Source: Pyrinomonadaceae bacterium
GTDB lineage: Bacteria; Acidobacteriota; Blastocatellia; Pyrinomonadales; Pyrinomonadaceae
Assembly: GCA_046262835.1 (NCBI GenBank)
Contig: JBHELZ010000004.1
Span: 110,336 to 174,335 of the forward strand
Direction of reading: 5' to 3'
Length of the DNA: 64,000 nt
How positions within the stretch are numbered: the first letter of the stretch is position 1; the number at the start of each line of letters is the position of its first letter. This document shows, one piece after another, positions 1 to 64,000 of the stretch. A program made the translations under genes and the position numbers. The notes under the pieces were generated by a model that saw nothing but the letters and a program-made list of their open reading frames with translations, was not told the origin of the DNA and did not search any database.

Positions 1-33
1 CGTCAAAGTGCCGACGCAGAAACGATAAATGAA

Positions 34-1158
34 ATGCTGAATTTTGCTGACACCGGTGGTTTGTTCGATCATTTCGAGGTAAATCGTGAGCCTGTCGGGC
101 GGCGTCTGCTCTGGCTGGTCGCCGGTTCGGGCGTCTGGCATCTGGTAATTCTCGTTTTGATCGTAATGATTCCCCCGGTGCGCGATGCGTTCAGCATCAC
201 CGCGATGTTCAGAGACGCGGGGTTCGTGGATCGTCCTTATTCGCATACGGACATTGGCGACGATGTCGATATGCTGGACTACAGCACAGAGAAATTTCAT
301 TATCCGGAAGGCTACTTTGCTATGGACCAGCAAGGCATGCCGCCGCTGCCCCAGTTTCCGGTAACGCCGCCATTCACGCCGGCGTCCGTATCACCGGCAA
401 CGTTTGCCTCGCCAACTCCAACTGTGACGCCGACTCCGCCGGTTCTTGTCGCCGGTAATAAAGGTGACGGTAAAACGGCGCCGGGCACAACCATTGTGCC
501 CAAACCGTCACCCAGCGTGAGCCCCGCGGATAAATCGGTCGAATTGGCCCAAAAGGAATTAGAGGCGGCGTCGAAGAAAACCGGCATCGATCTCCCGGAG
601 GAGGGCGAAATTAACAAAGCCCCTTTCAAAAATTTGGCAGTGTATGCGACGACTTTGAAAGATGCCGGCAAGTTGGATTTGAATAAATCGTTCGAATTAT
701 CAATTGATACGGCGTTGAACAAAGACGGAAAGCTGGTAAAAGCCAACGTTAGCCGGAAAGCCGGCGACGATATTTTGGTTGATCTGGGGAGACGTCTCGT
801 AGAAGCAATGAACGATAGCGGCGTACTGTTTTATTTGAAAAAGATTAACGAGGACAAGCCGGGGACCAAAGTAATTTTCACTATCAAGCAAGACGGAAAC
901 GACGTGGTCGCGACCGTTGAGTCGGAAGCCAGTTCGGCGGAAAGCGCCAACAAATTATCGCGCGGATTCGGCCTCTTGTTGCTGGCCGGCGCCGCCTCGC
1001 GTAAAGGACATGACGAAGAGATTCTTTTGAAAAGCACGCGCGTTTCTGCGGACAACGACAGAGTGGTTTTCAAATTGACGATGGCCCATAAAGACGTTGT
1101 CGAGATTGTCAGAAGGGGCATGACAATTTCCGCACCCACTCCTACGCCGTCCAACTAA
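34..1158 (+). CDS. hypothetical membrane-anchored protein with Pro/Thr-rich linker
   Basis: 374-aa ORF. N-terminal hydrophobic helix LLWLVAGSGVWHLVILVLIVMIPP, then linker PPLPQFPVTPPFTPASVSPATFASPTPTVTPTPP and a globular C-terminal part. No family recognised. Confidence 0.5.
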   Translation: MLNFADTGGLFDHFEVNREPVGRRLLWLVAGSGVWHLVILVLIVMIPPVRDAFSITAMFRDAGFVDRPYSHTDIGDDVDMLDYSTEKFHYPEGYFAMDQQGMPPLPQFPVTPPFTPASVSPATFASPTPTVTPTPPVLVAGNKGDGKTAPGTTIVPKPSPSVSPADKSVELAQKELEAASKKTGIDLPEEGEINKAPFKNLAVYATTLKDAGKLDLNKSFELSIDTALNKDGKLVKANVSRKAGDDILVDLGRRLVEAMNDSGVLFYLKKINEDKPGTKVIFTIKQDGNDVVATVESEASSAESANKLSRGFGLLLLAGAASRKGHDEEILLKSTRVSADNDRVVFKLTMAHKDVVEIVRRGMTISAPTPTPSN

Positions 1159-1181
1159 GTTTTCCATGAGGCCGAGCCATC

Positions 1182-1760
1182 GTGAACATTAAGCTTCGCT
1201 TAATCATTCCGCTGATGTTGTTGGTTCTCACCGGTTGTGAGTCCCGCTCGAAAACGTCGCTCGACAATTCGGCCGCGAATTCAACACCCTCACCGATTGC
1301 TGGATCAATCAAGCTTGTCAGCGCGGGTTTTACTGACGGCCAGCCCCTTCCGCGCCAGTACACGTGCAGTGGTGTGAATGTGTCGCCACCGCTGGAATGG
1401 ACCGGCGTCCCGAAATCCGCAAAGACCGTAGCGATCATAGCTGATGATCCTGACGCGCCCTCGGGCACGTGGGGGCATTGGGTCGTTTACAATTTGCCGG
1501 CGGAAACTATCGGAATGGTCGAAAACCTGCCGGCTACTGACGATCTTAAGGGGGGAGGATTCCAGGGCCGGAATGATTTCGGCAACGTCGGTTATGGTGG
1601 GCCCTGTCCACCTTCGGGAACTCACCGTTATTTCTTCAAGATTTACGCTCTCGATAACGAACTAACATTGAAACCCGGAGCGACAAAAGCTGAGTTGGAA
1701 AAAGCGATGGAGAGTCACGTGGTAGGACAGGGACAATTGATGGGAACTTACAGAAAGTAG
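1182..1760 (+). CDS. YbhB/YbcL (PEBP) family lipoprotein
   Basis: 192-aa ORF with GTG start. Lipobox-like LVLTGC. PEBP signatures DDPDAPSGTWGHWVVYNLP and GTHRYFFKIYALD. Confidence 0.85.
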   Translation: MNIKLRLIIPLMLLVLTGCESRSKTSLDNSAANSTPSPIAGSIKLVSAGFTDGQPLPRQYTCSGVNVSPPLEWTGVPKSAKTVAIIADDPDAPSGTWGHWVVYNLPAETIGMVENLPATDDLKGGGFQGRNDFGNVGYGGPCPPSGTHRYFFKIYALDNELTLKPGATKAELEKAMESHVVGQGQLMGTYRK

Positions 1761-1891
1761 GAGCGCACGGATTCTGCCTGTGGTCCAACGACATCCTGGT
1801 GCTGCTTGTTTTCAATTTCGGCGAGCAAGGGATGCTCGCGCCCGGTGGCGTATCTGATGCAGTCGGGCACCAAATGGCGGACCTTCTGCTT

Positions 1892-2596
1892 CTAAGGCAG
1901 CACCCCGGCCGGCGCTCTCCACGGATGCAATTCAATTCTCAGTCGGTCACTCTTAATCATTGGATCGGTTGCCGTAAGATCTTTTGCTTCCTGCAAAGAG
2001 CCCACCCGAAACACAAAGATGCCACGCAAATCGCCATCGTCCCCGAATGGCCCGGCCGCGACCAGCTTTTTCATTTCAGCGAGACGCTTAATGTTCGCGA
2101 TATGAGCTTTTTGTAGCTCCTGGACCTGGGGATTTTTATCGTCGCCTTCTTTGCGATTCGGTCCCTTTTTCAAAAAGCCGAAATATAGAGCGTCCAACTG
2201 TAGCGGCATACTCGCCTTCCTGAAAATATCTTCTGACCACCAGGGATGAATTTCTGCGGCGAGCAGTCCCCCGACTACCGCCGGGTCGGCGTCCATCCAC
2301 GCCTTCGCTTCCGCTGACGTAGTTGCGCGCAGGACGAAAATCCCGGCGACCTCAGTATGGTCGTTAAAGGGCCCGGCAATTACGGCCTTACCGGACTCGA
2401 GCAGAAAGACTACGTTCTCGCGGTGTTTAAGGAGAATCTGATTTCGTTGTTCAGCTCTAGTCGACTCCCACTGCGGGCCCTTCTTCATAATGGCCATCTG
2501 GAACTGCACCAGCTTGTGCACGTCGTTCTGATGGGCAGATGCGAGCGAAAACAACATTAGCGCGCACATCGCTGCGATAGGAATTTTAGCCTTCAT
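1892..2596 (-). CDS. secreted protein with two tandem YciI-like domains
   Basis: 234 aa with signal peptide MKAKIPIAAMCALMLFSLASA. Two ~100-aa halves share the pattern (AGPF...GIFV.R...EA......DP......L..E.HPW) typical of YciI-like proteins. Family call is from memory. Confidence 0.6.
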   Translation of the reverse strand: MKAKIPIAAMCALMLFSLASAHQNDVHKLVQFQMAIMKKGPQWESTRAEQRNQILLKHRENVVFLLESGKAVIAGPFNDHTEVAGIFVLRATTSAEAKAWMDADPAVVGGLLAAEIHPWWSEDIFRKASMPLQLDALYFGFLKKGPNRKEGDDKNPQVQELQKAHIANIKRLAEMKKLVAAGPFGDDGDLRGIFVFRVGSLQEAKDLTATDPMIKSDRLRIELHPWRAPAGVLP

Positions 2597-2730
2597 CGAG
2601 TTCCCCTATTCGTGTCAAAAGCCGGAGTGTCGGAAGGCAAGCTGCCATCGCCGGCGGTTAATGGCGATTCTGATAGCGAGATGCTCACGCGGGCACGAGC
2701 GAGGCCTGACCCCGCAGGCTTCTCAGACAC

Positions 2731-3855
2731 TTAAACGACGGTCGCGGTCTTTACACAAGTGATTGGCGGCAGGCCTTCGCGGATCGTCAGCCAGGAGTCG
2801 CCACCGTTTGTCGAGCCGAACAACTTGCCGCTACGCGTGCCAAAGAAAAGTCCGGTCGGATTATTGGCGTCGGCTTTCATGTTGTCGCGCAGGATCGTTT
2901 CAAAGGCATCCTGTTGCGGCAAGCCATCCGTTAACGGCTCCCATGAATTACCGCCGTCGCGCGTGCGATAAACGCGCAGCCTGGCTTCGGGCGTACAGCG
3001 AAACTCATCCGATTCGATTGGGATTACAAAAACGGTATCGGCATTATTAGGATCGACCTCCATCGCGAAACCAAAGTCGGACGGTAAACCTTTGCCGATG
3101 TCCTGCCAGGAATCTCCGGCATCGTCGCTCCGATAAACGCCCCAGTGATGTTGCAGGAACATTCGATCCGGATTCGACGGATGGCTGACAACCTTGTGCA
3201 CGCACTGGCCCCATTCGGGATATTGCTGATCTGGCGGCAGAAATCGCGCGCATATGCCTTTGTTGCGGGGTTCCCAGCTTTTGCGGCCGTCTTCGGTCCG
3301 GTACACACCGCCGGTTGAGATGGCGATCCACATGCGGTCGCGATCGGAAGGATCGGGCAGGATCGTGTGCAGGCACAGTCCGCCACCACCCGGCATCCAC
3401 TGCGTGCGGTGAGGATGATCGAACAGGCCGCGCTCCAGCGACCACGTCTGGCCGGCGTCTGGCGATCTGAAAAGTGCAGCGGGCTCAACGCCGCAATAAA
3501 GCGCGTCCGCGTCGTGCGGATCATTTGCGATTTGCCAAATTTGTTTAAGCGAAACGTCTGAGCCTTCGGGAAACTTGATGTTATAACTTTCGGGATCGCT
3601 CCACGTCTTGCCAAAGTCATCAGACGAGCTGAGGAATGATCCCCAGAACGGACTGTTGACCGCGGCCCACAATCGCTGGCGGCCGTTGCGGCCGTCATAG
3701 GCAAAAGCGTAAACGCTGCGCCCGGGAAAATATGGCCCAGCCTCTTCCCACTTTGCACGATCCCGATCAGCACGAAACAGGAATGCGCCTTTCATGGTGC
3801 CGACGAGCAAAAGGTTATCGTCTGTATTTACTTCGACGTGGTTCGGTGCGGGCAT
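2731..3855 (-). CDS. BNR/Asp-box repeat beta-propeller protein (sialidase-like fold)
   Basis: 374 aa with six Asp-box motifs S/T-x-D-x-G-x-x-W: SSDDFGKTW, SPDAGQTW, TEDGRKSW, SDDAGDSW, TRDGGNSW, STNGGDSW. Confidence 0.75.
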   Translation of the reverse strand: MPAPNHVEVNTDDNLLLVGTMKGAFLFRADRDRAKWEEAGPYFPGRSVYAFAYDGRNGRQRLWAAVNSPFWGSFLSSSDDFGKTWSDPESYNIKFPEGSDVSLKQIWQIANDPHDADALYCGVEPAALFRSPDAGQTWSLERGLFDHPHRTQWMPGGGGLCLHTILPDPSDRDRMWIAISTGGVYRTEDGRKSWEPRNKGICARFLPPDQQYPEWGQCVHKVVSHPSNPDRMFLQHHWGVYRSDDAGDSWQDIGKGLPSDFGFAMEVDPNNADTVFVIPIESDEFRCTPEARLRVYRTRDGGNSWEPLTDGLPQQDAFETILRDNMKADANNPTGLFFGTRSGKLFGSTNGGDSWLTIREGLPPITCVKTATVV

Positions 3856-3954
3856 CGAACAGCCTCCGATCGCAATCTTGAAAGTTGAGGCGAGATTATA
3901 TCGGAAGGCAGAGTGGCGCCAAAACGGCGCCTTAATTATTGGGCTGGTGGAGTT

Positions 3955-4563
3955 CTAGTGAATCACGGTGACCAGGCGTGCTTTTGGCTTTCCTTTGGAC
4001 TGGTCGGTAACTTCAACCGGATTCGTCGCCCGGACCATCTTGCGATTCGCGCGGTAGCTCCGCTCCTTAGGCGAATTTTTGTCCGGCTCTTTGTCCGGAT
4101 CTTTGTCCGACTTTATGAGCGAATCTTTCAGCGAATCTTTGTGCAAATCCTGACCGAAAAATCTGGTCTGCGGTTTCTCGACGGAAACGGCGGCGGGTTC
4201 AGGTGTCCCAGATTCGACGGAAGTGTTTTGCGTGGCGACCGATGTTTCCGTTACCGGGGAACCCGAACGAAGATGGATAAACGAAGCGGCAAAGGCCCCG
4301 GCAATCAATACGACTACTGCTGCCACGGCCAACCACCCCACTGGGCCACCAAACATGCGTGGCGCTCTGCTGCGGTTCAGCTCGCGGGCCGAAAGAAGAG
4401 GCTCCACCGGTTTCGCGGCTTCGATCCGGGCCATATCGAAATGAGCCTCCGGCGGCAGCGGCGGTCGACTGTCCGTCTCGACGTTAGTATCGAAATTAGT
4501 GTTGTCTTTTAGTTCTCTGTGCATAATTATGTTCGCGTTCGAAACAGGTTTGCAGTCCCGCAA
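3955..4563 (-). CDS. hypothetical single-pass membrane protein with KD-rich tail
   Basis: 202-aa ORF with central TM helix VGWLAVAAVVVLIAGAFAASFI and low-complexity KDSLKDSLIKSDKDPDKEPDK. The true start may be the internal MHRELKD. No family recognised. Confidence 0.4.
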   Translation of the reverse strand: MRDCKPVSNANIIMHRELKDNTNFDTNVETDSRPPLPPEAHFDMARIEAAKPVEPLLSARELNRSRAPRMFGGPVGWLAVAAVVVLIAGAFAASFIHLRSGSPVTETSVATQNTSVESGTPEPAAVSVEKPQTRFFGQDLHKDSLKDSLIKSDKDPDKEPDKNSPKERSYRANRKMVRATNPVEVTDQSKGKPKARLVTVIH

Positions 4564-5045
4564 CGACTCAAACCAATCTATGCAAAGCGGCTGCCGTGGA
4601 GCTTTGACTGTTTAAGACAATCAAATCGCCACGCTGCGGCAATGCTAGGATAGCGGCACATCTCGTTACGGCGCTGAAACACAGATACGGAAGAAAGATC
4701 TATGCCCACACCGATGCGGAGCGTCTTTCTAAGGAGCGTCGCAGTGACTTGGACACTGACGGTTAAACTCTGCCCCACCATTTGCGCCTCTTTTTCAGTT
4801 ACGTCCGCGACTCATTTATTTCTTGCAAGCGCGCGCAGCTGGCCGAGGCGAATCAACCGAGTGGACCGTAACCGCTCCCGTTGTAACAACGCGTCTCATT
4901 AAAGACGACACACTCGCTTTCTAAGAGAGATTCACGCGCGCGCCCGGATACTACGTTGTCCTGGCGCTGCTCCTCTTTGCTCTGTACCTTCGCTTCATGC
5001 TAAAAGAGCCCCGCACGCCCATCCATTTTTCTGGAGGACAATCCC

Positions 5046-8000
5046 ATGTCGCATCGAACGCCAGCGAAAGCGTCCGTTCGCCGCTCGTCGTTTCTGTTAA
5101 TCGCACTATTTGTAGTGGCAGTTCTCAGCGTCAAGTCCATAAATCACACCGCGCACGCCCAAACAACGGGCGGCACACGACTGTTGCGAACGCCCACGGT
5201 CAGCGCGACGCAGATTGCTTTCGCTTACGCCCAAAATATTTGGACAGTTCCGCGCGTAGGTGGAATGGCCCGGCGCATCACCACCTTTCAGGGACAAACT
5301 TCAAACCCTCATTTTTCTCCGGATGGAAAATGGATTGCATTCAGCGGCGAGTATGCCGGCAACCTCGACGTCTATGTCGTAGCTGCTGATGGCGGAGAGC
5401 CGAAGCGGCTCACGTGGCATCCAGGCGGTGACGCGGTCCAGGGATGGACGCCTGACGGGCGGTCGATCATGTTTTCGTCAACCCGCGCGACCTGGTCCCC
5501 GAGCGGCGCGCCGCGTTTCTGGACGGTGCCCGCAGAAGGCGGCGTCGAAGAACCCATGCCCTTGCCGCGCGGCTTTCAGGGAAAGATTTCCGCTGACGGA
5601 TCGCACATCGCGTATCGCATGAACAGTTCATGGGATGACGAGCGACGGAACTATCGCGGCGGACAAAACCGGCCGATCTGGATTGTCGATCTAAAGAGCT
5701 ATGATCTCGTTTCGCCGCCGTGGACCGACTCAAAGGACATCGATCCCGTGTGGTCAAGCGACGCAGTTTTCTTCATTTCCGATCGTGACGGAGTAGAGAA
5801 CATTTGGAGCTATGACACGAGAACCAAAAAGCTCGCCCAGGTCACCAAGTTCACTGACTATGATGTAAAGACGATTGATTCCGGCGCCGGTGTCATCGTC
5901 TTTGAACAAGCTGGTTATATTCACGAATTAGATCCGAAGACCGGTCGTGAACATGTCGTCAACATTATCGCGACCGGGGACTTTCCCTGGATGATGCCGC
6001 GTTGGGAAGACGTTTCGAATCGCCTGACCAACATCGAACTATCACCGACAGGTAAGCGCATCGTCGTCGAGGCACGCGGAGAAATCTTTACAATCCCGGC
6101 GGAAAAGGGAGACGTGCGCAACCTCACGAACTCAAGTGCCTCAGCCGAACGCGATCCGGCATGGTCGCCGGACGGAAAATGGATTTCGTACTTCAGCGAT
6201 CGCTCCGGAGAATATCGCCTTTACATTGAAGCGCAAGATGGACTGACTCCACCACGAGAAATTGCGCTCGATCATCCGACCCATTACTACACGCCTTCCT
6301 GGTCGCCTGATTCGAAGAAGCTTCTTTTCACCGACACCGGCCTCCACGTGTGGGTGCTGGATGTGGCCAGCGGTAAAGCAAAAATTGTCGGCAACGATCC
6401 GTGGATGGTGCCGGCGCGCACCCTGAACCCCGTTTGGAGTCCTGATTCCAAATGGGTCGCTTATTCAAGCCGTCTGCGATCTTTGTATCACGCTATTTTT
6501 GTCAGCAACGCTGAGACCGGCGAAACCACCCAGGTTACAGACGGGCTGGCTGATGCCGTGTGGCCGGCATTCGACGCCAGCGGCAAATATCTGTGGTTCC
6601 TGGCTTCAACTGATTTTGGTTTGCGATCGCAGTGGCTCGACATGACTTCCTACGATCATGACGAGAACTTCGGTTTGTACCTCGCCGTCTTAAAGAAAGC
6701 CGACTCAAGTCCGTTGCTTCCTGAAAGCGATGAAGACCGTGGCGTGGGCACCGGCCGCCGGACTATACCCGGTCAATGCGTCGGGGACACAGCGCCGGGG
6801 GCGGGCCCGGGCGGCACTGATGCGGCCGCAGGCGATCAGCCCCAGGCGCCGCGTGGTCCCAGACAGCCAGTCAGCGTACAGATCGATTTCGATGGTTTGC
6901 GACAGCGAATTATTTCGGTACCGGGCATTGCTGAACGCCAGTATTCGTCATTGCGATCCGGCGCGGACGGAATCGTCTATTACCTGGAAGCAACGCGCGC
7001 GCAGGGCGCGGGTAGTGGCGGTGGCTTCCCGGGCGCGGCCAGCAATGAATTGATTCGTTACCGGCTTTGCGATCGGCGGGCTGCGAATTTCGTCAGCGGC
7101 GTGTCTGCTTTCGAAGTCAGCGCCGACGGACGCAAACTGGTCTACCGGGCCGCGGGTGGTGGCGGCGGTGGTGGTGGGGCAGGCTTTGGTGGACGCGCCC
7201 CGAATCCTTCGCTCTTTATTGTTGATGCCGATCGGACTCCGCCACAGCCGGGGAGTGGACGCATCAACTTCACTTTGCGCATGTATCTCGATCCCAAGGA
7301 AGAATTCAAACAAATCTTCAATGAAGGTTGGCGCAATCAACGGGACTATCTCTATGTTCCGAACCTGCAGGGCACAGACTGGAACAAAGACAAGGAAATG
7401 TACGGTGCAATGCTGCCGTACGTTATGCATCGTGCGGATCTGAATTATCTGATCGACATGATGGGCGCCGAGATCTCAATCGGCCATTCCTATGTTCGCG
7501 GGGGCGACATGCCCGACGTGCCGAATTCTCCGGGTGGTTTATTGGGTGCGGATTTCGCGATTGAAAACGGCCGCTACAAAGTCACGCGCATCTATGACAA
7601 CGAGAATTGGAACCCGGATCTGCGCTCACCGCTCGCCGTTCCGGGCGCGACCGTGAACATCGGCGATTACATTTTGGCTATCAACGGCGTAGAACTGAAG
7701 GCGCCGGATAACATCTATCGTTTGCTGGACGGCACCGCAAACCGGCAGACATCCCTCACGATCAACGACAAACCGACGATGGACGGCGCGCGCCACGTGG
7801 TTGTGGTTCCGGTGGCGACTGAACAAGCTCTGCGCACTCGCGCCTGGGTTGAATCGAATCGTCGCCTGGTTGAAAAACTTTCCGACGGCCAGCTTGCTTA
7901 CGTATATCTGCCGAATACGGGCCAACCGGGTTACACCAGCTTCAATCGTTATTACTTTTCGCAGCAGGACAAAAAAGGCGCCATCATCGACGAGCGTTAC

Positions 8001-8516
8001 AATGGCGGTGGCTCGGCTGCGGATTACATCATTGACGTTTTGCAAAGGGACTTCGACGGCTATTTCAATAATGTCGCCGGGAGTCGTTATCCCTTCACCA
8101 GTCCCTCGGCCGGTATTTGGGGACCCAAAGTAATGATCATCAACGAGATGGCCGGTTCGGGCGGCGATCTGATGCCTTACATGTTTCATTATCGAAAGAT
8201 CGGCTTGCTCGTCGGCAAGCGCACCTGGGGCGGGTTGGTCCATACGGCCGACACTCCGCCTTTTGTTGACGGCGGCTCAGCAATCGCCCCGCGAGGTGGT
8301 TTCTTTGCACGCGACAATCGATGGGCCGTCGAGAATGAAGGTGTCGCGCCGGACGTGGACGTCGAGAATTGGCCCAAAGATGTGATTACCGGTCACGATC
8401 CGCAACTCGAACGTGCAGTGCAGGAAGCCATGCGGATGTTGAAAGAGCATCCAGTCGATCGAGCTACAAAGGAACCGGCACCGCCCACCTGGGGTGTCCG
8501 GCGGAAGGGTAATTGA
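5046..8516 (+). CDS. tricorn protease homolog (TolB-like beta-propellers + PDZ + S41 peptidase)
   Basis: 1156 aa with signal/TM at the N-terminus. N-terminal pattern LLRTPTVSATQIAFAYAQNIWTV...GGMARRITTFQG..SNPHFSPDGKWIAFSGEY and repeated SPDGK/SPDSK propeller blades. C-terminal S41-like region ERYNGGGSAADYII...GSGGD. Confidence 0.85.
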   Translation: MSHRTPAKASVRRSSFLLIALFVVAVLSVKSINHTAHAQTTGGTRLLRTPTVSATQIAFAYAQNIWTVPRVGGMARRITTFQGQTSNPHFSPDGKWIAFSGEYAGNLDVYVVAADGGEPKRLTWHPGGDAVQGWTPDGRSIMFSSTRATWSPSGAPRFWTVPAEGGVEEPMPLPRGFQGKISADGSHIAYRMNSSWDDERRNYRGGQNRPIWIVDLKSYDLVSPPWTDSKDIDPVWSSDAVFFISDRDGVENIWSYDTRTKKLAQVTKFTDYDVKTIDSGAGVIVFEQAGYIHELDPKTGREHVVNIIATGDFPWMMPRWEDVSNRLTNIELSPTGKRIVVEARGEIFTIPAEKGDVRNLTNSSASAERDPAWSPDGKWISYFSDRSGEYRLYIEAQDGLTPPREIALDHPTHYYTPSWSPDSKKLLFTDTGLHVWVLDVASGKAKIVGNDPWMVPARTLNPVWSPDSKWVAYSSRLRSLYHAIFVSNAETGETTQVTDGLADAVWPAFDASGKYLWFLASTDFGLRSQWLDMTSYDHDENFGLYLAVLKKADSSPLLPESDEDRGVGTGRRTIPGQCVGDTAPGAGPGGTDAAAGDQPQAPRGPRQPVSVQIDFDGLRQRIISVPGIAERQYSSLRSGADGIVYYLEATRAQGAGSGGGFPGAASNELIRYRLCDRRAANFVSGVSAFEVSADGRKLVYRAAGGGGGGGGAGFGGRAPNPSLFIVDADRTPPQPGSGRINFTLRMYLDPKEEFKQIFNEGWRNQRDYLYVPNLQGTDWNKDKEMYGAMLPYVMHRADLNYLIDMMGAEISIGHSYVRGGDMPDVPNSPGGLLGADFAIENGRYKVTRIYDNENWNPDLRSPLAVPGATVNIGDYILAINGVELKAPDNIYRLLDGTANRQTSLTINDKPTMDGARHVVVVPVATEQALRTRAWVESNRRLVEKLSDGQLAYVYLPNTGQPGYTSFNRYYFSQQDKKGAIIDERYNGGGSAADYIIDVLQRDFDGYFNNVAGSRYPFTSPSAGIWGPKVMIINEMAGSGGDLMPYMFHYRKIGLLVGKRTWGGLVHTADTPPFVDGGSAIAPRGGFFARDNRWAVENEGVAPDVDVENWPKDVITGHDPQLERAVQEAMRMLKEHPVDRATKEPAPPTWGVRRKGN

Positions 8517-8618
8517 GAGTTAATATTTCTGATTTGATGTGGCGCGCGCGTCTTGCGGCTGGGCCCACGCGAAACGCGAGCGCCACCTGGATCGCCCCGC
8601 AACCCAAAAGGAAATGCC

Positions 8619-9068
8619 ATGAAAAGAAGGTCGCGACTCAACCATTTTCTTTACCTCCCATCACTAATTACGCTCGTCCTTGCCTGCGTGACCGTGGGCT
8701 CTGCGCCTGCGGTCCCTAATCCCTTCCTCTATCTGACAAAAATCAGGACCATGGCAGACAAAGGAGTTGTGCGTTACGAATTTGATGTTTCCAATAAAGA
8801 TGCTTTTCCGGCCGAGATGTTCGCTCCCGCGCCGGATCTTCCGCCCTGCGGCAAGAATACAAAGTCATCGCGCACCTGGCTCGACTTTTATACCGAGAAG
8901 GGTAAACGACTTTATGGCTTTTGCGCGCTCACGAAGCCGGCTGACCTCGGAAGCATTTGGTTTGAACTCCCCAACGACACGGTGCCGCCAAGTTGGGTAT
9001 ACATCGAACTTAACGATCGAAAAACAGATACAAAGTACAAATCTAACCCGGCAGAGACGTCGCAATAA
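8619..9068 (+). CDS. hypothetical secreted protein
   Basis: ATG at 8619 is preceded by aaaaggaaa. Signal-like MKRRSRLNHFLYLPSLITLVLACVTVGSAPA. The longer ORF-track start at 8553 lacks an RBS. No family recognised. Confidence 0.45.
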   Translation: MKRRSRLNHFLYLPSLITLVLACVTVGSAPAVPNPFLYLTKIRTMADKGVVRYEFDVSNKDAFPAEMFAPAPDLPPCGKNTKSSRTWLDFYTEKGKRLYGFCALTKPADLGSIWFELPNDTVPPSWVYIELNDRKTDTKYKSNPAETSQ

Positions 9069-9386
9069 CTCCGCACGAGGTGATCAGTTGCCGGCGCTCA
9101 ACGTTTTTGTTAAGCGCGAAGGCGGGATGACCATTTCTACAACACCGAACTGTTGTATGCCCCGGCTGAGCCGGGACAAGACCGCCGCCACGTGGATCAG
9201 ATTTGGCCGCTTTTGGAATCTGTTTGACCGGGCCCCGACGGACGTCGAGAAAAGTCGTACCCGCGTCTGACGTATTAACGTTGAGATGATTGAAAACGCT
9301 TGTGCGAGCGGCGGCTGGACTCCTGCAACCCGTACGGCGGTATCGCACATCAGAGAAACCTGGAGGGTCTGAGCGGGACAATCGGT

Positions 9387-11528
9387 ATGAGATCTAAATC
9401 ATTAATTGTGGTTTTTGTGATTCTGACTATGAGCCTTCTCTTTTTCAGGTACCCGGAAAAATCGGGTTATGCTTCAGCGGCCGACGCCCCTAACCCATTT
9501 TTAACCGAAAGTACGCTGCCTTTTCACGCGCCCCCCTTCGACAAGATAAAGGAAGCCGATTATGCGCCGGCGATTGAAGAGGGGATGAAAAATCAGCTCG
9601 CGGAAATTGAGGCCATCGCCAACAATCCGGCGTCCCCGACATTCGCGAACACGCTCGAAGCGATGGAGCGTTCCGGCGCCCTCTTAACGCGCGTCACCAA
9701 GGTTTTCTTCAATCTGACAAGCGCTAATACCAGTGACACGCTGCAAAAGATTAAGGCTGATGAAGCACCGAAACTGGCTGCTCATTCCGATGCAATTTTT
9801 CTAAATGCGAAGTTGTTTGCCAGAGTGAAAGGACTTTATGACAGCCGCGCCAGGCTGAAGCTCGATCCGGAATCAAACTATCTGGTTGAGCGTTATTTCA
9901 AAGCGTTCGTGCGCGCGGGCGCGCTGCTCTCTGAAGCTGACAAAGAAATCTTGCGCGGGCTAAACCAGGAAGAAGCGAAGCTGACGACGAAGTTTCAGGA
10001 CGATGTGCTCGCTGAAACGAACAACGGTGCGATCATCGTCGACAATAAATCGGACCTTGATGGCTTGAGTGAGAACGATATCGCCGCGGCAGCCGACCGG
10101 GCGAAAGAGCGCGGCCTGGCAGGCAAATGGGTGATAGCTCTGCAGAATACGACGCAACAGCCGGCGATGACGTTTCTGAAAAATCGAGCGGTACGGCAGC
10201 GTCTTTTCCAGGCTTCCGTCAGTCGCGGCAACCATGGCGGCGAGAACGACACTAAAGCGATCGTGGCGCGACTCGCGCAGTTGCGCGCGCAAAAGGCGAA
10301 GCTGCTGGGTTATCCCGATTACGCAACTTTCACTCTTGACGATCAAATGGCCAAGACGCCGCAGTCGGCTGAGAAGTTGTTGACCGGCATTGTTCCCGCG
10401 GCCACTGCAAAAGCTCGGGACGAAGTCGCGCGTATGCAGAAGCTGATCGACGCCGAGAAGGGCGGGTTTGCGCTTGGCCCGGCCGACTGGGATTACTATG
10501 CCGAGAAGGTGCGCAAGGCCCAGTACGACCTGGATGATTCCCAAATAAAACCGTATTTCGAGCTCGAGCATGTGCTCCGCGATGGCGTCTTTTTTGCCGC
10601 TAACAAACTTTATGGGATCACGGTCAAAGAGCGAAAGGACCTCCCGGTTTATCAGCCGGACGTACGCGTGTTTGAAGTTTTTGATGCCAACGGCAAATCT
10701 TTGGCGCTCTTTTACGCCGATTATTTCCAGCGTTCGAATAAAGATGGAGGCGCGTGGCAGGACAGCTTTGTCGATCAAAGCAGCTTGCTGGGAACGCAAC
10801 CCGTTGTCATCAACGTCGCGAACTTTACCAAGCCGCCTGCCGGGCAGCCTACGCTGCTGAGTTTCGATGATGTGACCACCATGTTCCACGAGTTCGGTCA
10901 CGCCTTGCACGCAATGTTTGCAAATATCCGCTACCCGATGTTGGGCGGAGTGTCACGCGACTTCGTCGAATTTCCTTCACAATTCAACGAGCATTGGGCT
11001 CTTGATCCAACGGTATTCGCGAACTATGCGAAGCACTATCAAACCGGTAAACCGATGCCCCAGGCGCTGGTCGAAAAGATCAAACGTTCGCGCACTTTCA
11101 ATCAGGGTTATGGGGTCACTGAGTACGTGTCGGCAGCGCTGCTCGACATGGCCTGGCACTCACTGCCGCCGGATGCGCCGGCCCAGGACGTAAATGCATT
11201 CGAGGCTGGGGCGCTCAAGCGCTTTCAGGTCGATCTGCCCCAGGTGCCGCCCCGGTATCACACGACCTACTTCTCGCACATTTGGGATGGCGGTTATGCC
11301 GCCGGCTACTACGCTTATCTTTGGAGTGAAGTGCTGGACGACGATGCGTTCTACTGGTTCAAGGAGCACGGCGGGCTCACGCGAGCAAACGGTCAACGTT
11401 TTCGCGAGCTGGTTTTGTCGCGTGGCGGGACACAAGATGTGTCCACGACGTTTCGCAACTTCCGCGGCCGCGATCCAATTGTCGAGCCGCTGCTCGAAGA
11501 ACGCGGGTTGAAAGGTGGGAAGCCTTGA
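9387..11528 (+). CDS. dcp: M3 family peptidyl-dipeptidase Dcp
   Basis: HEFGHALH zinc motif with M3-typical length and layout. ATG at 9387 begins a signal peptide (MRSKSLIVVFVILTMSLLFF), so the ORF-track start at 9300 is probably too early. Confidence 0.85.
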   Translation: MRSKSLIVVFVILTMSLLFFRYPEKSGYASAADAPNPFLTESTLPFHAPPFDKIKEADYAPAIEEGMKNQLAEIEAIANNPASPTFANTLEAMERSGALLTRVTKVFFNLTSANTSDTLQKIKADEAPKLAAHSDAIFLNAKLFARVKGLYDSRARLKLDPESNYLVERYFKAFVRAGALLSEADKEILRGLNQEEAKLTTKFQDDVLAETNNGAIIVDNKSDLDGLSENDIAAAADRAKERGLAGKWVIALQNTTQQPAMTFLKNRAVRQRLFQASVSRGNHGGENDTKAIVARLAQLRAQKAKLLGYPDYATFTLDDQMAKTPQSAEKLLTGIVPAATAKARDEVARMQKLIDAEKGGFALGPADWDYYAEKVRKAQYDLDDSQIKPYFELEHVLRDGVFFAANKLYGITVKERKDLPVYQPDVRVFEVFDANGKSLALFYADYFQRSNKDGGAWQDSFVDQSSLLGTQPVVINVANFTKPPAGQPTLLSFDDVTTMFHEFGHALHAMFANIRYPMLGGVSRDFVEFPSQFNEHWALDPTVFANYAKHYQTGKPMPQALVEKIKRSRTFNQGYGVTEYVSAALLDMAWHSLPPDAPAQDVNAFEAGALKRFQVDLPQVPPRYHTTYFSHIWDGGYAAGYYAYLWSEVLDDDAFYWFKEHGGLTRANGQRFRELVLSRGGTQDVSTTFRNFRGRDPIVEPLLEERGLKGGKP

Positions 11529-11744
11529 ATCTGCTTCAGGCTTCGCTACAGCAAGGCGACTGAAAGCGGACTATCACTCACAGTCTTTCACGTGTTCAAA
11601 AGCGAAACCGCTGAAACGATTTCAGGCGATGCCGTAAGGGTTCACATCTCCGCAGCCACGCCTGGATCAGACATACTACCTCTTGTTCGTTACATCTTGT
11701 TGTTGATTTTGTAGATCATCACATGTTAATGCTCACACTCGCCG

Positions 11745-12305
11745 ATGGCTAAAACCATTAGATATGTCGCCTTCCTTCGCGGCATCAATGTCGGCGGAAA
11801 CAAGCTCATTAAAATGGAAGCGTTAGCGGCGGCTTTCACCTCGGCTGGATTCCGGAACGTCAAGACATACATTGCGAGTGGAAACGTAATCTTTGATAGC
11901 GGCGCAAAACCGGACAGCCTCGCAAAGAAGATCGAACAGACACTTTTGAAGACGTTCGGCCATCAAATCGCTGTGGTCGTCTTTTCGCTTGCCGACTTAA
12001 AAGCACTTGTAAAAAGCAATCCGTTTAAGGGCGTCAAGCGCGGGTCCGACGTAATGTTGTTCGTTACCTTTCTGCGCGCGGAAGTGGCTCGGCCGGAGTC
12101 GCCGCTCGAATCCAAGGCTGAGAAGTTCAAGGGTATTGAGATCCAGGAGCGCGCGGCGTTCATGGTCGCGCGGCGTAAGAAGACCGGGTGGTTTGGCTTT
12201 CCCAATAACTTTATTGAGAAGGAACTCGGCGTCGCGGCCACAACCAGGAACTGGAGTACCGTCGAAAAAGTCCTGATGGTGGCGAGTGACGAGAAGAATC
12301 GTTAG
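11745..12305 (+). CDS. DUF1697 family protein
   Basis: 186 aa. N-terminus YVAFLRGINVGGNKLIKMEAL is the characteristic DUF1697 opening. Confidence 0.7.
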   Translation: MAKTIRYVAFLRGINVGGNKLIKMEALAAAFTSAGFRNVKTYIASGNVIFDSGAKPDSLAKKIEQTLLKTFGHQIAVVVFSLADLKALVKSNPFKGVKRGSDVMLFVTFLRAEVARPESPLESKAEKFKGIEIQERAAFMVARRKKTGWFGFPNNFIEKELGVAATTRNWSTVEKVLMVASDEKNR

Positions 12306-12323
12306 TGACAATGATGCTCGAAA

Positions 12324-12381
12324 GTTCAAAGTTCAGCCTTTGGCTGCTGATCATGAAAAAGCCAAAGCTTGAACCCTGAAC
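12324..12381. terminator. long imperfect hairpin between convergent genes (possible bidirectional terminator / REP-like element)
   Basis: gttcaaagttcagcctttggct (N14) agccaaagcttgaaccctgaac. 18 of 22 arm positions are complementary by hand alignment. It lies between the stop of the DUF1697 gene (12305) and the stop of the permease (12390). Confidence 0.4.
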
Positions 12382-12389
12382 TCGGGTTG

Positions 12390-13577
12390 CTATGCGTGAT
12401 GGTGGTGATGTTCGTGGTGATGATGATGCTCGGATCCATCCATCATGCGCAGCATCTCCGGCCCGCCAGTCTTAAAGAACCGCACCAGCAACAATCCGGC
12501 AATTGCCAGAAAAACAATATTGAGAACGGTCGTGTAATTAAGAGTGATCGATGCTTCCACTACCCGCGCCGCGCGATCGGTTGGGATCAGCCCCAGCCAG
12601 TCGAAAAGAAATTCAACGATAAGCGCCGCTGCCACCATCGCGGCATAGAAAGTAGCGAACAGGAAAATACTGACCTTCGCTCCATAGTACTTGCGATAGA
12701 TGTTTAGAATCGGCAGGACGATGAGATCGGCGAAGATAAAAGCGATCACTCCCCCGAAACTTATGCCGCCATTCCACAGCACCGCGGCCAGCGGAACGTT
12801 CCCTATTGAACACACGAACGAAAGAATTGCGACCAGCGGGCCAACCAGCGGCCCCCAGAACTTTGCGAAGACCGGGTGCGAAGTGAAAAAGAAGCTCTGC
12901 CAGAACGCATGTGGCACCGTTGCACCCAGGAGGCCCGCCAGTAACAATCCGATCGCGATGTCTTTCCATACCGCATGCCAGTCCATCACGAAATAATGAC
13001 TAATGGCGGTGCGGCCTTTACCTGAGGAAATTCTTTTTAATAGCGGGCCCCCGGTGACGGCCATATCCATCTCAGCGTGACCTTCCATTATTCCCTTCAC
13101 GCCCTTGTCAGCTTGCTCGCGAGCGGCTGCCACCAGTCGCGGCGTGAGAAAAATCTTAAAGAGCAGGGCCAGGATTATGATCATGAGCGGGCCGCCGATA
13201 AATTCAGCGAGCGCGAATTGCCAACCCATCAGCACAATCATGATGACGCCAAGTTCGATAACCAGATTTGTCGACGCGAATTGAAAGGCGATGGCCGCGG
13301 TGAAATTTGCGCCTTTGCGAAAAATCGACCGCGCGAGTGCGACGGCAGCATAAGAACAAGACGAGGATGCCGCCCCCAAAGCGCCGGCAATTGCGATCGA
13401 CTTCGGAGAATCGTCAGGAAGAAGCTTCGTCATCTCCCGTTTAGTCACGACTGCCTGCACGACTGCTGAGAGCCCGAAACCAAGAATCAAGGCCCATAGG
13501 ATCTCCCAGAACATGGCAAACGCCATCGACAGAGATTCCCAAATGGGATGTCCAATAGTCATCAAATTAGCCTGCAT
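12390..13577 (-). CDS. polytopic permease (ArsP/DUF318-like) with poly-His C-terminal tail
   Basis: 395 aa with multiple TM helices. The conserved-looking SSSCSYAAV segment recalls the predicted-permease PF03773 family (from memory). C-terminus GSEHHHHHEHHHHHA. RBS aggaag lies upstream of the ATG at 13577. Confidence 0.7.
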   Translation of the reverse strand: MQANLMTIGHPIWESLSMAFAMFWEILWALILGFGLSAVVQAVVTKREMTKLLPDDSPKSIAIAGALGAASSSCSYAAVALARSIFRKGANFTAAIAFQFASTNLVIELGVIMIVLMGWQFALAEFIGGPLMIIILALLFKIFLTPRLVAAAREQADKGVKGIMEGHAEMDMAVTGGPLLKRISSGKGRTAISHYFVMDWHAVWKDIAIGLLLAGLLGATVPHAFWQSFFFTSHPVFAKFWGPLVGPLVAILSFVCSIGNVPLAAVLWNGGISFGGVIAFIFADLIVLPILNIYRKYYGAKVSIFLFATFYAAMVAAALIVEFLFDWLGLIPTDRAARVVEASITLNYTTVLNIVFLAIAGLLLVRFFKTGGPEMLRMMDGSEHHHHHEHHHHHA

Positions 13578-13601
13578 TCAGCTCTTCCTCTTGTTTGAAT
13601 C

Positions 13602-14393
13602 TCATTGCACTACGATCGCGCCACGAAACATGTTCATCCCACAAGTGAACTTGAAGCGACCGGGTCTTTTGGGAGTAATTTCAACCAGGACCGGGGTGTT
13701 AAGAGGCAATGCACGAATTATCTTGTAAGCCGGAATAAGAATTTCAGTGCCACAGCTATCGGCGGTATTGCGGATAAAGGTGAGCCGCGCGGGCACCCCT
13801 TTTCGTAATTTGATCGCTGCGGGTCGATAACCTTCGGAATTCACCAGAATTGTTCGTTTCTGCATTTCAGGTGTTTTGACTGGTCGATCGCGGACTTGAG
13901 CTCCTGGCGCCGCATGTGAAAGCAGCGGTAGAACCTTTTCATCAAATTCATCTTTGTACATGACGCCTTCAATCACATCGCGCACCTTGCCTTGCCCGTC
14001 GATGATCACCGTTATGGGCAATGTTTCAGTTGAAGAAAACAGCAGCTTCGTCTCTTTAGTTCCCAGCGCAATTGGATAACTGATTCTCGCCCGCCGCGCG
14101 AACTGACGAACTCGAGAAAGTTTTTCCGGAGGATATGTGATGCCAACGAATTGTAATCCCCGACGACTATAGTCACGCTGCAACTTGATCAGTTCCGGCA
14201 GCTCCTGGCGACACGGCGGGCACCACGTCGCCCAGAAATTCAATAGCACGACTTTGCCCTTGAAATCGTTAAGATCAAAGATGCGACCATTAAGGGTCTT
14301 GAGGCGCAAGGCGGGTGCGGAACGCGAAGTCTGCGCTGAACCGGCGACCGAAGATAAAAAGACAATAGCGCTGATTGCGATTGTTCGAATCAT
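13602..14393 (-). CDS. periplasmic TlpA-like thiol:disulfide oxidoreductase fused to a cupredoxin-like domain
   Basis: Signal peptide MIRTIAISAIVFLSSVAGSAQ. Thioredoxin motif FWATWCPPCRQE. C-terminal ~90 aa ...ADSCGTEILIPAY...PGRFKFTCGMNMFRGAIVV match the cupredoxin_1 pattern (pG.y.f.Cgm..M.G.i.V). Confidence 0.75.
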   Translation of the reverse strand: MIRTIAISAIVFLSSVAGSAQTSRSAPALRLKTLNGRIFDLNDFKGKVVLLNFWATWCPPCRQELPELIKLQRDYSRRGLQFVGITYPPEKLSRVRQFARRARISYPIALGTKETKLLFSSTETLPITVIIDGQGKVRDVIEGVMYKDEFDEKVLPLLSHAAPGAQVRDRPVKTPEMQKRTILVNSEGYRPAAIKLRKGVPARLTFIRNTADSCGTEILIPAYKIIRALPLNTPVLVEITPKRPGRFKFTCGMNMFRGAIVVQ

Positions 14394-14395
14394 TC

Positions 14396-15853
14396 TTAGA
14401 ATAAGTACCTCGCCCCGAGGAGAAGGTTGCCATCCGTGCGCAAGATGAGCGGCCCCGTATTCCGCATTAATGGAAACTGATAGCTACCTTCGATCACGAA
14501 TCGGGGTCCGGCCGCATATTGCAGTCCCGGGGCCAAATAGTATTCGGTGGCCCGGCTTCCAGCGACTGGAAGCCCATTCAAGCGGCCCATACCTCGATGA
14601 ACGAACATCGTTTCAAGAATCAAAAACAGTTCGCCTCCAGGCTTGAGCCGGTCCTTTGGCAGCACATATTCCAAATCGGTGCTCAGCCGTTGTTCATGCC
14701 CGATCCGAAAGCCGTCTCGTTCGGTCCGAAAGATTACTTCGGCGTTTCCGCCAAAAATGACTCGGCCTCCGGCCTGGGAAAACGCGAGATCAAAATGGGG
14801 AGTCAAGCCCCCGTTTATCGGTGTCAGCTGTTGCCTTACGAAGGCAGGCGCATTGATTTGTGTTTGCGCGGGCGCCGTCTTTTTGCCGGTTGGCAGTTCC
14901 ATGCCTACTCGGAAGGCCGCCTGTCTGTCTCCGTAGGTCTTCACCTTTCTAAAGAATCGATACTTGGCCCAGCCGGTCAGATTTCCGATACCAGAGCCTG
15001 AACCCGAGCTGATCTTGTTGTCGTAAGCCGTGCGAGAGAACGGCAGTTCAACTTCCACCTGAAGACGTGGAGATGGAGTGTACGAAACGCTCAAATCGAA
15101 AGCCTGGCGATCGACTTCCAGAGATCCGAGATGCTGCTTGATAAGGTAGAGACGCGGAGTGACCGCCCCTCCCTTGTAAACGGTCAGTCCCGGAGAGGTC
15201 ACCCGGATTGGCGCCAGCGGTTTGCCTGGATCAGGATTGATTACGTCATCGGCAGGTGATGCAAGCGAAGAACGGGCAAAACTTACGTTGACGAAGTTCG
15301 GGAATGAGAGCCGGCGATAGCTTTCAGCACTTGATGCACTTGCCTTGCGCGCCGGCGAAATGGTTTCATGCGCGGCTGGTCCGGAGCCGATAGTCTTCCA
15401 ATCCCCGCTGATCTCGACGCTCACGCGTGGATTGGCTCCAGCCATAGCCTGGTCCATGTTAGCTCCTCCCAGCGCAAAGCGCTGTCCTGACGACTCGTTA
15501 ACCAGGATCCAGCCCGTGTCATCTTTCACAACAGTGCCGGAAACGGTGATGTCCGCCGCGTCGAGCGCATAACCCGCCTTCTTCAGCGTTTCTTTCAACG
15601 CCGCGAAGGATACGGGCTTATCAGGCTTGGGCGTGAAGATACCTAGCCCTTTTTGAATATCCGTTACCTGAATCTCTTTGAGTTTCGGTGCGTAGTCTAG
15701 ACGGCTCACGGCCTTCTGAATGTTGTACACTCAATTGCCGCACAAGTAGCCGGCGATATGCATCTGCACGCGCTTTACCTGCGCCTTTGAACTCGAAAGC
15801 ATTCCGAACAAGAGCACCAGCCCAAAGCCGATCCGAAAAAGTTTGCCTTGCAT
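14396..15853 (-). CDS. outer-membrane beta-barrel protein with N-terminal HMA domain carrying a C-x-x-U motif (candidate selenoprotein, UGA at 15731-15733)
   Basis: The ORF track starts at 15730, just after a TGA. Reading through the TGA in frame gives ATG 15853 and MQGKLFRIGFGLVLLFGMLSSSKAQ (signal) VKRVQMHIAGYLCGN-U-VYNIQKAVSRL..., which is the GMxCxxC HMA motif with UGA at the second Cys. 1458 nt is a multiple of 3. RBS gaaaggacag lies upstream. The C-terminus ends ...GARYLF, typical of OM barrels. Confidence 0.6.
15699..15717 (-). promoter_or_regulatory. candidate bacterial SECIS-like hairpin downstream of UGA 15731-15733
   Basis: mRNA AGAAGGC-CGUGA-GCCGUCU, hand-folded as 6 bp plus one A.G mismatch. 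The apical loop contains GU. It starts 13 nt after the UGA. Confidence 0.3.
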
Positions 15854-16085
15854 ATCGTTCTGTCCTTTCTAAATTGACGCGTCGAGAAAATCTTAATCCC
15901 TCGGTCTCGCGTTCATGTTCATTTGCCGTAGGCATGAAACCATATTCGTCGCGCCCATCGCGCCCATATCTATTCCGGGCATTTGCGCCATCGGAGTTGC
16001 AGGCCCTGCCGACGGCATCAGCAGAATTTTCTATAAATCTGCGCATGACTTCCCCTTGTTTGAATACCTCCAGGGGTGAGAGGTT

Positions 16086-16117
16086 GGGCGCGGCCTGGAG
16101 CAGCGCCGCGCCCTTTT
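16086..16117. terminator. GC-rich hairpin with T-run
   Basis: gggcgcggc-ctggagcagc-gccgcgccc gives a perfect 9-bp stem, followed by tttt on the plus strand. It lies 20 nt beyond the stop of the minus-strand Cys-rich gene, where it has an A-run before it and no U-run after it. Confidence 0.45.
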
Positions 16118-16137
16118 GCAGACGAAACACCAACTCG

Positions 16138-16407
16138 CTACTGCTTGTTCTTACCGTCTTTCTTTTCATGCTTCATCTGACATGAATCTCCGCAACAACA
16201 CGATCCGTCTTTGGAACATGAACCGTCTTTGCAGCAGTCCTTGTCTTTGCAGCAAGCCATGTCTTTGTCCTTGCAACAGTCCTTTGTCGCGCAGTATGAA
16301 TCCTTCTTGTCTTTGTCAGCTTGCGGATTCTGGGCCATTGCCGAGGCGGACGCGGCGAGCGCCATTCCGCAAATAAGGGTAATTACAAACGACTTAACTT
16401 CTTTCAT
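16138..16407 (-). CDS. secreted Cys-rich (metallothionein-like) small protein
   Basis: 89 aa. Signal peptide MKEVKSFVITLICGMALAASASAMA, then a 64-aa mature part with 12 Cys in CC/CCC clusters separated by KD repeats (CCKDKDMACCKDKDCCKDGSCSKDGSCCCGDSC). RBS aggaga lies 7 nt upstream. Confidence 0.6.
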   Translation of the reverse strand: MKEVKSFVITLICGMALAASASAMAQNPQADKDKKDSYCATKDCCKDKDMACCKDKDCCKDGSCSKDGSCCCGDSCQMKHEKKDGKNKQ

Positions 16408-16427
16408 TCTTATGTCTCCTAATCAAA

Positions 16428-16446
16428 GAATTGCTTAAAGCAATTC
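16428..16446. promoter_or_regulatory. 19-bp perfect palindrome just upstream of the Cys-rich gene
   Basis: GAATTGCTT-A-AAGCAATTC, 9-bp arms, lying 21-39 nt upstream of the ATG at 16407. It could be an operator or a weak terminator for the upstream gene. Confidence 0.35.
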
Positions 16447-16515
16447 GAGATGCGTGACTCAGCGACAGAAAACCATACTGCCGCCAACGTGCCGAACCGT
16501 TGAAGAGACACACTT

Positions 16516-17016
16516 CTAGATCAGAAAGACACAAACGCGGAGGTAGGTTCGATTTTGATTGGGCAAGCGTAGCGGATAAGCGGTTGAAACCGCCTCTGCC
16601 TGCGAGAGACTGGGTACTAACGAATCTGTTAGAGAGCAGGCGAAATTATCTTCGTCGTTGGATTGCGAGCGTGACGCGACGAGGTATGAGCCACCTGTCA
16701 GCGGGCAACAATTGCTCGCGCCCGAAGGCGCGGGCCCTTCCGGCAAAGCAACCTGCTCAAAATCTGGTCGCGATTCCGAATTCGATTGACTGAGCTTTGC
16801 TGAAGAATGATGCGCTTTGCAGCACGCATGACTTCCCATGGGGGCGGCTGCGCTGCTGAAACTGCTAATGAGGGCTTGCGGGCTTGCGAGGTCGGCATGA
16901 TTCATTGCACCGTGCGCATAGCTGACAATCATGCAGCCCGTGCCTGCGCACCAGAGCATCAGAGTGAACGCCAGCAACCTGCGAACTCTCTGGATAAATT
17001 GAACGCCGACTTTCAT
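16516..17016 (-). CDS. hypothetical membrane-anchored protein with CC/His motifs
   Basis: 166 aa. N-terminal TM LLAFTLMLWCAGTGCMIVSY. Motifs HACCKAHH and NCCPLTGG. No family recognised. Confidence 0.45.
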   Translation of the reverse strand: MKVGVQFIQRVRRLLAFTLMLWCAGTGCMIVSYAHGAMNHADLASPQALISSFSSAAAPMGSHACCKAHHSSAKLSQSNSESRPDFEQVALPEGPAPSGASNCCPLTGGSYLVASRSQSNDEDNFACSLTDSLVPSLSQAEAVSTAYPLRLPNQNRTYLRVCVFLI

Positions 17017-17183
17017 TGGTACGAATTTTAGGCCGGAGATAGCTTAATTGTCGAGTAGGTCAGGAAAACGAAGTGTCTTACTTTGCGGTTTTCTTAGCTT
17101 TCGGTCTTGCGCGCACCGTTGTAAATCAAGAGGGAAGGCACCCCGAAGCTGCGCAAAGACAAATAAGACAGTTGAAAAACGTT

Positions 17184-17924
17184 CTATGGGCTCGGCTTCT
17201 TCACGTGCGGGGGCTCGTACTGTTCGCCATATTCCGGGTACTCGATGGTCACAAATTCTCCCGGCCGAGTGTTCTGACTTAATAACCCGAGCGCATCCAG
17301 TAAAACTTTTTCTTGCAGGCCCCGCATGCCCGGACGCCCCAAACTGTTTCCAATTTTGAATCCCTTCGGATAAAGCGCGCGTGGCGGCCGCATCTGGGCG
17401 GAAACTTCGGGACTGACGGTGACCAGGACGGTCGGGATGCCTTTCATTTCGATTTCACGTTGAACCGCGACGACCGTGCGGTGGCAAACGTTGGGTCAAC
17501 CACCGGTGAGCACAACAGCATCTGCGCGCGAACCCCGATCGATCTCATTCGCGATCTCGCGCGCCGTGCCTTCATACATCGCCTTGAGTTGCATGGTGTA
17601 ACCCATGTAGCCGATATGCTTTTTAGCGATGCCGCCGATTATGCCGTCACTTTCCAGGGCCCGGAGAACATCGATCGGAAACACGACATTAATGTCTTCG
17701 TCCGCGTCCGCGTGATCGTAGTGATGATGCGTCACCATCAATTGAGCGGAATCAACGTCAGACGGGATTTCGCGATAAGTCAGATCGCCAAGCTCGTCGG
17801 CAATATTAAAGGGATCCTGATCTTTCAAGTGCACCCCACCCGCTGTGACAATCGCAATGGTGCTTTTAGAAAGCTCACGATCGAATGGAGTGAAAGGAAC
17901 ACATTTGCGTGAAAGTGTGGTCAT
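17184..17924 (-). CDS. glycine/sarcosine/betaine/D-proline reductase family selenoprotein B-like protein (PrdB-sized), UGA at 17496-17498
   Basis: ORFs 17496..17924 and 17184..17447 are in the same frame (741 nt = 247 codons) and are joined by one TGA: ...RADAVVLTGG-U-PNVCHRTVVAVQREIEMKGIPTVLVT.... This continuity across the stop is typical of the GrdB/PrdB selenoprotein family. Confidence 0.6.
17464..17482 (-). promoter_or_regulatory. candidate SECIS-like hairpin downstream of UGA 17496-17498
   Basis: mRNA ACCGC-ACGGUCGUC-GCGGU gives a 5-bp stem and a 9-nt loop containing GGUC. It starts 13 nt after the UGA. Hand-folded. Confidence 0.3.
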
Positions 17925-18487
17925 GAACTAACCGCCGTTTCATTCGGACAACATCCTTGATTCGTTGTTCCAGAACAGTAAGCTCTCGAGGGTAAGATGA
18001 ACCGTCGCGTCGCGCCGACCGTGTGAACGATTCTTTTTGATTTGCCGTTGAACCTGAACGAGGTCACCATGCCTACTTTGCTGCAATTGGGTCCCCGCCA
18101 CAGAATACCCACTTTCTTCGGTCTAATTACCGTTCATCGAGAGACAATCTATTAGCGCAATTGAAGAACGAGTTCGTTGAACTATTCAACGGCTAATCCT
18201 TTCCCTCACCCGCAAGATATCAAATTCAAAGCCAGTCTCATTTGAATCGCGACTCTGGCTTCAGCAGTGATTGTTATCAACAAACCAGACTCTTCTAATG
18301 CTATCCGGGTGTCCGAAGGTAATAACCCAGCATGAAATCGTTGAGGCCTATGAGCATTTGCTGCACCAACGCAATGGCCGGCACGAACCAGAGAATTAGT
18401 ATTCGAGCAGTCATATTGGTCGCGGGGCTGAACTGAGCCTTTAGCTCAGATTCCAGCCGCCCGATCAAACAACACACTCGATCAAGT

Positions 18488-18952
18488 TCACAGTTTCCTT
18501 AAGACTTCGAAAAGATCTTCATTGTCCGGCTGATCGGAAATGTTGTGGATGTCTTTGTAAGCGATTTTGCCGTCTTTACCGACAATGAAGATCGCCCGCT
18601 CAGAGATCCCATCGTTAGCTCGATAAGCTCCATAGGCTTTGGCTACTTCACCTTTGGGATGGAAGTCGCTGAGAAGATCGTAGGAAAGTCCACCGAGGCT
18701 TTTGGCCCAGGCGGTGTTACAGGGAACGCTGTCAACTGAAATGCCCAGAACCTGAGCATGATAGCCCGAGAAGCGGTCGATGTCGGCCTCGTACGCGGGC
18801 ATCTGCGCCGTTCAGACCGGTGTCCAGGCGAGGGGATAAAACGCGATGACCACATTCTTTTGACCGCGGAAATCCGAGAGCCGCACCTTCTTATCTTTCT
18901 CCAGGTGACTCTTCAACTCGAAATCCGGCGCCATATCTCCAACTTCAGGCAT
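18488..18952 (-). CDS. peroxiredoxin (AhpE/BCP-like) with selenocysteine at the peroxidatic position, UGA at 18812-18814
   Basis: The ORF track shows only the C-terminal 104 aa. Extending in frame through the TGA gives [61 protein letters not shown].... The UGA sits exactly where Prx proteins have the catalytic Cys (compare FYPLDFTFVCPTE in the neighbouring 2-Cys Prx). 465 nt is a multiple of 3. RBS ggagga lies upstream of the ATG at 18952. Confidence 0.75.
18779..18803 (-). promoter_or_regulatory. candidate SECIS-like hairpin downstream of UGA 18812-18814
   Basis: mRNA GAUGCC-CGCGUACGA-GGC(CGA)CAUC gives 7 bp with a 3-nt bulge and a loop containing GU. It starts 8 nt after the UGA. Hand-folded and weak. 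Confidence 0.25.
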
Positions 18953-19185
18953 GGTGAGTTCCTCCTATTAATGACAAATGAATTGTTTGGCTTTCCGCAC
19001 CAGATTAACGCGTTTGCAAAGGTCAATCAAGCGCTTCCCGGGCTTCATTACCAGACTGCGCGGTCGTAGTGCCCTTGTGATGTGGTAGGCGCATGTTGCC
19101 GGGGGTCTTTCCAGCCGGGACGCGGTGCGACTCTCAAGTTGCAGTTGCCGCGGCCCTTCGGGCTTGACACTCAATTTAGAATTAT

Positions 19186-19195
19186 TGTAATTACA
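19186..19195. promoter_or_regulatory. AT-rich palindrome, possible Fur/PerR-family operator
   Basis: TGTAATTACA is a perfect 10-bp palindrome within ttagaattattgtaattacattc, ending 3 nt before the PerR-like ATG and lying in the divergent region shared with the Sec-peroxiredoxin. Confidence 0.3.
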
Positions 19196-19198
19196 TTC

Positions 19199-19621
19199 AT
19201 GGCCCGGAACGTCAGAGAGCCGCCAGAGATCCCGTTGACGCGTCAACGCAGGGTTGTGCTTGAGGTGATAAACGCGGAGAAGGATCATCCTACCGCGGCC
19301 GAGGTGTTCGATTCCGCGCGCCGGAAGATGCCCGGAATCAGCTTTGCCACCGTTTATAACTCGCTCAGGTATCTGAAAGACTCAGGCCTGGTGCGCGAGA
19401 TTGCGTTCGGCAGCGGCGCCAGCCGCTACGACCGCGAAACCGACCGGCACGATCATGCGCTATGTTCCGAATGCGGAAAGCTGGTTGATTTCGATCTACC
19501 CGGCACGGTTGCCCTGACTCGTTCGGCCGCGCGGGCGTCTAAATTCAAAGCACAGTCGGTCCACTTAACGCTGGTGGGTCTTTGCCCGAAATGCCGCCAC
19601 AGTAAGCCGGGTTCGTCTTAA
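19199..19621 (+). CDS. Fur family transcriptional regulator (PerR-like)
   Basis: Start taken at the internal ATG 19199 (MARNVREPPEIPLTRQRRVVLEVI...). Winged-helix segment ATVYNSLRYLKDSGLV, HDHALCSECGKLVDF and CPKC (two CxxC pairs). Sits between two peroxiredoxin genes. Confidence 0.8.
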   Translation: MARNVREPPEIPLTRQRRVVLEVINAEKDHPTAAEVFDSARRKMPGISFATVYNSLRYLKDSGLVREIAFGSGASRYDRETDRHDHALCSECGKLVDFDLPGTVALTRSAARASKFKAQSVHLTLVGLCPKCRHSKPGSS

Positions 19622-19682
19622 TTTTTCGAAACGTCGTGATGCACAATGCGTCGCCGCAAACATAACACTTAGAGGAGGAAGA

Positions 19683-20252
19683 ATGTCAGCAGCAGTAGCA
19701 ACAGCTTATGAATCAGCCCAGGTCGGACAGCCCGCACCTGATTTTGAAGTTCCATCAACCAAGAATATTGAAAAACTGAATGAACCGGTAAAGCTTTCGG
19801 ATTATCGAGGCAGGTGGGTGGTTCTGCTTTTTTACCCATTGGACTTTACCTTCGTTTGTCCCACTGAACTTACCACCTTCAGCGATCGCTATGCCGATTT
19901 CGAAGGTGTCGGGGCCGAAGTCATTGGAGTCTCGACTGACTCAGCGTTTTCGCATCGCGCGTGGTTGCAAACGCCACGTGACAAAGGCGGCGTCGAAGGG
20001 CTGCGTTTTCCACTCGGCGCGGACATTACGAAAAAAATGTCGAAGGATTATGGTGTGCTGATCGAGGATCGCGGAATCGCACTGCGCGGCCTGTTCATTA
20101 TTGATCCGGAAGGCGTGCTGCGCTACAAAGTCATCCACGATCTGAACATTGGCCGGTCGGCGGAAGAAACGTTGCGCGTGATTCAGGCGTTACAGACCGG
20201 TGGTCTTTGCCAGGCTGAATGGCGGCCGGGCCAGGAAACCATCAAGGCGTAA
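19683..20252 (+). CDS. typical 2-Cys peroxiredoxin (AhpC/Prx1 subfamily)
   Basis: 189 aa with FYPLDFTFVCPTEL and a C-terminal resolving Cys (GGLCQAEW). Strong RBS aggagga. Confidence 0.9.
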   Translation: MSAAVATAYESAQVGQPAPDFEVPSTKNIEKLNEPVKLSDYRGRWVVLLFYPLDFTFVCPTELTTFSDRYADFEGVGAEVIGVSTDSAFSHRAWLQTPRDKGGVEGLRFPLGADITKKMSKDYGVLIEDRGIALRGLFIIDPEGVLRYKVIHDLNIGRSAEETLRVIQALQTGGLCQAEWRPGQETIKA

Positions 20253-20267
20253 ACGAACAGCTCAGAA

Positions 20268-20290
20268 GCCCGCGCGTAAGCGGGCCTTTT
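20268..20290 (+). terminator. rho-independent terminator candidate after the 2-Cys Prx gene
   Basis: gcccgc-gcgtaa-gcgggc followed by ctttt, 16 nt after the stop codon. Confidence 0.5.
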
Positions 20291-20308
20291 CGCAAGTTGG
20301 CCCTCCGT

Positions 20309-20323
20309 CGGGCTTCTGACACT
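20309..20323 (+). repeat. 15-mer CGGGCTTCTGACACT, copy 1
   Basis: Identical 15-mer also at 24470-24484. Its inverted partner tcagaagcccg lies at 20262-20272. It ends 18 nt upstream of the ATG at 20341. Confidence 0.6.
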
Positions 20324-20340
20324 TCCCGGGAGACCTAATT

Positions 20341-20817
20341 ATGCCGATGAGAATTGGGACCCTCATGCCTCCGCTGACAGGCGCAACTGAATGGCTCGCC
20401 GGCTCGGCGGAAGAGGCTTTGAAAGAAGCGGCCGGCCGGCCCCTGTTGATCCATTTCTGGTCTATCAGCTGCGGAATGTGCAAAGACAACTTGCCGCGCG
20501 TCGCTGAATGGCGAGAAAAATATCGGGACACAGGGTTCCGGGTAATCGCGATTCATATGCCGCGCTATCCCGGAGACGCGAACATCGACGCGGTGCGCGA
20601 AGCTGCCGCGAAATACGGAATCATTGAGCCGCTGGCAATCGACAACGAGCACAAGCTGCGCGACGCTTTTCAAAACGAGCACGGCTATGTCCCTGCTTAC
20701 TATTTATTCGACGAGCAGCACAAATTGAAAAGCTTTGCCGCCGGGGAATACGGGGTGAAGGTGATGGAGCCGGCGATTCAGCGCTTAATAAGCGGCGCGA
20801 GTGTGGCGCAAGTTTGA
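20341..20817 (+). CDS. thioredoxin-like (TlpA/redoxin family) protein
   Basis: 158 aa with LIHFWSISCGMCKDNLP (CxxC active site in a thioredoxin-fold context). Confidence 0.7.
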   Translation: MPMRIGTLMPPLTGATEWLAGSAEEALKEAAGRPLLIHFWSISCGMCKDNLPRVAEWREKYRDTGFRVIAIHMPRYPGDANIDAVREAAAKYGIIEPLAIDNEHKLRDAFQNEHGYVPAYYLFDEQHKLKSFAAGEYGVKVMEPAIQRLISGASVAQV

Positions 20818-21044
20818 CGTGAATTCGGATCAGCCGTCCTGACCAAGGGTCCTCTGCCCGCGTCGTTGGGAGCCAGAGCTCTATCAGACTCGACAATTGG
20901 AATGGATCATTGACCTGCCGCTCGCAAAAGAGCTTCGGTAAAGCCAACTTCGGCAGTCTCCATTAATATCTCGTCCCTTCAAAACCGCGTCCCACGCGTT
21001 CTTGCAATCGCGCCTTATCGGTAAGGAACGAATAGCTCCGATTG

Positions 21045-22886
21045 TTACAACCTGCAAATCAACAATTCGCGCTCGTAGATCATTTCCGGCGGCAGTCGAT
21101 CGTGCAGATCGAGGAACAGTTCTTCCTGGCCCAGAACTTCCTGACGCCACCCAGCGCGATCAAATGCTTGTAGCTCGTCAAACTTGTCCTTCGTGAAATC
21201 CATGCCGCGCCACTCGATGTCCGCATAATGCGGCGTCCAGCCGATGGGCGTCTCTTTGCCAAGCGAGCGACCATGCGCGCGATCGACAACCCACTTCAGC
21301 ACGCGCATGTTTTCACTAAAGCCCGGCCACATAAAGTTCCCGTCCTTATCTTTGCGGAACCAATTGACGTGAAAGATCTTTGGCGTTTCATCCAGCGAGC
21401 GCTGCATTTTGATCCAGTGCCGGAAATAATCGCCCATGTGATACCCGCAGAAAGGGAGCATGGCCATCGGATCGCGGCGGACTTTTCCGATGATTCCGGC
21501 CGCCGCGGCAGTCATCTCTGATCCCATAGTCGCTCCGATGTAAACGCCCGACGTCCAGTTGAATGATTGATAGACCAGCGGCATCGTCGTCGCGCGCCTT
21601 CCACCGAAGATAATTGCACTGATCGGAACGCCGTTCGGGTTCTCCCAATCAGGATCGATCGTCGGACATTGCGAAGCCGGCGCCGTAAACCGAGCATTTG
21701 GATGGGCGGCTTTGGCGCCAGTCTCTTTGCCGATTTCCGGCGTCCATTTGTTCCCTTTCCAGTCTGTGCATTCGGCCGGCGGCTCTTCAGTCATGCCTTC
21801 CCACCACACGCCGCCGTCGCGAGTCAGCGCGACATTTGTAAAAATAGAGTTAGTCGCCAATGTCGCCATGGCATTCGGATTTGTTTTCACTGAAGTGCCG
21901 GGCGCGACGCCAAAGAATCCGGCCTCAGGATTGATTGCATGCAAGCGTCCGTTCGCATCGGGTTTGATCCAGGCAATGTCATCACCCACGGTGTAAACCT
22001 TCCAGCCTTCGAACCCCGCGGGCGGAATCAGCATCGCGAAATTTGTCTTGCCGCACGCGCTCGGGAACGCCGCCGTGACGTAGGTCTTTTCACCTTGCGG
22101 ATTCTCGACGCCGACGATCAGCATGTGTTCGGCCAACCAACCTTCGTCACGCGCGACGTTTGAAGCGATGCGCAGCGCAAAACACTTTTTACCCAGCAAG
22201 GCATTGCCGCCATAGCCGGATCCGAAGGACCAGATCTCGCGCGTCTCGGGAAAGTGCACAATGTACTTTTCTTTATTGCACGGCCATGGGACGTCTTTCT
22301 CTCCGTTTGCGAGCGGCGCCCCGATTGAGTGCATGCAGGGCACCACGCGTTTGTAGTCCTTATCGATCTCGGCATACACCGGCATGCCAATTCGGGCCAT
22401 GATGCGCATGTTTACGACCACGTAGGGCGAATCGGTAAGCTGCACGCCAATCTGTGACATCGGCGATCCCACCGGGCCCATGCTGAACGGCAGGACGTAC
22501 ATAGTGCGACCACGCATCGAGCCATCGAAGAGTTCCTTCAAGCGGCGCCGCATGGCAAACGGCTCTTCCCAATTGTTGGTCGGGCCCGCCGCATCTTTGG
22601 AAAGCGAACAGATGAAGGTGCGATCTTCGACCCGGGCGACGTCGCTTGCGTCCGAACGCGCGTAATAACATCCGGGCCACAGCTTTTCGTTTAGTTTAAT
22701 AAACGTCCCGCTCTCAACCATCTGGGCTTTCAGGGCCTCATCCTCTTCGACTGAGCCATCGACCCAATGAATCGCGGTGGGCTTGGTCAAATTCGCCATC
22801 TTCTCGACCCAATTGAGCAGATGCACATTGGTGCTCAAAGGGGCCGACGGATCGCGTTCGATGGTCTTTTGTACAGGAGAACTCAT
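21045..22886 (-). CDS. pckG: phosphoenolpyruvate carboxykinase (GTP)
   Basis: GTP-PEPCK motifs FPSACGKTN and [14 protein letters not shown]. Start taken at MSSPVQKT (ATG 22886) rather than the ORF-track 22964. Confidence 0.9.
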
Positions 22887-23146
22887 TGGCTGCTCCAATC
22901 TTTGGAATATGAATGCAAATTGTTTGATTAAACCAAGTGTTACATCAGAGGGATACAGAATCAAGTGGCTGTGAAGTTCGTTGACCGGCGTCCCCCGGTA
23001 GGCCCTAAGCGCCGCTTCGGCTTAGCCATGGCCGTCAAGTCCGTGGCCACACTCGTCAATCAAATCATTGGGAGTGCATCAAAACGCCCCCGGCTTGAGA
23101 CACTCTCAGCCTGACAAATCAGCCGGCTTCTGCTATTGCTTTTCAG

Positions 23147-23794
23147 ATGATCGGCCCGCCCCCTCGTGCAGCTTTTACTCCAAAGGAATTTCGGCTAGTC
23201 GAACGTCTTAACACTCCGGCTAAAGTGCAGGCGTGGCTGACCGCGATGCCCTATAACTGGGAGCGGGCCGGCGGCACGATGCGCTCGTTCCGCGAGGTTG
23301 TGACAAGAAATGAAGCGCATTGCCTGGAAGCATCGGTGGCGGCGGCAGTCATCCTGGAGCAACACGGCTTTCCGCCGCTGCTGCTTGATCTGGAATCGAT
23401 TGATTTATTGGACCACGTCATCTTCGTATTTCAACAAAGGGGGGCATGGGGATCCATTGCACGCTCGCGCGATATCGGCTTGCACGGCCGCAAGCCCGTC
23501 TTTCGAAATCTGCGCGAACTAGTCTGGAGCTACTTCGAGCCTTACATCGATTTGACCGGACGCATCAAAGGGTACGGGCTGACAAGTTTATACGAACTAG
23601 GGGATTATGACTGGCGGTTCAACCGACGGAACATGCATAAGATCGAAGATCACCTGCGGTCCATTCCGCACCAGACGCTTCAATCATCAGACCGGCGTTA
23701 CGACTATTGGCATGAGCGCTATAAGAAATATAAGACGCGGTTTCCCAAACGCTCTCCGTCTTATTATCCAAACCGCCATCAGTGGATGCTCTGA
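23147..23794 (+). CDS. hypothetical protein
   Basis: 215-aa ORF. A possible Cys/His/Asp arrangement (AHCLEAS ... LDHVIFVF) hints at a transglutaminase-like fold, but this is weak. Confidence 0.45.
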   Translation: MIGPPPRAAFTPKEFRLVERLNTPAKVQAWLTAMPYNWERAGGTMRSFREVVTRNEAHCLEASVAAAVILEQHGFPPLLLDLESIDLLDHVIFVFQQRGAWGSIARSRDIGLHGRKPVFRNLRELVWSYFEPYIDLTGRIKGYGLTSLYELGDYDWRFNRRNMHKIEDHLRSIPHQTLQSSDRRYDYWHERYKKYKTRFPKRSPSYYPNRHQWML

Positions 23795-23831
23795 TCGAGT
23801 GATATAATCCGCCCGCCACGCAGGATCATTT

Positions 23832-24425
23832 ATGAACGCTCAATCAATCGGCGAACATTACCTGGAGGATGCGCTGCGAACGTTTCGCGATTACAAGAAA
23901 CTGGCAGAGCGGGCATTTAATCAACCGGACGACGAAGACTTGTTTCGCACGATCGATGACGAATCGAACAGCATTGCCGTCAACATGAAACACATGGCCG
24001 GCAACATGGTTTCGCGTTGGACAGATTTTCTCCTCACAGACGGAGAGAAACCCGAGCGCGATCGTGACATGGAATTCGTCATGTTGCCGGAAACAACCAA
24101 AGTCGCGATGGTCGCGTATTGGAACAAAGGTTGGCAGTGCACGTTTGATGCACTCGAGCCGCTCACGGCAGAGGATCTATTGCGCACAGTCGCGATCCGC
24201 GGTCAGCATCATACGGTAATCCAGGCGATTAACCGGCAACTTGCTCATTACGCTTATCACGTAGGGCAAATCGTCTATCTCGCAAAGCATTTCAAAGCAG
24301 GCGACTGGCAAAGCCTTAGCGTGCCGAAGAATAAATCTGCAGAGTTCAATAAATACCTCGAAGAGAAGATGGGCAGTCCCGACAGTGTCAGAGGTCCGAC
24401 CGTTAGGGAGGGCAAGCAAACATAG
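23832..24425 (+). CDS. DinB-superfamily (DUF1572-like) protein
   Basis: 197 aa with His-containing helices (NMKHMAGN, LAHYAYHVGQIVYL) in the four-helix DinB pattern. Recognised from memory. Confidence 0.6.
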   Translation: MNAQSIGEHYLEDALRTFRDYKKLAERAFNQPDDEDLFRTIDDESNSIAVNMKHMAGNMVSRWTDFLLTDGEKPERDRDMEFVMLPETTKVAMVAYWNKGWQCTFDALEPLTAEDLLRTVAIRGQHHTVIQAINRQLAHYAYHVGQIVYLAKHFKAGDWQSLSVPKNKSAEFNKYLEEKMGSPDSVRGPTVREGKQT

Positions 24426-24469
24426 TGATGCGTCCACGATAAAGATCATTTATGTTGCTCGCTTACGCT

Positions 24470-24484
24470 CGGGCTTCTGACACT
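24470..24484 (+). repeat. 15-mer CGGGCTTCTGACACT, copy 2
   Basis: Exact copy of 20309-20323. The extended 20-mer at 24461-24480 is the reverse complement of 20262-20281 with one mismatch. It ends 11 nt upstream of the ATG at 24495. Confidence 0.6.
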
Positions 24485-24494
24485 ACCAAAAGAG

Positions 24495-24857
24495 ATGGTC
24501 ACTGCGCTTCATCACGTTAACGTCACCGTTTCCAGCGAACAGGAAGCCGCAACGAAGAAATTTTACGGCAGTTTGCTGGGTTTAGAGCAGGTTGCGAAGC
24601 CGGCCGGCTCTCATCAGAGCGGCGCCTGGTATCAGATCGGCGCCAACCAAATTCATCTTTCCCTTGAAGATGGGGCACACGCATCATCGAGTTCGCGGCA
24701 CATATGCTTTTCCGTTTCTGATTTAGCTGAGGCGGAAATTAGATTTCGCGACGCAGGCGTGGAAATTATCCCCGACCCGCGCCCGGTTTCCGGCACGCGA
24801 AGATTTTACGTGCGCGATCCTGGTGGCAACCAACTCGAGATCGTGCAGCAGGCATGA
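24495..24857 (+). CDS. VOC/glyoxalase family protein
   Basis: 120 aa. LHHVNVTV... and ...HICFSV...FYVRDPGGNQLEI fit the glyoxalase/bleomycin-resistance fold pattern. Confidence 0.7.
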   Translation: MVTALHHVNVTVSSEQEAATKKFYGSLLGLEQVAKPAGSHQSGAWYQIGANQIHLSLEDGAHASSSSRHICFSVSDLAEAEIRFRDAGVEIIPDPRPVSGTRRFYVRDPGGNQLEIVQQA

Positions 24858-25252
24858 CCCTTACTTTCATCAATCCTGAATCGCTCGGCGCGCCCAGCGG
24901 CTATGCAAACGGCGTCCTGGCCGATCCTGGCGCCCGCTTGCTTTTCATTGCGGGCCAGATTGGCTGGGACCAGCAACAGCAAATCGTCAGTGACGATTTG
25001 GTCGCGCAATTCGATCGCGCACTCGCGAATGTCATGACGGTTGTGATCGAAGCGGGCGGCCACGTCGAGCAGATCGCGCGGCTAATCATTTATGTTGTGG
25101 ACAAAAATGAATATCGTGGGCGCATGAAAGAAATCGGGGAACGTTATCGCGCGCGCATGGGCAAACATTTTCCGGCAATGGTGCTGGTTCAGGTCGCGGG
25201 TTTATTAGAGGACCGCGCCAAAATTGAGATCGAAGGAATAGCGGCGCTCTGA
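24854..25252 (+). CDS. RidA/YjgF family protein
   Basis: 132 aa with GYANGVLA...LLFIAGQIG and a C-terminal KIEIEGIA. ATGA overlap with the preceding gene. Confidence 0.8.
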   Translation: MTLTFINPESLGAPSGYANGVLADPGARLLFIAGQIGWDQQQQIVSDDLVAQFDRALANVMTVVIEAGGHVEQIARLIIYVVDKNEYRGRMKEIGERYRARMGKHFPAMVLVQVAGLLEDRAKIEIEGIAAL

Positions 25253-25320
25253 ACGCTTGGAGTTCAACCTTTGTAGGGTGCCGGCGCACAGCGAGACACG
25301 CTGAAGCTTGAACTCTGAGC

Positions 25321-26112
25321 ATGCAATCACCGAAATCATTTCTCTACGAGCAACGGGACGGGATCGGTACGATTACGCTCAACCGGCCGGAGCGACTGAA
25401 CGCGATCACGTTCGAGGTCTATCACGAACTGACGGCGTTCCTGGCCGCACTGCGAGATGAAAAAGATGTGCGGGTTGTGATCATTACCGGCGCGGGCCGT
25501 GCGTTTTGTTCGGGCGGCGACGTGCGCGACATCATCGGTGAGCTTCAAGGCCGCGACTCGGAAGGACTCCTTGAGTTCACGCGCCTCACGTGCGACTTGG
25601 TTCGAAACATGCGCGCGCTGCCAAAGCCAATCATCGCCAGCCTTAACGGGACCACAGCCGGTGCGGGAGCCTGCATCGCACTGGCTTCAGACATTCGCAT
25701 CGCGGCTGACGATGCAAAGATCGCATTTATCTTCGTAAAGGTTGGACTGGCGGGAACGGACATGGGCGCAACGTATCTGCTGCCGCGTGTCGTAGGACTG
25801 GCCAAAGCAACTGAATTATTAATGACCGGCGACTTTGTTGAAGCCGGCGAAGCCGAGCGGATCGGACTGTACAATCGAGTAGTGCCGGGCGACGAACTTC
25901 AGCGTGTGACGCGAGAGTTCGCAGAGAAGTTAGCAAGCGGTCCCGCGCTGGGAATCGCGAAAACCAAAGAGATGCTTAATCGTGAATTGCACATGAGTTT
26001 CGAATCCGCCCTTGAGGCCGAAGCTGTAGCCCAGGCGTTGTGCATGCAGACGCCCGACTTCAAAGAAGCGCACGCCGCTTTTATTGAGAAGCGATCCGCG
26101 AAGTTCAAGTAA
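25321..26112 (+). CDS. enoyl-CoA hydratase/isomerase family protein
   Basis: 263 aa with ITLNRPERLNA, ITGAGRAFCSGGD, NGTTAGAGACIALASD. Confidence 0.85.
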   Translation: MQSPKSFLYEQRDGIGTITLNRPERLNAITFEVYHELTAFLAALRDEKDVRVVIITGAGRAFCSGGDVRDIIGELQGRDSEGLLEFTRLTCDLVRNMRALPKPIIASLNGTTAGAGACIALASDIRIAADDAKIAFIFVKVGLAGTDMGATYLLPRVVGLAKATELLMTGDFVEAGEAERIGLYNRVVPGDELQRVTREFAEKLASGPALGIAKTKEMLNRELHMSFESALEAEAVAQALCMQTPDFKEAHAAFIEKRSAKFK

Positions 26113-26116
26113 TTTT

Positions 26117-26170
26117 GGAGTGCGCTGACTAGTCAGCACTTTCGAAAGCGGCGACTAGTCGCCGCACTCC
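26117..26170. repeat. compound palindromic intergenic element
   Basis: ggagtgc [gctgactagtcagc] a [ctttcgaaag] c [ggcgactagtcgcc] gcactcc. There are three adjacent perfect palindromes, two sharing the core GACTAGTC, enclosed by a 7-bp outer inverted repeat. Confidence 0.55.
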
Positions 26171-26177
26171 ATAAAAG

Positions 26178-27332
26178 ATGGATTCCTTTATCACCACAAC
26201 TCCATTCTTTTCTTCCCAGCATCGTGCACTCGCGGATCGCCTGGCCCAGTTCGTCGAACGCGAGATCGAAGTGCGCGCGGCTGATGACGAAGGCGATACG
26301 GACGAAGCCCTGCGCGGTTATGTCTTGCTACTGGCCGAAAATGATCTGCTGCGGTATGCAGTCGCAACGCCGGGTCAGGGGTTTGACCTGACCGCGTTTT
26401 GCATCATTCGCGAGTCGCTTTCATATTCATCATTACTCGCGGACCTCGCGTTTGTCATGCAAGGACTGGGGACTTACGCGATTGGTTTGGCAGCGACCGA
26501 GCATGTGCGCGATTTCTGGCTCGCTCGGGCGCGCACTGGAAGAGCAATCGCGGCTTTTGCTTTGACTGAACCGGACGCGGGTTCGGACGTTGCCGCGTTA
26601 AAGACCACCGCTCAGATCGATGACGACAGTTACATAATCAACGGCCATAAACGATTCATTTCCAACGCCGGGGTCGCTGATTTCTACACCGTCTTTGCCC
26701 GCACGGGCACGAACCCCGACGGTCGCGCGGAAATCTCGGCCTTCATCGTTTCCGCGCGCATGCCTGGCTTCAGTGTCGCGCAACGAACAGAGATGATCGC
26801 GCCGCATCCGATTGGCGAACTCGAATTCCGAAACTGTAAAGTTCCGGCGGAAGACATGGTTGGTAATCAGGGAGACGGGTTGCGGCTCAGCTTGCAAACG
26901 CTGGATATGTTTCGCCCAAGCGTCGGCGCGGCAGCCTGCGGCCTGGCGCGGCGGGCATTCGATGAGAGTCTGTTGCATGCAAAAGGACGGCAACAATTTG
27001 GTAAACCGCTGGCCGGGCATCAGCTGGTGCAGGAGAAACTTGCCGACATGGCGACTGAGCTCGACGCGGCCCGCCTGCTGGTCTATCGCGCCGCTTATTT
27101 GAAAGACGCGGGAGTCGCCGCATCTACGCGCGAAGCAAGTCAAGCAAAGCTGTTTGCGACGGAAGCGGCCGGCCGCATCACCGATCAGGCTGTCCAGATT
27201 CACGGCGGCTCCGGCCTGTTGCGCGGCGGCGTCGTCGAAAGGCTGTATCGCGATGCGCGCGCGTTGCGGATCTACGAAGGCACTTCCGAAATTCAAAAGC
27301 TAATCATCGCCAATCAACTCTTGAAAGAGTGA
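26178..27332 (+). CDS. acyl-CoA dehydrogenase family protein
   Basis: 384 aa with FALTEPDAGSD, ...QIHGGSG..., YEGTSEIQ. Confidence 0.85.
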   Translation: MDSFITTTPFFSSQHRALADRLAQFVEREIEVRAADDEGDTDEALRGYVLLLAENDLLRYAVATPGQGFDLTAFCIIRESLSYSSLLADLAFVMQGLGTYAIGLAATEHVRDFWLARARTGRAIAAFALTEPDAGSDVAALKTTAQIDDDSYIINGHKRFISNAGVADFYTVFARTGTNPDGRAEISAFIVSARMPGFSVAQRTEMIAPHPIGELEFRNCKVPAEDMVGNQGDGLRLSLQTLDMFRPSVGAAACGLARRAFDESLLHAKGRQQFGKPLAGHQLVQEKLADMATELDAARLLVYRAAYLKDAGVAASTREASQAKLFATEAAGRITDQAVQIHGGSGLLRGGVVERLYRDARALRIYEGTSEIQKLIIANQLLKE

Positions 27333-27455
27333 TACATTCTGATGTGGTTTTGTCTAGACTCCCGGCGTTTTTCTTTGCGGCTCGGTCCGGGAGCACCGGA
27401 CCAAGAGGCACTTTCACTCAATGACGCCAGGACGAAAGAAAGCCGCTAAGTTTCC

Positions 27456-28838
27456 ATGAAGCAAGCTGATTCGGATCTCGCGCGACGTCTCGGGCTGTTC
27501 GACGCCACGATGATCGTGATGGGCGGGATCATCGGCGCCGGCATCTTCACCAATCCTTATGTCGTCGCGCAGCAGGTGCACACGCCACTCTTGATTTTGG
27601 GCGCGTGGGGTGTGGGCGGATTGATCGCGCTGGCGGGCGCCTTCATCTACGCCGAGCTGTCTTCGCAAGTTACGGCCTCAGGCGGTCAATACGTCTATCT
27701 GCGCGACGCGATGCATCCGTTGGTAGCTTTTCTTTACGGATGGAGTTTGCTGTTCGTGATTCAAACCGGCGGCATGGCGGCCGTCGCCCTTATCTTCGCC
27801 AACCATTTTTTCGAGTTAATTGGCGTTCAATCCAACGAGTTCACCGCTGCGTTGCTCGGTTCGGCCGTGCTCGTCTTGCTTACCGGAATCAATTGCATCG
27901 GCGTGCGCGCGGGCAGCATGACCCAAAACATTTTTATGGTTCTCAAGCTGCTCGCGATCGCGGTGCTGGTAATTCTTGGATTGTTGATCGCGAGCCCTGC
28001 GCACAATTCAAGCTCCACGGCGATTAATCCGACCCCGACCACATGGCAATCACTAATAGCGTTCGGCGCGGCGCTAATCCCCACGCAGTTTGCTTATGGT
28101 GGATGGCAAACGGCGTGTTTTGTGGCGGGCGAGGTGCGTGAGCCCCGCAAGAACCTGCCGCGCGGGCTGTTGCTTGGCGTGGTTGGCGTGATTGTTGTTT
28201 ACCTGTCTGTAAACTATGTCTGCGTGCATGTCTTGGGTGCCGATGGTCTGGCCCAAACGAAAACGCCGGCCACGGCGCTGATGCGGCTGGCGCTGGGCAG
28301 CCGCGGCGCGCGATTTATCGCCGCCGGAATTGCAATTTCGACGATTGGATTTTTGAGCCAGAGCATGCTCACTGCGCCCCGAGTGTATTTTGCAATGGCT
28401 GAGGATGGATTATTTTTCAAGCAACTCGCATGGGTCAATCGCGCCCGCGTGCCCGCCTTTGCAATTGCTCTGCAGGGCGGACTGGCAATCATGATCGCGC
28501 TGGTCGCAAGCCGCTATGAACAGATCCTGAATTATGTGGTTTCAGTTGATGTGATCTTCTTTGCGTTAACCGCAGTGTGCGTGTTTGTGTTTAGGAGAAG
28601 AGGCAGCACGACGACCGATGTTCGCGAATCAGAAGGCACCCCCGCTAACGCTCGGGTTTCCGCCAGGCCGTTTCGAGTTCCCGGTCACCCTGTCACTACG
28701 CTGTTCTTTATCGCAGCCTGTTGTGTAATAACATTCAGTCTGCTTTACAAGTTTCCGCTTAACGGCGGAATTAGTTTCGCCATAATGCTTTTGGGAGTGC
28801 CCGCCTACTTTATCCGGGCCCGGCGGTACAGGCTTTAG
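27456..28838 (+). CDS. APC-family amino acid permease
   Basis: 460 aa, about 12 TM segments, N-terminal GLFDATMIVMGGIIGAGIF typical of APC transporters. Confidence 0.8.
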   Translation: MKQADSDLARRLGLFDATMIVMGGIIGAGIFTNPYVVAQQVHTPLLILGAWGVGGLIALAGAFIYAELSSQVTASGGQYVYLRDAMHPLVAFLYGWSLLFVIQTGGMAAVALIFANHFFELIGVQSNEFTAALLGSAVLVLLTGINCIGVRAGSMTQNIFMVLKLLAIAVLVILGLLIASPAHNSSSTAINPTPTTWQSLIAFGAALIPTQFAYGGWQTACFVAGEVREPRKNLPRGLLLGVVGVIVVYLSVNYVCVHVLGADGLAQTKTPATALMRLALGSRGARFIAAGIAISTIGFLSQSMLTAPRVYFAMAEDGLFFKQLAWVNRARVPAFAIALQGGLAIMIALVASRYEQILNYVVSVDVIFFALTAVCVFVFRRRGSTTTDVRESEGTPANARVSARPFRVPGHPVTTLFFIAACCVITFSLLYKFPLNGGISFAIMLLGVPAYFIRARRYRL

Positions 28839-28917
28839 AGTACTGCTTTAGTCGAGCAGGTTTTGCTGGGAAAGAAATAGCCGACTAAAGTCGGAACTCA
28901 GACACCTGCCTAGACTT

Positions 28918-29997
28918 ATGAACACTCAATCCACATACATGCGCTGGGCCAAGACCCGCGCCACGGTCAAATACGATCTCGCGTTGAGCGGCATTCTCAA
29001 TCTGCCGTTCGCCGAGCTTGATGCAAAAATTGAAGATATCGATCTCAACGGCGACAACTCGTATGGCTATGGCCCACTGGTTGATGCGCTGGCGAGACAT
29101 GCGCACGTGCCGCGTGAATCGGTGGTGGCAATATCCGGCGGCACTTCAATGGCGAACCATCTGGCGATGGCCGCAGCCATTGAGCACGGTGATGAAGTGG
29201 TCATTGAGCAACCCACATACGAACCTCTGCTCGCGCTGGCACAATACTTTGGCGCGAACATAAAACGGTTCGCCCGACTGGCCGAAAACAATTATCGCGT
29301 TGATCTGGAGGACCTGGAATCACAGGTCACCTCACGCACGCGACTAATTGTGCTCACCAATCTGCACAATCCGAGCAGCGCCCTGACAGATGAAGTGACG
29401 TTGCATCGGATTGGCGAAATTGCGCAAAGCGTGGGCGCCCGGGTGTTGGTTGATGAAGTCTATCTCGAAGCCATGTTCGAAGCCGCGCCGCGTCCGTCGG
29501 TTCATCTCGGCCCCCAATTCATTGCTACCAGCAGTCTGACAAAAGGCTATGGACTGAGCGGCCTGCGCTGCGGCTGGATTTTGGCGAACCCGGAACTGGC
29601 CCAGCGGATGAGGCTTCTGCACGACATCTTTGGCGCGCTGGCGGCGCATCCGGCTGAACTATTGAGCGTGTTGGCGCTGAAACGCCTTCCGAAATTCATC
29701 GTGCGCGCAAGAAGTATCCTGGAAACAAATCGCGCCCTGCTGAATGACTTTTACGACTCGCGCGAAGACCTCCACGTTCCGCCGTCGCAAACCGGCACAA
29801 CCTCATTTCCGCGACTGCTAAAAGGAACGGTCGACAATCTGTACACACTGCTCACCGAAAAGTACGACACCGCCGTGGTTCCCGGCAATTTCTTCGAATC
29901 GCCTCAACATTTCCGCGTCGGCATGTGCGCGGACCCGGCGGCATTTCAAGCGGGCGTGGAAAGATTGGGTTGCGCGCTCGACGAACTACCCCGATGA
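28918..29997 (+). CDS. class I/II PLP-dependent aminotransferase
   Basis: 359 aa. NLHNPS, VDEVY and SSLTKGYGLSGLRCGW (PLP-Lys context). Confidence 0.75.
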   Translation: MNTQSTYMRWAKTRATVKYDLALSGILNLPFAELDAKIEDIDLNGDNSYGYGPLVDALARHAHVPRESVVAISGGTSMANHLAMAAAIEHGDEVVIEQPTYEPLLALAQYFGANIKRFARLAENNYRVDLEDLESQVTSRTRLIVLTNLHNPSSALTDEVTLHRIGEIAQSVGARVLVDEVYLEAMFEAAPRPSVHLGPQFIATSSLTKGYGLSGLRCGWILANPELAQRMRLLHDIFGALAAHPAELLSVLALKRLPKFIVRARSILETNRALLNDFYDSREDLHVPPSQTGTTSFPRLLKGTVDNLYTLLTEKYDTAVVPGNFFESPQHFRVGMCADPAAFQAGVERLGCALDELPR

Positions 29998-31115
29998 AAA
30001 TTAGCATCATCGGCGGCGGTCCAGCGGGAATGTATTTCGCCATTCTCATGAAGAAGGCGAATGTGGCCCACGACATTACGATCTGCGAACGAAATGGGCC
30101 AGACGATACGTTCGGCTGGGGCGTTGTGTTTTCCGGAAAGACCCTGGCAAACCTGCGGGCGGCGGATGAGATTTCGCATGCGGCAATTACCCGGGACTTT
30201 CAAGCCTGGGACAATGTTGATGTGGTTCATCGTGACGAAATTATTTCGATTCACGGAAACAGCTTCTCAGGGATAGCGCGCATTCGTTTGCTCCACCTCC
30301 TGCACGCACGGTGTGAACAGCTCGGCATCGCGATCAAATTTCACCGCGAGATTTCTGAGCTTACTGCAGTAAGGCGTGACTGTGATCTACTGGTGGGCGC
30401 GGACGGAGTTAACAGTATCGTGCGGCAGACGTTCTCCGAAAACTTTAAACCGGACCTCAGCGTTCGCCCTAACAAGTACATCTGGTATGGCACGCACCAC
30501 CTGTTTCACGGCCTGACTCTTACATTTCGGGAAGCCGCGGCAGGCGTTTTTGCCGCGCACTCGTACAAATTCGACGAAGAGACCAGCACTTTCATTATCG
30601 AGTGCGATCCGCAAACATGGGCCGGTGCCGGTTTTAAAACGATGGGCGACAATGATACGCGCGCTTATCTGGAAAATGTCTTTGCCGGCGATCTGAATGG
30701 GCATAGTTTGCTTTCGAACAACTCCAAATGGATCAACTTTGTGCTCGTTAAGAATGCGAATTGGACGTTTGAGAATGTCGCGCTGCTCGGCGACGCGCTC
30801 CACACAGCCCACTTTTCAATCGGATCAGGAACGAAGTTGGCAATGGAAGACGCCATTGCTCTGGCTGAGTCTTTCACAACCACAACCACGATAGAACAGG
30901 CTTTAAAAATTTTTGAAAGGAAACGAAAACCGGTGATTGAGGACTATCAAACCGCTGCCCGCGAGAGCATGTTGTGGTTTGAAAACGCCAAAGGCTATAT
31001 GCGCCTGTCACCGATCGAGTTGGCTTACAGCTTAATGACGCGCAGCGGCAGAGTCGATCGCGAAATGCTGAAGCGGCGCGACCCTGCCTTTATCGCAGCT
31101 TACGAGCACGCATGA
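29994..31115 (+). CDS. FAD-dependent monooxygenase (resembles the N-terminal hydroxylase half of salicylyl/anthraniloyl-CoA monooxygenases)
   Basis: Start MKISIIGGGPAGMYFA (ATGA overlap with the previous stop). DTFGWGVVFS and GDALHTAHFSIGSGTKLAMEDA. Confidence 0.7.
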   Translation: MKISIIGGGPAGMYFAILMKKANVAHDITICERNGPDDTFGWGVVFSGKTLANLRAADEISHAAITRDFQAWDNVDVVHRDEIISIHGNSFSGIARIRLLHLLHARCEQLGIAIKFHREISELTAVRRDCDLLVGADGVNSIVRQTFSENFKPDLSVRPNKYIWYGTHHLFHGLTLTFREAAAGVFAAHSYKFDEETSTFIIECDPQTWAGAGFKTMGDNDTRAYLENVFAGDLNGHSLLSNNSKWINFVLVKNANWTFENVALLGDALHTAHFSIGSGTKLAMEDAIALAESFTTTTTIEQALKIFERKRKPVIEDYQTAARESMLWFENAKGYMRLSPIELAYSLMTRSGRVDREMLKRRDPAFIAAYEHA

Positions 31116-31741
31116 CCACGAAAATGCAACCTTCCTTAAATCTTCAGGAGTGGTTTGGCGGCATCGACATTTACCTGTTCGATCAGCTTTTGAAGGGGCG
31201 GATCGTTCCGGCGATGCGAGTGCTGGATGCCGGTTGCGGTTCCGGCCGTAATCTCGTCTATCTGATCAAAAGCGGCTTTCAGGTTTTTGGAGTCGACGAA
31301 TCACGTGAGGCGATTGCGCAAATCTTACGGTTGGCCGCGACGCTGGCGCCGCATCTGTCCCAGGATAACTTTCGAGTAGGACCGGTTGAGCAAATGTCGT
31401 TTCCCGACGCTGAATTTGATGTAGTGTTGAGTAGCGCGGTGCTCCATTTTGCCAAAGATAAAGCACAGTGGATGTCGATGGTAAAAGAGATGTGGCGAGT
31501 GCTGAAGCCCGGCGGAATTTTCTTTGCGCGCCTGGCCTCGACGATCGGAATCGAGCATCAGGTGAGGCAGATTGCTGATAGACGTTACGACTTGCCCGAC
31601 GGCAGCCAGCGATTTCTAGTAGACGAGGCCATGTTGCTCAGAGTATCCGCGGCACTGGGTGGAGAATTTATTGAGCCGATCAAAACCACGATAGTGCAAA
31701 ATATGCGGGCCATGACGACCTGGTGCCTGATGAAGGAGTAG
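31112..31741 (+). CDS. class I SAM-dependent methyltransferase
   Basis: 209 aa. Motif I VLDAGCGSGRN. ATGA overlap with the preceding gene. Confidence 0.75.
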   Translation: MTTKMQPSLNLQEWFGGIDIYLFDQLLKGRIVPAMRVLDAGCGSGRNLVYLIKSGFQVFGVDESREAIAQILRLAATLAPHLSQDNFRVGPVEQMSFPDAEFDVVLSSAVLHFAKDKAQWMSMVKEMWRVLKPGGIFFARLASTIGIEHQVRQIADRRYDLPDGSQRFLVDEAMLLRVSAALGGEFIEPIKTTIVQNMRAMTTWCLMKE

Positions 31742-31768
31742 GTTCACAGACTGGCGAGGCCGCATGAG

Positions 31769-33058
31769 TCATGCCGCGTTTATCTGCTCCATTCCATTCA
31801 TGTAGGGGCGGAGGACCTCAGGCACGATGATCGAGCCGTCTGCCTGCTGAAAATTCTCAAGCACGGTGACCCAGGTGCGCCCGATGGCCAGGCCCGATCC
31901 GTTCAGCGTGTGAACGAATTCAGGTTTCCCGCCGCCCGCGCGGCGAAAACGAATGTTCGCCCGTCTTGCCTGGAACGTCTCGTAATTCGAACAGGACGAG
32001 ATTTCACGAAAAGCGTTCTGCGAAGGCAGCCACACCTCGAGGTCGTAAGTCTTTGCGTTGCTGAAACCCAGGTCGCCGGTTGCGAGGGTCACGACGCGAT
32101 AATGAATTCCCAGCAACTGCAAAACTCTTTCGGCGTCACGCGTCAGCGACTCCAGTTCGTCGTAAGAATTCTCTGGCAGCGAGTACTTTACCAGTTCAAC
32201 TTTCTCAAATTGATGCTGGCGAATTACGCCGCGCGTGTCTTTGCCGTAACTCCCGGCTTCAGAACGAAAACAGGGTGTGTAAGCAGCCCATTTCATAGGC
32301 AACTTCGAGGCATCCAGAATCTCTTCGCGATAATAATTGGTCACCGGAACTTCGGCCGTCGGCACGAGATAGAGGCCGCGCTCGTCTTCCAGCTTGAAAA
32401 GATCTTCTTCGAATTTCGGCAACTGCCCCGTCCCGAACAGCGAATCGCGATTCACAATGAACGGCGGTAGAGTTTCCTGGTAGCCATGTTCGCGCGTGTG
32501 CAGTTCCAACATGAAATTGATCAGGGCCCGCTCAAGCCGCGCCCCCGCGCCGTTGAGAATCGCGAAGCGAGCGCCAGTGATCTTTGTAGCGCGCTCGAGA
32601 TCCAGGATTCCAAGCGCAGTTCCAAGATCGACATGATCCTTCGGTTCGAAATTGAACTCCGGTTTTGCACCCCAGCGACGAACCTCAACGTTAGCTGATT
32701 CGTCTGCTCCCACAGGAACGCTCTCATGAGGGATATTCGGCAGCGTCGAAAGCAAACCGCGCATGCGCGCTTCCGCCCCCTCGCGCTTTTGGTCCAGTTC
32801 GGCAATTTGATCTTTTAAGTTTCCGACAGCCTTGCGCCTGGCCTCTGCTTCCTGGTTTTTTCCTTCTTTCATCAGTGCGCCGATTTCGCGGCTCGCACTG
32901 TTGCGCTCACCGTTGAGTTGGTCGGATTCAGCGATTACGCGCCGCCGCTCGTCGTCCGCGCGCGCAAAATCATCGAGCACGCCGGCCGGCATGTAGCGCT
33001 TTTTCAAAGCAGCGCGCACGGTGTCAACATTTTCGCGGACGTAATTTAGATCAAGCAT
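31769..33058 (-). CDS. serS: serine--tRNA ligase
   Basis: 429 aa. N-terminal coiled coil [12 protein letters not shown]..., class II motifs FRSEAGS.GKDTRG..R.HQFEKVE and GSGLAIGRT. Confidence 0.92.
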
Positions 33059-33148
33059 CTACCTGCCTGCGCCTCGTCATTTTGGGCTGCGATAACGATT
33101 GGCGATTGTACCTGAGTCGGAAAAGTAGTGCCCAACAGCGCGGTGATC

Positions 33149-34129
33149 TTAACGCGCCAGTTCACTCTCGGCGGCTGACTTCCAACGCGCCAGAAGCGCT
33201 GAGAAATAACGAACCGGAATCCCGGCGGCGCAAAACAACAACATCGACAGAGCGTACTTACCTGGGGCGAGCCAAAACAGTTTTAGCAGGTAAAGTCTTT
33301 GGCTGCGGCAATTCCGTGCGTAGATTTCGAAGCCCAGGCCCTTAAGGCGGCTCCTGATAATTTCCCGCTCATCGGCGCTCAGGGATTTTGCTTTAAGACA
33401 CTTTTCGAAAATACGAAAATCCGATCGCAATTTTGCCGAGCCCGCATGCGCTAAAACCCGCACTAATGAATTTGGCACCACCCGGTACTTAGCGGAGATC
33501 AACGGCGAAAATGCAAACTCGTATTCGCGCGAAATTCGCAACCACATGTCATAGTCTTCATAGGCGAGTACTTCGTCATACATTCCAACGCTCTGATAGC
33601 AAGCGCGCCGGACCAGAGTGGTCATTGACGGAATGAAGTTGCCGGCCAACAGTGACCGAAACATGCGGCCCTGAGGCGTTGACTGAGATGGCCGGTGCGC
33701 CTCGATGAATCTGTCAGCCAGCAGTTTGCCGTCTTTGTCGATCTGCCAGGCATCGCTGTAAACCACACCAACGGCCTCGGGAAGGTTTTCGAAAAGCTCG
33801 ACCTGAGTTTCGAGTTTCTGCGGCAGGTAAACATCGTCTCCCGCGATAATCGAAATGTATTTACCATTCGCTCGCGCGATGCTGTCATTAAATGTTCGGC
33901 ACACGCCCAGGTTTCCGCTGTGCACAATCAACGTTGCTTCGACCGCGCTCGAATCAAGCCAGCGCCGGATAACTGCGACCGAGTTGTCGTCTGAGCCGTC
34001 ATCAACAATGACGATTTCGAAGTTACGATAGGTTTGTTGGCGGACGCTTTCAAGGCATTCTTCGACGTATTCAGCCTGGTTATAGCAGGCCACGATGACG
34101 GTAACGAGGGGTGGTTCTGATTGGGCCAC
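33149..34129 (-). CDS. family 2 glycosyltransferase
   Basis: VTVIVACYNQAEYVEECLESVRQQTYRNFEIVIVDDGSDDNS plus a DD.Y motif. Confidence 0.8.
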   Translation of the reverse strand: MAQSEPPLVTVIVACYNQAEYVEECLESVRQQTYRNFEIVIVDDGSDDNSVAVIRRWLDSSAVEATLIVHSGNLGVCRTFNDSIARANGKYISIIAGDDVYLPQKLETQVELFENLPEAVGVVYSDAWQIDKDGKLLADRFIEAHRPSQSTPQGRMFRSLLAGNFIPSMTTLVRRACYQSVGMYDEVLAYEDYDMWLRISREYEFAFSPLISAKYRVVPNSLVRVLAHAGSAKLRSDFRIFEKCLKAKSLSADEREIIRSRLKGLGFEIYARNCRSQRLYLLKLFWLAPGKYALSMLLFCAAGIPVRYFSALLARWKSAAESELAR

Positions 34130-34186
34130 GACTCAATTAGTAACCAAGGAACTCGGGTGTTGACACCTTAGTCCCAATCTCATACC

Positions 34187-35239
34187 TTGGCGGCGTCACT
34201 CGGCAATCGGATCAGCCTCATGAAACGCAGGCTCAAACCTCTCATCGCATGGTCGGCCGCGCTGATTGGCGTTGGGCTGCTCAGCCTGCGGCTGTTGACG
34301 CCGCAAAAGATCTCCGGCGTTATGTCAGCGAAAGCTCAGGCAACCTTCATTATTTCGTTGCTTGATCTTTTTCAAAAGACCGTTCTGACGCTGCCCTTCT
34401 GGTCGGCCCTATTACTGACACTGGGCCTGCAAAAGCTTGCGCCCGCCAAACCACAGCAGAAGATTTTTGGCAACGGTTTCACGCATGACATCGTATGGTT
34501 CTTCTACGAGACGGTGCTGCAAACGCTGGTCATCGTGACTTACGTCGAGCTGCTTGCGCGGCTCTATGGAAAATATTTTTCGTCTCTCACCATCAGCGGC
34601 ATCGGCCGTTGGCCCGACTGGCTGAGGTTCGTGCTCGCGATTTTGGTGGTGGACTTTCTTTATTGGTGCCAGCACGTCTGCCATCACAAGGTCAGTTTTT
34701 TGTGGCGCCTGCACGCCGTGCATCATTCGCAATCAGAACTAAACTTTTTTACGGACTTTCGTTACCACATTCTGGAATATCTGGTGCGTCATACATTCCT
34801 CGTGGTCCCCTTGCTGATTGTGCAAATCAATCCGCCGGTCATTGCGTTAGGAGTAATCTTTCTCAAATGGTATACGCGTTTCTATCACGGCAATATCAAA
34901 ACGGACCTGGGACCTTTACGATACTTGCTAGTCACTCCTCAATCTCACCGCGTTCATCACTCGATCGAGACGCGTCATGGAGACCGCAATTTTGGAGCAA
35001 TCCTGAGTATCTGGGATTTTGCTTTTGGTACGCAGTGGCGCGAGTACTCAATCTACCCCGAAACCGGCATCGCTGATCGCAATTTCCCTCACCAAAGCTC
35101 TGGCAGTTTCGGAGCTCTACTGCTCTCGCCGATCAGGCAAATGATCTATCCCTTTCGCGGCACCGCACGCACGACCACTCTCTCGCCGCCAGTCATCGCG
35201 ACCCGCGAACAACCCAAATTAAACGCCACCAACAGCTAA
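34187..35239 (+). CDS. sterol desaturase/fatty-acid hydroxylase family membrane protein
   Basis: His boxes HVCHHKVSFLWRLHAVHH and HRVHH, with several TM helices. The exact start is uncertain. Confidence 0.7.
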   Translation: MAASLGNRISLMKRRLKPLIAWSAALIGVGLLSLRLLTPQKISGVMSAKAQATFIISLLDLFQKTVLTLPFWSALLLTLGLQKLAPAKPQQKIFGNGFTHDIVWFFYETVLQTLVIVTYVELLARLYGKYFSSLTISGIGRWPDWLRFVLAILVVDFLYWCQHVCHHKVSFLWRLHAVHHSQSELNFFTDFRYHILEYLVRHTFLVVPLLIVQINPPVIALGVIFLKWYTRFYHGNIKTDLGPLRYLLVTPQSHRVHHSIETRHGDRNFGAILSIWDFAFGTQWREYSIYPETGIADRNFPHQSSGSFGALLLSPIRQMIYPFRGTARTTTLSPPVIATREQPKLNATNS

Positions 35240-35253
35240 CGGACGGACTGCTG

Positions 35254-35997
35254 CTATTGAGAGAAGATCCGGTTTGCTTCTTCCAAAGTTTCCTTCGAGC
35301 CGACGTCGTACCAAATGCCCGGCACGCGCCAGATGTAAACCGGGATCCGCGGATAAAGCCATTGCACGAGCCGGCCGGGCTGATCGGGATTATTTCCTTC
35401 AGCAACGTACTGCTTAATTAGCGGCAAAACCGGCGTCGGATAATAGTACAAAGCGATGCCCGTCAGCGTGCTTTTCGGGTTCTTTGGCTTCTCTTCAAAA
35501 AAAGTGATGCGATCCTTTTCGTCGATCTCGATCGAGTTGTACTTCTTTATCTGGTCCAGATCGCCGACGTCATACACACCCAGGACCGGCGCATTTCTGC
35601 TTCGACAAAATTCGCCGAACGCTTCCAGACTGTGACTAAACAGGTTGTCTCCGGCAACAACCATGGTGTCATCATTGATCCGCTCCTCGCGAAGCACGAG
35701 ATTCAGATCGCCAATCGCGCCGAGCTTGTTCGAATCGTCCGTCGAGTGATCGTTGATGATGGTGATGCTGGCATGAGGGTGTGTCGATCCATACGCATCC
35801 GCCCACCGCTGAAAATGATCGATGAATTTCGCATTTGTGACCACGTAGATCTGATCAATTTCCTTAATCGGCTTCAGATTATCCAGCACATGCTCCAACA
35901 TCGGTTTGCCCGCAACTGCGAGTAGTGGCTTGGGCTGGTTGAGCGTCAACGGATAAAGCCGGGTGGCATAACCGGCACCCAGAACAATTAACTTCAC
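35254..35997 (-). CDS. sugar-phosphate nucleotidyltransferase
   Basis: MKLIVLGAGYATRLYPLTLNQPKPLLAVAGKPMLEHV is the canonical NTP-transferase N-terminus. Confidence 0.8.
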   Translation of the reverse strand: MKLIVLGAGYATRLYPLTLNQPKPLLAVAGKPMLEHVLDNLKPIKEIDQIYVVTNAKFIDHFQRWADAYGSTHPHASITIINDHSTDDSNKLGAIGDLNLVLREERINDDTMVVAGDNLFSHSLEAFGEFCRSRNAPVLGVYDVGDLDQIKKYNSIEIDEKDRITFFEEKPKNPKSTLTGIALYYYPTPVLPLIKQYVAEGNNPDQPGRLVQWLYPRIPVYIWRVPGIWYDVGSKETLEEANRIFSQ

Positions 35998-36182
35998 ATG
36001 CCCTCCCTCTTCACTTACACGCCCCCGCGGGGGGTTGTTAACATCGAACTGTCAGTGAGCCTTTACAATAAAAGAACCGCGCAGGGAAAGCGAGTCGCCT
36101 CGGACTTCCGCGCCGGATCGAAGCTTTGATATAGTGCGACAAACTCGACCGTGAATGAAATGAATGAAGAGGTGAACACCTG

Positions 36183-36941
36183 TTGACCGAAGAAAACAAT
36201 TTTTCAGGACGGGCTGCGATCGTGACCGGGGCCACCAGAGGTATCGGACGGGCAATCTCGCTGGAACTCGCGCGACGGGGCGCCCACGTGGCGTTCAATT
36301 ACGCCAAAAGCGCCGAAGCTGCCGACAGTTTGAAAAATGAAATTGAGAAGTCGGGCGTGCGCTGTTTGGCGTCGCAAGGCGACGTCGCTAATACTGAGGC
36401 GGCGGCCGAAATGGTAAGGCTCACTAAAGATGCCTTTGGACGAATCGATTTCCTCATCAATAACGCTGGCATCGTGCGCGACACTTTAATTCTGCGGATG
36501 AAAGAAGCTGACTGGGATGCAGTGATAGATACAAATCTGAAAGGCGCCTGGAATTTTTCAAAGGCAGCACTGCGGGTAATGCTGCGCCAGGATGGTGGCG
36601 GCTCGATTCTAAATATCACTTCGATCAGCGGAGTGGTCGGGATGGCCGGTCAATCAAATTATTCAGCCTCGAAAGCCGGTATGATCGGTTTGACCAAAGC
36701 GCTGGCGCGCGAAGTCGCCAGCCGCAAAGTTACGGTGAATGCGCTCGCGCTGGGAATGGTGGCAACCGATATGGCCGCTTCACTCGATGAGGGTTACCAG
36801 GCAAAACTTCTTGAACAGATTCCGCTGGGCCGATTTGCCCAGGCGGATGAGGTCGCGCGCATCGCGTGCTTCCTTTTATCAAATGATGCTCGCTATATCA
36901 CCGGGCAGGTGATCCAGGTTGATGGCGGCCTGGCGATGTGA
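36183..36941 (+). CDS. fabG: 3-oxoacyl-ACP reductase (SDR)
   Basis: 252 aa with TTG start. TGATRGIGRAI, NNAGI, YSASKAG. Confidence 0.8.
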   Translation: MTEENNFSGRAAIVTGATRGIGRAISLELARRGAHVAFNYAKSAEAADSLKNEIEKSGVRCLASQGDVANTEAAAEMVRLTKDAFGRIDFLINNAGIVRDTLILRMKEADWDAVIDTNLKGAWNFSKAALRVMLRQDGGGSILNITSISGVVGMAGQSNYSASKAGMIGLTKALAREVASRKVTVNALALGMVATDMAASLDEGYQAKLLEQIPLGRFAQADEVARIACFLLSNDARYITGQVIQVDGGLAM

Positions 36942-37073
36942 ACCAAGACATCAGGGTTAGTTTTAGAGCTTAGGAGAATCAGGATTGAGAGCAAATCTGG
37001 ATAGCTACGCCCGGACCTCGAATGAGTAAGCTCTAACACAATCAGATTTCAAGATCAGATTCAGACAGAAAAT

Positions 37074-37103
37074 CGCCCCGCCAATCATGCAACTGGCGGG
37101 GCG
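37074..37103. terminator. bidirectional rho-independent terminator candidate
   Basis: cgccccgcca-atcatgcaac-tggcggggcg gives a perfect 10-bp stem, flanked by aaaat upstream and aaaattt downstream. It lies between convergent fabG and the HEAT-like gene. Confidence 0.6.
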
Positions 37104-37396
37104 AAAATTTAAGGGTAGGTTCGGGTAGCTAAGGGTGGCTAGGCCAGACTTGAGAATCGTCGCTTACGTGCGATCCCGTACTTCATGGGTGGTGCTTGAC
37201 GGCGGTAAAAAGTCTGCGGCGGATAAAAAGAAGCTGCCGCTTCGCTTCGTAAACCCTGGCCCAGTGAAAACAGTTCTTAGCTAAAATTCTTTCAAAGAGC
37301 GTCGATAGCTGAAAGTACACCCGCTCCGGGTGCGAGGTCAAGCAAAAAATACACAAATGTGACAGCGCCGTGACAGTCGTTGAGTCTGTATGCGCT

Positions 37397-38596
37397 TTAT
37401 GACGCAGGTCCACGCATCTGTGACAATCGGTAAGCCTGCCGGCGGACACCTTCGGAGACGTTCCGATTTTGCGAAATCGAATTGAGATCTTTAGTGCGAA
37501 TGCGGGGAAGAATGTGGACGGCGGTAGCCATTGGCGTGCGAGGATTACGAGCGAGGTTATGAATGATCGGGTACGATCGCGCCCAGGCCCGATTCATTCC
37601 GATCAGCCGGAGCACTTCATCGGCTACGGTCCGCATGGCGGCGATGTTCTCAATCTCCTGATCGGAAATTCGGGGATTGTGAATCACACCCGTGGCTACA
37701 ATCTTGTTCGGGTCCCGAATCAGAATGCTGCGCGCCTCGCGGTCTCCCTTCAATGCCAACTTCATCCGGTCTTTCACTGTCATAAACATAATCCGGCGAA
37801 TCAGCGAGACTCGTTCGGGTGAGATGTCACCTTCGAGTCTTTCCGCGTTGAGCACGGCTTGAGCATTGGCGGCTGTCTGCTCGGGAGACTCGACCAGCAT
37901 CTCCTCGATGAATTCGCGCGCCAGCCACGAATCATCAATATCAACGTCCGATACTTCGATATGCTGGGCGATGACCCACGCATCGTCGATCGACAATTCG
38001 CCACCCGGCGTAGTCAGTTCGGCATTCTCAAAAAACTCGGCGGCCGCGCCGTTCCCTCGCGCGCGCAACTCCTGGGCGATCTGCCGCGCTCCCCGCTCCT
38101 TTTCAAAAAATTCGCGGCGCGTTTCTTTTGCTCGTCGTTCAGCCTCGGGGCTGCGTGCAGGGTTGAGCAGAATCGCGTCGATGATTTCCGGCGCCCGAAT
38201 CAGCCGTTGCTGATTAAGCGTGATTAATTCAATTAGCGAGGTGTCGGGCGTTGCGCCGGCCAACAGGGCAATCGCTTCGTCGGGACTGTTCGGATTGGCG
38301 GCAATTGCTTCATGTATTTCATTGCCCGCTGAGCCGAGCGCGGCCAAATAGCCAAGCACGGCCGCCGCGGTTGTTTCCGTCGCTGCGACTTGCAGCAGAT
38401 CGCCTGGCTGTTGCGTAGCCAGTGTTTCCTGCGCAGCCCGCGCCACCACGGGATCATTGTCCGCGGTCAGATGGACCAGTACCTCGAGCAGATCCGCCTG
38501 CGGAAGCGGTAACAATCCACGCGCTGCGGCGGAACGCGCAGCCGGAGGAGCGTTGCCTGAAATAATCGTTTGAACTACGGGATTACTGGATGTCAC
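37397..38596 (-). CDS. hypothetical HEAT/ARM-like repeat protein
   Basis: 399 aa, Ala/Leu-rich helical repeats with recurring NP..P motifs (ANPNSPDEA, LNPARSPEA, HNPRISDQE, RNPRTPMAT). Downstream of secA on the same strand. Confidence 0.5.
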   Translation of the reverse strand: MTSSNPVVQTIISGNAPPAARSAAARGLLPLPQADLLEVLVHLTADNDPVVARAAQETLATQQPGDLLQVAATETTAAAVLGYLAALGSAGNEIHEAIAANPNSPDEAIALLAGATPDTSLIELITLNQQRLIRAPEIIDAILLNPARSPEAERRAKETRREFFEKERGARQIAQELRARGNGAAAEFFENAELTTPGGELSIDDAWVIAQHIEVSDVDIDDSWLAREFIEEMLVESPEQTAANAQAVLNAERLEGDISPERVSLIRRIMFMTVKDRMKLALKGDREARSILIRDPNKIVATGVIHNPRISDQEIENIAAMRTVADEVLRLIGMNRAWARSYPIIHNLARNPRTPMATAVHILPRIRTKDLNSISQNRNVSEGVRRQAYRLSQMRGPAS

Positions 38597-38713
38597 TGGC
38601 GCCCTTTAGAAATTGAACGCATCGAAAAGTTCGATAATATAAGAGCGAGGGTGAGAGCGTTACCGCCACTCACCGCCTCCCGGCGGCGGATGGCACGGCT
38701 CATTGAGTCGAGT

Positions 38714-41479
38714 TCACATTGCCCCGTGACACTTCTTATATTTCTTTCCCGACCCGCACGGACATGGATCATTTCGGCCGACTTTTGGTTGGTCACGCAC
38801 AATGGTTTTCACTTTACCGGCTTCTTCTCCGGCAGGAGCCGCGCCCTGGTTTGGACCCGTAAAAGTCAACGGCCGCCGCGGGCCCCGTCTTTGGCGCAGG
38901 GTCTCCGGCGGCTGCTCTTCGACAATTTGTAGATTGAAGAGCGATCGGATCGTCGTAGTGTCGATGCGATCCAGCATCGCCTGAAACAAATCGAAACTCT
39001 CTTTTTTGTATTCGACCAGGGGATCTTTCTGTCCGTAGCCTACCAGTCCAATTCCCTGCTTCAAATGGTCAAGCGCCAGCAGATGGTCCTTCCACTGCGC
39101 GTCGATGATGTTGAGCATGATGATGCGTTCGTAGGTACGCATCGCTTCTTCGCCGATCTGTTTCTCTTTCTCGGCATATTTCGTTTTCAGTTTCTCCCAG
39201 ATGAACTCGTCGATCTCCTCCGAGGATGAATTCTGAAAATCGATGCCTTCAACTTCTGTATCGAGCGCGTAAATCGTCTGAATCTGAACCTTGTAATTCT
39301 CGGAGTCCCAGCTCTCGGGCGAGGCATTCGGATCAAGATATTGTTTGGTAAGATCGGCGAGCAGATCGCGCGCCACGCCGGTTTCGCCGAGCAGGTATTC
39401 GCGCTGGTCCGGTTCCTCCATTAACTGGCGGCGCAGACCGTAAATCGTCTCGCGCTGCTTGTTCATCACATCGTCGTATTCCAGGAGGTGCTTGCGCGTT
39501 TCAAAGTTGCGGCCTTCGACCGATTTTTGGGCGGCGGCGATCCGTTTCGAAACCATCTTTGATTCGATCGACACGCCCTCTTCCATGCCGAGCCGGCCCA
39601 TCAGGGCTTTGACCTTGTCGCCGGCAAAAATGCGCATCAGATCGTCTTCAAGTGAAAGGAAGAAGCGGGACGATCCGGGATCCCCCTGCCGTCCGGAGCG
39701 GCCGCGCAGCTGATTATCGATGCGGCGGGACTCATGGCGTTCAGTGCCGAGGATATGCAGGCCGCCCAGCGAAACCACTTCTTTGTGTTCCGATTCAACG
39801 ATGCCCCTGGCCTTCAGGTATTCCTGTTGCCATTGCGATTCGGTCGCCTCGTCCGGATCAACTTCCTGCTCTTTCAGGAACTCGCGCGCCATGAAATCCG
39901 GATTCCCGCCGAGAAGGATGTCCGTGCCGCGGCCGGCCATGTTGGTTGCGATCGTGATGGCCCCCTTGCGCCCTGCTTGCGCAACGATCTCAGCTTCGCG
40001 CTCGTGGTACTTGGCGTTGAGCACGTTGTGCGGAACACCCACGCGCTGCAAGCGGCGGGAAATCAATTCCGAATTCTCTACCGACACCGTGCCCACGAGG
40101 ACTGGCTGTCCGTGCTCGTATCTGTCCTTAATCTCTTCGACGACCGCGTCCCACTTTTCCGGAAGCGTCCGGTAAATCACGTCGGGATTGTCCTTGCGGA
40201 TCATCGGCATATGCGTCGGGATCACGATCACATCAAGCTTGTAGGTTGAGTGAAACTCGCCCGCTTCCGTCTCGGCAGTACCGGTCATGCCGGAGAGCTT
40301 TTCGTAAAGGCGGAAATAATTCTGCAGCGTGATCGTGGCAAGCGTCTGGTTCTCGCGCTCGATCTTGACATTTTCTTTGGCTTCGACCGCCTGGTGCAGG
40401 CCATCGGACCAACGGCGGCCTTTCATCAAACGGCCGGTGAAATCGTCGACAATAATCACTTCGCCATCCTGGACGACGTACTGATGGTCCAGCCGGTAAA
40501 GCGTGTGGGCCTTCAGGGCCTGCTCGACGCAGTGCAGCAATTCCATATTCCCGGGATCGTAGAGATTGCCGACGCCCAGCAGCCGCTCAGCTTTGTCAAC
40601 GCCTTCTTCGGTCAGCACCGCCGAGTGATTCTTTTCGTCGACAACATAGTCACCAGTCTTTTTGTTCTCTTCCAGCTCTTCACCGCGAATAAGCTGGGGG
40701 ATGATCGCGTTAGCCTGATAGTATTTGTCTGTCGATTCTTCCGAAGGCCCGGAGATGATCAAAGGGGTGCGCGCTTCATCGATCAGGATCGAATCGACTT
40801 CGTCGACAATGGCGTGATAGTGCCCACGCTGGACGCAAGTCGCGAGATCAAATTTCATGTTGTCGCGCAGATAATCGAAGCCAAACTCGTTGTTCGTTCC
40901 ATAGGTGATGTCGGCCGCGTACGCGGTCTGCCGCTCAAAATCATCCATGTCGTTCTGAATGACGCCGACTCCCAAACCGAGGAAGCGATAGATTTGGCCC
41001 ATCCACTCGGCGTCGCGCGCCGCAAGGTAATCGTTGACCGTAATCACGTGCACGCCGCGGCCCGTCAAAGCGTTAAGGTAAGCAGGCAGCGTAGCTACCA
41101 GCGTCTTACCTTCGCCGGTGCGCATCTCGCCAATTTTGCCCTGATGCAGCACCAGCCCGCCGATCATCTGCACATCGAAGTGGCGCATTCCGGTGGTGCG
41201 CTTACTGGCTTCGCGGACGACCGCGAAGGCTTCAGGCAGCATTTCGTGCAGCGCTTGTTGTTCGCGATACTTGCGATCGTCTTTGTCACGCGCGTCCTTG
41301 AGGGCCGCAGCTACTCTTTCCTTAAACTCGATCGTCTTCCCACGCAGTTCGTCATCCGACAGCTTCTGGACCGCAGGCTCGAAGTCGCTTATCTGCAGGA
41401 TCATCGGTCGAATGCTCTTTAAGAAGCGCTCGTTACTACTGCCAAAAACCTTGGTTAGTACTTTATCGAAACTACTCAT
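38714..41479 (-). CDS. secA: preprotein translocase ATPase SecA
   Basis: 921 aa. [20 protein letters not shown] (Walker A), [20 protein letters not shown]-terminal zinc finger [14 protein letters not shown]. Confidence 0.95.
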
Positions 41480-41637
41480 CTGTTTTATTCAATTCTAATC
41501 TCTTGGATTCTTTTATCCTCTACGAACGCAGTTTGTGATTGTACGAGAGCGCAGAGTTGCCAATCAAGCGCGCTTGATCGCTCCCGTTCTCTGTGGTTGA
41601 CTAGACCGCCGCAATTGCTTCAAAACATACCGTATCC

Positions 41638-43065
41638 ATGACAAAGCGCCCAACGATCATGAAATTCGGCGGCACGTCAGTTGAGGACGCTATCGCCATC
41701 CGGAACGTGGCGGCAATCGTGAAACTGGCAGTCAGCTCGCGCCCGGTCATTATCGTGTCGGCGATCCGCGGATTCACTAATTCATTGCTGGCCAGCGTAG
41801 GAAAAGCAATCGACGGCGATGCCCGGGCCGCCACGAAATCGCTTGACCCTGATTTTGATCGCCACTTGACGATTGCCAGACAACTGCTCGACAAGGATTC
41901 GTGCGCGGCATTCGTGGCGACAATTGGCGATGCGCGGAGCAAGATACGGCAATTGCACAAGATCATCGCCGCGCATCCGGTCACCAGTCCGCCGCTGCAG
42001 GATGAGATCGCGGCCTACGGCGAACAGCTATCTTCTCAATTGTTGACGGCGGCGCTGTTAGAACATGATGTGGCCGCGCGTCACGTCGATGCTCGTTGCT
42101 GTATCAAGACGGACGAAACGTATGGCGCAGCCACGCCGCAAGCAGTAACCGCGAACGCGATCACGGCTGAACTGGAACCTTTGCTTAACGTCGCAAAAAT
42201 TCCGGTGCTCGGAGGTTTTATTGGCAGCACCGCGCGAGGTGTCACCACCACACTTGGCCGTGGCGGATCTGATTACTCGGCCGCGATTATCGGGGCGGCC
42301 CTGAACGCGCGCGAGATTCAAATCTGGACGGACGTGAGCGGTGTGCTGACGGCTGATCCGCGAATCATTACTAATGCCCGGACAATCCCGGTTCTCTCTT
42401 ACGAGGAAGCGGCTGAGCTCGCTTACTTTGGCGCCAAAGTGCTGCATCCGAAGACAATTCAGCCGGCGATCGACAAGCGCATTTCCGTCCGTGTGTGTAA
42501 CTCGCGCGCGCCGCGCGAAGCTGGCACGCTGATAGTTTCAGAGTCAGCGGCCGCGCCGCAGACAATCAAAGCGATCGCGCACAAGACCGGAATCACGACG
42601 GTCCAGGTCACGTCGGCACGAATGCTCGGCGCCTATGGTTTCTTACGCGCCTTGTTCGAAGTATTTGATCGACACCGGACCGCCGTTGATGTGGTGACGA
42701 CTTCGGAAGTCAGTGTCTCGCTTTCGATCGATGACGCGACTGCCTTGCCCGAGCTGATTCCTGATCTCGAAGAGTTGGGAACAGTTGAAGTAGAAGAGGA
42801 TCGCACAATAATTTCGGTGGTCGGCGAGGGCTTGCGAAACACGCCCGGGATTGCGGCCCGAGTTTTCTCAGTGCTTAGCGAGATTAACGTTTCAATGATT
42901 TCAGTTGGCGCCTCCAGCGTAAATCTGACTTTTATGGTGGACGAAGCTCACGCCGAGGAAGCGATTCTGCGGCTGCATCGCGTGTGTTTTGAAGATGAAG
43001 CCGGCGGAAAAGGCTCCGGCTCCGGCGCTATCCCTTATAGTCGGGTTTCTGCGGTGCGGAGGTGA
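41638..43065 (+). CDS. lysC: aspartate kinase
   Basis: 475 aa. IMKFGGTSV, GRGGSDYSAA, WTDVSGVLTADPR and C-terminal ACT-like repeats. Confidence 0.9.
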   Translation: MTKRPTIMKFGGTSVEDAIAIRNVAAIVKLAVSSRPVIIVSAIRGFTNSLLASVGKAIDGDARAATKSLDPDFDRHLTIARQLLDKDSCAAFVATIGDARSKIRQLHKIIAAHPVTSPPLQDEIAAYGEQLSSQLLTAALLEHDVAARHVDARCCIKTDETYGAATPQAVTANAITAELEPLLNVAKIPVLGGFIGSTARGVTTTLGRGGSDYSAAIIGAALNAREIQIWTDVSGVLTADPRIITNARTIPVLSYEEAAELAYFGAKVLHPKTIQPAIDKRISVRVCNSRAPREAGTLIVSESAAAPQTIKAIAHKTGITTVQVTSARMLGAYGFLRALFEVFDRHRTAVDVVTTSEVSVSLSIDDATALPELIPDLEELGTVEVEEDRTIISVVGEGLRNTPGIAARVFSVLSEINVSMISVGASSVNLTFMVDEAHAEEAILRLHRVCFEDEAGGKGSGSGAIPYSRVSAVRR

Positions 43066-43066
43066 T

Positions 43067-44095
43067 GTGTTGGCGAGTCCGGTGGATGTCATTCGCCTCA
43101 CGCGCGAGCTGATCGATATTCCTTCCGTTACCGGCGAGGAGTTTCAGATTGGCACGTCGCTTGGCGAATTGCTGGTGCGACTCGGATACCACGTTGAGTT
43201 ACAGGACGTGGAAGACGAGAGAGCGAACATCATCGCCACGACGGAAGCCCGGCCACGGATTATGCTTTCGACGCACATGGACACCGTGCCCCCGTTCATC
43301 GCCTCAAGCGAAGACGACGACTCGATCTATGGACGAGGAGCTTGTGATGCGAAAGGAATAATCGCGACCCAAATTGCCGCCGCCGAACGGCTTCGCTCTG
43401 AAGGTATCAACGAAGTCGGGCTCCTCTTCACCGTTGATGAAGAAGTCACGAGTGGCGGCGCCAAATTAGCGAACGAACATCCGCTGGCAGAATCGTGCGA
43501 GTACCTGATCAATGGCGAGCCTACGGACAATCAACTGGCGATCGGGACCAGGGGATCACTGCAAGCAGTCGTGGCCACGAAAGGCCGCGCCGCGCATTCG
43601 GCTTACCCGGAAGCGGGCGAGTCGGCAATCGAGAAGCTGCTGGATGTGCTCGATGATATTCGCCACCTCAACTGGCCGGGGGACGAAGTCTTTGGCGAGA
43701 CCACCTGCAATATAGGAATCATCGCGGGAGGCACGCGGGCAAACGTGGTTCCTGATGCCGCAGAGGCGACGCTACAGCTTCGTCTTGCGGTCGAGTCGGC
43801 TGCGGTCAAACCTTTAATCGAGCAGACGATCGCGGGCCGCGCGCATATTGACTACCGTTCAGTTCATGATCCGGTGCGCCTGCTAACACTCGACGGCTTG
43901 GATCGCATGCTGGCGCGTTTTACGACTGATATTCCTTATCTGTCAAATTGGGGACAGCCGCTGCTGATTGGACCGGGATCGATTTTAGTCGCGCATACCG
44001 ATCATGAAAGAGTGGAGAAGAGTGAGCTGTTGAGTGCAGTGGATATCTATGTCGACCTTGTACGCAGACTGAGCTTACAGAACCGGCAACCATGA
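43067..44095 (+). CDS. M20 family metallopeptidase, probably succinyl-diaminopimelate desuccinylase (DapE/ArgE type)
   Basis: GTG at 43067 follows ggagg and the lysC stop. LIDIPSVTGEE, HMDTVPP, GRGACDAKG, NGEPT. Lies within the DAP cluster. Confidence 0.7.
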   Translation: MLASPVDVIRLTRELIDIPSVTGEEFQIGTSLGELLVRLGYHVELQDVEDERANIIATTEARPRIMLSTHMDTVPPFIASSEDDDSIYGRGACDAKGIIATQIAAAERLRSEGINEVGLLFTVDEEVTSGGAKLANEHPLAESCEYLINGEPTDNQLAIGTRGSLQAVVATKGRAAHSAYPEAGESAIEKLLDVLDDIRHLNWPGDEVFGETTCNIGIIAGGTRANVVPDAAEATLQLRLAVESAAVKPLIEQTIAGRAHIDYRSVHDPVRLLTLDGLDRMLARFTTDIPYLSNWGQPLLIGPGSILVAHTDHERVEKSELLSAVDIYVDLVRRLSLQNRQP

Positions 44096-44814
44096 AGATC
44101 GCGCTAATCGGCTATGGAGCGATGGGTCAACTAGTCGGCAGACTGGCGGCTGAGCAGGGCCATCAAATCACTTTGACGTTGGATGTTGAAGCTGCCGAGC
44201 GCAGCATCGACGACCTTGTCCAGGTTCTGCGCGCATGTGAGGTGGCAATCGATTTTTCCATCGCCGACGCGGTCCCGAAAGATGTGGCATCGTGTGCACG
44301 GGCCGGTGTGCCGCTGGTTGTCGGGACGACGGGGTGGCAAACGCGGCTCGAAGAAGTACGGCGGGTGGTCGAGCAGTACGATGGCGCTCTGATTTATGGC
44401 GCAAATTTCTCGATCGGCGTACAGCTCTTTTATCGGATCGCTGCGCACGCCGCCGAACTGTTTGGCAATGTCGACTCCTACGATCCATTTATCGAGGAAG
44501 CTCATCACAAACGGAAGCGCGATGCACCTTCAGGTACAGCGATGCAACTTCGCGGAATCGTTGGCGGAAAGCTTGAACGCGAGGTGCCCGTTTCTTCAAC
44601 ACGCGCCGGTTACATTCCCGGTACGCATCGACTTGGCTTTGACTCCGTCGCCGATGAGATCACAATCACCCATGAAGCTCGATCGCGCGAAGGCTTTGCG
44701 GCCGGCGCGCTGCTCGCCGCGGAGTGGATTGTGCGACGCAAGGGTGTCTACGAGTTTTCAGAAGTGTTCGATGAGATAATTAGGCACAGAGACGCAGAGA
44801 GACAGACAAAATGA
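44092..44814 (+). CDS. dapB: 4-hydroxy-tetrahydrodipicolinate reductase
   Basis: 240 aa. MKIALIGYGAMG, EAHHKRKRDAPSGTA. ATGA overlap with the preceding gene. Confidence 0.85.
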   Translation: MKIALIGYGAMGQLVGRLAAEQGHQITLTLDVEAAERSIDDLVQVLRACEVAIDFSIADAVPKDVASCARAGVPLVVGTTGWQTRLEEVRRVVEQYDGALIYGANFSIGVQLFYRIAAHAAELFGNVDSYDPFIEEAHHKRKRDAPSGTAMQLRGIVGGKLEREVPVSSTRAGYIPGTHRLGFDSVADEITITHEARSREGFAAGALLAAEWIVRRKGVYEFSEVFDEIIRHRDAERQTK

Positions 44815-44869
44815 AAGAGAGTTCAAGCGAAGCTTTTCGTCCCTGTGTCTCTCTGTCGCGCTTAGTGAG

Positions 44870-45799
44870 GTGGGACTTATGACGATGAAACTTGACTGGA
44901 TGCGCGGATGCGCGACGGCTTTGGTAACGCCATTCAAAGCCGATGGCGAGGTTGATGAGCAGGGCATGCGGCTGCTCGTCGATCGACAAATTAAGGGGGG
45001 CGTTCGTTTGCTCGTCCCCTGCGGCACGACCGGCGAAAGCGCAACGATGACTGAGGAAGAAGATGCGCGCGTGATTGGGTTGACGATAGAAGTCGCGCGC
45101 GAACGTGCCAAAGTTATAGCAGGCGCGGGCAGCAACGCGACTGCATCGGCGATTGAGTACTCAAAACGGGCCCGCGACCTGGGCGCCGATGCGGTGCTGC
45201 AAGTCGCGCCCTGGTACAACAAGCCCACCCAGGAAGGCTTGTACGCTCACTTTCGCGCCATCGCGGACGCTGTCCCGGAAATGCCAATCATGCTTTACAA
45301 CGTGCCGGGCCGCACTTCGTCGAACATCGCTGCCCAGACGACGCTGCGGCTCGCGCGCGATTGTGAAAATATCGTTGCTATCAAGGAAGCGTCAGGCAGT
45401 TTAACGCAGATCATGGAAATATTGCGCGAGCGGCCGGCGGGTTTTTCTGTCTTGTCGGGCGACGATGCGGTGACGTTGCCGCTAATTGCGCTGGGCGCAG
45501 AAGGATTAGTTAGCGTCGCGTCAAATGAAGTTCCGGATCATATGTCACGCATGACGAACCTCGCCCTGGAGGGAAACTGGGACGAGGCGCGCGCCTTGCA
45601 CTACCGTTTGTTGCCTTTGATGGAAGTGAACTTTATTGAGTCAAGTCCCGGGCCCGTCAAAGCGGCCATGGCTCTGATGGGATTGCTCGAAGAGAATTTT
45701 CGATTGCCGTTGGTGCCGGTTCAAAAAACCAGCCGCACGCGAATTCGCGCAGTGCTCGCCGAACTCGGCGTGCTGGAGACTGCACAAGCAGCTGCTTAA
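44870..45799 (+). CDS. dapA: 4-hydroxy-tetrahydrodipicolinate synthase
   Basis: ALVTPF, GTTGESATMT, YNVPGRT, AIKEASG. The start may be a few codons downstream (MKLDWM). Confidence 0.9.
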   Translation: MGLMTMKLDWMRGCATALVTPFKADGEVDEQGMRLLVDRQIKGGVRLLVPCGTTGESATMTEEEDARVIGLTIEVARERAKVIAGAGSNATASAIEYSKRARDLGADAVLQVAPWYNKPTQEGLYAHFRAIADAVPEMPIMLYNVPGRTSSNIAAQTTLRLARDCENIVAIKEASGSLTQIMEILRERPAGFSVLSGDDAVTLPLIALGAEGLVSVASNEVPDHMSRMTNLALEGNWDEARALHYRLLPLMEVNFIESSPGPVKAAMALMGLLEENFRLPLVPVQKTSRTRIRAVLAELGVLETAQAAA

Positions 45800-45927
45800 G
45801 AAGTCAGAACCGCCTGCGGGTAGCGGGTGGGCCTTATTTCTGTCTGATGGAACGATTGCAGTGTCGCTCAAGCGATGAGTATGTTCTGAACGGGCAGGGA
45901 GACGACCTGCCATACTTTGATTAAGAT

Positions 45928-46791
45928 ATGGCCCGCGCCCCCTCAGGCGGTTCTAACTTCATGCAAACGCAGATCGAAGAACTTGCATCACGCGATCCAC
46001 AGAATTACTCGGATCAGGACTTCGCAATCTTCAATGACTTCAAGGCTGCTCTGAACCGCGGTCAGATTCGCGCGGCCGAACGCGACGCTGGGGGAACGTG
46101 GCGCACGAACGCGTGGGTAAAGCGCGGCATTCTGCTCGGCTTCCGCATGGGATCAATTGTTGAAATGACGCCGCCGGGAGCGCCGTTGCAGTTTCTGGAC
46201 AAAGACACTTATCCAATTCATTCATTTGCGCCTGCAGATCGCGTGCGCATCGTCCCGGGAGGGTCGAGCATTCGCGACGGCGCTTACGTTGCGCCGGGTG
46301 TGGTCTGCATGCCACCCATGTTCGTCAATGCCGGCGCCTATGTAGACGAGGGAACGATGATAGACAGCCACGCGTTGGTCGGATCATGCGCTCAAATCGG
46401 AAAGCGCGTGCATCTCTCGGCGGCGGCGCAAATCGGCGGTGTCCTGGAGCCCGCGGGAGCAATCCCGGTGATTATCGAAGACGACGTGATTGTTGGCGGT
46501 AATTGCGGCGTTTATGAAGGCGCGATTGTGCGCGAACGCGCGGTGCTCGCCTCGGGGACGATTATTACGGGTTCGACTCCTGTTTTTGATCTTGTTCGCG
46601 AGACGATTTACCGACGCTCTGCGGATTCGCCCCTGGAAATCCCGGCCGGCGCTGTGGTCGTGCCGGGCGCGCGACGAATTCAAACCGAAAAGGGCCGTGA
46701 ATGGGGCCTATCGCTTTACGCTCCAGTGATCGTCAAGTACCGCGATGAAAAGACAGATGCGGCGACGCAATTGGAGGAGGCGCTGCGTTGA
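45928..46791 (+). CDS. dapD: 2,3,4,5-tetrahydropyridine-2,6-dicarboxylate N-succinyltransferase
   Basis: [43 protein letters not shown] closely parallels E. coli DapD (recalled sequence). The start may be ATG 45961. Confidence 0.85.
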
Positions 46792-46840
46792 ACTTTCGAA
46801 TACTTGACCGGAGTTTCTAATACCGCCTACTCTTTCAGAC

Positions 46841-47734
46841 TTGAAGAATATGGTTGCACCTTCGCTCCAACCAGCTCTGCCGTCTCCGCTTTCCACTTTT
46901 GATCGTCGGACTGCGCGACCGTTTCTGAAATGGGTGGGTGGCAAGCAACAACTCCTTACCCAGTTCGAGCCACTGTTTCCTGCCAAGTTTCGAAGATATT
47001 TTGAACCGTTCGCCGGTGGAGCGGCGGTTTTCTTTCACCTTTGGAATACGCGCCGGCTGCCCTCTGAAGCTTTTATATTTGACAATAATTCGGAACTCAT
47101 AAATGCGTACCTTGTAATAAGAGACAAAGTTGATGCACTTATTCTCGAGTTGTCGGTCCATCAAAAGCTTCATTCGAAGTCCTATTACTACAAGATTCGA
47201 GGGCTCGATCGAGATAAGACTCAACTTAGCGATGTACAAAGGGCGGCGCGTTCCGTTTATCTGAACCGGACTTGTTACAACGGATTATTTCGCGTGAATA
47301 GCAAGGGGCAATTTAATGTCCCGATGGGCAGCTACCTCAGCCCTCAAGTCTTGCTTGAGCCCGTTATAAGGGCGGCAAGCGGCGCACTGCAGGGCGTCAC
47401 GATTCAGCTAAGAGACTTTCATAGCATCCTTAGCCTTAGCCAGCCGGGCGATTTTTTTTATTTCGATCCTCCATATGATCCGCTAACGAAAACAGCAAGC
47501 TTTACCAGTTACACAGCTGAGAGTTTTAGCGAAGACGATCAACGGGAGCTTGCGAAGGTCGTAACTGCATTATCCGAACAAGGTGCCTACATCATGCTGA
47601 GCAACTCGAAGACTCCGCTTATTCTAGAATTGTATGAAAGGTTCCGCATCAATACTGTCCAAGCACGGCGTGCGGTGAATTCAGACGCAAATGGGAGGGG
47701 TCGCATTGAGGAGGTAGTGGTTTTGAATTACTAA
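46841..47734 (+). CDS. Dam-family (D12 class) N6-adenine DNA methyltransferase
   Basis: PFLKWVGGKQQLL, EPFAGGAAVFF (SAM motif), YLNRTCYNGLFRVNSKGQFNVP, FYFDPPY (DPPY catalytic motif). TTG at 46841 or ATG at 46850. Visibly AT-richer than its flanks. Confidence 0.85.
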   Translation: MKNMVAPSLQPALPSPLSTFDRRTARPFLKWVGGKQQLLTQFEPLFPAKFRRYFEPFAGGAAVFFHLWNTRRLPSEAFIFDNNSELINAYLVIRDKVDALILELSVHQKLHSKSYYYKIRGLDRDKTQLSDVQRAARSVYLNRTCYNGLFRVNSKGQFNVPMGSYLSPQVLLEPVIRAASGALQGVTIQLRDFHSILSLSQPGDFFYFDPPYDPLTKTASFTSYTAESFSEDDQRELAKVVTALSEQGAYIMLSNSKTPLILELYERFRINTVQARRAVNSDANGRGRIEEVVVLNY

Positions 47735-47743
47735 GGCGCGCAT

Positions 47744-48892
47744 ATGCCTGGATATATTTTCGGTCTGAATAGCCTTGACTCACTGCTCTTGTATACGCGG
47801 AATGGCGTTTATGCCACGAGGCTCTCCGAACCGAATGGCTCATGGAGGGGTCACCACGAAGGCACGTTCGCAGATTACGCCACCATGAAGGCCGGGGACA
47901 ATATTTATTTCTTTATTCAACGAAAAATCTACGGCCTTGGAAAGCTAATTAACGTCGGACCGGACTGTAAATACTTCAACTTTCCCGGCGCTAGCCTTCC
48001 TCATTCGTTCGCATACCAGTCGGTTAGACAAAACATTCTTTGGGATGAAGGCGCGATTAGTGTCAATCAACGCTGCGTCTGTTTTTTCGAGCCTGATCCC
48101 CATTTCTTCGCCTCCGGCGTTGATATGGATGACGTTTTGTCCTCGAACCCAGAGGCATTCAAGATGCTGCGAGTTTTTTGGAAGCTTTCCTTCATAAAAT
48201 TTGATGACCATGAGAATCAAGCCTTCCGCGACGTCCTTCTGAAACGAAACCAACGGGTGTTGGTATCAGTGGGACCCGAGGACGCTTTTGATTTCCGACC
48301 ATCTCGTAAAGGAATTCTCCAGCGGCTGACAACTCAACACTTATTTGTCGAGGGCATGACGAATGTTTTGTCGGCGTGTGCGGATGGCGACCAACTGAAG
48401 CACGAGATGGCAATCGAAACCGGTATTATTCATCAGCTTTCCGTTCGCGATGATCACACTTGTGATATTTTCGGCGACTGGGATTACATTTCACATCAAG
48501 TAGTCGCGTCACCCTTCAAGCCCGTCGATTACATGGACAAGATGGACTTGTTTGGCTATGCGTACGTTTCAGGTTTCAAGCCAACTAAAGGCCGCTTCCT
48601 TGTTTGCGAGATCAAGCGAGGCGTTGCGAGGCCCGAAGACATCAATCAATTGATGAAATATGTTGACTGGGTGAAGGATGAATACTGCCACGGAGACTAT
48701 TCAATGATTAGAGCATTCTTTGTTGCCCATGACTTCGAAGAAGGTACATTCGATCATAAGTTGGCAGTTGGGTTGCGGAAGTACACGGTTGGTGTGAGGC
48801 CGGCAAGGTCGCTCGAATGGGACGCCGTGAAACTCTTGAGATATACCTTTAATGGCTCTTCAAGTCGGATTGAATTCACTGTGCTAGCTTGA
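47744..48892 (+). CDS. putative nuclease: PUA/EVE-like N-terminal domain + NucS/DUF91-like PD-(D/E)XK C-terminal domain
   Basis: 382 aa, 9 nt after the methylase stop. C-terminus DKMDLFGYAY...GRFLVCEIKRGVARPEDINQLMKYVDWV fits D...E-x-K plus the Q..kY helix of NucS-like nucleases. N-terminus GYIFGLN...MKAGDNIYFFIQRKIYGLGKL resembles PUA-like (EVE/ASCH) folds, but that is the weaker call. Confidence 0.55.
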   Translation: MPGYIFGLNSLDSLLLYTRNGVYATRLSEPNGSWRGHHEGTFADYATMKAGDNIYFFIQRKIYGLGKLINVGPDCKYFNFPGASLPHSFAYQSVRQNILWDEGAISVNQRCVCFFEPDPHFFASGVDMDDVLSSNPEAFKMLRVFWKLSFIKFDDHENQAFRDVLLKRNQRVLVSVGPEDAFDFRPSRKGILQRLTTQHLFVEGMTNVLSACADGDQLKHEMAIETGIIHQLSVRDDHTCDIFGDWDYISHQVVASPFKPVDYMDKMDLFGYAYVSGFKPTKGRFLVCEIKRGVARPEDINQLMKYVDWVKDEYCHGDYSMIRAFFVAHDFEEGTFDHKLAVGLRKYTVGVRPARSLEWDAVKLLRYTFNGSSSRIEFTVLA

Positions 48893-48901
48893 ACCTTTGC
48901 G

Positions 48902-50050
48902 TTGAATAAATTCCAACCACCACCATTCCTGCGCGGCATTGAAAAGAGCATGATTCGAAAGATTTCGGATCGCGCGAAGCCCGGCAGCATCAGTCTTGGA
49001 CTCGGCGAACCTGATCTGCCGACGCCGGAAGTGATTATTCGTGAAGCCGTGCGGGTCATCCAGGAAGAGAAAAGCGGCTACACCCTGCAGGCCGGCATTC
49101 CGGCTTTGCGCGAACGAATTGCGGGCGATTACCCGCACATGAACCTGAATCTCGATGAAGTGATCGTCACTGCCGGATCGCAGGAGTCGCTTTACTTGAT
49201 TTTACGCACGTTAGTCGAGGCAGGCGACGAAGTGCTGATACCGGATCCAGGCTTTATTGCCTATCCGATGATCCTGAAAATGATCGGCGCGAAAATGGTC
49301 ACTTACCGGCTGCCCGCCAGGGATAATTTTAGTTTTGATCTCGAGGACTTCAGGAAACAGATTACTTCAAAGACTAAAGTCGTTATCTGTATCAGTCCTT
49401 CGAATCCCACCGGACGCGCGCTGTCAAACGACGAGTTGCAGGCGATGGCCGATGCCGTTACGGGCAGCGGCTCAAACGCTTTTATCGTCAGCGACGAGAT
49501 TTATCGCGAACTTTATTACACGCCGAAACGTCCGGCTTCGATCTCGGAATTCTATCCGCGCACAATCATTGTGAGCGGACTGTCCAAATCAATGCGCATG
49601 ACCGGTTGGCGAATTGGTTGGCTCGCCGGTGACCAGGCGGTAATGCGGGCGGCCCTGGTGCTGCATGGATATGTGGTCACATGTGCTTCCGGCATTTCCC
49701 AAAAAGCAGCCCTCGCCGCATGGACTGACGAAGCGGCGGCAGCACGCGTAGACTACCGCGCCATCTTTCACCGGCGGCGCGATCACCTGCTCAACTTATT
49801 GCGCGACGAATTAGGGTTAAGGTGCGTCGCGCCGGACGGCGCGTTCTACACCATGGTTGATGTAAGCCGCTATGGCGATGATTTAAAAGTTGCCGAAGCC
49901 GGCCTCGAGCAAGGCGTGGTTACCATACCTGCCTCGGCCTTTGGCGATCAGGGCAAAGGATTCGTGCGGATATCGTTTTGTGCTGATGAAGAGAAATTGA
50001 GCGAAGGCGTACGTCGATTGGGGCAGGCGCTCGAGTCGTTAAAGGCCTGA
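48902..50050 (+). CDS. class I PLP aminotransferase (aspartate/DapC-like)
   Basis: TTG start. ISLGLGEPDLPTP, PSNPTG, SGLSKSMRMTGWRIGW. Lies between the DAP genes and asd. Confidence 0.8.
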   Translation: MNKFQPPPFLRGIEKSMIRKISDRAKPGSISLGLGEPDLPTPEVIIREAVRVIQEEKSGYTLQAGIPALRERIAGDYPHMNLNLDEVIVTAGSQESLYLILRTLVEAGDEVLIPDPGFIAYPMILKMIGAKMVTYRLPARDNFSFDLEDFRKQITSKTKVVICISPSNPTGRALSNDELQAMADAVTGSGSNAFIVSDEIYRELYYTPKRPASISEFYPRTIIVSGLSKSMRMTGWRIGWLAGDQAVMRAALVLHGYVVTCASGISQKAALAAWTDEAAAARVDYRAIFHRRRDHLLNLLRDELGLRCVAPDGAFYTMVDVSRYGDDLKVAEAGLEQGVVTIPASAFGDQGKGFVRISFCADEEKLSEGVRRLGQALESLKA

Positions 50051-50121
50051 TTTTGTTTAGCGGCGAATGAGCCCGCCGAAATACGATGAAGAAAGGCGGG
50101 CGGTAGGCTGCCTCCAAGCAG

Positions 50122-51183
50122 ATGGTAAACAAGAGATTTCGTGTTGGCATTCTCGGAGCCACCGGCGTGGTGGGCCAGCGATTCATTCAACTGCTCGAAG
50201 ATCATCCCGAATTCGAAATAACCGCCCTCGCCGCATCCGATCGCTCGCAAGGAAAGCCCTTCGCGCACGCTTGTACCTGGCGTTTGCCTGGCGACATGCC
50301 TGAACGTGTCAAACAGATCGCCGTGCAAAGGCCGGAGCCCCCGCTGGATTGCGATCTTGTTTTTTCGAGTTTGCCGGGCGAGATAGCAAAAGGAGCGGAA
50401 GAAGAATTCGCGGCCGCCGGTTATCCCGTGATCAGCAATTCTTCTTCGCATCGAATGAGCGCGGACGTGCCTTTACTGATTCCCGAAGTAAACGCAGACC
50501 ACATAGCGCTAATCGACGTCCAGCGAAAGAACCGCGGCTTTGAACGCGGATTCATTGTCACCAATCCAAACTGTTCGGCAATCGTGATCGTCATGGCCCT
50601 GGCTCCGCTGCACGTGAAATTCGGCGTTACGTCCTGCGTAATCACCACGATGCAAGCTCTCTCCGGGGCCGGATATCCCGGAGTTGCCTCGCTGGACGCC
50701 ACCGACAATGTGATTCCATTTATCGAAGGCGAGGAAGAGAAGATTGAAGCGGAGACGTTGAAGCTGCTCGGCAGCTTTCAAAACGGCAGTATTGAAGAAC
50801 CAGACATGGCGGTCAGCGCACAATGTAATCGCGTGAATGTGAGCGACGGTCACATGGCATCAATCCGGGTGAAGCTCGCGCGAACGGCTTCCGCGACGGA
50901 AATTCGCGAAGTGCTGGCTTCATTCACCTCCGCGCCGCAGCAACTAAAACTTCACTCAGCGCCTGAAAGGCCAATCATAGTTAGAAGCGAAAATGACCGT
51001 CCTCAACCGCGGCTCGATCGCGACTCGGGAAATGGCATGAGTGTAACGGTCGGGCGCATTAACACGGACCCGGTGTTTGATTATCGATTCGTCGCCCTGG
51101 GCCACAACACCATTCGCGGTGCGGCAGGAGCGGCAATCCTTAATTCGGAATTGTTAGCGGCGAGGGGATACCTGGTGCAGTAA
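50122..51183 (+). CDS. asd: aspartate-semialdehyde dehydrogenase
   Basis: 353 aa. VGILGATGVVGQ, active-site NPNCSAI, SGAGY. Confidence 0.9.
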   Translation: MVNKRFRVGILGATGVVGQRFIQLLEDHPEFEITALAASDRSQGKPFAHACTWRLPGDMPERVKQIAVQRPEPPLDCDLVFSSLPGEIAKGAEEEFAAAGYPVISNSSSHRMSADVPLLIPEVNADHIALIDVQRKNRGFERGFIVTNPNCSAIVIVMALAPLHVKFGVTSCVITTMQALSGAGYPGVASLDATDNVIPFIEGEEEKIEAETLKLLGSFQNGSIEEPDMAVSAQCNRVNVSDGHMASIRVKLARTASATEIREVLASFTSAPQQLKLHSAPERPIIVRSENDRPQPRLDRDSGNGMSVTVGRINTDPVFDYRFVALGHNTIRGAAGAAILNSELLAARGYLVQ

Positions 51184-51253
51184 CGCGGTCCAGTTGTTAC
51201 TGGTCCGCTTCCCATTCTACTTCCCCACCTTCTGAAACAAGGCGCTTTCGCTA

Positions 51254-51706
51254 ATGACTTCAATCGCCCTCATATGTACCGCGAATCGCTGCCGGAGCGT
51301 GATGGCCCACGCGATCCTCGTTGACGAAACGCAGAAACGAAACTTGCCGATTGAGGTCTATTCGGCCGGAGTTCTCGATTTCTCAGACCAGCCGCAGCTG
51401 AAAGATACTCTGATGACGTGTCTGAGGAACAACACCTTAGCTCCGCCGGAATCACCAACCTGGGTTGGCGAACTGCCGCTTGATGAAATCGATCGGTTTC
51501 TGGTGATGGAGCAATTTCACGCCGATGCGCTGACAAGAGATTTCGGTATCTCACCCGATCGCATCAGTTTCCTGGGATCCTTTGATCCGCAATGCCGCGG
51601 CGCTGAGATTGCCGATCCTTTCGGCCTCGGTGAGGCCGTCTATGAGCGCCAGTATCAGTTGATTCGCGACTGCATCGTTGGTTATCTGGAGCAGTCAAGG
51701 AATTGA
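51254..51706 (+). CDS. low-molecular-weight protein-tyrosine phosphatase family protein
   Basis: 150 aa. CTANRCRS (C-x5-R-S P-loop) at the N-terminus. Confidence 0.8.
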   Translation: MTSIALICTANRCRSVMAHAILVDETQKRNLPIEVYSAGVLDFSDQPQLKDTLMTCLRNNTLAPPESPTWVGELPLDEIDRFLVMEQFHADALTRDFGISPDRISFLGSFDPQCRGAEIADPFGLGEAVYERQYQLIRDCIVGYLEQSRN

Positions 51707-51785
51707 AGTAACCATGCGTCGTGATCTCCTATCAGAAGCGCAACCGTGAGGGAGGGCGACCCTGTTTAGATGTCTTCGCTAACGG

Positions 51786-52475
51786 TCAGGCTTTCGACAT
51801 TACCCAATCAGTGATCACGGCCTTCAATTCACCCAAATGATCTTCGAAAAAATGACCCGCGCCTTTAATGATCTTGAGTTGCGCCGGGGGTTTGATCTTC
51901 GCGACCAGCTCGCGCAACCGATCGACATTGCCATATTCATCATGCTCGCCCTGCACGAACAGAAGAGGCTTGCAAACGTTCTCGATAAAGGTGAAATCAT
52001 ATTTATCAATCGGCGTGCCGATGCTGATCAGTCGCGTAACGCGATCGTCTTTCATCCCGACTTCCAAACCCACGCGAGCTCCAAATGAAAATCCGCAGAG
52101 GGTAATTTTCTCGGCCGGATAATTCTCTGATAGGTAATTCAATCCGGCGCGCGCGTCTTCTTGCTCACCTCGTCCTTCGTCATGCTCACCCGTACTTTGC
52201 CCGACCCCACGAAAATTAATTCGGAGGACGATCAATCCCGCATCATTTAACGCCGCCGCCGCGCGAAACACGACTTTGTTATGCATTGTTCCGCCGCCCA
52301 ATGGGTGTGGATGCAAAACCAGCGCGACGCCCCGAATGGGAATGCGCGGCTCCTTCAGGATGGCTTCGAGGCGGCCATGCTGAATCGGAATGAAAAGATT
52401 GCCTGCAGGATACATCAATCCAGGATTGTCGAGCTTGAATTTGCCCATTGTCAAAGAGCTGCTCGCCGCTATCAT
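51786..52475 (-). CDS. alpha/beta hydrolase
   Basis: VALVLHPHPLGGGTMHNKVV and nucleophile elbow GFSFGA. About 220 aa. Confidence 0.7.
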   Translation of the reverse strand: MIAASSSLTMGKFKLDNPGLMYPAGNLFIPIQHGRLEAILKEPRIPIRGVALVLHPHPLGGGTMHNKVVFRAAAALNDAGLIVLRINFRGVGQSTGEHDEGRGEQEDARAGLNYLSENYPAEKITLCGFSFGARVGLEVGMKDDRVTRLISIGTPIDKYDFTFIENVCKPLLFVQGEHDEYGNVDRLRELVAKIKPPAQLKIIKGAGHFFEDHLGELKAVITDWVMSKA

Positions 52476-52596
52476 TCAGAGAGGGATCCTGTTGAGTATC
52501 TGCGGGTGGACGTTCTATTGTCGATATCCGCGAGTTCAAAAACTGGCCCGTGAATTGACTCACGATTGAGAAAAGGATTAGCTTTTCCACTACCGC

Positions 52597-55587
52597 ATGG
52601 ACACCTCCAATTCGAACAAAGCAGAAGTCCCGACGACAGAGTCGAGCAAGATTTCCCGCGTCATCGCCGAAACCGCCTCGGACGCGATTATCACCATCGA
52701 CGAACACAGCACCATGTTATTCGCGAATGCTGCCACCGAAAGGATTTTCGGCTACGCACAAGCTGAACTGATCGGACAATCGCTGACAATGCTGATGCCC
52801 GAACATCTCAGGCAGCTTCATCGCTTTGGTCTTGCGCGATATCTCGCCACCGGACACCGCCACATAGATTGGCAGGCAGTTCCATTGACCGGGATCCGCA
52901 AGGACGGTTCCGAAGTACCGCTCGAGGTTTCATTTGGCGAATTCACTGAAGACGGCCGGCGTTTCTTTGCCGGTATCGCGCGCGACGTCACAGAGGGAAA
53001 GCAGGCCCAGGAATCCCTGAAACGCAACGAAGAGCGTTTTCGATCGCTGATAGAAAATGCCACAGATATTATTACCGTGCTCAATCGGGACGGGACCAGG
53101 CGTTACGTCAGTCCGTCGGTTCAGCGCTCGCTCGGTTACGAGCCTCAGGAGTTGATTGGAAAGAATCCATTTGACTTGGTGCACCCTGACGACGCGCCAG
53201 AGCTGCAGAAGTTGTTTGCCGCCGGACTGACCCATCCCGGCTATATAGTCAGCAAAGAGTTTCGCATTAAACATAAGGATGGATCATGGAAAACCCACGA
53301 AGCTACCGCGCACAACTTGCTGGATGATCCGGCCCTGGGGGGGATAGTCATAAATTCGCGTGACATTACTGCGCGCAACCGAATGGAACGCCGGTTGACG
53401 GTACAGTACGAAGCGGCACGCATTCTGGCGGCAGCCGAATCGCTCTGCAACGCGGCTCCCGAGCTCATGCAGGCAATGTGCGAGAGTCTGGGATGGGATC
53501 TGGGACAACTGTGGATCGCCGACCGCGAAACGAACAAATTGCGCTGGCTCGCAAGCTGGCAAGTAGATTCGCCGGGCGCAAACGATTTGGCTGCCGCTAG
53601 TCGCGGGCTCGTTTTCAGTCGCGGGATTGGGTTACCGGGGAGGATTTGGGCCCACGGGATGTCGCAGTGGATCCACGATATTGCTGAAGATTTCAATTTC
53701 CCGCGCCGTGAGACGGCTTTGCAGGCGGACCTGCATTCAGCGTTCGGATTTCCGATTAATTTGGGAGACGAGGTTTCCGGCGTGATGGAATTCTTCTCCC
53801 ACGAACTTCAATCGTCGGACCAGTCACTCCTTGATGTCATGACCGGCATTGGGAACCAGATCGGCCAATTCCTCGAGCGCGAGCGCGTCGAAGCAGAACG
53901 ATCGAAATTATATGAACGCGAACAGCGCGCGCGCCTCGAGCTTGAAGCAACAATGGAACGGATGCGCCAGGTGCAGAAAGTTACCGAGGTCGCCCTGGCC
54001 CATCTTTCACTTGACAAGTTGCTGGCCGAGCTTCTCGATCGAGTGCGCGATGCCGTGGACGTAGATACCGTGGTGATTATGCTGCTCGAAGAGAGCAACG
54101 AACTTGTCGCGTGGGCCACGAAGGGTCTGGAACTTGATGTCACGATCCACGTGCCGGTCGGCGCCGGTTTTGCCGGCCGGGTGGCGGAACGAAAAGCACC
54201 GATAGCAATCGACAACATTGAAGAGGCAGATCTGCACACGCCCTTCTTGCGCGAGCATGGCGTCAAGTCATTGCTCGGCGTCCCGCTCCTGCTTGAAGGG
54301 CGCGTGCTCGGTATCATTCACGTGGGCCGGCTGGCTCTTCGCCCATTTACTGATGCCGACACCCGACTCTTAGAGCTGGTCGCCTTCCGCGTCGCCCTGG
54401 CAATTGATAACGCGCGCCTGTTTGAAGAAGAGCGCGCTGCGCGACGTGATGCTGAAGCGGCAAGTCGCGCGAAGGACGAATTCTTAACCACTATTTCTCA
54501 TGAGCTGCGCACGCCGCTGACGCCGATCATTGGCTGGATTCATATGATCCGGAACGACCTCCTGCCACCGGAGGAAGCGGCGCACGGGCTGCAAATAATT
54601 GATAAGAATTCGCATGCGCTGAAGCGTTTGATAAACGATCTGCTCGATATGTCAGCGATTCTCAGCGGCAAGATGCGCATGGAGCAAAAACCGCTCCTGC
54701 TTGAGGAAGTGGTTCGTGAAGCCGTCGAAGTGGTTCGCACTGAATCGGCTACGAGGGAGGTCCGTCTTGAAATCACCGCGAGCAATTCCCATGACCCGGT
54801 CGTCACGGGTGACCGGTCGCGTCTGGTCCAGGCGTTTTCAAACGTGCTCGACAATGCGATTAAGTTTTCGCGGCCTGGCGGCCGGGTAAAGATTATTTGC
54901 CAAGATCAGGAAGATAAGGCCATTGTTCGCGTCGAAGATGAGGGCGAGGGCATCAGTTCCGAATTTTTGCCGTTCGTCTTTGAACGATTTCGACAAGAGG
55001 ATGGATCGAAGACCCGCGCCCATGGAGGTCTGGGGTTGGGTTTGGCGCTGGTTAAGAGTTTCGTTGAGGCGCATGACGGCGCTGTTGAGGCAGCTAGTGC
55101 CGGGCAAGGCCGCGGCAGCAGGTTCACGATCACACTGCCTCGCAGCGAAAGCGCCGCTGCGGTCTCATCGCAAACAGCTACTGACACCGGCGCGCGGGCG
55201 CTGCCGGCTCACCTGATGATTGTCGAAGACGATGCTGACACTTTAGAAATGCTGCGTACGACGTTAGAGGCAAAGGGGTTTAAAGTAACGACGTGCGAAT
55301 CGGGGGCCGAGGCGCTGAGTATCGCGCCGCACAAGTCGGTGGATCTGATTGTGTCGGACATCGGCATGCCTGAGATGGATGGCTTGGAAATGATCAGAAA
55401 ATTGCGGGAAATCGATGAGTACAAAGCGATCCCCGCAATTGCGCTCACCGGTTATGCTTCCAATCAGGACGCGAAGTCGGCCGTGGCCGCAGGCTTTAGT
55501 ACTCATATCTCGAAGCCCGTAGATCCGGCCGAGCTTTTGAAGATGATAAATCAATTAATTCAAAAAGGGTTGAGCAACCGCGAATGA
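52597..55587 (+). CDS. hybrid sensor histidine kinase (PAS-PAS-GAF-GAF-HisKA-HATPase-REC)
   Basis: 996 aa. H-box SHELRTPLTPI, N/G boxes DNAIKFS and GGLGLGLALV, C-terminal receiver MIVEDDADT...VSDIGMPEMDG...K. The PAS/GAF assignment comes from sequence patterns such as ITARNRMERRL linkers. Confidence 0.85.
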   Translation: MDTSNSNKAEVPTTESSKISRVIAETASDAIITIDEHSTMLFANAATERIFGYAQAELIGQSLTMLMPEHLRQLHRFGLARYLATGHRHIDWQAVPLTGIRKDGSEVPLEVSFGEFTEDGRRFFAGIARDVTEGKQAQESLKRNEERFRSLIENATDIITVLNRDGTRRYVSPSVQRSLGYEPQELIGKNPFDLVHPDDAPELQKLFAAGLTHPGYIVSKEFRIKHKDGSWKTHEATAHNLLDDPALGGIVINSRDITARNRMERRLTVQYEAARILAAAESLCNAAPELMQAMCESLGWDLGQLWIADRETNKLRWLASWQVDSPGANDLAAASRGLVFSRGIGLPGRIWAHGMSQWIHDIAEDFNFPRRETALQADLHSAFGFPINLGDEVSGVMEFFSHELQSSDQSLLDVMTGIGNQIGQFLERERVEAERSKLYEREQRARLELEATMERMRQVQKVTEVALAHLSLDKLLAELLDRVRDAVDVDTVVIMLLEESNELVAWATKGLELDVTIHVPVGAGFAGRVAERKAPIAIDNIEEADLHTPFLREHGVKSLLGVPLLLEGRVLGIIHVGRLALRPFTDADTRLLELVAFRVALAIDNARLFEEERAARRDAEAASRAKDEFLTTISHELRTPLTPIIGWIHMIRNDLLPPEEAAHGLQIIDKNSHALKRLINDLLDMSAILSGKMRMEQKPLLLEEVVREAVEVVRTESATREVRLEITASNSHDPVVTGDRSRLVQAFSNVLDNAIKFSRPGGRVKIICQDQEDKAIVRVEDEGEGISSEFLPFVFERFRQEDGSKTRAHGGLGLGLALVKSFVEAHDGAVEAASAGQGRGSRFTITLPRSESAAAVSSQTATDTGARALPAHLMIVEDDADTLEMLRTTLEAKGFKVTTCESGAEALSIAPHKSVDLIVSDIGMPEMDGLEMIRKLREIDEYKAIPAIALTGYASNQDAKSAVAAGFSTHISKPVDPAELLKMINQLIQKGLSNRE

Positions 55588-55590
55588 GTC

Positions 55591-57495
55591 TTACTTTACA
55601 ATCACCGGCAGGCGAACCGTAGGCGAGCCGCACAATCCAAACCACGAAACCCCTTCCTGCACCATATCTACCTCAAGTTGATAGTTGCCGCTACGCGTCG
55701 GCGCGTTAATCGTCAGCGAAACTGCGATCGTTTCACCGGGATGAACATCTGTCGTCAAGGGGGCGGTACCATCATCATTGACGACAGGCTTTCCCGCGTC
55801 ATCGAGCCAATGATTGCCGGCGGCAATCTGGAAAGGATCGGCGCTCCAATCACGACCGCGCCAGCTCACCTCGCTCGTATTCTTGATTGATACTTGTACC
55901 GTTGCCTGTTCGCCGGCGGACAACTGAAGCGGGGGATTTGCGACGCTGATCTCTGCGCGAAAGGCCGTTTCCGGAAGCGGGCCGCGCGCCCGTTCGGATC
56001 GCGCTGCGACATAAAGGCTGTAAGGCGGGGTCTCGGCCAGAATATTACAGTTTGAGCAAATGTCTTTGGTTGTGATCACCAGTGCATCGGTTGGTGGCTG
56101 CTCCTCAACCGTCAGATGAACGAAGTTGGATCGCGGAACGCTTTGAAGTGTCGCTTGCCAATAAGCCTGAATATAACCAGGGATGCCGTATGCGTCTGAA
56201 AGATAAATCGGGCGGCGTGCGTCGGCGAGCGCGGCCCTGAAGATTAAGTTTTGATATTCCGCGTCGAATACATGCAAGCGTCGACTTGAATCAGCGCTGG
56301 CCGCATACCGCTGCTGAAACGCTGCGCCCTGAACCAGCGTGGTCACGGCCAAAACGATTAGCAGCACACCTCGTTTCAGATGGCCGGCCAAAAACCAGGC
56401 AGCAGCCTGAGCGGACAGCACCAGCAGGAAAACCGGCACCGGCGAAAGATGGAGCATGTGAAAAGTCTCTTGAGTCAGCGACGCGGGAATGATTGATACT
56501 ACCAGCCCATAACAGATGAACAGCCACCATGGATCGCGATCTTTTCGCAGTACGAGGCACAGGCCGATAACTGCGGACAGTACCGTCGCCAGCAACATCA
56601 ACTCAGTGCCCTGGACATGTGCCATTTGGAAGTAATTCGGATCGCCCTTGATTAGCAACCGCCAGGGATTAATGTTGGCTGCATAGTGACGCAGAAAATC
56701 CCACGTCGACTGAGCGAGTGAGTTCTCTCGTTTCAAATAAGTAATCAGCGAAAATCGCGCCGTGAGTGCGCCCGGGTTTCTCAGATTGAAAACTGCCAGC
56801 GGCACGAGCGTGACGGCGTACACAGCCCACGCCGAAAGCACGCTCTTCCAGCCCGAGCGTCTCACAAAAAAGAGTAGTCCGAGGGCCAGCAACGGCGCCA
56901 GCAATCTTCCGATCGAATAGGTGTAGGTCAACATGGCGAGCGTTAGCGCGAGAGGCACGATTTCGCGCCAGGACCACTTGGATCGGATCGCCACCCGATG
57001 GGCGCAAAGCAGAAACAGCGAAAGCGCCAGCGGATAGATGCTGACTTCAAGAACGACTCGACTTAGCTCGAACAACCAGGGGGTTAGCAGTGCTGAAGCC
57101 ATTACGAACAAGCCGACGACCTGGCGGCCCGTCATGCGGAACGAAAGCAGGCCCAATACCAGCGCAGTCATCAATCCGCCGGCGACACTCAGCAATCTCG
57201 CGGCCAGGATGCCGGGCCCGGTCAAGCGAAAAATCCCAGCGAGGAGATAGATGTAAGTGGGGTTTTTGTACTCGCCGAACGCCCGGAAATAGAGCGGCCA
57301 TGGCTGATGGTATTCATCACGGCCCGTTTGCGAGATGAGGTAAGCATTGTAGGCAATTGATGATTCGTCAATGAAGAAACCGCGCGGGTTTGTGGTGACG
57401 TGACGCCCGTAAACAAACATGCCGCCAAGAATGACTACCGAAAAGGCGACAATCGCAAGCTTGCGATGAAGAAGACTGCGGCTGCGCGTTAGCAT
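55591..57495 (-). CDS. GT-C fold (family 39/83-like) membrane glycosyltransferase with C-terminal NBR1/Ig-like domain
   Basis: 634 aa. The first extracytoplasmic loop carries FIDESS (the DE motif of PMT/ArnT-like enzymes). About 12 TM helices. C-terminal ~100 aa ...IKNTSEVSW...GNHWLDDAGK...PGETIAVSLTINAPTRSGNYQLEVDMVQEGVSWFG... is shared with three other genes in the cluster. Confidence 0.65.
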   Translation of the reverse strand: MLTRSRSLLHRKLAIVAFSVVILGGMFVYGRHVTTNPRGFFIDESSIAYNAYLISQTGRDEYHQPWPLYFRAFGEYKNPTYIYLLAGIFRLTGPGILAARLLSVAGGLMTALVLGLLSFRMTGRQVVGLFVMASALLTPWLFELSRVVLEVSIYPLALSLFLLCAHRVAIRSKWSWREIVPLALTLAMLTYTYSIGRLLAPLLALGLLFFVRRSGWKSVLSAWAVYAVTLVPLAVFNLRNPGALTARFSLITYLKRENSLAQSTWDFLRHYAANINPWRLLIKGDPNYFQMAHVQGTELMLLATVLSAVIGLCLVLRKDRDPWWLFICYGLVVSIIPASLTQETFHMLHLSPVPVFLLVLSAQAAAWFLAGHLKRGVLLIVLAVTTLVQGAAFQQRYAASADSSRRLHVFDAEYQNLIFRAALADARRPIYLSDAYGIPGYIQAYWQATLQSVPRSNFVHLTVEEQPPTDALVITTKDICSNCNILAETPPYSLYVAARSERARGPLPETAFRAEISVANPPLQLSAGEQATVQVSIKNTSEVSWRGRDWSADPFQIAAGNHWLDDAGKPVVNDDGTAPLTTDVHPGETIAVSLTINAPTRSGNYQLEVDMVQEGVSWFGLCGSPTVRLPVIVK

Positions 57496-57597
57496 CGTGA
57501 ATATAACGTTGAGAGGAGGCCTACCTGCCCCGCTTTTCGCCTTAGCCGATTTCGGCGCGGCGTAGGCCGTCGCTGAACATTCGATAGCAGTCGGAGA

Positions 57598-59397
57598 TTA
57601 GTGATCGTCTTCCCGAAACAGATAAATCGATCCGCCGAACACCGCTTCCGGCGTCCGATAGCGGTATTTAGCAAACCGGTTCACGCGCTCAGACTCAGTG
57701 GCCGGACGTCCTTCACTAGTTGAGAATGGCGGCACAGTCGAGCCATTAAGATAACTCGCGCCGATGGCCACGTAACGCGTCTGCTCGTGTGATTCACCAG
57801 CTTCGATCAGTGGCTGAACGCCGTAATGATGCAGGATAATGAAATCTCCCAGGAAGTGGGCCCGGACTCGCGTCTCACCGCGCGCCCGCAGGTAGGCCGC
57901 GAGCGTTGAAATGTCGTCGCCCCATTCGACATTCGAATCCGACAAGTACCACCAATGCGGGTGGCGCGAAGCCAGTTGATTCATGTAGCTCATGTGATTG
58001 GGAAACGCGCGCACCGCCTCGATTCCGATCCAGGACATCAACGCAATAGCGACGAATAATCCCACCCGGGCAAGTCTCCGCGACTTCAGCAAGTGCGCGA
58101 GCAATGCTCCGCCCATTATGAAAAGGAAGGTATACGCCGGGAGATAGTAACGCACGCCTATGTCGATATGGCTGAACAAAACGAAAACCGTATAGACCCA
58201 AAAGGGCACCAGCATCCAGAGATAGCTTCTGTCGCGGTTCGTCCTCACCCGAAACGTGCCCCACGCCACCGCTACCAGCGACAAGGTTAAAAATGGAATC
58301 GTCGTCTTCAGCGTGAACGCAACTGGAAAGTAATACCACCAGCCGGTCCGGCTATACATGCCGAGGAAACCTGCCGGATGTCCCTGCGCGTTGTGCCAAA
58401 TCTGATGCAGGATGCCGAGAACGAAATCGACAGGGACAACATGCGACAGCAGGCCGGTTAGCAGGGTGAGCGTGCCGCTGCCTTTCGGAAATGTCTCCTG
58501 AATCCATTGCACATCCCCCGACGCAAGGGGTCGATGCTGAAAAAAGTATGCGGCGTTAATTGTGACGAGTGAGACAAAGGCCACGATCGCGAGACGAGCG
58601 GAGCCTCTGGTCCAGCTTTTTCCTTGTTTGACCGCTTGCGAGATCTCAAAAGCGAAGTACATCGCGATGACCGGCCCGACCAGCAACATTGAAAACTTCG
58701 TGAGCACCGCCAGGGCCCCTGCGAATCCCAGCCATGCGGCTCGCTTGACCGATCGCTCGAGCACGTATCGTCGCAGCATGAAGAAGAATAAAAGAAAACC
58801 GAAAGCAGCAGGCATGTCCGTTTGCACCACGCGACCATGCGCGAGCACGGTAGGCTCCAGCGCAAAGAGGGTCACCGCCAGCATGGCCGCAAGCCGACCA
58901 AACAAATCGCGGGCAAATCGAAAGATGAGCAACCCCGATGCTACGGCAAGGCCGATCATGCAGACCCGCGGCCAGAACGACAGCGATAAAAACTTGTCGG
59001 GATTGTTCTCCCAGAACCTCTCTTCGTAAGCCCATTTTTCCTCGCCCGATCCCGGCGCAGCTTTGATTTGTTCCGGCAGAATCTCGGCCGGCTGAAGAAA
59101 CAGGAGAGGAAGCGCGGCGATAATTTTTGAGAAAGGCGGGTGCTCGTGAACGAGTTCCGCGTTCCCAGCGGCCACATGGTAGTACCCGGACGGAATCATC
59201 ACGATCTCGTCGACGGTGATGCTCTTGCGTGAAATTACCACGAGCATCTGGACCGCCATCAGAGTTAACGCCAGACCGCATCCGATCTCAGCCGCATGCG
59301 CAAGAATCCATGCGCGCATTACCGTCCAGGCACGCCGCACATCGAACTGAATGTTGCCCTTATCCGCAGCTGAAATCTGATTCAGTGGTTCGCCCAT
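57598..59397 (-). CDS. GT-C fold (family 39/ArnT-like) membrane glycosyltransferase
   Basis: 599 aa. SITVDEIVMIPSGYY (DE motif) after the first TM, then many TM helices. Lacks the shared C-terminal domain. Confidence 0.7.
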   Translation of the reverse strand: MGEPLNQISAADKGNIQFDVRRAWTVMRAWILAHAAEIGCGLALTLMAVQMLVVISRKSITVDEIVMIPSGYYHVAAGNAELVHEHPPFSKIIAALPLLFLQPAEILPEQIKAAPGSGEEKWAYEERFWENNPDKFLSLSFWPRVCMIGLAVASGLLIFRFARDLFGRLAAMLAVTLFALEPTVLAHGRVVQTDMPAAFGFLLFFFMLRRYVLERSVKRAAWLGFAGALAVLTKFSMLLVGPVIAMYFAFEISQAVKQGKSWTRGSARLAIVAFVSLVTINAAYFFQHRPLASGDVQWIQETFPKGSGTLTLLTGLLSHVVPVDFVLGILHQIWHNAQGHPAGFLGMYSRTGWWYYFPVAFTLKTTIPFLTLSLVAVAWGTFRVRTNRDRSYLWMLVPFWVYTVFVLFSHIDIGVRYYLPAYTFLFIMGGALLAHLLKSRRLARVGLFVAIALMSWIGIEAVRAFPNHMSYMNQLASRHPHWWYLSDSNVEWGDDISTLAAYLRARGETRVRAHFLGDFIILHHYGVQPLIEAGESHEQTRYVAIGASYLNGSTVPPFSTSEGRPATESERVNRFAKYRYRTPEAVFGGSIYLFREDDH

Positions 59398-59542
59398 CTA
59401 ACGGAACTTTCGGAAGTATCTAACCTTCAACTGTTGTGCGAAATCCCCCTTCTCTCCTTCTCACCGTGAATATTCGTCAGTAAGCTTGTCGCGGAAGCAT
59501 CCGAGGAGGCGCACGAAATCTCAAATCAGGTCACTAATGAAT

Positions 59543-60679
59543 TTACTTAACCACGATTTGATGCTTCAAAACCTGGGAACCCAGGTCCTCGAACCAGGCC
59601 AGATGTTCGGAGACCATATCAAACTCGAGCGAATAGTTGCCGGCTGAGTCAGGCGCACGCAGGACGATCTCGACCTCCACTGTTTCATTCGGCCGCACGT
59701 CATGCGGTAGAAAAGCGCCCGCGTGATACCAGGAGACTGGTTGGTCGTTTTGGTCGAGCAGATGCGCCACTAAATGGACGTCGCCCTTCTCGGCAACACC
59801 CTCGCTCCCGCGTAGCCAGCGCGCATAACCACTATTGTGAAGACGCACGCGAAAGCGCAACTCATCGTTTGGGTGACACGAGGATGGCCCACTGACCAGA
59901 GCCAGTTTCGATTCCAGGTAGCTAATCGCGCGACTGTCGGGATACGGCGCGCGCTTGCGACATTGAAAAACTGCGCGATCGCTTTGCACGCTGGGAAATA
60001 CTTTCACGTCGTCGAACCCGACATTCCGGAGCAAGGCTGAAAGCGCGGCTGGTCCCGGCAGAAACCAGTTAAAAACGGCTTCCTTCGCGTCGGGTAGGTT
60101 CTCGATATACGCGAGCGGATGAAGTGTTGACTGCGCGCCGCCTTCGGCATAGACGAAGGATTCGGGGGCTTTCTCTGGCGGGTAGATCGCAGTTTCCAAA
60201 ACCAGTAAGTCGCGCGTCAGCAGAAACAACTTTTCGAGCGCCAGCACCAGATGCTTGCAGTGATAGATCAAACCGAGCGCGAGCGTGACATCGAATTGAC
60301 CAAGCTCAAATGGATCGAGATCGTAAACGGACATGCGCCGGTACTGGATCTCCAGCCCGACCATCTGGCGAACAAACATCGCCTGACGAATTAAGTCGCG
60401 CTGTGAATCGATTCCGACAACGCGCGTGGCGCCGCGTCGTTTCATTTCGATTGAATAGAACCCGGCGTTGCAACCGACGTCCAACACGGATTTGCCGGAA
60501 AGATCATCGGGAAGACAGACTCTGACTTTTTCCCAGGTCGGGCGAGGATGCTCGACCGGCTCGCCAATCGCGCTCTTGCTCTTGGTAACCAGGCCGTCAC
60601 CCAGATCAATGCAATGGAACCACGGATCGAGGCGTCGTACTTCTGCGGCGATGTCCGCACGCGTCATCATTTTTTCCAA
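59543..60679 (-). CDS. SAM-dependent methyltransferase (DUF1698/CmoB-like) fused to NBR1/Ig-like domain
   Basis: 378 aa. WFHCIDLGDGLVT, VLDVGCNAGFYS (motif I). C-terminal ...LHNSGYARW...PNETVEVEIVLRAPDSAGNYSLEFDMVSEHLAWFED.... Confidence 0.7.
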   Translation of the reverse strand: MEKMMTRADIAAEVRRLDPWFHCIDLGDGLVTKSKSAIGEPVEHPRPTWEKVRVCLPDDLSGKSVLDVGCNAGFYSIEMKRRGATRVVGIDSQRDLIRQAMFVRQMVGLEIQYRRMSVYDLDPFELGQFDVTLALGLIYHCKHLVLALEKLFLLTRDLLVLETAIYPPEKAPESFVYAEGGAQSTLHPLAYIENLPDAKEAVFNWFLPGPAALSALLRNVGFDDVKVFPSVQSDRAVFQCRKRAPYPDSRAISYLESKLALVSGPSSCHPNDELRFRVRLHNSGYARWLRGSEGVAEKGDVHLVAHLLDQNDQPVSWYHAGAFLPHDVRPNETVEVEIVLRAPDSAGNYSLEFDMVSEHLAWFEDLGSQVLKHQIVVK

Positions 60680-60812
60680 CTCGGATCAGTATTCGGACCG
60701 ATTACGACCGTGACTGGAGCTCAAGCGTCCTCGCTTGCATCGTAACTCAGAGAGCACCGAGACGGTTGCCCTCCAGTCGTTGCGACCCAATCCGCTCCTG
60801 GTACTAACGCGA

Positions 60813-61349
60813 TCACTTTACTATCGTGATCTTTGTCTTTGCGGTGGGCGAACCCTTGTCGCTGAACCAGGCCACCTGTTCCTGAACCAGATCTACTTCC
60901 AGGGTGTAATCGCCGGGTTCTTTTGGCGCCGTTATCAGAAGCGGGACTTCCGTCTCTTCTCCTGGCGCCAGGTCTTTGGGAATTCCGTAACGACCATCCA
61001 TGTTAGTGAGCAGTGAGCCATCTGGCTTGAGCCAGCGATTGCCCGCGGCAAGGTAGAACTTATTATCTGAGCGCGTGTTTATTTGTGCGCCGCGTGACCA
61101 CCACATTACGTCGCTGCCGTTTCTGATTTTAAGGCGAATGGTTTCTTTTTGGCCCGCGCGCAGCTTTGGCGGCACGTCCAGTAAGGTGATGTCGGCTTTG
61201 AATGCGTTATCAGGTAAGGCTGATGGAACGTCGGCCTGCGGGCGAGTCGCGCTCTGAACTTTCGCGGACGGTGGCGGCGCCGGGCGACATCCCCCCAGGC
61301 ACACCAGAACGAAAGCCGAAAAAATGATCGCAAAAATGGTCGTTCTCAT
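60813..61349 (-). CDS. lipoprotein consisting mainly of one NBR1/Ig-like domain
   Basis: ATG 61349 preceded by gggagg. Signal/lipobox FVLVCLGGC. ...IRNGSDVMW...GNRWLKPDGS...PGEETEVPLLITAPKEPGDYTLEVDLVQEQVAWFSD.... Confidence 0.6.
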   Translation of the reverse strand: MRTTIFAIIFSAFVLVCLGGCRPAPPPSAKVQSATRPQADVPSALPDNAFKADITLLDVPPKLRAGQKETIRLKIRNGSDVMWWSRGAQINTRSDNKFYLAAGNRWLKPDGSLLTNMDGRYGIPKDLAPGEETEVPLLITAPKEPGDYTLEVDLVQEQVAWFSDKGSPTAKTKITIVK

Positions 61350-61388
61350 TGTGACTTCGCCTCCCTGGCAAATAAAAGTGTTCAATAC

Positions 61389-63683
61389 TTACTGTACTCG
61401 AATTTTCAGGTTCAGCACCTCTGAACCCCGGTCGCCAAACCAGGCGACGCCTTCTTGTATCGCATCAACTTGAAGAATGTAAATTCCCGGCTCGTTGGGC
61501 GCCGTTATTTGCAAAGGTAATTCGGCTGTGCCGCCGGGCGGCAGGTCATCGAACAGCACTGCGCGTCCATCAAGGTCGTTTAGCTTTTCGCCATTCTGTT
61601 TCAACCACCGATCGCCTACTGTCATCTGAAACTGCCACGTTGCTTGCCGGCCGGGCCAGGTGACATCACTTTCATTCTTAAGGACGACGCGGATCTCATG
61701 CTCCTGTCCGACGTGCAAGATGGACGGAACGCTGACAACAGAGAGTCTCGCCTTGAACGCGCTATCCGCCAAAGCTGTCCCCTTCTCCACGTCGTGTTTG
61801 GTAGACGTATTTTGCGATCCTTTCGGTGAGACTTCGACAAGCAGCAGGTCAAATGTCGAGGAACCCGAAAAATAATGGACTGTCACCGGATGAGGATTTC
61901 CGGCCGCCAAACCGCGCGCGGCAAGCTCGTTTCGCGCTTGTTCGAAATTTTCGCGATCCGCAAAAGTGAACATTCGCTTGGCCTCGTGCGACCGTAGAAC
62001 GTCGGCCGCCTGTTTCCGAGCCAAACTACCGGCGAAATATTCCGGCATGCGGACTCCGACCGCCGGGAGAGTGGGCTTTAGCAAGGCTTCAATCGCTGAA
62101 GTCTTGTACGTGGTTTCGATCCAAACGTCCACGTCTGCGAAAAGCGCGCGATCTTCAGGCGCGAGGTATGCAGCTAACGACCGATCGCGCAGCAGGTTCC
62201 GAGACTCGTTCAGGACCACGGACCTCCGCTGTGCAAAGATAGTCGGGCGCGCACTCCACTCCCAGCGATAGCCACAACTCAGGGCCACGACGGCATGCAC
62301 GAACAACAGGAACGACAGCGGCGCGCAAGTCAAAAACTTCCCCCACAAGCCGAATGCACGGGACCTTCTCCGCGCATAAACCACGAGCCATACCAGAAGA
62401 ATGCCGCTCGTCAATTCGAGGTACAGCGCATAACGAATATAGCCGCTACTGGCGCTCCAGAGAACACCAGCGGATAACGTTATGAATGCCATTTGCCAAA
62501 TCTGGCGGTCGCGACGAGCAAGAACAATCAAAATCGCAGCCGCAACGAATCCTATTGATAACCGTCCAGAATAGAACCCGTACTCGCTCAGGCGCCACGG
62601 CCGAAACAACATAATCACGGGCCACCCCAGCGTCTCGACGATGCCGTACGGCCCCCAACGCGGATCGAAGAGTATGCCTTGCGGCCAATAAGGCGATTTA
62701 AATAACCCGTTGTAGAGCGGAAAAACCGGATTGCCTGTCAAGCGGTAGATGAAGACCGTGAACGGTAAGAGTGGCAAAGCGGATGCCAGCAGGGCAATGG
62801 GCCCAATTTTTAATAGTCGTCGAATTGAGCTTGTGCGATCGCCGGATAAGCCTCTGGCAATGACGTTGAAGATGTAAACCAAAACTATGGGGACCGCAAA
62901 AAGAAGATTCGCTAATTTAAAAGCAGCTGCGGCGCCCAGCAGCAACGCCAACTGGATCGTGCGCCGGGCTATGGTTTCGCCATCCGTCTTCTTGATGGCG
63001 ACGAACGTCGCCTCAAGCAACAACGGCAGGGCGAGCAGATCGACCATGTAATTGTTGATCTGAAATAAAAGCTGTTCGGTCGTCAGCACAAACAGGATTA
63101 CCGCGCAGCGCAGCCATGGAGACCGCACCCAATCTCGCAGTAAGCGATTGACAATCGTTCCGGTCCAAATTAAAGCCAGGTAATTGACGATCGTTCCCAG
63201 TCTGTATCCCAGGGCGTGCCGGTAAAGACCGGTAAGAATATCGGGGGTTGGATTGAACGGTGCGGGCGTTGGGAAAAAATCTCTCGGCAACAGCAATGGA
63301 CCTCGCAACGCGCGTTCGCCATGAAAGATGTGATAGTTCAGGACATCGAACGAGAGATCGGGAAATGGCAGGCGAATTAGATAAAAGAAGAGCAGTACTC
63401 CGGCCACGACAATCCAGAACTGTCGCGGCACTTTTTGTGATTCGGCTTCGGCTAAAGACAGGTAGAAAAGCCAGGCGACACTCGAGGCAGTCAGAGTGAG
63501 AATCCAGGCTACAGGCCGGCCAGGAAGCGCGCAGAAATACTGCCAGAGGATTGCTACGACATACGGAGCGATCACCACTGAGCCAAAATCTAATCGCTTC
63601 AGAAGAAATCCAGGCTGAAAGATGTGCAAACGATCTCGATGGCTATTCATCGGCGGTGCGTGGGGAATGGGCGCGAAACTCAT
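61389..63683 (-). CDS. large polytopic membrane protein (probable GT-C-like glycosyltransferase) with C-terminal NBR1/Ig-like domain
   Basis: 764 aa, at least 12 TM helices. C-terminal ...LKNESDVTW...GDRWLKQNGE...PGGTAELPLQITAPNEPGIYILQVDAIQEGVAWFGD.... An alternative start at ATG 63650 would overlap the upstream stop by 8 nt. Confidence 0.6.
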   Translation of the reverse strand: MSFAPIPHAPPMNSHRDRLHIFQPGFLLKRLDFGSVVIAPYVVAILWQYFCALPGRPVAWILTLTASSVAWLFYLSLAEAESQKVPRQFWIVVAGVLLFFYLIRLPFPDLSFDVLNYHIFHGERALRGPLLLPRDFFPTPAPFNPTPDILTGLYRHALGYRLGTIVNYLALIWTGTIVNRLLRDWVRSPWLRCAVILFVLTTEQLLFQINNYMVDLLALPLLLEATFVAIKKTDGETIARRTIQLALLLGAAAAFKLANLLFAVPIVLVYIFNVIARGLSGDRTSSIRRLLKIGPIALLASALPLLPFTVFIYRLTGNPVFPLYNGLFKSPYWPQGILFDPRWGPYGIVETLGWPVIMLFRPWRLSEYGFYSGRLSIGFVAAAILIVLARRDRQIWQMAFITLSAGVLWSASSGYIRYALYLELTSGILLVWLVVYARRRSRAFGLWGKFLTCAPLSFLLFVHAVVALSCGYRWEWSARPTIFAQRRSVVLNESRNLLRDRSLAAYLAPEDRALFADVDVWIETTYKTSAIEALLKPTLPAVGVRMPEYFAGSLARKQAADVLRSHEAKRMFTFADRENFEQARNELAARGLAAGNPHPVTVHYFSGSSTFDLLLVEVSPKGSQNTSTKHDVEKGTALADSAFKARLSVVSVPSILHVGQEHEIRVVLKNESDVTWPGRQATWQFQMTVGDRWLKQNGEKLNDLDGRAVLFDDLPPGGTAELPLQITAPNEPGIYILQVDAIQEGVAWFGDRGSEVLNLKIRVQ

Positions 63684-64000
63684 CGCCCAAAAGTTGAATT
63701 TGATATTCGAATTCCTGTGAGCGCCGCGCTATCGAATGAAGCACCAGCCCAACCGCCACTGACAGCAAACCGCACAAGAAAAGTGTGAGCGCAAGCAACC
63801 CCAACATTGGCCGCGCCAGCGCGCCGCGCTTGATAAATTCGAGCAGCACTGTTAACCCTGCCAACAGCGCCATAATCAGCAACACGAGTCCGGTCGAACC
63901 GAAAAATGTTAAGGGCTTGTAATCGCGAAACAACGCCAGAATCGTATTCAGGATCAGCACGCCGTCGCGCCAGAATTTGATCTTCGAACGACTGCCTTCA
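63643..64000 (-). CDS. family 2 glycosyltransferase, polyprenyl-phosphate sugar synthase type (C-terminal part, 5' end outside the window)
   Basis: The frame stays open to the window edge. ...SKIKFWRDGVLILNTILALFRDYKPLTFFG followed by two TM helices is the typical C-terminus of DPM1/ArnC/GtrB-like GT2 enzymes. Confidence 0.6.
   Translation of the reverse strand, partial: EGSRSKIKFWRDGVLILNTILALFRDYKPLTFFGSTGLVLLIMALLAGLTVLLEFIKRGALARPMLGLLALTLFLCGLLSVAVGLVLHSIARRSQEFEYQIQLLGDEFRAHSPRTADE

What the first reader, a model, noticed from the sequence alone, without database searches (positions are those of the whole stretch)
14396..15853. HMA metal-binding domain with a C-x-x-U (selenocysteine) motif fused to an outer-membrane barrel
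The annotated ORF begins immediately after a TGA. Reading through that TGA in frame adds a 41-codon N-terminal extension with a good RBS, an ATG and a signal peptide. It also reconstitutes a canonical HMA motif: VQMHIAGYLCGN-UGA-VYNIQKAVSRL, against the consensus G-M-x-C-x-x-C-v..i.kal. The stop codon therefore falls exactly on the second metal-ligand Cys. Two other UGA-recoded genes lie within 3 kb, so the organism very likely decodes Sec. A hairpin with a GU-containing loop starts 13 nt downstream. An exported HMA domain with a Cys/Sec metal site, tethered to an OM beta-barrel (C-terminal ...ARYLF), is an architecture I cannot place in any described family. It suggests selenolate-based capture of a soft metal (Hg, Cu(I), Ag, Cd) at the outer membrane.
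Basis: partly seen in the sequence, partly recalled or inferred. Interest (0 to 1): 0.8.

Follow-up and report, generated by a model that had tools for sequence, protein, structure and literature searches.

The report
Selenocysteine metal-binding domain on outer-membrane channel
The "stop" codon inside this soil-bacterium gene almost certainly encodes selenocysteine, which gives a previously uncatalogued, widespread selenoprotein: a periplasmic metal-binding (HMA) domain with a Cys-x-x-Sec site tethered to an outer-membrane channel.

Summary
On the minus strand, ATG 15853 opens a frame with a signal peptide and `QVKRVQMHIAGYLCGN`, then TGA (15733-15731), then the annotated ORF to TAA 14396.

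Evidence that the TGA encodes Sec:
- 38 of 38 related DNA loci examined (42-85 % identity) keep the same in-frame ATG, signal peptide and TGA. It is never TAA or TAG.
- 225 of 227 database relatives outside the Cys clade are truncated at or just after this position.
- A small clade has Cys there (CxxC).
- The strongest synonymous-site constraint of the whole gene lies on a hairpin 14-32 nt after the UGA (loop `CGUGA`). It is invariant down to 42 % protein identity.
- No start codon or SD supports re-initiation.
- TGA is an ordinary stop elsewhere in the window, and two neighbouring genes of known selenoprotein families carry UGA at their canonical Sec sites.

AlphaFold and Foldseek give signal peptide, HMA (βαββαβ), OB-like domain, linker, then a 12-stranded COG4313/FapF-type barrel. 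A TlpA-like redoxin gene follows directly in 28 of 40 relatives examined, including the Cys form.

No NCBIfam model matches, and the 2026 selenoprotein catalogue has no matching entry. Sec decoding is very likely. The role in soft-metal handling is inferred. Sec machinery could not be checked.

The parts
14396..15853 (-). Complete selenoprotein gene (485 codons including one UGA, plus TAA): signal peptide, HMA(CxxU), OB-like domain, linker, 12-stranded outer-membrane barrel
15782..15853 (-). Start codon and signal peptide (residues 1-24, MQGKLFRIGFGLVLLFGMLSSSKA). AAGGA lies 9 nt upstream of the ATG.
   Evidence: The sequence varies between species but is always a K/R-rich n-region followed by a hydrophobic core. 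SD-like sequences precede it in 28/37 loci.
15566..15781 (-). HMA (heavy-metal-associated, βαββαβ) domain, residues 25-96, with the metal-site motif G-Y-L-C38-G-N-U41
   Evidence: Pfam HMA on residues 33-95. AF2 of Cys homologues gives β1-α1-β2-β3-α2-β4 at pLDDT 84-97. Foldseek matches ZiaA 2ldi at TMt 0.71, rmsd 2.6 Å.
15731..15733 (-). In-frame UGA, read as selenocysteine (residue 41); second ligand position of the CxxC-type motif
   Evidence: TGA in 36/36 genomes plus L039, L040 and L041. It aligns with Cys in P0247, P0296 and P0386.
15699..15717 (-). bSECIS-like hairpin AGAAGGC-CGUGA-GCCGUCU, at +14..+32 after the UGA, with GU of the apical loop at +22/+23
   Evidence: RNAalifold. It is the lowest synonymous-site entropy region of the whole gene. 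Its 11-nt apical core GGCCGUGAGCC is identical at 42 % protein identity; L041 changes one lower-stem base. Placement matches the hairpins of the two neighbouring selenoprotein genes.
15356..15565 (-). Small β-barrel (OB-fold-like) domain, residues 97-166, with no conserved Cys/His/Met
   Evidence: AF2 pLDDT about 95. Foldseek matches SSB/PriB OB folds at E about 2e-3, TMt about 0.5, which is marginal.
15206..15355 (-). Low-complexity, poorly conserved linker (residues 167-216), predicted disordered
   Evidence: The equivalent segment of the homologue has pLDDT < 50. Its length varies in alignment A2.
14399..15205 (-). Conserved pre-barrel segment (APIRVTSPGLTVYKGG) and 12-stranded COG4313/Phenol_MetA_deg outer-membrane barrel, ending in ...RYLF
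   Evidence: Pfam PF13557 at 24.4 bits, above the cut-off of 22. Foldseek matches 4rl8 at TMt 0.75-0.76, E = 4e-10, and FapF 5o65/5o68.
13602..14393 (-). Co-operonic secreted TlpA/ResA-like thiol:disulfide oxidoreductase (WCPPC), here fused to a cupredoxin-like domain. Its ATG lies 2 nt after the stop of the barrel gene.
   Evidence: Pfam and NCBIfam. It lies directly downstream in 25/37 loci by tblastn, or 26 by ORF clustering. It is also directly downstream of the Cys homologue and of L041.
12390..13577 (-). ArsP_1-type permease with a C-terminal poly-His tail, 24 nt downstream of the redoxin gene. Probably the same operon in this genome only.
   Evidence: Pfam ArsP_1 at 227 bits; a distant NCBIfam SO_0444 Cu/Zn efflux match at 52.7 bits against a cut-off of 300. 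It is not conserved next to the gene elsewhere.

Best explanation
The region 15853-14396 (minus strand) is one gene for an exported selenoprotein.

**Decoding.** The ribosome starts at ATG 15853. At UGA 15733-15731 it inserts selenocysteine instead of terminating. This is directed by a small hairpin 14-32 nt downstream (loop CGUGA), which is presumably bound by SelB carrying Sec-tRNA(Sec).

**Mature protein.** It consists of:
- a periplasmic HMA domain whose metal-site loop reads C38-G-N-U41;
- an OB-like β-domain;
- a flexible linker;
- a 12-stranded COG4313/FapF-type outer-membrane channel whose N-terminal side faces the periplasm.

**Inferred mechanism.** The Cys-thiolate/Sec-selenolate pair binds a soft metal ion in the periplasm. 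Cu(I) is the most likely candidate, with Hg(II), Ag(I) and Cd(II) possible. The site holds or hands the ion over at the mouth of the tethered channel. The adjacent secreted TlpA-like reductase keeps the easily oxidised selenenylsulfide reduced and competent for metal binding.

**Shown:** the gene structure, conservation of the UGA and of the hairpin, the Cys homologues, the domain folds, and the conserved redoxin partner.

**Inferred:** actual Se incorporation, the identity of the metal, the direction of transport, and the TlpA-substrate relation.
For: **UGA conservation**
- 36/36 species genomes have ATG + signal peptide + QVKRVQMHIAGYLCGN + TGA + VYNIQKAV.
- The same holds in L039 and in L040 and L041, at 42-50 % identity.
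- The codon is always TGA.

**The upstream frame is under protein-level selection**
- Invariant V, G and L columns use 4-5 synonymous codons.

**Gene callers truncate relatives at this codon**
- 120/120 relatives and 105/107 relatives are truncated here.
- 112 separate 40-aa mini-ORFs end in ...YLCGN (109 in ...IAGYLCGN).

**Cys homologues align with U**
- P0247 (full length, LCSMC), P0296 and P0386.
- The Cys clade comprises about 13 clusters.

**Hairpin**
- The ten lowest synonymous-entropy windows of the gene (0.21-0.38 bits against a median of 1.42) cover the UGA to +33.
- RNAalifold recovers the hairpin.
- It is identical at 42 % protein identity.
- The GU position matches the PrdB-like and Prx genes of the same window.

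**No re-initiation**
- 0/37 loci have an SD-like sequence before the post-TGA codon.
- GTC or ATC follows the TGA in 4 loci.
- L025 has no start codon within 40 codons.
- A post-TGA product would lack a signal peptide.

**TGA is otherwise an ordinary stop**
- It terminates 15/34 long ORFs in the window.

**Folds**
- Pfam HMA and PF13557.
- AF2 at pLDDT 82.9 and 90.8.
- Foldseek matches 4rl8 at TMt 0.75 and ZiaA HMA at TMt 0.71.

**Periplasmic placement**
- In the COG4313 structure the N-terminal segment enters the barrel from the periplasmic side (PMC4493636).

**Metal and redox context**
- A redoxin gene lies directly downstream in 25-26 loci, and also next to the Cys form and L041.
- A secreted canonical HMA protein occurs in 7 loci, and L013 has a MerT-HMA fusion.
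- L040 has MerR and YHS/TRASH neighbours.
- The window has a His-tailed ArsP-type permease and Cys-rich secreted proteins.

**Sec trait in the phylum**
- It is documented in Acidobacteria (PMC1794560 Table 2; PMC12013277 Table 2).
Against: - No selA, selB, selD or tRNA-Sec was found in the window or the loci. The rest of the genome could not be searched.
- The hairpin is small: 6 bp with one A·G mismatch, -4.8 kcal/mol, and a z-score not different from shuffles.
- The hairpin shows no covariation because it never varies.
- The only Cys-form DNA still keeps 5 of the 6 pairs. Some of the conservation could therefore reflect the K-A-V-S-R-L peptide.
- The Pfam HMA score is below the gathering threshold, and the PDB sequence and fold E-values for the HMA part are marginal.
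- The motif GYLCGNU departs from the canonical GMTCxxC.
- There is no direct evidence for any particular metal, for transport direction, or for the TlpA interaction.
- COG4313 channels characterised so far are linked to hydrophobic substrates, not metals.
Confidence: 0.75

Rival explanations
1. The protein is the same Sec-containing product, but the C-x-x-U pair is a redox centre rather than a metal site. The HMA-like domain would be the terminal member of a periplasmic thiol/selenol relay: cytoplasmic reductant to TlpA-like redoxin to CxxU. It would reduce, or form mixed selenenylsulfides with, a substrate that passes through or docks at the channel.
For: Most CxxU/UxxC selenoproteins are redox proteins (PMC13188914). 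The most conserved neighbour is a TlpA-like thiol:disulfide oxidoreductase, directly adjacent in 25-26 loci and also next to the Cys form. The HMA score is sub-threshold and the motif is atypical (GYLCGNU). L040 has a small thioredoxin nearby.
Against: The fold is ferredoxin-like HMA, not thioredoxin-like. The cysteines sit exactly at the β1-α1 metal-binding loop. The surrounding genes are metal-themed: a secreted GMHCGGC HMA protein, MerT-HMA, MerR, YHS/TRASH and a His-tailed permease. TlpA is itself known to serve a copper chaperone (ScoI) by keeping its Cys reduced (my own knowledge), so a redoxin partner does not argue against metal binding.
Confidence: 0.17
2. The TGA is a genuine stop. 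The locus would then encode a 40-residue exported peptide plus a separately initiated 444-residue protein starting at GTG 15730, as current annotations have it.
For: This is how all gene callers annotate it. GTG follows the TGA in 32/37 loci. No Sec machinery was seen in the window.
Against: - The 444-residue product would be an outer-membrane barrel without a signal peptide and with an HMA fold lacking β1 and the metal loop.
- 0/37 loci have an SD-like sequence before the post-TGA codon.
- The post-TGA codon is GTC or ATC in 4 loci, and L025 has no start codon within 40 codons. L040 also has GTC.
- The stop is never TAA or TAG in 39 DNA sequences.
- Cys homologues are continuous through this position.
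Confidence: 0.03
3. The UGA is read through by a mechanism that does not involve Sec. This could be near-cognate Trp or Cys insertion, or a lineage-wide UGA reassignment. The site would then be Cys/Trp or similar rather than Cys/Sec.
For: One database entry translates the codon as W (P0376). The hairpin is weak for a SECIS.
Against: P0376's DNA has TGA, so the W comes from the translation table applied by the source pipeline. TGA terminates 15/34 long ORFs in the window, so there is no reassignment. The position is a metal- or redox-ligand Cys in homologues, which is the signature of Sec. Two genes of classical selenoprotein families carry UGA at their known Sec positions within 3 kb.
Confidence: 0.03
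4. It is a pseudogene or a sequencing or assembly error in this MAG.
For: None beyond the presence of an internal stop.
Against: The same TGA occurs in 36 independent species genomes and in hundreds of metagenome contigs from different studies. There is strong purifying selection on both sides of it.
Confidence: 0.01

Closest known systems
[quoted passage not shown]
   Same: Selenocysteine replaces a ligand Cys in the CxxC loop of a heavy-metal-associated domain. These are predicted by the same kind of comparative evidence (PMC13188914 Table 1).
   Different: Those are cytoplasmic domains with Sec at the first or both positions. Here Sec is at the second position (CxxU), and the domain is exported and fused to an OB-like domain and an outer-membrane barrel. 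Neither these nor any other NCBIfam model matches. Sec is also the dominant state of this family rather than a rare variant.
COG4313 / Phenol_MetA_deg outer-membrane channels (Pput2725, PDB 4rl8) and FapF (5o65)
   Same: A 12-stranded barrel at TMt 0.75-0.76 and 0.6-0.74. Pfam PF13557 scores above its threshold. A conserved segment precedes strand 1, as does the lumen-occluding N-terminus of Pput2725. Like FapF, it carries an extra periplasmic N-terminal module.
   Different: Known members are implicated in hydrophobic-molecule uptake or amyloid secretion and have no metal-binding domain. Sequence identity is only 10-15 %. This family adds HMA and OB-like domains.
PcoB/CopB-type copper-resistance outer-membrane proteins (comparison from my own knowledge)
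   Same: An outer-membrane β-barrel preceded by a periplasmic metal-binding N-terminal region. This is a functional analogue of a tethered metal binder plus an OM pore. Some related loci also encode a Met/His-repeat + barrel-like protein.
   Different: PcoB uses a disordered Met/His-rich segment and a different barrel family (PF05275, not matched here). It has no HMA fold and no Sec.
MerP / CopZ-type single-domain HMA metallochaperones
   Same: The βαββαβ fold with the ligand pair at the β1-α1 loop. MerP is likewise exported to the periplasm. Canonical secreted HMA proteins are encoded next to the gene in 7 loci.
   Different: Those are free-standing proteins with GMTCxxC and two Cys. This one is tethered to a channel, has GYLCGNU, and has Sec.
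TlpA-ScoI reductase/copper-chaperone pair of Bradyrhizobium (from my own knowledge)
   Same: A secreted TlpA-family reductase paired with an exported Cys-based copper-binding protein that must be kept reduced. The gene adjacency here is conserved.
   Different: ScoI has a thioredoxin fold. The pairing here is inferred only from gene order and has not been tested.
[quoted passage not shown]
   Same: Another predicted outer-membrane selenoprotein with a CxxU motif (PMC13188914 Table 1).
   Different: It has a 22-stranded TonB-dependent receptor architecture and no HMA domain. The model does not match this protein.

Membership tests
Bacterial selenoprotein gene (UGA-Sec with downstream bSECIS) | In-frame UGA conserved among orthologues, with the coding frame conserved on both sides | tested here: met
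   36/36 genomes plus L039, L040 and L041. It is always TGA, and synonymous variation with conserved residues is seen upstream and downstream.
Bacterial selenoprotein gene (UGA-Sec with downstream bSECIS) | Homologues with Cys aligned to the UGA | tested here: met
   P0247, P0296, P0386 and the P0390-P0401 clade have CxxC with the second Cys at the UGA column.
Bacterial selenoprotein gene (UGA-Sec with downstream bSECIS) | A stem-loop immediately downstream of the UGA, with G/U in the apical loop at the usual distance (roughly 16-37 nt, from my memory of bSECISearch) | tested here: met
   The hairpin is at +14..+32, the loop CGUGA starts at +21, and GU is at +22. This is the strongest synonymous constraint in the gene. 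The geometry matches the PrdB-like and Prx genes of the same window.
Bacterial selenoprotein gene (UGA-Sec with downstream bSECIS) | Compensatory base changes that support the stem | tested here: inconclusive
   0 of 6 pairs covary because the sequence is invariant. The stability is not above shuffles.
Bacterial selenoprotein gene (UGA-Sec with downstream bSECIS) | The genome encodes selA, selB, selC (tRNA-Sec) and selD | not testable with these tools
Indirect support comes from two classical selenoprotein genes with UGA in the window and from the Sec trait being known in Acidobacteria (PMC1794560, PMC12013277).
Bacterial selenoprotein gene (UGA-Sec with downstream bSECIS) | Selenium is actually incorporated | not testable with these tools
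   This requires 75Se labelling or mass spectrometry.
HMA domain (PF00403) | Pfam gathering score | tested here: not met
   21.1 bits against a cut-off of 24.8, with E = 4.3e-4, after U was replaced by C. This is a near miss, and the match spans the TGA.
HMA domain (PF00403) | βαββαβ ferredoxin-like fold | tested here: met
   AF2 of the Cys homologues gives E25-33, H38-49, E61-64, E69-72, H82-91 and E95-, at pLDDT 84-97. Foldseek matches ZiaA 2ldi at TMt 0.71 and rmsd 2.6 Å, and CopA 2rml. The E-values are marginal at about 5e-3.
HMA domain (PF00403) | A C-x-x-C ligand pair at the β1-α1 junction | tested here: met
   C38 and U41 align with the CxxC of ATP7B and CopA domains and of the family's Cys forms.
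HMA domain (PF00403) | Binds a heavy-metal ion | not testable with these tools
   This needs biochemistry. Only the metal-themed gene context is available.
COG4313 / Phenol_MetA_deg outer-membrane channel (PF13557) | Pfam gathering score | tested here: met
   24.4 bits against a cut-off of 22, on residues 268-460.
COG4313 / Phenol_MetA_deg outer-membrane channel (PF13557) | 12-stranded β-barrel fold | tested here: met
   Foldseek matches 4rl8 at E = 4e-10, TMt 0.75-0.76, and FapF at TMt up to 0.74. The C-terminal residue is aromatic (...RYLF).
COG4313 / Phenol_MetA_deg outer-membrane channel (PF13557) | An N-terminal segment occluding the lumen from the periplasm | tested here: inconclusive
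   A highly conserved APIRxTSPGLxVYxGG segment precedes strand 1. The model confidence there is only 49-65, and its position in the lumen was not examined.
Catalogued Sec-HMA families (NF041115 UxxU; TIGR01525 UxxC ATPase) and every other NCBIfam selenoprotein model | A match to the family HMM | tested here: not met
   0 NCBIfam families at E ≤ 0.01 for the read-through product. No corresponding row appears in Table 1 of PMC13188914.

The most novel reading that the evidence does not exclude
This is a previously unrecognised selenoprotein family that is abundant in soil. It has roughly 2,000 90 %-identity clusters, all from Pyrinomonadaceae/Blastocatellia. Selenocysteine, not cysteine, is the essentially fixed second ligand of an exported HMA metal site, and that site is physically tethered to an outer-membrane channel and serviced by a dedicated TlpA-type reductase. 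Under this reading it is a new kind of outer-membrane metal gate or efflux device built around a Cys-Sec selenolate site. It would imply that aerobic soil Acidobacteria spend selenium on metal homeostasis.
Probability: 0.4. Interest if true: 0.78.

Novelty: new variant of a known kind. Interest (0 to 1): 0.68.

Why it matters
If confirmed, several things follow.

1. **Annotation.** Thousands of database entries are mis-annotated as a 40-aa "hypothetical protein" plus an N-terminally truncated "transporter". Their real product is an exported selenoprotein.

2. **A new architecture.** It would add a selenoprotein family with a modular design not described before: HMA(CxxU), an OB-like domain, then a COG4313-type OM channel. 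Sec is the rule in this family and Cys the rare exception. That is unusual and informative about why Sec is selected at metal sites.

3. **A handle on an open question.** How soft metals cross or are handled at the outer membrane in non-proteobacterial diderms is poorly understood. This gives a concrete, testable system for it. It would also link selenium availability to metal tolerance in a dominant soil phylum.

4. **A compact SECIS.** The very small, sequence-invariant hairpin is a compact natural SECIS candidate for an under-studied phylum.

Tried and rejected
- **Rfam scan.** A gathering-threshold scan of the window gave no hit. No match to any Rfam family, so this is uninformative about a bacterial SECIS.
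- **tRNA-Sec.** ARAGORN found no tRNA-Sec in the window or in the 38 loci scanned (L001-L038).
- **Sec machinery.** Pfam scans of 20 further window ORFs whose sizes fit SelA, SelB or SelD found none, only the housekeeping SerRS.
- **Covariation in the hairpin.** None is possible because the sequence is invariant, even in the 42 %-identity member.
- **The Cys-form DNA (L038) as a negative control for the hairpin.** This was uninformative, because it retains 5 of the 6 pairs.
- **The exact read-through sequence.** The exact post-TGA ORF was used instead.
- **DNA for divergent or large-contig members.** DNA for P0043, P0245 and P0258 was unavailable, and P0001 was not on record.
- **A probe of the L028 Prx homologue for a conserved TGA.** It matched nothing and was dropped.
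- **Whole-protein PDB sequence search.** It gave only non-significant HMA matches, with E of 0.1 or more.
- **P0376 as a Trp variant.** Rejected, because its DNA has TGA.
- **Genome-wide UGA reassignment.** Rejected, because TGA terminates 15/34 long ORFs.
Full report
**1. The observation**

On the minus strand an ATG at 15853 is preceded by AAGGA 9 nt upstream. It opens a frame encoding MQGKLFRIGFGLVLLFGMLSSSKA-QVKRVQMHIAGYLCGN, then TGA (15733-15731), then GTG 15730 and VYNIQKAVSRL... down to ...GARYLF-TAA (14398-14396).

The first 24 residues have a typical signal-peptide core, with an 11-residue hydropathy maximum of 2.4. The start of the annotated ORF reaches only 0.7.

With U written as C, Pfam places an HMA domain on residues 33-95, across the TGA. 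The match has E = 4.3e-4 and 21.1 bits, slightly below the gathering score of 24.8. Pfam also places the outer-membrane barrel family Phenol_MetA_deg on residues 268-460 at 24.4 bits, above its cut-off of 22.

The two neighbouring in-frame TGAs are real. One is in a PrdB/GrdB-like protein (TGG-U-xxC; TIGR01918 above its cut-off). The other is in a peroxiredoxin (PLAWTPV-U; PrxU-like).

**2. Is the TGA decoded?**

*Conservation of the arrangement.* A scan of one genome per species returned 37 loci, all from Pyrinomonadaceae/Blastocatellia MAGs at 62-85 % identity. All 36 loci that include the 5' end show the same layout: an in-frame ATG, a signal peptide that varies in sequence, a near-invariant QVKRVQMHIAGYLCGN, TGA (never TAA or TAG), then VYNIQKAV.

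*Database relatives.* The 120 best relatives all start at V/M-YNIQKAV or at the next GTG (VSRL), so gene callers cut them at this codon. A search with the junction peptide found 577 hits, and none of the 120 listed (the rest score lower) spans the junction. Of the 120 listed, 112 are 40-aa mini-ORFs ending in ...YLCGN and called as separate hypothetical proteins.

*Protein-level selection upstream.* Upstream of the TGA, invariant Val, Gly and Leu columns use 4-5 different codons. That stretch is therefore under protein-level purifying selection in this frame.

*Cys homologues.* An exhaustive search of 1.84 billion cluster representatives found only 269 relatives. Among them are forms that are continuous through the site with Cys in place of the stop: P0247 (473 aa, same full architecture, GGHLCSMCSFNIRK), P0296 (YLCNSCATSIGK) and P0386 (HLCSMCVYNIGK). 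A follow-up search shows that the Cys forms make up one tight clade of about 13 clusters. Of the remaining 107 hits, at 45-53 % identity, 105 are again truncated at the U position.

*The apparent Trp variant.* P0376 has TGA in its DNA.

*Divergent members.* The most divergent members with DNA available keep the TGA: L040 at 42 % identity (GYLCGF-TGA-VYNIKKAV) and L041.

**3. The downstream RNA element**

*Structure.* RNAalifold predicts one hairpin at +14..+32 after the UGA, AGA.GGC-CGUGA-GCC.UCU. That is 6 pairs around an A·G mismatch, with a 5-nt loop and G-U at +22/+23.

*Conservation.* It is energetically modest at -4.8 kcal/mol and is not distinguishable from shuffled sequence. Its conservation, however, is extraordinary. 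Across 33 species, the ten 7-codon windows with the lowest synonymous-codon entropy in the entire gene all lie between the C-G-N-UGA codons and the V-S-R codons. Their values are 0.21-0.38 bits against a gene median of 1.42 over 254 windows. The string AAGAAGGCCGUGAGCCGUCU is unchanged in L040 at 42 % protein identity; in L041 one lower-stem base differs (CGA for CGU, breaking the A19–U33 pair).

*Limits.* Nothing varies, so there is no covariation (0/6 pairs). The single Cys-form DNA retains 5 of the 6 pairs, so it does not serve as a negative control.

*Comparison within the window.* The other two UGA genes carry comparably placed hairpins with a G-U in the apical loop: PrdB-like (loop GGUC, GU at +22) and Prx (loop CGUA, GU at +18).

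**4. Alternatives to Sec**

*Re-initiation.* Re-initiation after a true stop is not supported:
- None of the 37 loci has an SD-like sequence before the post-TGA codon, whereas 28/37 have one before the upstream ATG.
- The post-TGA codon is GTC in 3 loci and ATC in 1.
- L025 has no ATG, GTG or TTG within 40 codons.
- L040 also has GTC after the TGA.
- The resulting protein would be an outer-membrane barrel with no signal peptide and a decapitated HMA fold.

*Reassignment.* Genome-wide UGA reassignment is excluded, because TGA ends 15 of the 34 ORFs of 250 aa or more in the window.

*Pseudogene or error.* These are excluded by the recurrence in independent assemblies.

*Untested.* The Sec machinery could not be examined. 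No tRNA-Sec, SelA, SelB or SelD is present in the window or loci, and I could not scan the rest of the genome. At the phylum level, Sec use is documented in Acidobacteria (PMC1794560 Table 2; PMC12013277 Table 2).

**5. Architecture**

*Full-length model.* AlphaFold2 on the full-length Cys homologue with a 41-sequence family alignment gave a mean pLDDT of 82.9. It shows:
- β1(25-33)-α1(38-49)-β2-β3-α2(82-91)-β4, with the CxxC at the β1-α1 junction;
- a β-rich domain (about 95-166);
- a disordered linker (170-214);
- a barrel (219-472).

*Barrel fold.* Foldseek matches the barrel to the COG4313 channel Pput2725 (4rl8, E = 4e-10, TMt 0.75-0.76) and to FapF.

*N-terminal model.* A separate model of the N-terminal 186 residues (pLDDT 90.8) matches HMA domains (ZiaA 2ldi, TMt 0.71, rmsd 2.6 Å; CopA 2rml) and OB folds (SSB/PriB, TMt about 0.5). 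All of these E-values are marginal, at 1.8e-3 or higher.

*Topology.* In Pput2725 the N-terminal ~14 residues enter the 12-stranded barrel from the periplasmic side (PMC4493636). The HMA and OB modules lie N-terminal to the equivalent conserved segment APIRVTSPGLTVYKGG. They are therefore inferred to be periplasmic.

**6. Gene context**

- A secreted TlpA/ResA-like redoxin (WCxPC) follows the gene directly in 25/37 loci by tblastn, or 26 by ORF clustering. In many loci the gap is a few to ~20 nt, or the genes overlap by 4 nt. It also follows the Cys homologue (10-nt gap) and L041.
- In the window this redoxin is fused to a cupredoxin-like domain and starts 2 nt after the barrel gene's stop.
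- A ~127-aa secreted "DCC...CC" protein with no family assignment lies directly upstream in 15 loci. A 166-aa cousin occurs in 6 loci, including window 16516-17016.
- A canonical secreted HMA protein (GMHCGGC) occurs in 7 loci.
- A Met/His-repeat protein with a barrel-like C-terminus occurs in 5 loci.
- L013 has a MerT-HMA fusion.
- L040 has a MerR-family regulator, a small thioredoxin and a YHS/TRASH protein.
- The window adds a poly-His-tailed ArsP_1 permease and an 89-aa Cys-rich secreted protein.

The theme is soft-metal handling plus periplasmic thiol redox maintenance.

**7. Mechanism proposed**

*Shown:*
- one gene with a conserved UGA at the second ligand position of an HMA motif;
- a conserved hairpin at SECIS distance;
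- Cys homologues;
- the domain order signal peptide, HMA, OB-like domain, linker, 12-stranded barrel;
- a conserved redoxin partner.

*Inferred:*
- SelB-dependent Sec insertion.
- The C38/U41 pair binds a soft metal in the periplasm. Cu(I) is favoured by the TlpA analogy and the Met-rich and cupredoxin neighbours, and Hg(II) by the MerT and MerR neighbours.
- The bound ion is presented to, or gates, the tethered channel.
- The TlpA-like protein re-reduces the selenenylsulfide.

The direction of transport (efflux or uptake) is open. The main functional rival is a purely redox role for the CxxU centre.

**8. Comparison with what is known**

Sec in HMA domains is already catalogued, as UxxC in a P-type ATPase and UxxU in NF041115. 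Outer-membrane selenoproteins are also catalogued: the FCYXU TonB-dependent receptor and the GSU2204 barrel (PMC13188914 Table 1).

No row of that 2026 table corresponds to an HMA(CxxU)-barrel protein. NCBIfam 20.0 gives zero hits. Full-text searches found no description.

The protein passes the fold tests for HMA and COG4313 but misses the Pfam HMA threshold. I file it as a new selenoprotein family that works like an HMA metallochaperone tethered to a COG4313-type channel. That makes it a new variant of known kinds rather than a categorically new system.

**9. Verdict**

- The Sec interpretation is strongly supported, at about 0.9 on its own.
- The metal-capture function is plausible but unproven.
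- Overall confidence in the combined statement is 0.75, and interest is 0.68.

Noticed in passing
window 17184-17924 (-), TGA at 17496-17498: A PrdB/GrdB-like 'selenoprotein B' family gene with UGA at the canonical TGG-U-xxC position. TIGR01918 scores 70.4 bits, above its cut-off. It has a downstream hairpin with loop GGUC. It is an orphan PrdB-like selenoprotein with no obvious proline- or glycine-reductase partners nearby.
   Followed up: partly
window 18488-18952 (-), TGA at 18812-18814: A peroxiredoxin with UGA at the peroxidatic position (PLAWTPV-U), PrxU-like. Two ordinary Cys peroxiredoxins (19683-20252, 20341-20817) and a Fur-family regulator (19082-19621) lie alongside, which suggests an oxidative-stress island.
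   Followed up: partly
window 16138-16407 (-): An 89-aa secreted protein made largely of Cys/Lys/Asp repeats (CCKDKD..., CCCGDSC). It matches no Pfam or NCBIfam family and looks like a periplasmic metallothionein-like metal sponge.
   Followed up: no
window 16516-17016 (-); also L022 2264-2764, L029 2411-2911, L033 2675-3217, L013 8316-8753, L025 4725-5210; shorter relatives such as L026 5361-5744: A family of small exported proteins with paired-Cys motifs (HACCK...NCCPL, or DCC...CC) and no Pfam or NCBIfam match. The 127-aa version lies directly upstream of the HMA-barrel gene in 15 loci, so it may be a third conserved component of the system.
   Followed up: partly
window 13602-14393 (-): Here the TlpA-like redoxin partner is fused to a C-terminal Cupredoxin_1 domain. 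The fusion is also seen in L001 and L036. In most relatives the partner is a ~165-aa redoxin only.
   Followed up: partly
window 12390-13577 (-): An ArsP_1-family permease ending in HHHHHEHHHHH. It is a distant relative of the SO_0444 Cu/Zn efflux and SaoE transporter families, which themselves include selenoprotein members. It is adjacent only in this genome.
   Followed up: partly
L029 3570-5486 (also L013, L022, L025, L033): A 638-aa protein with long MPGMNMPGHQMP / SPTPNPQASPHQMDM repeats followed by a barrel-like C-terminal part. It has no Pfam match and may be an unrecognised PcoB-like outer-membrane copper protein.
   Followed up: no
L013 12510-13103: A MerT transporter fused to a C-terminal HMA domain, about 5 kb downstream of the HMA-barrel gene.
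   Followed up: no
L040 821-1296: In the most divergent member's locus, an 83-aa Thioredoxin_3 ORF is followed by a 47-aa ORF. Thioredoxin_3 (PF13192) selenoproteins are catalogued, so this pair might be another gene split by a UGA. This was not checked.
   Followed up: no
database entries P0129-P0240 and the like; window 15731-15853: Hundreds of public records annotate the 40-codon leader as an independent 'hypothetical protein' and the rest as 'transporter'. This is a systematic mis-annotation of the family.
   Followed up: yes

Follow-up and report, generated by a model that had tools for sequence, protein, structure and literature searches.

Three UGA-recoded selenoprotein genes predicted in a Pyrinomonadaceae contig, with conserved hairpins after two of the UGA codons

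Main finding

The window analysed here is a stretch of 64,000 nucleotides from a soil Pyrinomonadaceae bacterium. Three of its minus-strand genes are interrupted by an in-frame UGA, and the evidence supports reading each as a selenoprotein gene recoded at its UGA, with a recoding signal shortly 3' of it. We believe, with a probability of about 85%, that all three are genuine selenoprotein genes whose UGA is read as selenocysteine (Sec) via SelB and Sec-tRNA(Sec), with a SECIS element inside the ORF. The genes and their predicted elements are as follows.

14396..15853, minus strand: HMA-barrel selenoprotein gene, 485 residues, secreted (translation)
15731..15733, minus strand: UGA-1, predicted Sec codon, second ligand position of a CxxC-type metal site
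15699..15717, minus strand: SECIS-1 hairpin, AGAAGGC-CGUGA-GCCGUCU, nt 17-35 after the U of UGA, loop G25-U26
17184..17924, minus strand: PrdB-like selenoprotein gene, 246 residues, stand-alone, TGG-U-PNVC (translation, Pfam GRDB)
17496..17498, minus strand: UGA-2, predicted Sec codon of the UxxC motif
17464..17482, minus strand: SECIS-2 hairpin, ACCG-N-AC-GGUC-GU-N-GCGGU, nt 17-35, apical GGUC at nt 24-27
18488..18952, minus strand: Sec-peroxiredoxin (Prx) gene, 154 residues, AhpC/TSA family, WTPV-U (translation, Pfam AhpC-TSA 2.5e-36)
18812..18814, minus strand: UGA-3, predicted Sec codon, peroxidatic position
18764..18800, minus strand: candidate SECIS-3, interrupted stem-loop, nt 15-51 after UGA

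Conservation of the in-frame UGA codons

The in-frame TGAs at 15733-15731, 17498-17496 and 18814-18812, which a sequence-only reading had placed on redox or metal-ligand positions, were recovered with coding sequence on both flanks. They correspond to the second Cys of the HMA CxxC, the Sec position of PrdB/GrdB and the peroxidatic position of AhpC/TSA proteins. The TGA is kept at the same codon in all 78 orthologous HMA loci. Among 82 PrdB-like loci the codon is TGA in 78 and TGT (Cys) in four, and 59 of 61 tblastn matches to the Prx gene carry TGA. The other two carry TGC and are peroxiredoxins with 34-35% identity. This conservation is far above chance in all three genes. The orthologous positions hold either TGA or a Cys codon, and Cys homologues, a mark of a bacterial selenoprotein gene, were found for all three, forming Cys/Sec pairs. 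On both flanks of the TGAs, codon tables of the orthologues show conserved amino acids and synonymous sites that are free to change.

It is very improbable, and close to refuted, that the TGAs are true stops in pseudogenes, split genes or sequences with errors, with 3' ORFs beginning at GTG or ATG codons chosen by the gene caller. Public gene calls do treat them so, and a GTG directly follows UGA-1. However, dozens of assemblies made independently and from different species share the same TGA, and both of its flanks are under purifying selection. RNA-level constraint lies directly after each stop, and the resulting fragments would be missing the signal peptide (barrel), one half of the fold (HMA), the active site (Prx) or the C-terminal half (PrdB). 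The genetic code is not reassigned, because TGA is the ordinary stop of 21 of the 46 genes in the window.

The HMA-barrel gene and SECIS-1

The HMA-barrel protein consists, in order, of a signal peptide, an HMA-like domain with CGN-U, a small beta domain, a disordered linker and a barrel. In a PDB alignment the segment GYLCGN[U]V matches GMTCxxCV in the metal-binding domains of ATP7B and CopA (E 2.7e-5 and 2e-3), so that UGA-1 stands for the second Cys of GMxCxxC. The Pfam HMA profile (PF00403) scores 21.1 bits, under its gathering threshold of 24.8. Homologues with Cys at this position (P0247, P0296 and P0387) read CSMC or CNSC at the motif. The C-terminal part is a 12-strand outer-membrane barrel of the COG4313/FapF type: PF13557 scores 24.4 bits against a cutoff of 22, and Foldseek matches FapF (5o65) and Pput2725 (4rl8) with E about 1e-10, probability 1.00 and TM 0.75-0.77. 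Profile score and barrel fold together place it among the COG4313/PF13557 outer-membrane channels. The AF2 model, in which the first 41 residues are absent, has a pLDDT of 83.5 and shows alpha and beta elements in the HMA part.

SECIS-1 is both the minimum free energy (MFE) fold and the alifold structure, and its upper stem is invariant in 58 of 58 distinct sequences. Codons +5 to +10 after the UGA have a synonymous entropy of 0-0.2 bits, compared with 1-2 bits elsewhere, and form the lowest six-codon synonymous window of the gene (permutation p <= 1.5e-4).

At least 78 species representatives of Pyrinomonadaceae carry the gene, and its family occurs only in Pyrinomonadaceae-like Acidobacteria, with Sec in each orthologue sampled. 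It has no NCBIfam model, and the selenoprotein table of a 2026 review holds no PF00403 or PF13557 entry. It seems to be an uncatalogued selenoprotein family.

The PrdB-like gene and SECIS-2

The second gene had been called selenoprotein B. Its place in that subfamily stands, with 70.4 bits for TIGR01918 (cutoff 65.45) together with U-PNV-C at the Sec position, but it is a stand-alone PrdB-like form that reaches only 177.4 of the 300 bits of the PrdB equivalog TIGR04483. Profile searches found no PrdA/GrdA partner or Gly_reductase domain in any ORF of the window. Because it stands alone without such a partner in the window, the protein is probably not a Stickland reductase. Its full-length Cys homologues read TGGCPxVCHRT.

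SECIS-2 was likewise reproduced as an MFE fold. Its codons ACG, GTC and GCG are invariant in 71 of 71 sequences, and variation is limited to two third positions, both predicted to be unpaired. Codons +5 to +10 are again the least variable six-codon synonymous window (p <= 5e-5). The apical GGUC, which matches the loop of E. coli fdhF, is present in 78/78 Sec forms and in 0/4 Cys forms, which read GAUC. UGA and loop G25 are therefore perfectly associated among the PrdB-like loci. Three of the four Cys forms still fold a stem at the same place.

The peroxiredoxin gene and a candidate SECIS-3

The Prx protein is a clear AhpC/TSA member (124.8 bits against 26), with 70.5 of the 270 bits set for the PrxU equivalog NF040737. 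Throughout this family the usual peroxidatic residue is Cys. The hairpin 18803-18779 was rejected as its conserved element; it needs a CAUC that is unique to the window, where orthologues have CCUC, and it is the MFE fold in a 44-nt context and not in a 60-nt context. A longer stem-loop, 18800-18764, is a candidate to replace it on the basis of aligned orthologues. Its mean base-pair probabilities are 0.6-0.8 across 46 orthologues, and 93% of cells are paired, compared with 21-48% when the structure is slid along the alignment. Pair 18-48 covaries strongly (CG 24, UA 12, UG 4, AU 1, GC 1). The lower stem is retained in the window's own 60-nt MFE fold, while the apical stem has a G.A mismatch here. 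Synonymous constraint at this element is weaker (p about 0.025), and it carries a CYGA tetraloop without G-U.

Conservation and stability of the hairpins

Computed MFE folds returned the proposed hairpins 15717-15699 and 17482-17464. The claim of a small hairpin after each UGA thus held for hairpins 1 and 2, which are reproduced and conserved, but the third is specific to the window. An apical G-U was found in the first two (G25-U26), equally far from each UGA, as in SelB-type bacterial SECIS elements, but not in the CYGA loop of the conserved Prx element. Conservation in orthologues was borne out for hairpins 1 and 2, though without the expected covariation, since both are near-invariant; hairpin 3 is not conserved. 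Thermodynamic stability was not confirmed by computed folding: no hairpin beats its dinucleotide shuffles (z -0.67 to +1.09). RNAalifold and the averaged ensemble favour other weak folds in the PrdB-like and Prx regions. Within their own genes, synonymous sites are most strongly constrained where hairpins 1 and 2 lie. It is conservation, not stability, that sets them apart from chance. The HMA and PrdB-like genes therefore have the downstream stem-loop of a bacterial SECIS (apical G, usually G-U, about 16-37 nt from the UGA), and the Prx gene has it in part: a single pair covaries, the loop is CYGA and the constraint is weaker.

The synonymous constraint could reflect another overlapping signal, such as an internal ribosome-binding or start context, an antisense element or codon bias, with the hairpins incidental. 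The invariance of hairpins 1 and 2, whose pairing is not proven by covariation, the unremarkable fold energies and the stem persisting in three of four Cys-form PrdB-like genes would agree with this. We consider it improbable. In two unrelated genes the constraint falls on codons +5 to +10, third positions vary only at nucleotides predicted to be unpaired, and the loop G is gone in every Cys form. The offset and the GGUC/G-U loop also fit the bacterial SECIS consensus (E. coli fdhF, bSECISearch rules).

The inserted residue

We infer SelB dependence and Sec as the inserted residue. During translation, SelB would be tethered by the small in-ORF stem-loop, with its apical loop about 20-28 nt past the UGA, and the SelB/Sec-tRNA(Sec) pathway would decode the UGA as selenocysteine. 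Sec users occur within Acidobacteria (PMC1794560), and few known bacterial selenoprotein families are commoner than Prx and PrdB (PMC2398784, PMC13188914).

A suppressor tRNA could instead insert Cys, Ser or Trp, for example a SelC*-type tRNA-Cys acting via a SelB-like factor, or an allo-tRNA of Acidobacteria whose anticodon is UCA. tRNA-Sec-like tRNA-Cys opal suppressors are described in other phyla, as are Acidobacteria allo-tRNAs that may be nonsense suppressors (PMC5389517). Neither the 64-kb window nor related loci totalling about 1.7 Mb yielded a gene for selA, selB, selD or tRNA-Sec, and sequence alone cannot separate Sec from Cys. Nevertheless, SelC* is not reported for Acidobacteria (PMC5389517), and each of the three positions is a classic Sec site in a known family. 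UGA is retained in 78 species although a one-base change to UGY, as in the four PrdB-like relatives and the P0247-type HMA homologues, would give Cys, which argues that the inserted residue differs from Cys. Insertion of another amino acid is thus unlikely.

Gene neighbourhood

Three further features surround the Sec genes.

13602..14393, minus strand: TlpA-like thiol:disulfide oxidoreductase (WCPPC), cupredoxin-like fusion (Pfam, NCBIfam)
12390..13577, minus strand: ArsP_1/SO_0444-like permease with His-rich tail (PF03773 3.6e-67), context of metal efflux
19082..20817, plus strand: divergent PerR-like Fur regulator, 2-Cys AhpC and Trx-like genes (Pfam, NCBIfam), context of peroxide stress

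The TlpA-like gene begins 3 nt downstream of the HMA-barrel gene, and such a gene lies immediately 3' in 52 of the 68 loci with room for one (loci L021 and L001 were looked at individually). The permease, which scores 52.7 bits for NF033936, below the cutoff of that model, is not conserved beside the HMA gene at other loci. PerR-like, AhpC and Trx-like genes occur near the PrdB-like gene in 9-56 metagenome loci.

The region had been proposed to form a selenium-dependent island. The data instead resolve it into two independent modules: a widely conserved Prx(U)/PrdB-like(U) pair beside the divergent PerR-like/AhpC operon, and a separate module of the HMA(CxxU)-barrel and TlpA-like reductase genes. 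No HMA gene was found in 80 PrdB-like loci, 29 of them with 3 kb or more of downstream sequence. What was called an island is a local juxtaposition, because all three Sec genes lie together only in this window and in one relative, L037.

Proposed functions and comparison with known systems

Functional roles of all genes are deduced from domains and gene neighbourhood only. Prx(U) would reduce peroxide by its selenol, and the PrdB-like UxxC protein may act as its redox partner or as another reductase, the two forming a peroxide-stress unit next to the PerR-like regulator and AhpC. HMA(CxxU) would bind a soft metal, most likely Cu(I), in the periplasm and would be flexibly linked to the 12-strand outer-membrane channel, and the co-transcribed TlpA-like reductase would keep the Cys-Sec pair reduced. 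We tentatively propose, at somewhat less than even odds, that the HMA-barrel founds an undescribed family of channels whose tethered periplasmic Cys-Sec domain binds a soft metal (Cu(I)/Hg(II)); the protein would contain Sec obligately throughout Pyrinomonadaceae, with a TlpA-like reductase dedicated to it.

The recoding mechanism itself is textbook. As in E. coli fdhF and Moorella fdhA, an in-ORF hairpin follows the UGA with an apical G-U about 20 nt downstream, and Cys orthologues exist. Unlike in those systems, the hairpins are very small, at 3+3 or 4+2 base pairs, a CYGA loop and greater length mark the Prx element, and the machinery genes are not seen in the window and related loci.

Prx and PrdB-type selenoproteins are already catalogued. 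The PrdB-like protein resembles PrdB/GrdB (TIGR01918, PF07355; Clostridium sticklandii PrdB) in its length of about 245 aa, its UxxC and its Sec at the homologous position. It differs in that PrdA, PrdC and GrdA are absent nearby and that its gene is paired with a Sec-peroxiredoxin beside the PerR-like/AhpC operon. Aerobic marine metagenomes are also rich in PrdB-type selenoproteins (PMC2398784). The pair is a testable lead on the role of stand-alone PrdB homologues outside Stickland fermenters. The Prx shares the AhpC/TSA fold and T-x-x-U at the peroxidatic site with Sec-peroxiredoxins (Prx TxxU; PrxU of Eubacterium acidaminophilum); unlike PrxU, it is a short 154-aa BCP/PrxQ-like form.

TlpA reduces periplasmic copper proteins (ScoI/CoxB in Bradyrhizobium). 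The TlpA-like protein is similarly a CxxC reductase encoded beside a periplasmic Cys-based metal site; here it is fused to a cupredoxin-like domain and its predicted target is a Cys-Sec pair. In FapF, too, a periplasmic N-terminal domain and a flexible linker precede the barrel, and COG4313 Pput2725 shares the barrel fold. Unlike in FapF, the N-terminal module is HMA(CxxU) plus a small beta domain rather than a coiled coil. MerP, a cation-transporting ATPase (UxxC) and NF041115 (UxxU) also have Sec for a Cys ligand of GMxCxxC (PMC2398784, PMC13188914). In contrast to these HMA-fold selenoproteins, the motif here is CxxU, Sec is the second ligand and the domain shares its polypeptide with an outer-membrane barrel.

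The HMA-barrel would put Sec at an envelope metal site. If this metal reading is true, Sec serves aerobic soil bacteria as a structural ligand for metal in their cell envelope. Routine Sec use would also extend to Pyrinomonadaceae, a family for which no literature report was found. Abundant aerobic soil Acidobacteria would emerge as consistent Sec users, which bears on soil selenium demand.

Annotation in public databases

Standard ORF calling misannotates the region, as had been predicted, and truncates all three genes. The 4.6-kb stretch is misannotated in essentially every public copy. Databases hold only truncated HMA-barrel forms: the best 120 database matches to this gene all begin just past the UGA, and the protein, which has no signal peptide in translation without read-through, has been entered without its leader under the name 'transporter' or 'hypothetical protein'. 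Among the PrdB-like entries, those of 141-142 aa stop at the UGA. Two database entries show W at the UGA.

Conserved in-frame UGA codons in three genes

Three ORF pairs on the minus strand of the window (G+C 54.7%) are each interrupted by one in-frame TGA. The relatives of the window are Pyrinomonadaceae, of the Acidobacteriota class Blastocatellia.

Genes interrupted by an in-frame TGA (window coordinates; U, selenocysteine, Sec)
15853-14396, minus strand: HMA-barrel gene, 485 codons, TGA at 15733-15731; MQGK…HIAGYLCGN-U-VYNIQKAVSRLDY…
17924-17184, minus strand: PrdB-like gene, 246 codons, TGA at 17498-17496; …ADAVVLTGG-U-PNVCHRTVVAVQ…
18952-18488, minus strand: peroxiredoxin (Prx) gene, 154 codons, TGA at 18814-18812

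The three TGAs reported by the sequence-only reading are present and are conserved in orthologues. The post-UGA part of the HMA-barrel gene was used as a query against GTDB species representatives. It returned 79 loci, and the Sec codon was TGA in all 78 that cover the position; the 15 codons 5' of the UGA are conserved as protein yet synonymously variable. The PrdB-like protein, used as a query against metagenomes, gave 80 loci. With the window and the related locus L037 added, the PrdB-like codon was TGA in 78 and TGT in 4, and 59 of 61 peroxiredoxin matches in the same loci carried TGA. Cys homologues were found for all three genes. Those of the PrdB-like protein are many full-length TGGCPxVCHRT proteins with 66-85% identity to the window's protein, those of the HMA-barrel protein (database proteins P0247, P0296 and P0387) have CSMC or CNSC, and the Prx counterpart is the peroxidatic Cys, family-wide.

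Genome-wide reassignment of UGA was ruled out. TGA ends 21 of the 46 Pfam-supported genes in the window, and therefore the genetic code is standard. A scan of the window for further read-through TGAs gave no candidate with protein-like flanks. The window contains no tRNA genes and no SelA, SelB or SelD domains, and ARAGORN found no tRNA-Sec in the window or the fetched related loci. About 1.7 Mb of related loci likewise yielded none of the Sec machinery (SelA, SelB, SelD and tRNA-Sec); tblastn of E. coli SelD and SelA against these loci gave no match. Sec use has been recorded in Acidobacteria (PMC1794560); no literature report on Sec in Pyrinomonadaceae was found. Suppression of the UGAs by other tRNAs, which has a precedent (PMC5389517), is a minor alternative. 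We believe that the three are real selenoprotein genes, with a probability of about 0.85.

Standard ORF calling was expected to mis-annotate this region, and the public gene calls are indeed wrong for the HMA-barrel and PrdB-like genes. All 120 best database matches of the HMA-barrel protein start just past the UGA, and one NCBI entry is labelled "transporter". PrdB-like database fragments of 141-142 aa stop at the UGA. Two public entries, P0121 and P0377, have Trp in place of Sec (TGGWPSVC and YLCGNWVF); these contigs were evidently translated with a UGA=Trp code by some pipelines.

Stem-loops downstream of the UGA codons

A stem-loop had been drawn by hand after each UGA: hairpin 1 (15717-15699, HMA-barrel), hairpin 2 (17482-17464, PrdB-like) and hairpin 3 (18803-18779, Prx). 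Computed minimum free energy folds reproduced hairpins 1 and 2, and hairpin 3 only in a 44-nt context. None was more stable than shuffled sequence (z -0.67 to +1.09), a score that is uninformative at such short hairpin length. The argument for function comes from the comparison of orthologues and not from fold energy. In that comparison, hairpins 1 and 2 were conserved and hairpin 3 as drawn was not.

HMA-barrel codons +5 to +10 (CAG AAG GCC GTG AGC CGT, counted from the UGA) had a synonymous entropy of 0-0.2 bits in 77 sequences, against 1-2 bits at neighbouring conserved codons. This block coincides exactly with hairpin 1, whose upper stem GGC/GCC and loop G25-U26 are invariant among 58 distinct sequences. 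All 71 sequences of the PrdB-like gene have the codons ACG, GTC and GCG unchanged. The only varying third positions are nt 21 and 30, both of which are unpaired in ACCG-N-AC[GGUC]GU-N-GCGGU. Codons +5 to +10 had the lowest 6-codon normalised synonymous entropy in both the HMA-barrel (permutation p<=1.5e-4) and PrdB-like (p<=5e-5) genes. For the PrdB-like region, RNAalifold proposed a weak, different consensus, and the pairs of two ensemble helices (2-27 and 29-44) were broken in many sequences; both were rejected. Hairpin 2 was retained because the block of nt 16-35, invariant except at nt 21 and 30, fits it.

The four PrdB-like Cys forms with TGT (related loci L132, L125, L131 and L157) all have the loop GAUC instead of GGUC. 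The stem at the SECIS position is still formed in three of them, with greater stability (-15.3 kcal/mol) in L131 and L132. From their sequences, these stems look like fossil SECIS elements left after Sec-to-Cys conversion, with the SelB contact lost. No SECIS or other credible family was found in Rfam, either at gathering thresholds over the whole window or at E<=10 over 14300-19100.

The stem of hairpin 3 requires a CAUC that is unique to the window; the orthologues have CCUC. Averaged pair probabilities over 46 orthologues gave an alternative, an interrupted stem-loop that spans nt 15-51 (18800-18764) and has a CYGA tetraloop at its apex. In this structure 93% of alignment cells were paired, compared with 21-48% when the partner was slid; the 93% is partly circular, as the structure was derived from the same sequences, but the covariation is not. 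Pair 18-48 covaries (CG 24, UA 12, UG 4, AU 1, GC 1). The synonymous constraint is weaker here (p about 0.025), and RNAalifold gives the region a different weak fold. The stem-loop at 18800-18764 is a probable candidate SECIS.

The HMA-barrel protein

Family searches of all three proteins were run with Cys in place of U. The HMA-barrel protein matched PF13557 with 24.4 bits (cutoff 22) and HMA with 21.1 bits, below the threshold of 24.8. In a PDB sequence search, iaGYLCGN[U]VyniqkAV was aligned to the metal-binding domains of ATP7B and CopA (iaGMTCasCVhsIeg), and the Sec codon therefore corresponds to the position of the second Cys ligand. The 444 residues after the UGA were modelled with AF2. 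A shallow alignment gave a pLDDT of 38.5, and the more diverse alignment that was used gave 83.5.

Post-UGA residues of the HMA-barrel protein in the AF2 model
1-57: rest of the alpha/beta domain
60-126: small beta domain
134-173: disordered linker
187-443: barrel

FapF and the COG4313 channel Pput2725 are structural matches to the barrel (probability 1.00, target-normalised TM 0.75-0.77), and the protein has an N-terminal signal peptide. On these grounds, an outer-membrane channel with a tethered periplasmic HMA(CxxU) domain is predicted. HMA-type metal sites with Sec are already known from MerP, a cation ATPase (UxxC) and NF041115 (UxxU) (PMC13188914). The HMA-barrel protein resembles these in having Sec at a putative metal site, but its motif is CxxU and it is fused to a barrel. 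The 2026 review table has no entry for the fusion under PF00403, PF13557 or HMA, and NCBIfam has no model of it. The family is small (269 representatives at E<=1e-3) and stands apart from the known HMA-type selenoproteins. Of the catalogued prokaryotic selenoprotein families, Prx (TxxU) and PrdB (UxxC) rank among the most abundant (PMC2398784; PMC13188914). Two of the three genes are members of known families, and HMA-barrel is probably a new family of a known kind.

A TlpA-like reductase gene lies directly 3' of the HMA-barrel gene in 52 of the 68 loci with room for it. In the window and locus L001 the reductase also carries a fused cupredoxin-like domain, and in locus L021 a canonical small HMA protein gene follows it. 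We infer a role of the HMA-barrel protein in soft-metal handling, probably of copper, in which the TlpA-like protein would keep the Cys-Sec pair reduced. One further gene lies nearby:

12390-13577, minus strand: ArsP_1 / SO_0444-like permease, His-rich tail at the C-terminal end (HHHHHEHHHHHA)

The permease is not a conserved neighbour of the HMA-barrel gene, and the window's copy has no in-frame TGA; the SO_0444 family is listed as having selenoprotein members (PMC13188914).

Another Pyrinomonadaceae MAG encodes a second Sec-peroxiredoxin paralogue that differs from Prx (…AFYVLAFTGG-U-TKELKAYQ…; locus L054, ~6240-6780, minus strand, TGA at 6601), at a distance of 3.4 kb from its HMA(U)-barrel gene. 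Selenoprotein genes in these genomes probably exceed the three seen here.

The Prx and PrdB-like genes and the gene arrangement

The PrdB-like protein matches GRDB and TIGR01918 (70.4 bits, cutoff 65.45) and falls below the PrdB equivalog cutoff (177 vs 300 bits). Prx matches AhpC/TSA (E 2.5e-36) and scores below the cutoff of the PrxU equivalog. No PrdA, PrdC or GrdA partner was found in the window. The Prx gene consistently lies just 5' of the PrdB-like gene in related loci, with a median gap of 129 nt, and in the window the genes for a PerR-like regulator, AhpC and a Trx-like protein are transcribed away from the pair. We infer a role in peroxide defence rather than in Stickland chemistry.

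Only the window and L037 have all three recoded genes together. The HMA-barrel gene was found in 0/80 PrdB-like loci, 29 of which extend at least 3 kb downstream. The proposed selenium "island" does not hold beyond these two loci; the cluster therefore consists of two conserved modules whose adjacency is lineage-specific.

The Prx-PrdB-like spacer of the window (17925-18487) is 563 nt long and has short ORFs only. Its counterparts in 55 related loci have a median length of 129 nt, with 1.2-1.9 kb in a few of them. The window's spacer may be an insertion remnant or encode a regulatory RNA. An imperfect palindrome, ACAATTCATTTGT (18974-18986, minus strand), lies 5' of the Prx start at 18952, between Prx(U) and the divergent PerR-like Fur gene, and is a possible Fur-family operator. 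The Fur ORF (19082-19621) reaches its FUR domain only at residue 52, and its real start codon probably lies downstream of 19082.

A 166-aa protein (16516-17016, minus strand) has an N-terminal hydrophobic segment, the paired-Cys motifs HACCKAHH and SNCCPLTGG, and no family match. In 20 metagenome loci its gene adjoins that of the PrdB-like protein, and it may be part of the PrdB-like module. Between the PrdB-like and HMA-barrel genes, 16138-16407 (minus strand) encodes a secreted, Cys-rich protein of 89 aa in which CCKDKD/CCKDG motifs recur and for which Pfam and NCBIfam gave no match. It may bind metal as a peptide of the periplasm, and 6 PrdB-like loci have weak homologues.

What the first reader, a model, noticed from the sequence alone, without database searches (positions are those of the whole stretch)
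46792..48901. Methylase + nuclease cassette wedged into an otherwise contiguous DAP/lysine operon
All genes from 41638 to 51183 are on the plus strand and form a textbook succinylase DAP cluster (lysC, dapE-like, dapB, dapA, dapD, dapC-like aminotransferase, asd). The exception is two tightly linked genes between dapD and the aminotransferase: a Dam-family m6A methyltransferase (DPPY, FLKWVGGK) and, 9 nt later, a 382-aa protein with a PD-(D/E)XK nuclease signature. The cassette is clearly AT-richer. Hand counts of 60-nt lines give 40-43% GC at 47041-47160 and 47881-47940, against 60% at 46441-46500 in dapD. No integrase or transposase accompanies it. The simplest reading is a horizontally acquired restriction-modification or defence module. 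The nuclease partner does not look like any Dam-cognate endonuclease I can recall (DpnII, MboI, EcoRV), so the system may be uncharacterised.
Basis: partly seen in the sequence, partly recalled or inferred. Interest (0 to 1): 0.8.

Follow-up and report, generated by a model that had tools for sequence, protein, structure and literature searches.

The report
GATC methylase–nuclease cassette in lysine operon
A 2.1-kb mobile two-gene module, made of a Dam-type GATC DNA methylase and an uncharacterised nuclease, has been inserted exactly between two lysine-biosynthesis genes of a soil acidobacterium; the nuclease is unusual because its DNA-sensing half has the fold normally used to detect modified bases.

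Summary
Between dapD and the aminotransferase lie a DpnM-like Dam methyltransferase (46850-47734) and, 9 nt later, a 382-aa nuclease (47744-48892). This is the lowest-GC 2.1-kb stretch of the window.

It is an insertion. Most Pyrinomonadaceae have dapD abutting the aminotransferase. Some carry other cargo at that junction, and a few carry this pair. A 9-bp repeat (TGCGTTGAA), found nowhere else in the window, brackets the insert.

The nuclease belongs to an unnamed family: about 1,300 homologues, 253 clusters at 50% identity. Sources call it hypothetical, DUF91 or NucS-domain. An AlphaFold model (pLDDT 92) shows an EVE/YTH-like N-domain and a NucS/RecB-like PD-(D/E)XK C-domain with invariant D268, E289, K291, Q302 and Y306.

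In 69 assessable loci the gene sits beside a DNA methyltransferase in all but two. It is either the only nuclease next to a Dam methylase, or a third gene in Sau3AI-type clusters with a C5 methylase. The conserved positions are the same in both contexts.

Best reading, inferred and untested: a type II-like GATC restriction-modification system with a new restriction enzyme family. The EVE-like domain normally marks methyl-dependent enzymes, so the mechanism is uncertain.

The parts
45928..46791 (+). dapD (tetrahydrodipicolinate N-succinyltransferase), left flank of the insertion
   Evidence: NF008808 scores 304 bits against a cut-off of 204; Pfam THDPS_N_2 and Hexapep
46784..46792 (.). Left copy of the 9-bp direct repeat TGCGTTGAA, spanning the dapD stop codon
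   Evidence: This 9-mer occurs only twice in the 64-kb window, at 46784 and 48898. Empty-site relatives such as L017 have one copy, where the dapD stop overlaps the aminotransferase start.
46804..46833 (+). Promoter-like TTGACC-N18-TACTCT just downstream of dapD
   Evidence: Read directly from the sequence. TTGACC/TTGACA-N17-TAnnnT occupies the same position in L005, L009, L010 and L011. The consensus scan did not call it. Its function is inferred.
46850..47734 (+). Dam-family (alpha-class, DpnM-like) N6-adenine DNA methyltransferase, 294 aa from the conserved ATG (297 aa from TTG 46841); probable GATC specificity
   Evidence: PF02086 at 3.8e-61. TIGR00571 at 273.5 bits, above the 114.85 cut-off; the E. 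coli Dam equivalog NF008152 is below its cut-off. The best PDB match is DpnM, 2dpm, at 1.9e-74, and residues aligned to EcoDam K9, Y119, N120, L122, R124 and P134 are conserved. dN/dS is about 0.14 against L169.
47744..48268 (+). Nuclease N-terminal domain (residues about 1-175), with an EVE/YTH-like (PUA-superfamily) fold
   Evidence: In the AF2 model these residues have pLDDT about 73-97 per 10-residue block, above 90 for most. Foldseek matches EVE proteins 2gbs and 1zce, YTH domains and VcaM4I at probability 1.0 and TM(target) 0.5-0.66. The domain-only model gives EVE proteins as the top eight hits. There is no Pfam hit.
48386..48892 (+). Nuclease C-terminal PD-(D/E)XK domain of NucS/RecB type; H220-E221, D268, E289, K291, Q302 and Y306 are invariant
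   Evidence: Alignment A1. Weak hits to NucS: NF003270 at 3.8e-4, PDB 2vld at 0.005, PF01939 at 0.014. Foldseek matches 2vld and 5gke at 3e-4. dN/dS is about 0.15.
48898..48906 (.). Right copy of the 9-bp direct repeat TGCGTTGAA, spanning the aminotransferase TTG start
48902..50050 (+). Class I/II aminotransferase (dapC-like), right flank of the insertion
   Evidence: PF00155 at 1.1e-60; it follows dapD directly in most relatives

Best explanation
The cassette is a self-contained, horizontally mobile restriction-modification module of type II logic that targets GATC. The DpnM-like Dam methyltransferase methylates the adenine of GATC on host DNA. The 382-aa protein is the restriction endonuclease. 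Its EVE-like N-domain binds DNA and probably probes a flipped base of the site. Its NucS/RecB-like PD-(D/E)XK domain cuts DNA whose GATC sites are unmodified. The two genes are co-transcribed, methylase first, from a promoter-like element just after dapD. The module entered the overlapping stop/start junction of dapD and the aminotransferase with a 9-bp duplication that kept both host genes intact. Alternative cargo is exchanged at this junction in Pyrinomonadaceae. Shown here: the gene content, the insertion, the protein folds and motifs, the methylase linkage and purifying selection. Inferred: GATC specificity, cleavage of unmethylated DNA, base flipping and the promoter.
For: 1. MTase identity. 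It scores above the Dam-family cut-off, its closest solved relative is DpnM of the DpnII GATC system, and the residues aligned to the EcoDam GATC contacts are conserved.
2. Nuclease competence. The D-ExK-QxxxY motifs are invariant, and omega is about 0.15 for both genes.
3. Methylase dependence. Of 80 metagenomic loci, 46 have a D12 MTase directly upstream on the same strand with a gap of 8-74 nt, except L102 (MTase 308 nt downstream) and the degraded or misassembled L110 and L111 (gaps of about 250 and 180 nt). Another 20 lie in C5-MTase plus MutH/Sau3AI clusters, and 3 have an N6_N4 MTase. Eleven contigs are too short to judge. Among the 69 assessable loci, only L118 (nearest MTase about 3 kb away) and, among the short contigs, L138 (contig ends at the nuclease) show no adjacent MTase. 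MTase and nuclease identities to the window co-vary: 76/74, 70/69, 64/63 and 38/52 %.
4. In the window and in L001 the pair is flanked only by housekeeping genes, so this protein is the only nuclease partner.
5. The linked methylases belong to three chemical classes, and their contexts are all GATC-type: DpnM-like, DpnII-like two-MTase layouts, and Sau3AI-type. Conserved positions across the whole protein, N-domain included, are the same in the Dam-linked and C5-linked subgroups: 110 positions are at least 90% conserved in both, with one fixed difference. The trigger therefore cannot be either host mark. Unmodified GATC is the simplest feature absent from both kinds of host.
6. Insertion. Empty sites, alternative cargo, the 9-bp repeat and low GC all point to it.
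Against: Every characterised prokaryotic nuclease with an EVE, YTH or SRA-type sensor is modification-dependent, and such fusions are rarely beside methylases (PMC6765204, PMC7897488, PMC12707154). In the Sau3AI-type trios a complete restriction enzyme is already present, so the family member is redundant there if it also cuts unmodified GATC. DUF3427 modification-dependent enzymes (BwiMMI, EfaL9I) occupy an analogous position. GATC is not depleted in the window: 468 observed against 463 expected. This result is neutral. Neither the methylase specificity nor any cleavage activity has been measured.
Confidence: 0.6

Rival explanations
1. The nuclease is a modification-dependent (type IV-like) enzyme whose EVE/YTH-like pocket reads a foreign modified base such as 5hmC, another hypermodified base, or m6A. 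The neighbouring methylase is not its protector. It would be an orphan or regulatory Dam in the pairs, and part of a separate Sau3AI system in the trios.
For: The N-domain has an EVE/YTH fold. The layout of sensor, linker helices and nuclease is the same as in VcaM4I. DUF3427 modification-dependent enzymes ride on Sau3AI-type systems in the same way. ScoA3V, a PUA-like HNH enzyme stimulated by 6mA, sits beside an adenine methylase.
Against: This reading does not explain why the family is found almost only beside methylases, all in GATC-type contexts, of three different classes. It does not explain why the two-gene Dam pair travels as a unit across phyla with co-varying divergence. An m6A reader would be suicidal in an operon with an active Dam methylase under purifying selection. 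A GAT5mC reader would be suicidal in the trios. The conserved positions are the same in both contexts.
Confidence: 0.15
2. The protein is an accessory nuclease that senses the methylation state of GATC rather than a classical restriction enzyme. It might, for example, nick the unmethylated strand of hemimethylated sites in the manner of MutH, or process damage or replication intermediates at GATC sites. This would explain its presence alongside a full Sau3AI-type enzyme.
For: It co-occurs with MutH/Sau3AI-family proteins in trios. The catalytic domain resembles the mismatch endonuclease NucS/EndoMS. SRA-type PUA-superfamily domains are known to read hemimethylated sites (established knowledge of UHRF1; not tested here).
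Against: The distribution is sporadic and HGT-like, the composition is foreign and the gene sits in a cargo hotspot, all of which fit a selfish or defence module rather than repair. In the Dam pairs it is the only nuclease. No repair genes are linked.
Confidence: 0.12
3. The pair is ancestral, vertically inherited housekeeping content of the DAP operon, for example a regulatory Dam methylase with a partner protein, and not an insertion.
For: Several Blastocatellia carry the pair at the same junction, with divergence similar to the flanking genes: L005 71/68%, L009 76/74%, L092 71/68%.
Against: About 20 related species have dapD abutting the aminotransferase. Others carry unrelated cargo there, including the two closest relatives by dapD identity (L007 and L008, 87%). 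The 9-bp duplication, the lowest GC in the window and the presence of the same pair in other genomic contexts in other phyla also argue against it.
Confidence: 0.03

Closest known systems
DpnII / MboI-type GATC restriction-modification cassettes (S. pneumoniae DpnI/DpnII/DpnIII locus)
   Same: The MTase is a Dam-family, DpnM-like methylase. The module is small and lacks an integrase. Alternative cassettes are exchanged at one fixed chromosomal locus (for Dpn; here). Some relatives add a second beta-class N6_N4 methylase, as DpnA does in DpnII (L109, L134).
   Different: The nuclease has no similarity to the DpnII/MboI family or to any Pfam, NCBIfam or PADLOC restriction-enzyme model. It is an EVE-like plus NucS-like fusion.
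Sau3AI-type systems (C5 methylase + MutH/Sau3AI-family endonuclease, with or without Vsr)
   Same: Both are GATC systems. Family members at 46-52% identity to the window protein are embedded in them in many bacteria and, at 22% identity, in a haloarchaeal plasmid.
   Different: The window carries no C5 methylase and no MutH-like protein. Here the family member is the sole nuclease, and the methylase modifies adenine.
PUA-superfamily modification-dependent endonucleases (VcaM4I EVE-HNH; YTH-McrB of Thermococcus; ScoA3V)
   Same: An N-terminal EVE/YTH-like sensor, a helical linker and a C-terminal nuclease.
   Different: There is no sequence-level match to EVE or YTH. The nuclease is PD-(D/E)XK rather than HNH. 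The family is almost always beside a methylase, whereas fewer than 6% of such fusions are.
NucS/EndoMS mismatch endonuclease
   Same: A RecB-like C-terminal domain with D, ExK and QxxxY motifs. Some databases label family members DUF91 or NucS-domain proteins.
   Different: Scores are far below the NucS cut-offs: 19.6 bits against 216. The N-terminal domain is EVE-like, not the NucS N-domain. The genomic context is restriction-modification, not repair.
RM cassettes inserted into operon-like clusters with target duplication (Furuta et al. 2010, PMC2853133)
   Same: There is no mobility gene. The repeats span a stop or start codon so that the target genes stay intact. The insertion lies inside an operon-like structure.
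   Different: The duplication is short (9 bp), and the same junction also hosts toxin-antitoxin-like and other cargo.
BwiMMI / EfaL9I (DUF3427 modification-dependent enzymes next to GATC C5 methylase + Sau3AI-like genes)
   Same: They occupy the same 'third gene' position in Sau3AI-type clusters.
   Different: They belong to a different protein family: no DUF3427 hit appears in the window protein or in the Bacillus and Clostridium homologues. Those enzymes are not reported with Dam methylases.

Membership tests
Type II restriction-modification system | Separate, adjacent methyltransferase and endonuclease genes | tested here: met
   9-nt gap, same strand
Type II restriction-modification system | Endonuclease never found without a cognate methyltransferase | tested here: met
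   Among the 69 assessable loci only L118 lacks an adjacent DNA methylase (nearest about 3 kb away). L138, whose contig ends at the nuclease, also shows none in the 2.1 kb upstream.
Type II restriction-modification system | Endonuclease cuts the unmodified site and is blocked by the cognate methylation | not testable with these tools
   Needs biochemistry or genetics
Dam family (TIGR00571, D12 class) methyltransferase | Score above the curated cut-off; DPPY and FxGxG motifs | tested here: met
   273.5 bits against 114.85; motifs read in the sequence
E. coli-type housekeeping Dam (NF008152 equivalog) | Score above the equivalog cut-off | tested here: not met
   157.6 bits against 441. The protein is closer to DpnM.
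Dam family methyltransferase | GATC specificity | tested here: inconclusive
   The residues aligned to the EcoDam contacts are conserved. Which residues make those contacts is recalled from memory (Horton et al. 2006). No methylome was available.
DpnII/MboI or MutH/Sau3AI restriction endonuclease families | Match to PF04556 or PF02976 | tested here: not met
   No Pfam hit for the 382-aa protein
NucS/EndoMS | NucS C-domain above cut-off, and the NucS N-terminal domain | tested here: not met
   PF01939 at 15.8 bits against 24. NF003270 at 19.6 bits against 216. The N-domain is EVE-like.
PD-(D/E)XK nuclease superfamily | Conserved D...(D/E)xK catalytic residues on the restriction-endonuclease-like fold | tested here: met
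   D268, E289 and K291 are invariant; structural match to the NucS nuclease domain
PUA superfamily (EVE/YTH) modification-dependent endonucleases | EVE/YTH-like sensor domain fused to a nuclease | tested here: met
   Foldseek probability 1.0 to EVE and YTH structures. Structural similarity only; no sequence match.
PUA superfamily (EVE/YTH) modification-dependent endonucleases | Stand-alone gene, not linked to a protecting methyltransferase | tested here: not met
   Linked to a methylase in about 97% of assessable loci, against fewer than 6% for known fusions
PUA superfamily (EVE/YTH) modification-dependent endonucleases | Cleavage requires a modified base | not testable with these tools
   Model coordinates could not be inspected, so the pocket chemistry was not examined

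The most novel reading that the evidence does not exclude
The EVE/YTH-like domain is a true methyl-mark reader, and the two-gene module works by 'mark and cut'. The Dam methylase would mark DNA, either invading DNA as in the Pgl system or self DNA as a licensing signal, and the nuclease would respond to that mark. This would be a minimal methylation-dependent defence system. The same reader-nuclease would act as a DpnI-like adjunct in Sau3AI-type hosts.
Probability: 0.08. Interest if true: 0.85.

Novelty: new variant of a known kind. Interest (0 to 1): 0.55.

Why it matters
If the best explanation holds, this is an unrecognised and widespread restriction enzyme family for GATC, one of the most studied sites in molecular biology. 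About 1,300 homologues were found in many bacterial phyla, plus one distant archaeal homologue. The enzyme would be built on a protein fold thought to be reserved for detecting modified bases. That would show that EVE/YTH-like domains can be used to sense the absence of a methyl mark, and it would add a component that current defence-system and genome annotation pipelines miss. The family also occurs in culturable Bacillus and Clostridium species, and E. coli Dam makes the presumed protective mark, so the central question can be tested with simple cloning. Separately, the dapD/aminotransferase junction is a clear example of a defence-cargo hotspot inside a biosynthetic operon, with a precise duplication that preserves both genes.

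Tried and rejected
1. The nuclease was searched against Pfam, NCBIfam, PADLOC and PHROGs. Only sub-threshold NucS_C and PDC-S02 fragments appeared. One Pfam call failed because I gave the wrong reading frame.
2. Sequence and profile searches of the PDB found only weak NucS matches.
3. A phmmer search of 1.84 billion representative proteins with the N-domain alone found only the same two-domain architecture. No informative alternative fusions turned up.
4. A search of the phage collection found nothing. The plasmid collection gave two hits, both annotated as hypothetical.
5. The viral fold library gave only uncharacterised EVE-like proteins.
6. GATC avoidance in the window was tested and none was found. 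This result is uninformative.
7. I looked for long flanking repeats, inverted repeats and mobility genes. Nothing exceeded chance except the 9-bp repeat, which fell below the tool's length threshold and was found by eye and then counted. A 13-nt imperfect inverted repeat (46835-46847 and 48857-48869) was not pursued.
8. Remnants of the cassette were sought in empty-site relatives with a relaxed tblastn search. None were found.
9. The domain-only AlphaFold model was poor (pLDDT 63), but it still retrieved EVE proteins.
10. The exact window protein could not be located in the assembly index.
11. One literature search failed because a term was too short. The EcoDam contact residues are therefore cited from memory.
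Full report
**1.

The plus-strand run from 41638 to 51183 encodes lysC, an M20/DapE-like deacylase, dapB, dapA, dapD, two inserted genes, a class I/II aminotransferase and asd. NCBIfam places lysC, dapB, dapA, dapD and asd above their curated cut-offs. The M20 protein and the aminotransferase match at family level only.

- **First inserted gene.** This is a D12-class methyltransferase carrying FLKWVGGK and DPPY. It matches PF02086 at 3.8e-61 and TIGR00571 'dam' at 273.5 bits against a cut-off of 114.85. The ORF finder starts it at TTG 46841. The ATG at 46850 is the start shared with relatives L009 and L169.
- **Second inserted gene.** It starts 9 nt after the methylase stop, spans 47744-48892 and encodes 382 aa.
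- **Composition.** The 2.1-kb cassette (0.481 GC) is the lowest-GC stretch of that length in the window, whose mean is 0.547 with sd 0.018. Third-position GC is 0.49 and 0.54 in the two genes, against 0.59-0.65 in the flanking genes.

**2. It is an insertion, at a junction that collects cargo**

The nuclease is 100% identical to a hypothetical protein of a Pyrinomonadaceae MAG (Acidobacteriota, Blastocatellia). I scanned one genome per species with dapD and then ran tblastn with the window's genes.

- **Empty sites.** In about 20 related genomes (for example L017 and L020-L026) dapD abuts or overlaps the aminotransferase.
- **Other cargo.** The two closest relatives by dapD identity (L007 and L008, 87%) and also L014 and L018 carry different genes at this junction. 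These include an AF2212-like antitoxin, a PIN-like protein, a SIR2-like split ORF and a GIY-YIG-like protein. L010 and L011 carry about 600 nt with small ORFs.
- **Same pair, same site.** L005/L006, L009, L087-L094, L111 and L169 carry the methylase-nuclease pair at this junction. No decayed remnants of the pair were found in the empty sites.
- **The borders.** TGCGTTGAA occurs only twice in 64 kb. One copy lies across the dapD stop (46784) and the other across the aminotransferase start (48898). Empty sites have a single copy in which the stop and start overlap. L015 and L019 show the same duplication around scars of 27-37 nt.

This matches the published pattern of RM insertions whose repeats span a stop or start codon and leave the target genes intact, including insertions into operon-like structures (PMC2853133). 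No integrase or transposase is nearby, and no longer repeats were found.

**3. The methylase**

Its closest solved relative is DpnM of the DpnII GATC system (2dpm, 1.9e-74). E. coli Dam is more distant (about 2e-37). The protein falls below the E. coli Dam equivalog cut-off, which fits an RM-type enzyme rather than a housekeeping Dam.

In the printed alignment, the residues aligned to EcoDam K9, Y119, N120, L122, R124 and P134 are conserved. That these are the GATC contacts comes from my memory of Horton et al. 2006, so GATC specificity is probable but not shown.

**4. The nuclease**

No library names this protein. It belongs to a family of about 1,300 detectable homologues, forming 253 clusters at 50% identity. 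Almost all are 370-470 aa long with the same architecture. Sources label them hypothetical, DUF91, or 'NucS domain-containing'.

An AlphaFold2 model built from 45 homologues is confident (pLDDT 92, pTM 0.90).

- **C-terminal domain.** Foldseek matches it to the nuclease domain of NucS/EndoMS.
- **N-terminal domain.** Residues of about 1-175 match EVE proteins (2gbs, 1zce), YTH m6A readers and the EVE-HNH enzyme VcaM4I at probability 1.0, with target-normalised TM of 0.5-0.66. A lower-quality model of this domain alone (pLDDT 63) still retrieved EVE proteins as its top eight hits.
- **Catalytic motifs.** H220-E221, D268, E289-x-K291 and Q302xxxY306 are invariant.
- **Selection.** Against the closest relative (L169, 87% identity), dN/dS is about 0.14 for the methylase and 0.15 for the nuclease. 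Both genes are therefore maintained by selection.

**5. Context across the family**

I scanned metagenomes with the family alignment and classified the neighbours of 80 loci.

| Context | Loci |
|---|---|
| Dam-class methylase linked; in 43 of the 46 it lies directly upstream on the same strand, 8-74 nt away | 46 |
| Cluster with a C5 methylase and a full-length MutH/Sau3AI-family endonuclease, often with Vsr; gene order varies | 20 |
| N6_N4 methylase only | 3 |
| Contig too short to judge | 11 |

- L102 is an exception within the Dam-linked group: its D12 MTase lies 308 nt downstream. L110 and L111 have larger gaps (about 250 and 180 nt) and look degraded or misassembled.
- The loci in Sau3AI-type clusters hold the more distant family members, at 46-52% identity to the window protein.
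- Among the Dam-linked loci, L109 and L134 add a downstream N6_N4 methylase, a two-methylase layout like DpnII.
- Among the 69 assessable loci only L118 lacks an adjacent methylase, with the nearest about 3 kb away. L138, one of the short contigs, ends at the nuclease and shows none in the 2.1 kb upstream.
- The Sau3AI-type trio recurs in a Clostridium tagluense plasmid, in Bacillus wiedmannii and in Clostridium tetani. A homologue of 22% identity sits in the same context on a Haladaptatus plasmid.
- The conserved positions are the same in the Dam-linked and C5-linked subgroups, across the whole protein and including the N-domain. In both, 110 positions are at least 90% conserved, with one fixed difference.

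**6. Most likely mechanism**

Whatever feature triggers cleavage must be absent from hosts whose GATC sites carry m6A and also from hosts whose GATC sites carry 5mC. It must also explain why the family is tied to GATC-type methylases of three chemical classes. Unmodified GATC is the simplest such feature.

I therefore read the window cassette as a type II-like GATC restriction-modification system. The EVE-like domain would recognise the site, possibly by flipping a base as EVE, SRA and NucS proteins do. The PD-(D/E)XK domain would cut. In the pairs, as in the window, this protein is the only nuclease.

All of this is inference. My confidence is about 0.6.

**7. What argues against it, and the rivals**

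- **Modification-dependent enzyme (about 0.15).** Characterised EVE, YTH and SRA-nuclease fusions all depend on modification, and fewer than 6% lie near a methylase (PMC6765204, PMC7897488, PMC12707154). In the trios a complete Sau3AI-like enzyme is already present, and DUF3427 modification-dependent enzymes (BwiMMI, EfaL9I) hold an analogous position in such clusters. ScoA3V, a PUA-like HNH nickase stimulated by 6mA, sits beside an apparently silent adenine methylase. Against this reading, an m6A reader would be suicidal next to an active, co-transcribed Dam methylase. A 5mC-in-GATC reader would be suicidal in the trios. A reader of some unrelated modification would not explain the methylase linkage.
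- **Methylation-state-sensing accessory nuclease, for example directed at hemimethylated sites (about 0.12).** This explains the trios. It fits poorly with the mobile, sporadic distribution of the pairs.
- **Ancestral operon content (about 0.03).** This is contradicted by the empty sites.

**8. Novelty and verdict**

The kind of system is known: a small RM cassette inserted into an operon and exchangeable at a hotspot. Close parallels are the pneumococcal Dpn locus and RM insertions into operon-like structures.

The new element is the nuclease family. Pfam, NCBIfam, PADLOC, PHROGs and RefSeq naming do not recognise it. It combines a modified-base-reader fold with dependence on a methylase, and it also appears as a third gene in Sau3AI-type systems. 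I could not query REBASE, so a prior characterisation there cannot be excluded.

I rate it a new variant of a known kind, with interest of about 0.55. The key experiment is simple because E. coli Dam supplies the presumed protective mark.

Noticed in passing
L007 1888-3262; L008 2914-4695; L014 6843-8639; L018 6880-8596; L010 6831-7414: In related Pyrinomonadaceae the same dapD/aminotransferase junction holds other cargo. This includes a 73-93 aa AF2212-like antitoxin ORF (MVIEAKYENGVF...), a PIN-like toxin, a split SIR2-like ORF, a GIY-YIG-like 295-aa protein and small conserved ORFs. The junction therefore behaves as a small defence/TA hotspot inside a biosynthetic operon.
   Followed up: partly
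window 46804-46833; also L005, L009, L010, L011 just after dapD: A conserved promoter-like TTGACC/TTGACA-N17/18-TAnnnT element lies immediately downstream of the dapD stop, both in genomes with the RM pair and in genomes with other cargo. It may drive the cargo and the downstream aminotransferase-asd genes.
   Followed up: partly
L140, L146, L148-L150, L152, L154-L165; L167 (Clostridium tagluense plasmid); L170 (Bacillus wiedmannii); L172 (Clostridium tetani); L168 (Haladaptatus plasmid): More distant members of the nuclease family are a recurrent third gene in C5-methylase + MutH/Sau3AI-family endonuclease (with or without Vsr) clusters. Gene order varies. RefSeq annotates these members as hypothetical, DUF91 or NucS-domain proteins.
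   Followed up: partly
L102 7397-8245; L115 1612-2427; L139 (downstream of the nuclease): A 271-282 aa protein with no Pfam match co-occurs with the nuclease family and a methylase in a few loci. The L102 and L115 copies are 38% identical. Its function is unknown.
   Followed up: no
L169 1-900: In the closest relative of the cassette (87% identity) the contig runs from the start of secA to a 26-aa dapD C-terminal remnant, then an AF2212-like pseudogene, then the methylase. The lysC-dapD block therefore appears to be deleted or rearranged there, or the contig is chimeric.
   Followed up: no
window 46835-46847 and 48857-48869: A 13-nt imperfect inverted repeat (TCAGACTTGAAGA / TCTTCAAGTCGGA) lies near the two ends of the cassette. 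It is within the range expected by chance for this region, and its conservation was not checked.
   Followed up: no
window 47734-47749: A small palindrome (AGGCGCGCATATGCCT) overlaps the nuclease start codon in the 9-nt intergenic gap. It could lower translation of the nuclease, but the stem is weak (5 pairs).
   Followed up: no
window, whole 64 kb: CTAG is strongly under-represented: 24 observed against 55.6 expected from a Markov model. GATC is at expectation (468 against 463).
   Followed up: no
window 42989-43065: The ORF finder's TTG start for the M20/DapE-like gene overlaps lysC by 77 nt. Relatives call a shorter protein of 338 aa (L005), so the true start probably lies further downstream.
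   Followed up: no
L036, L045, L050, L067: Some MAGs labelled Gemmatimonadetes or Rhodospirillales carry dapD genes 62-71% identical to the window's. L036 also has Pyrinomonadaceae-like dap operon order, which suggests mis-binning or gene transfer.
   Followed up: no
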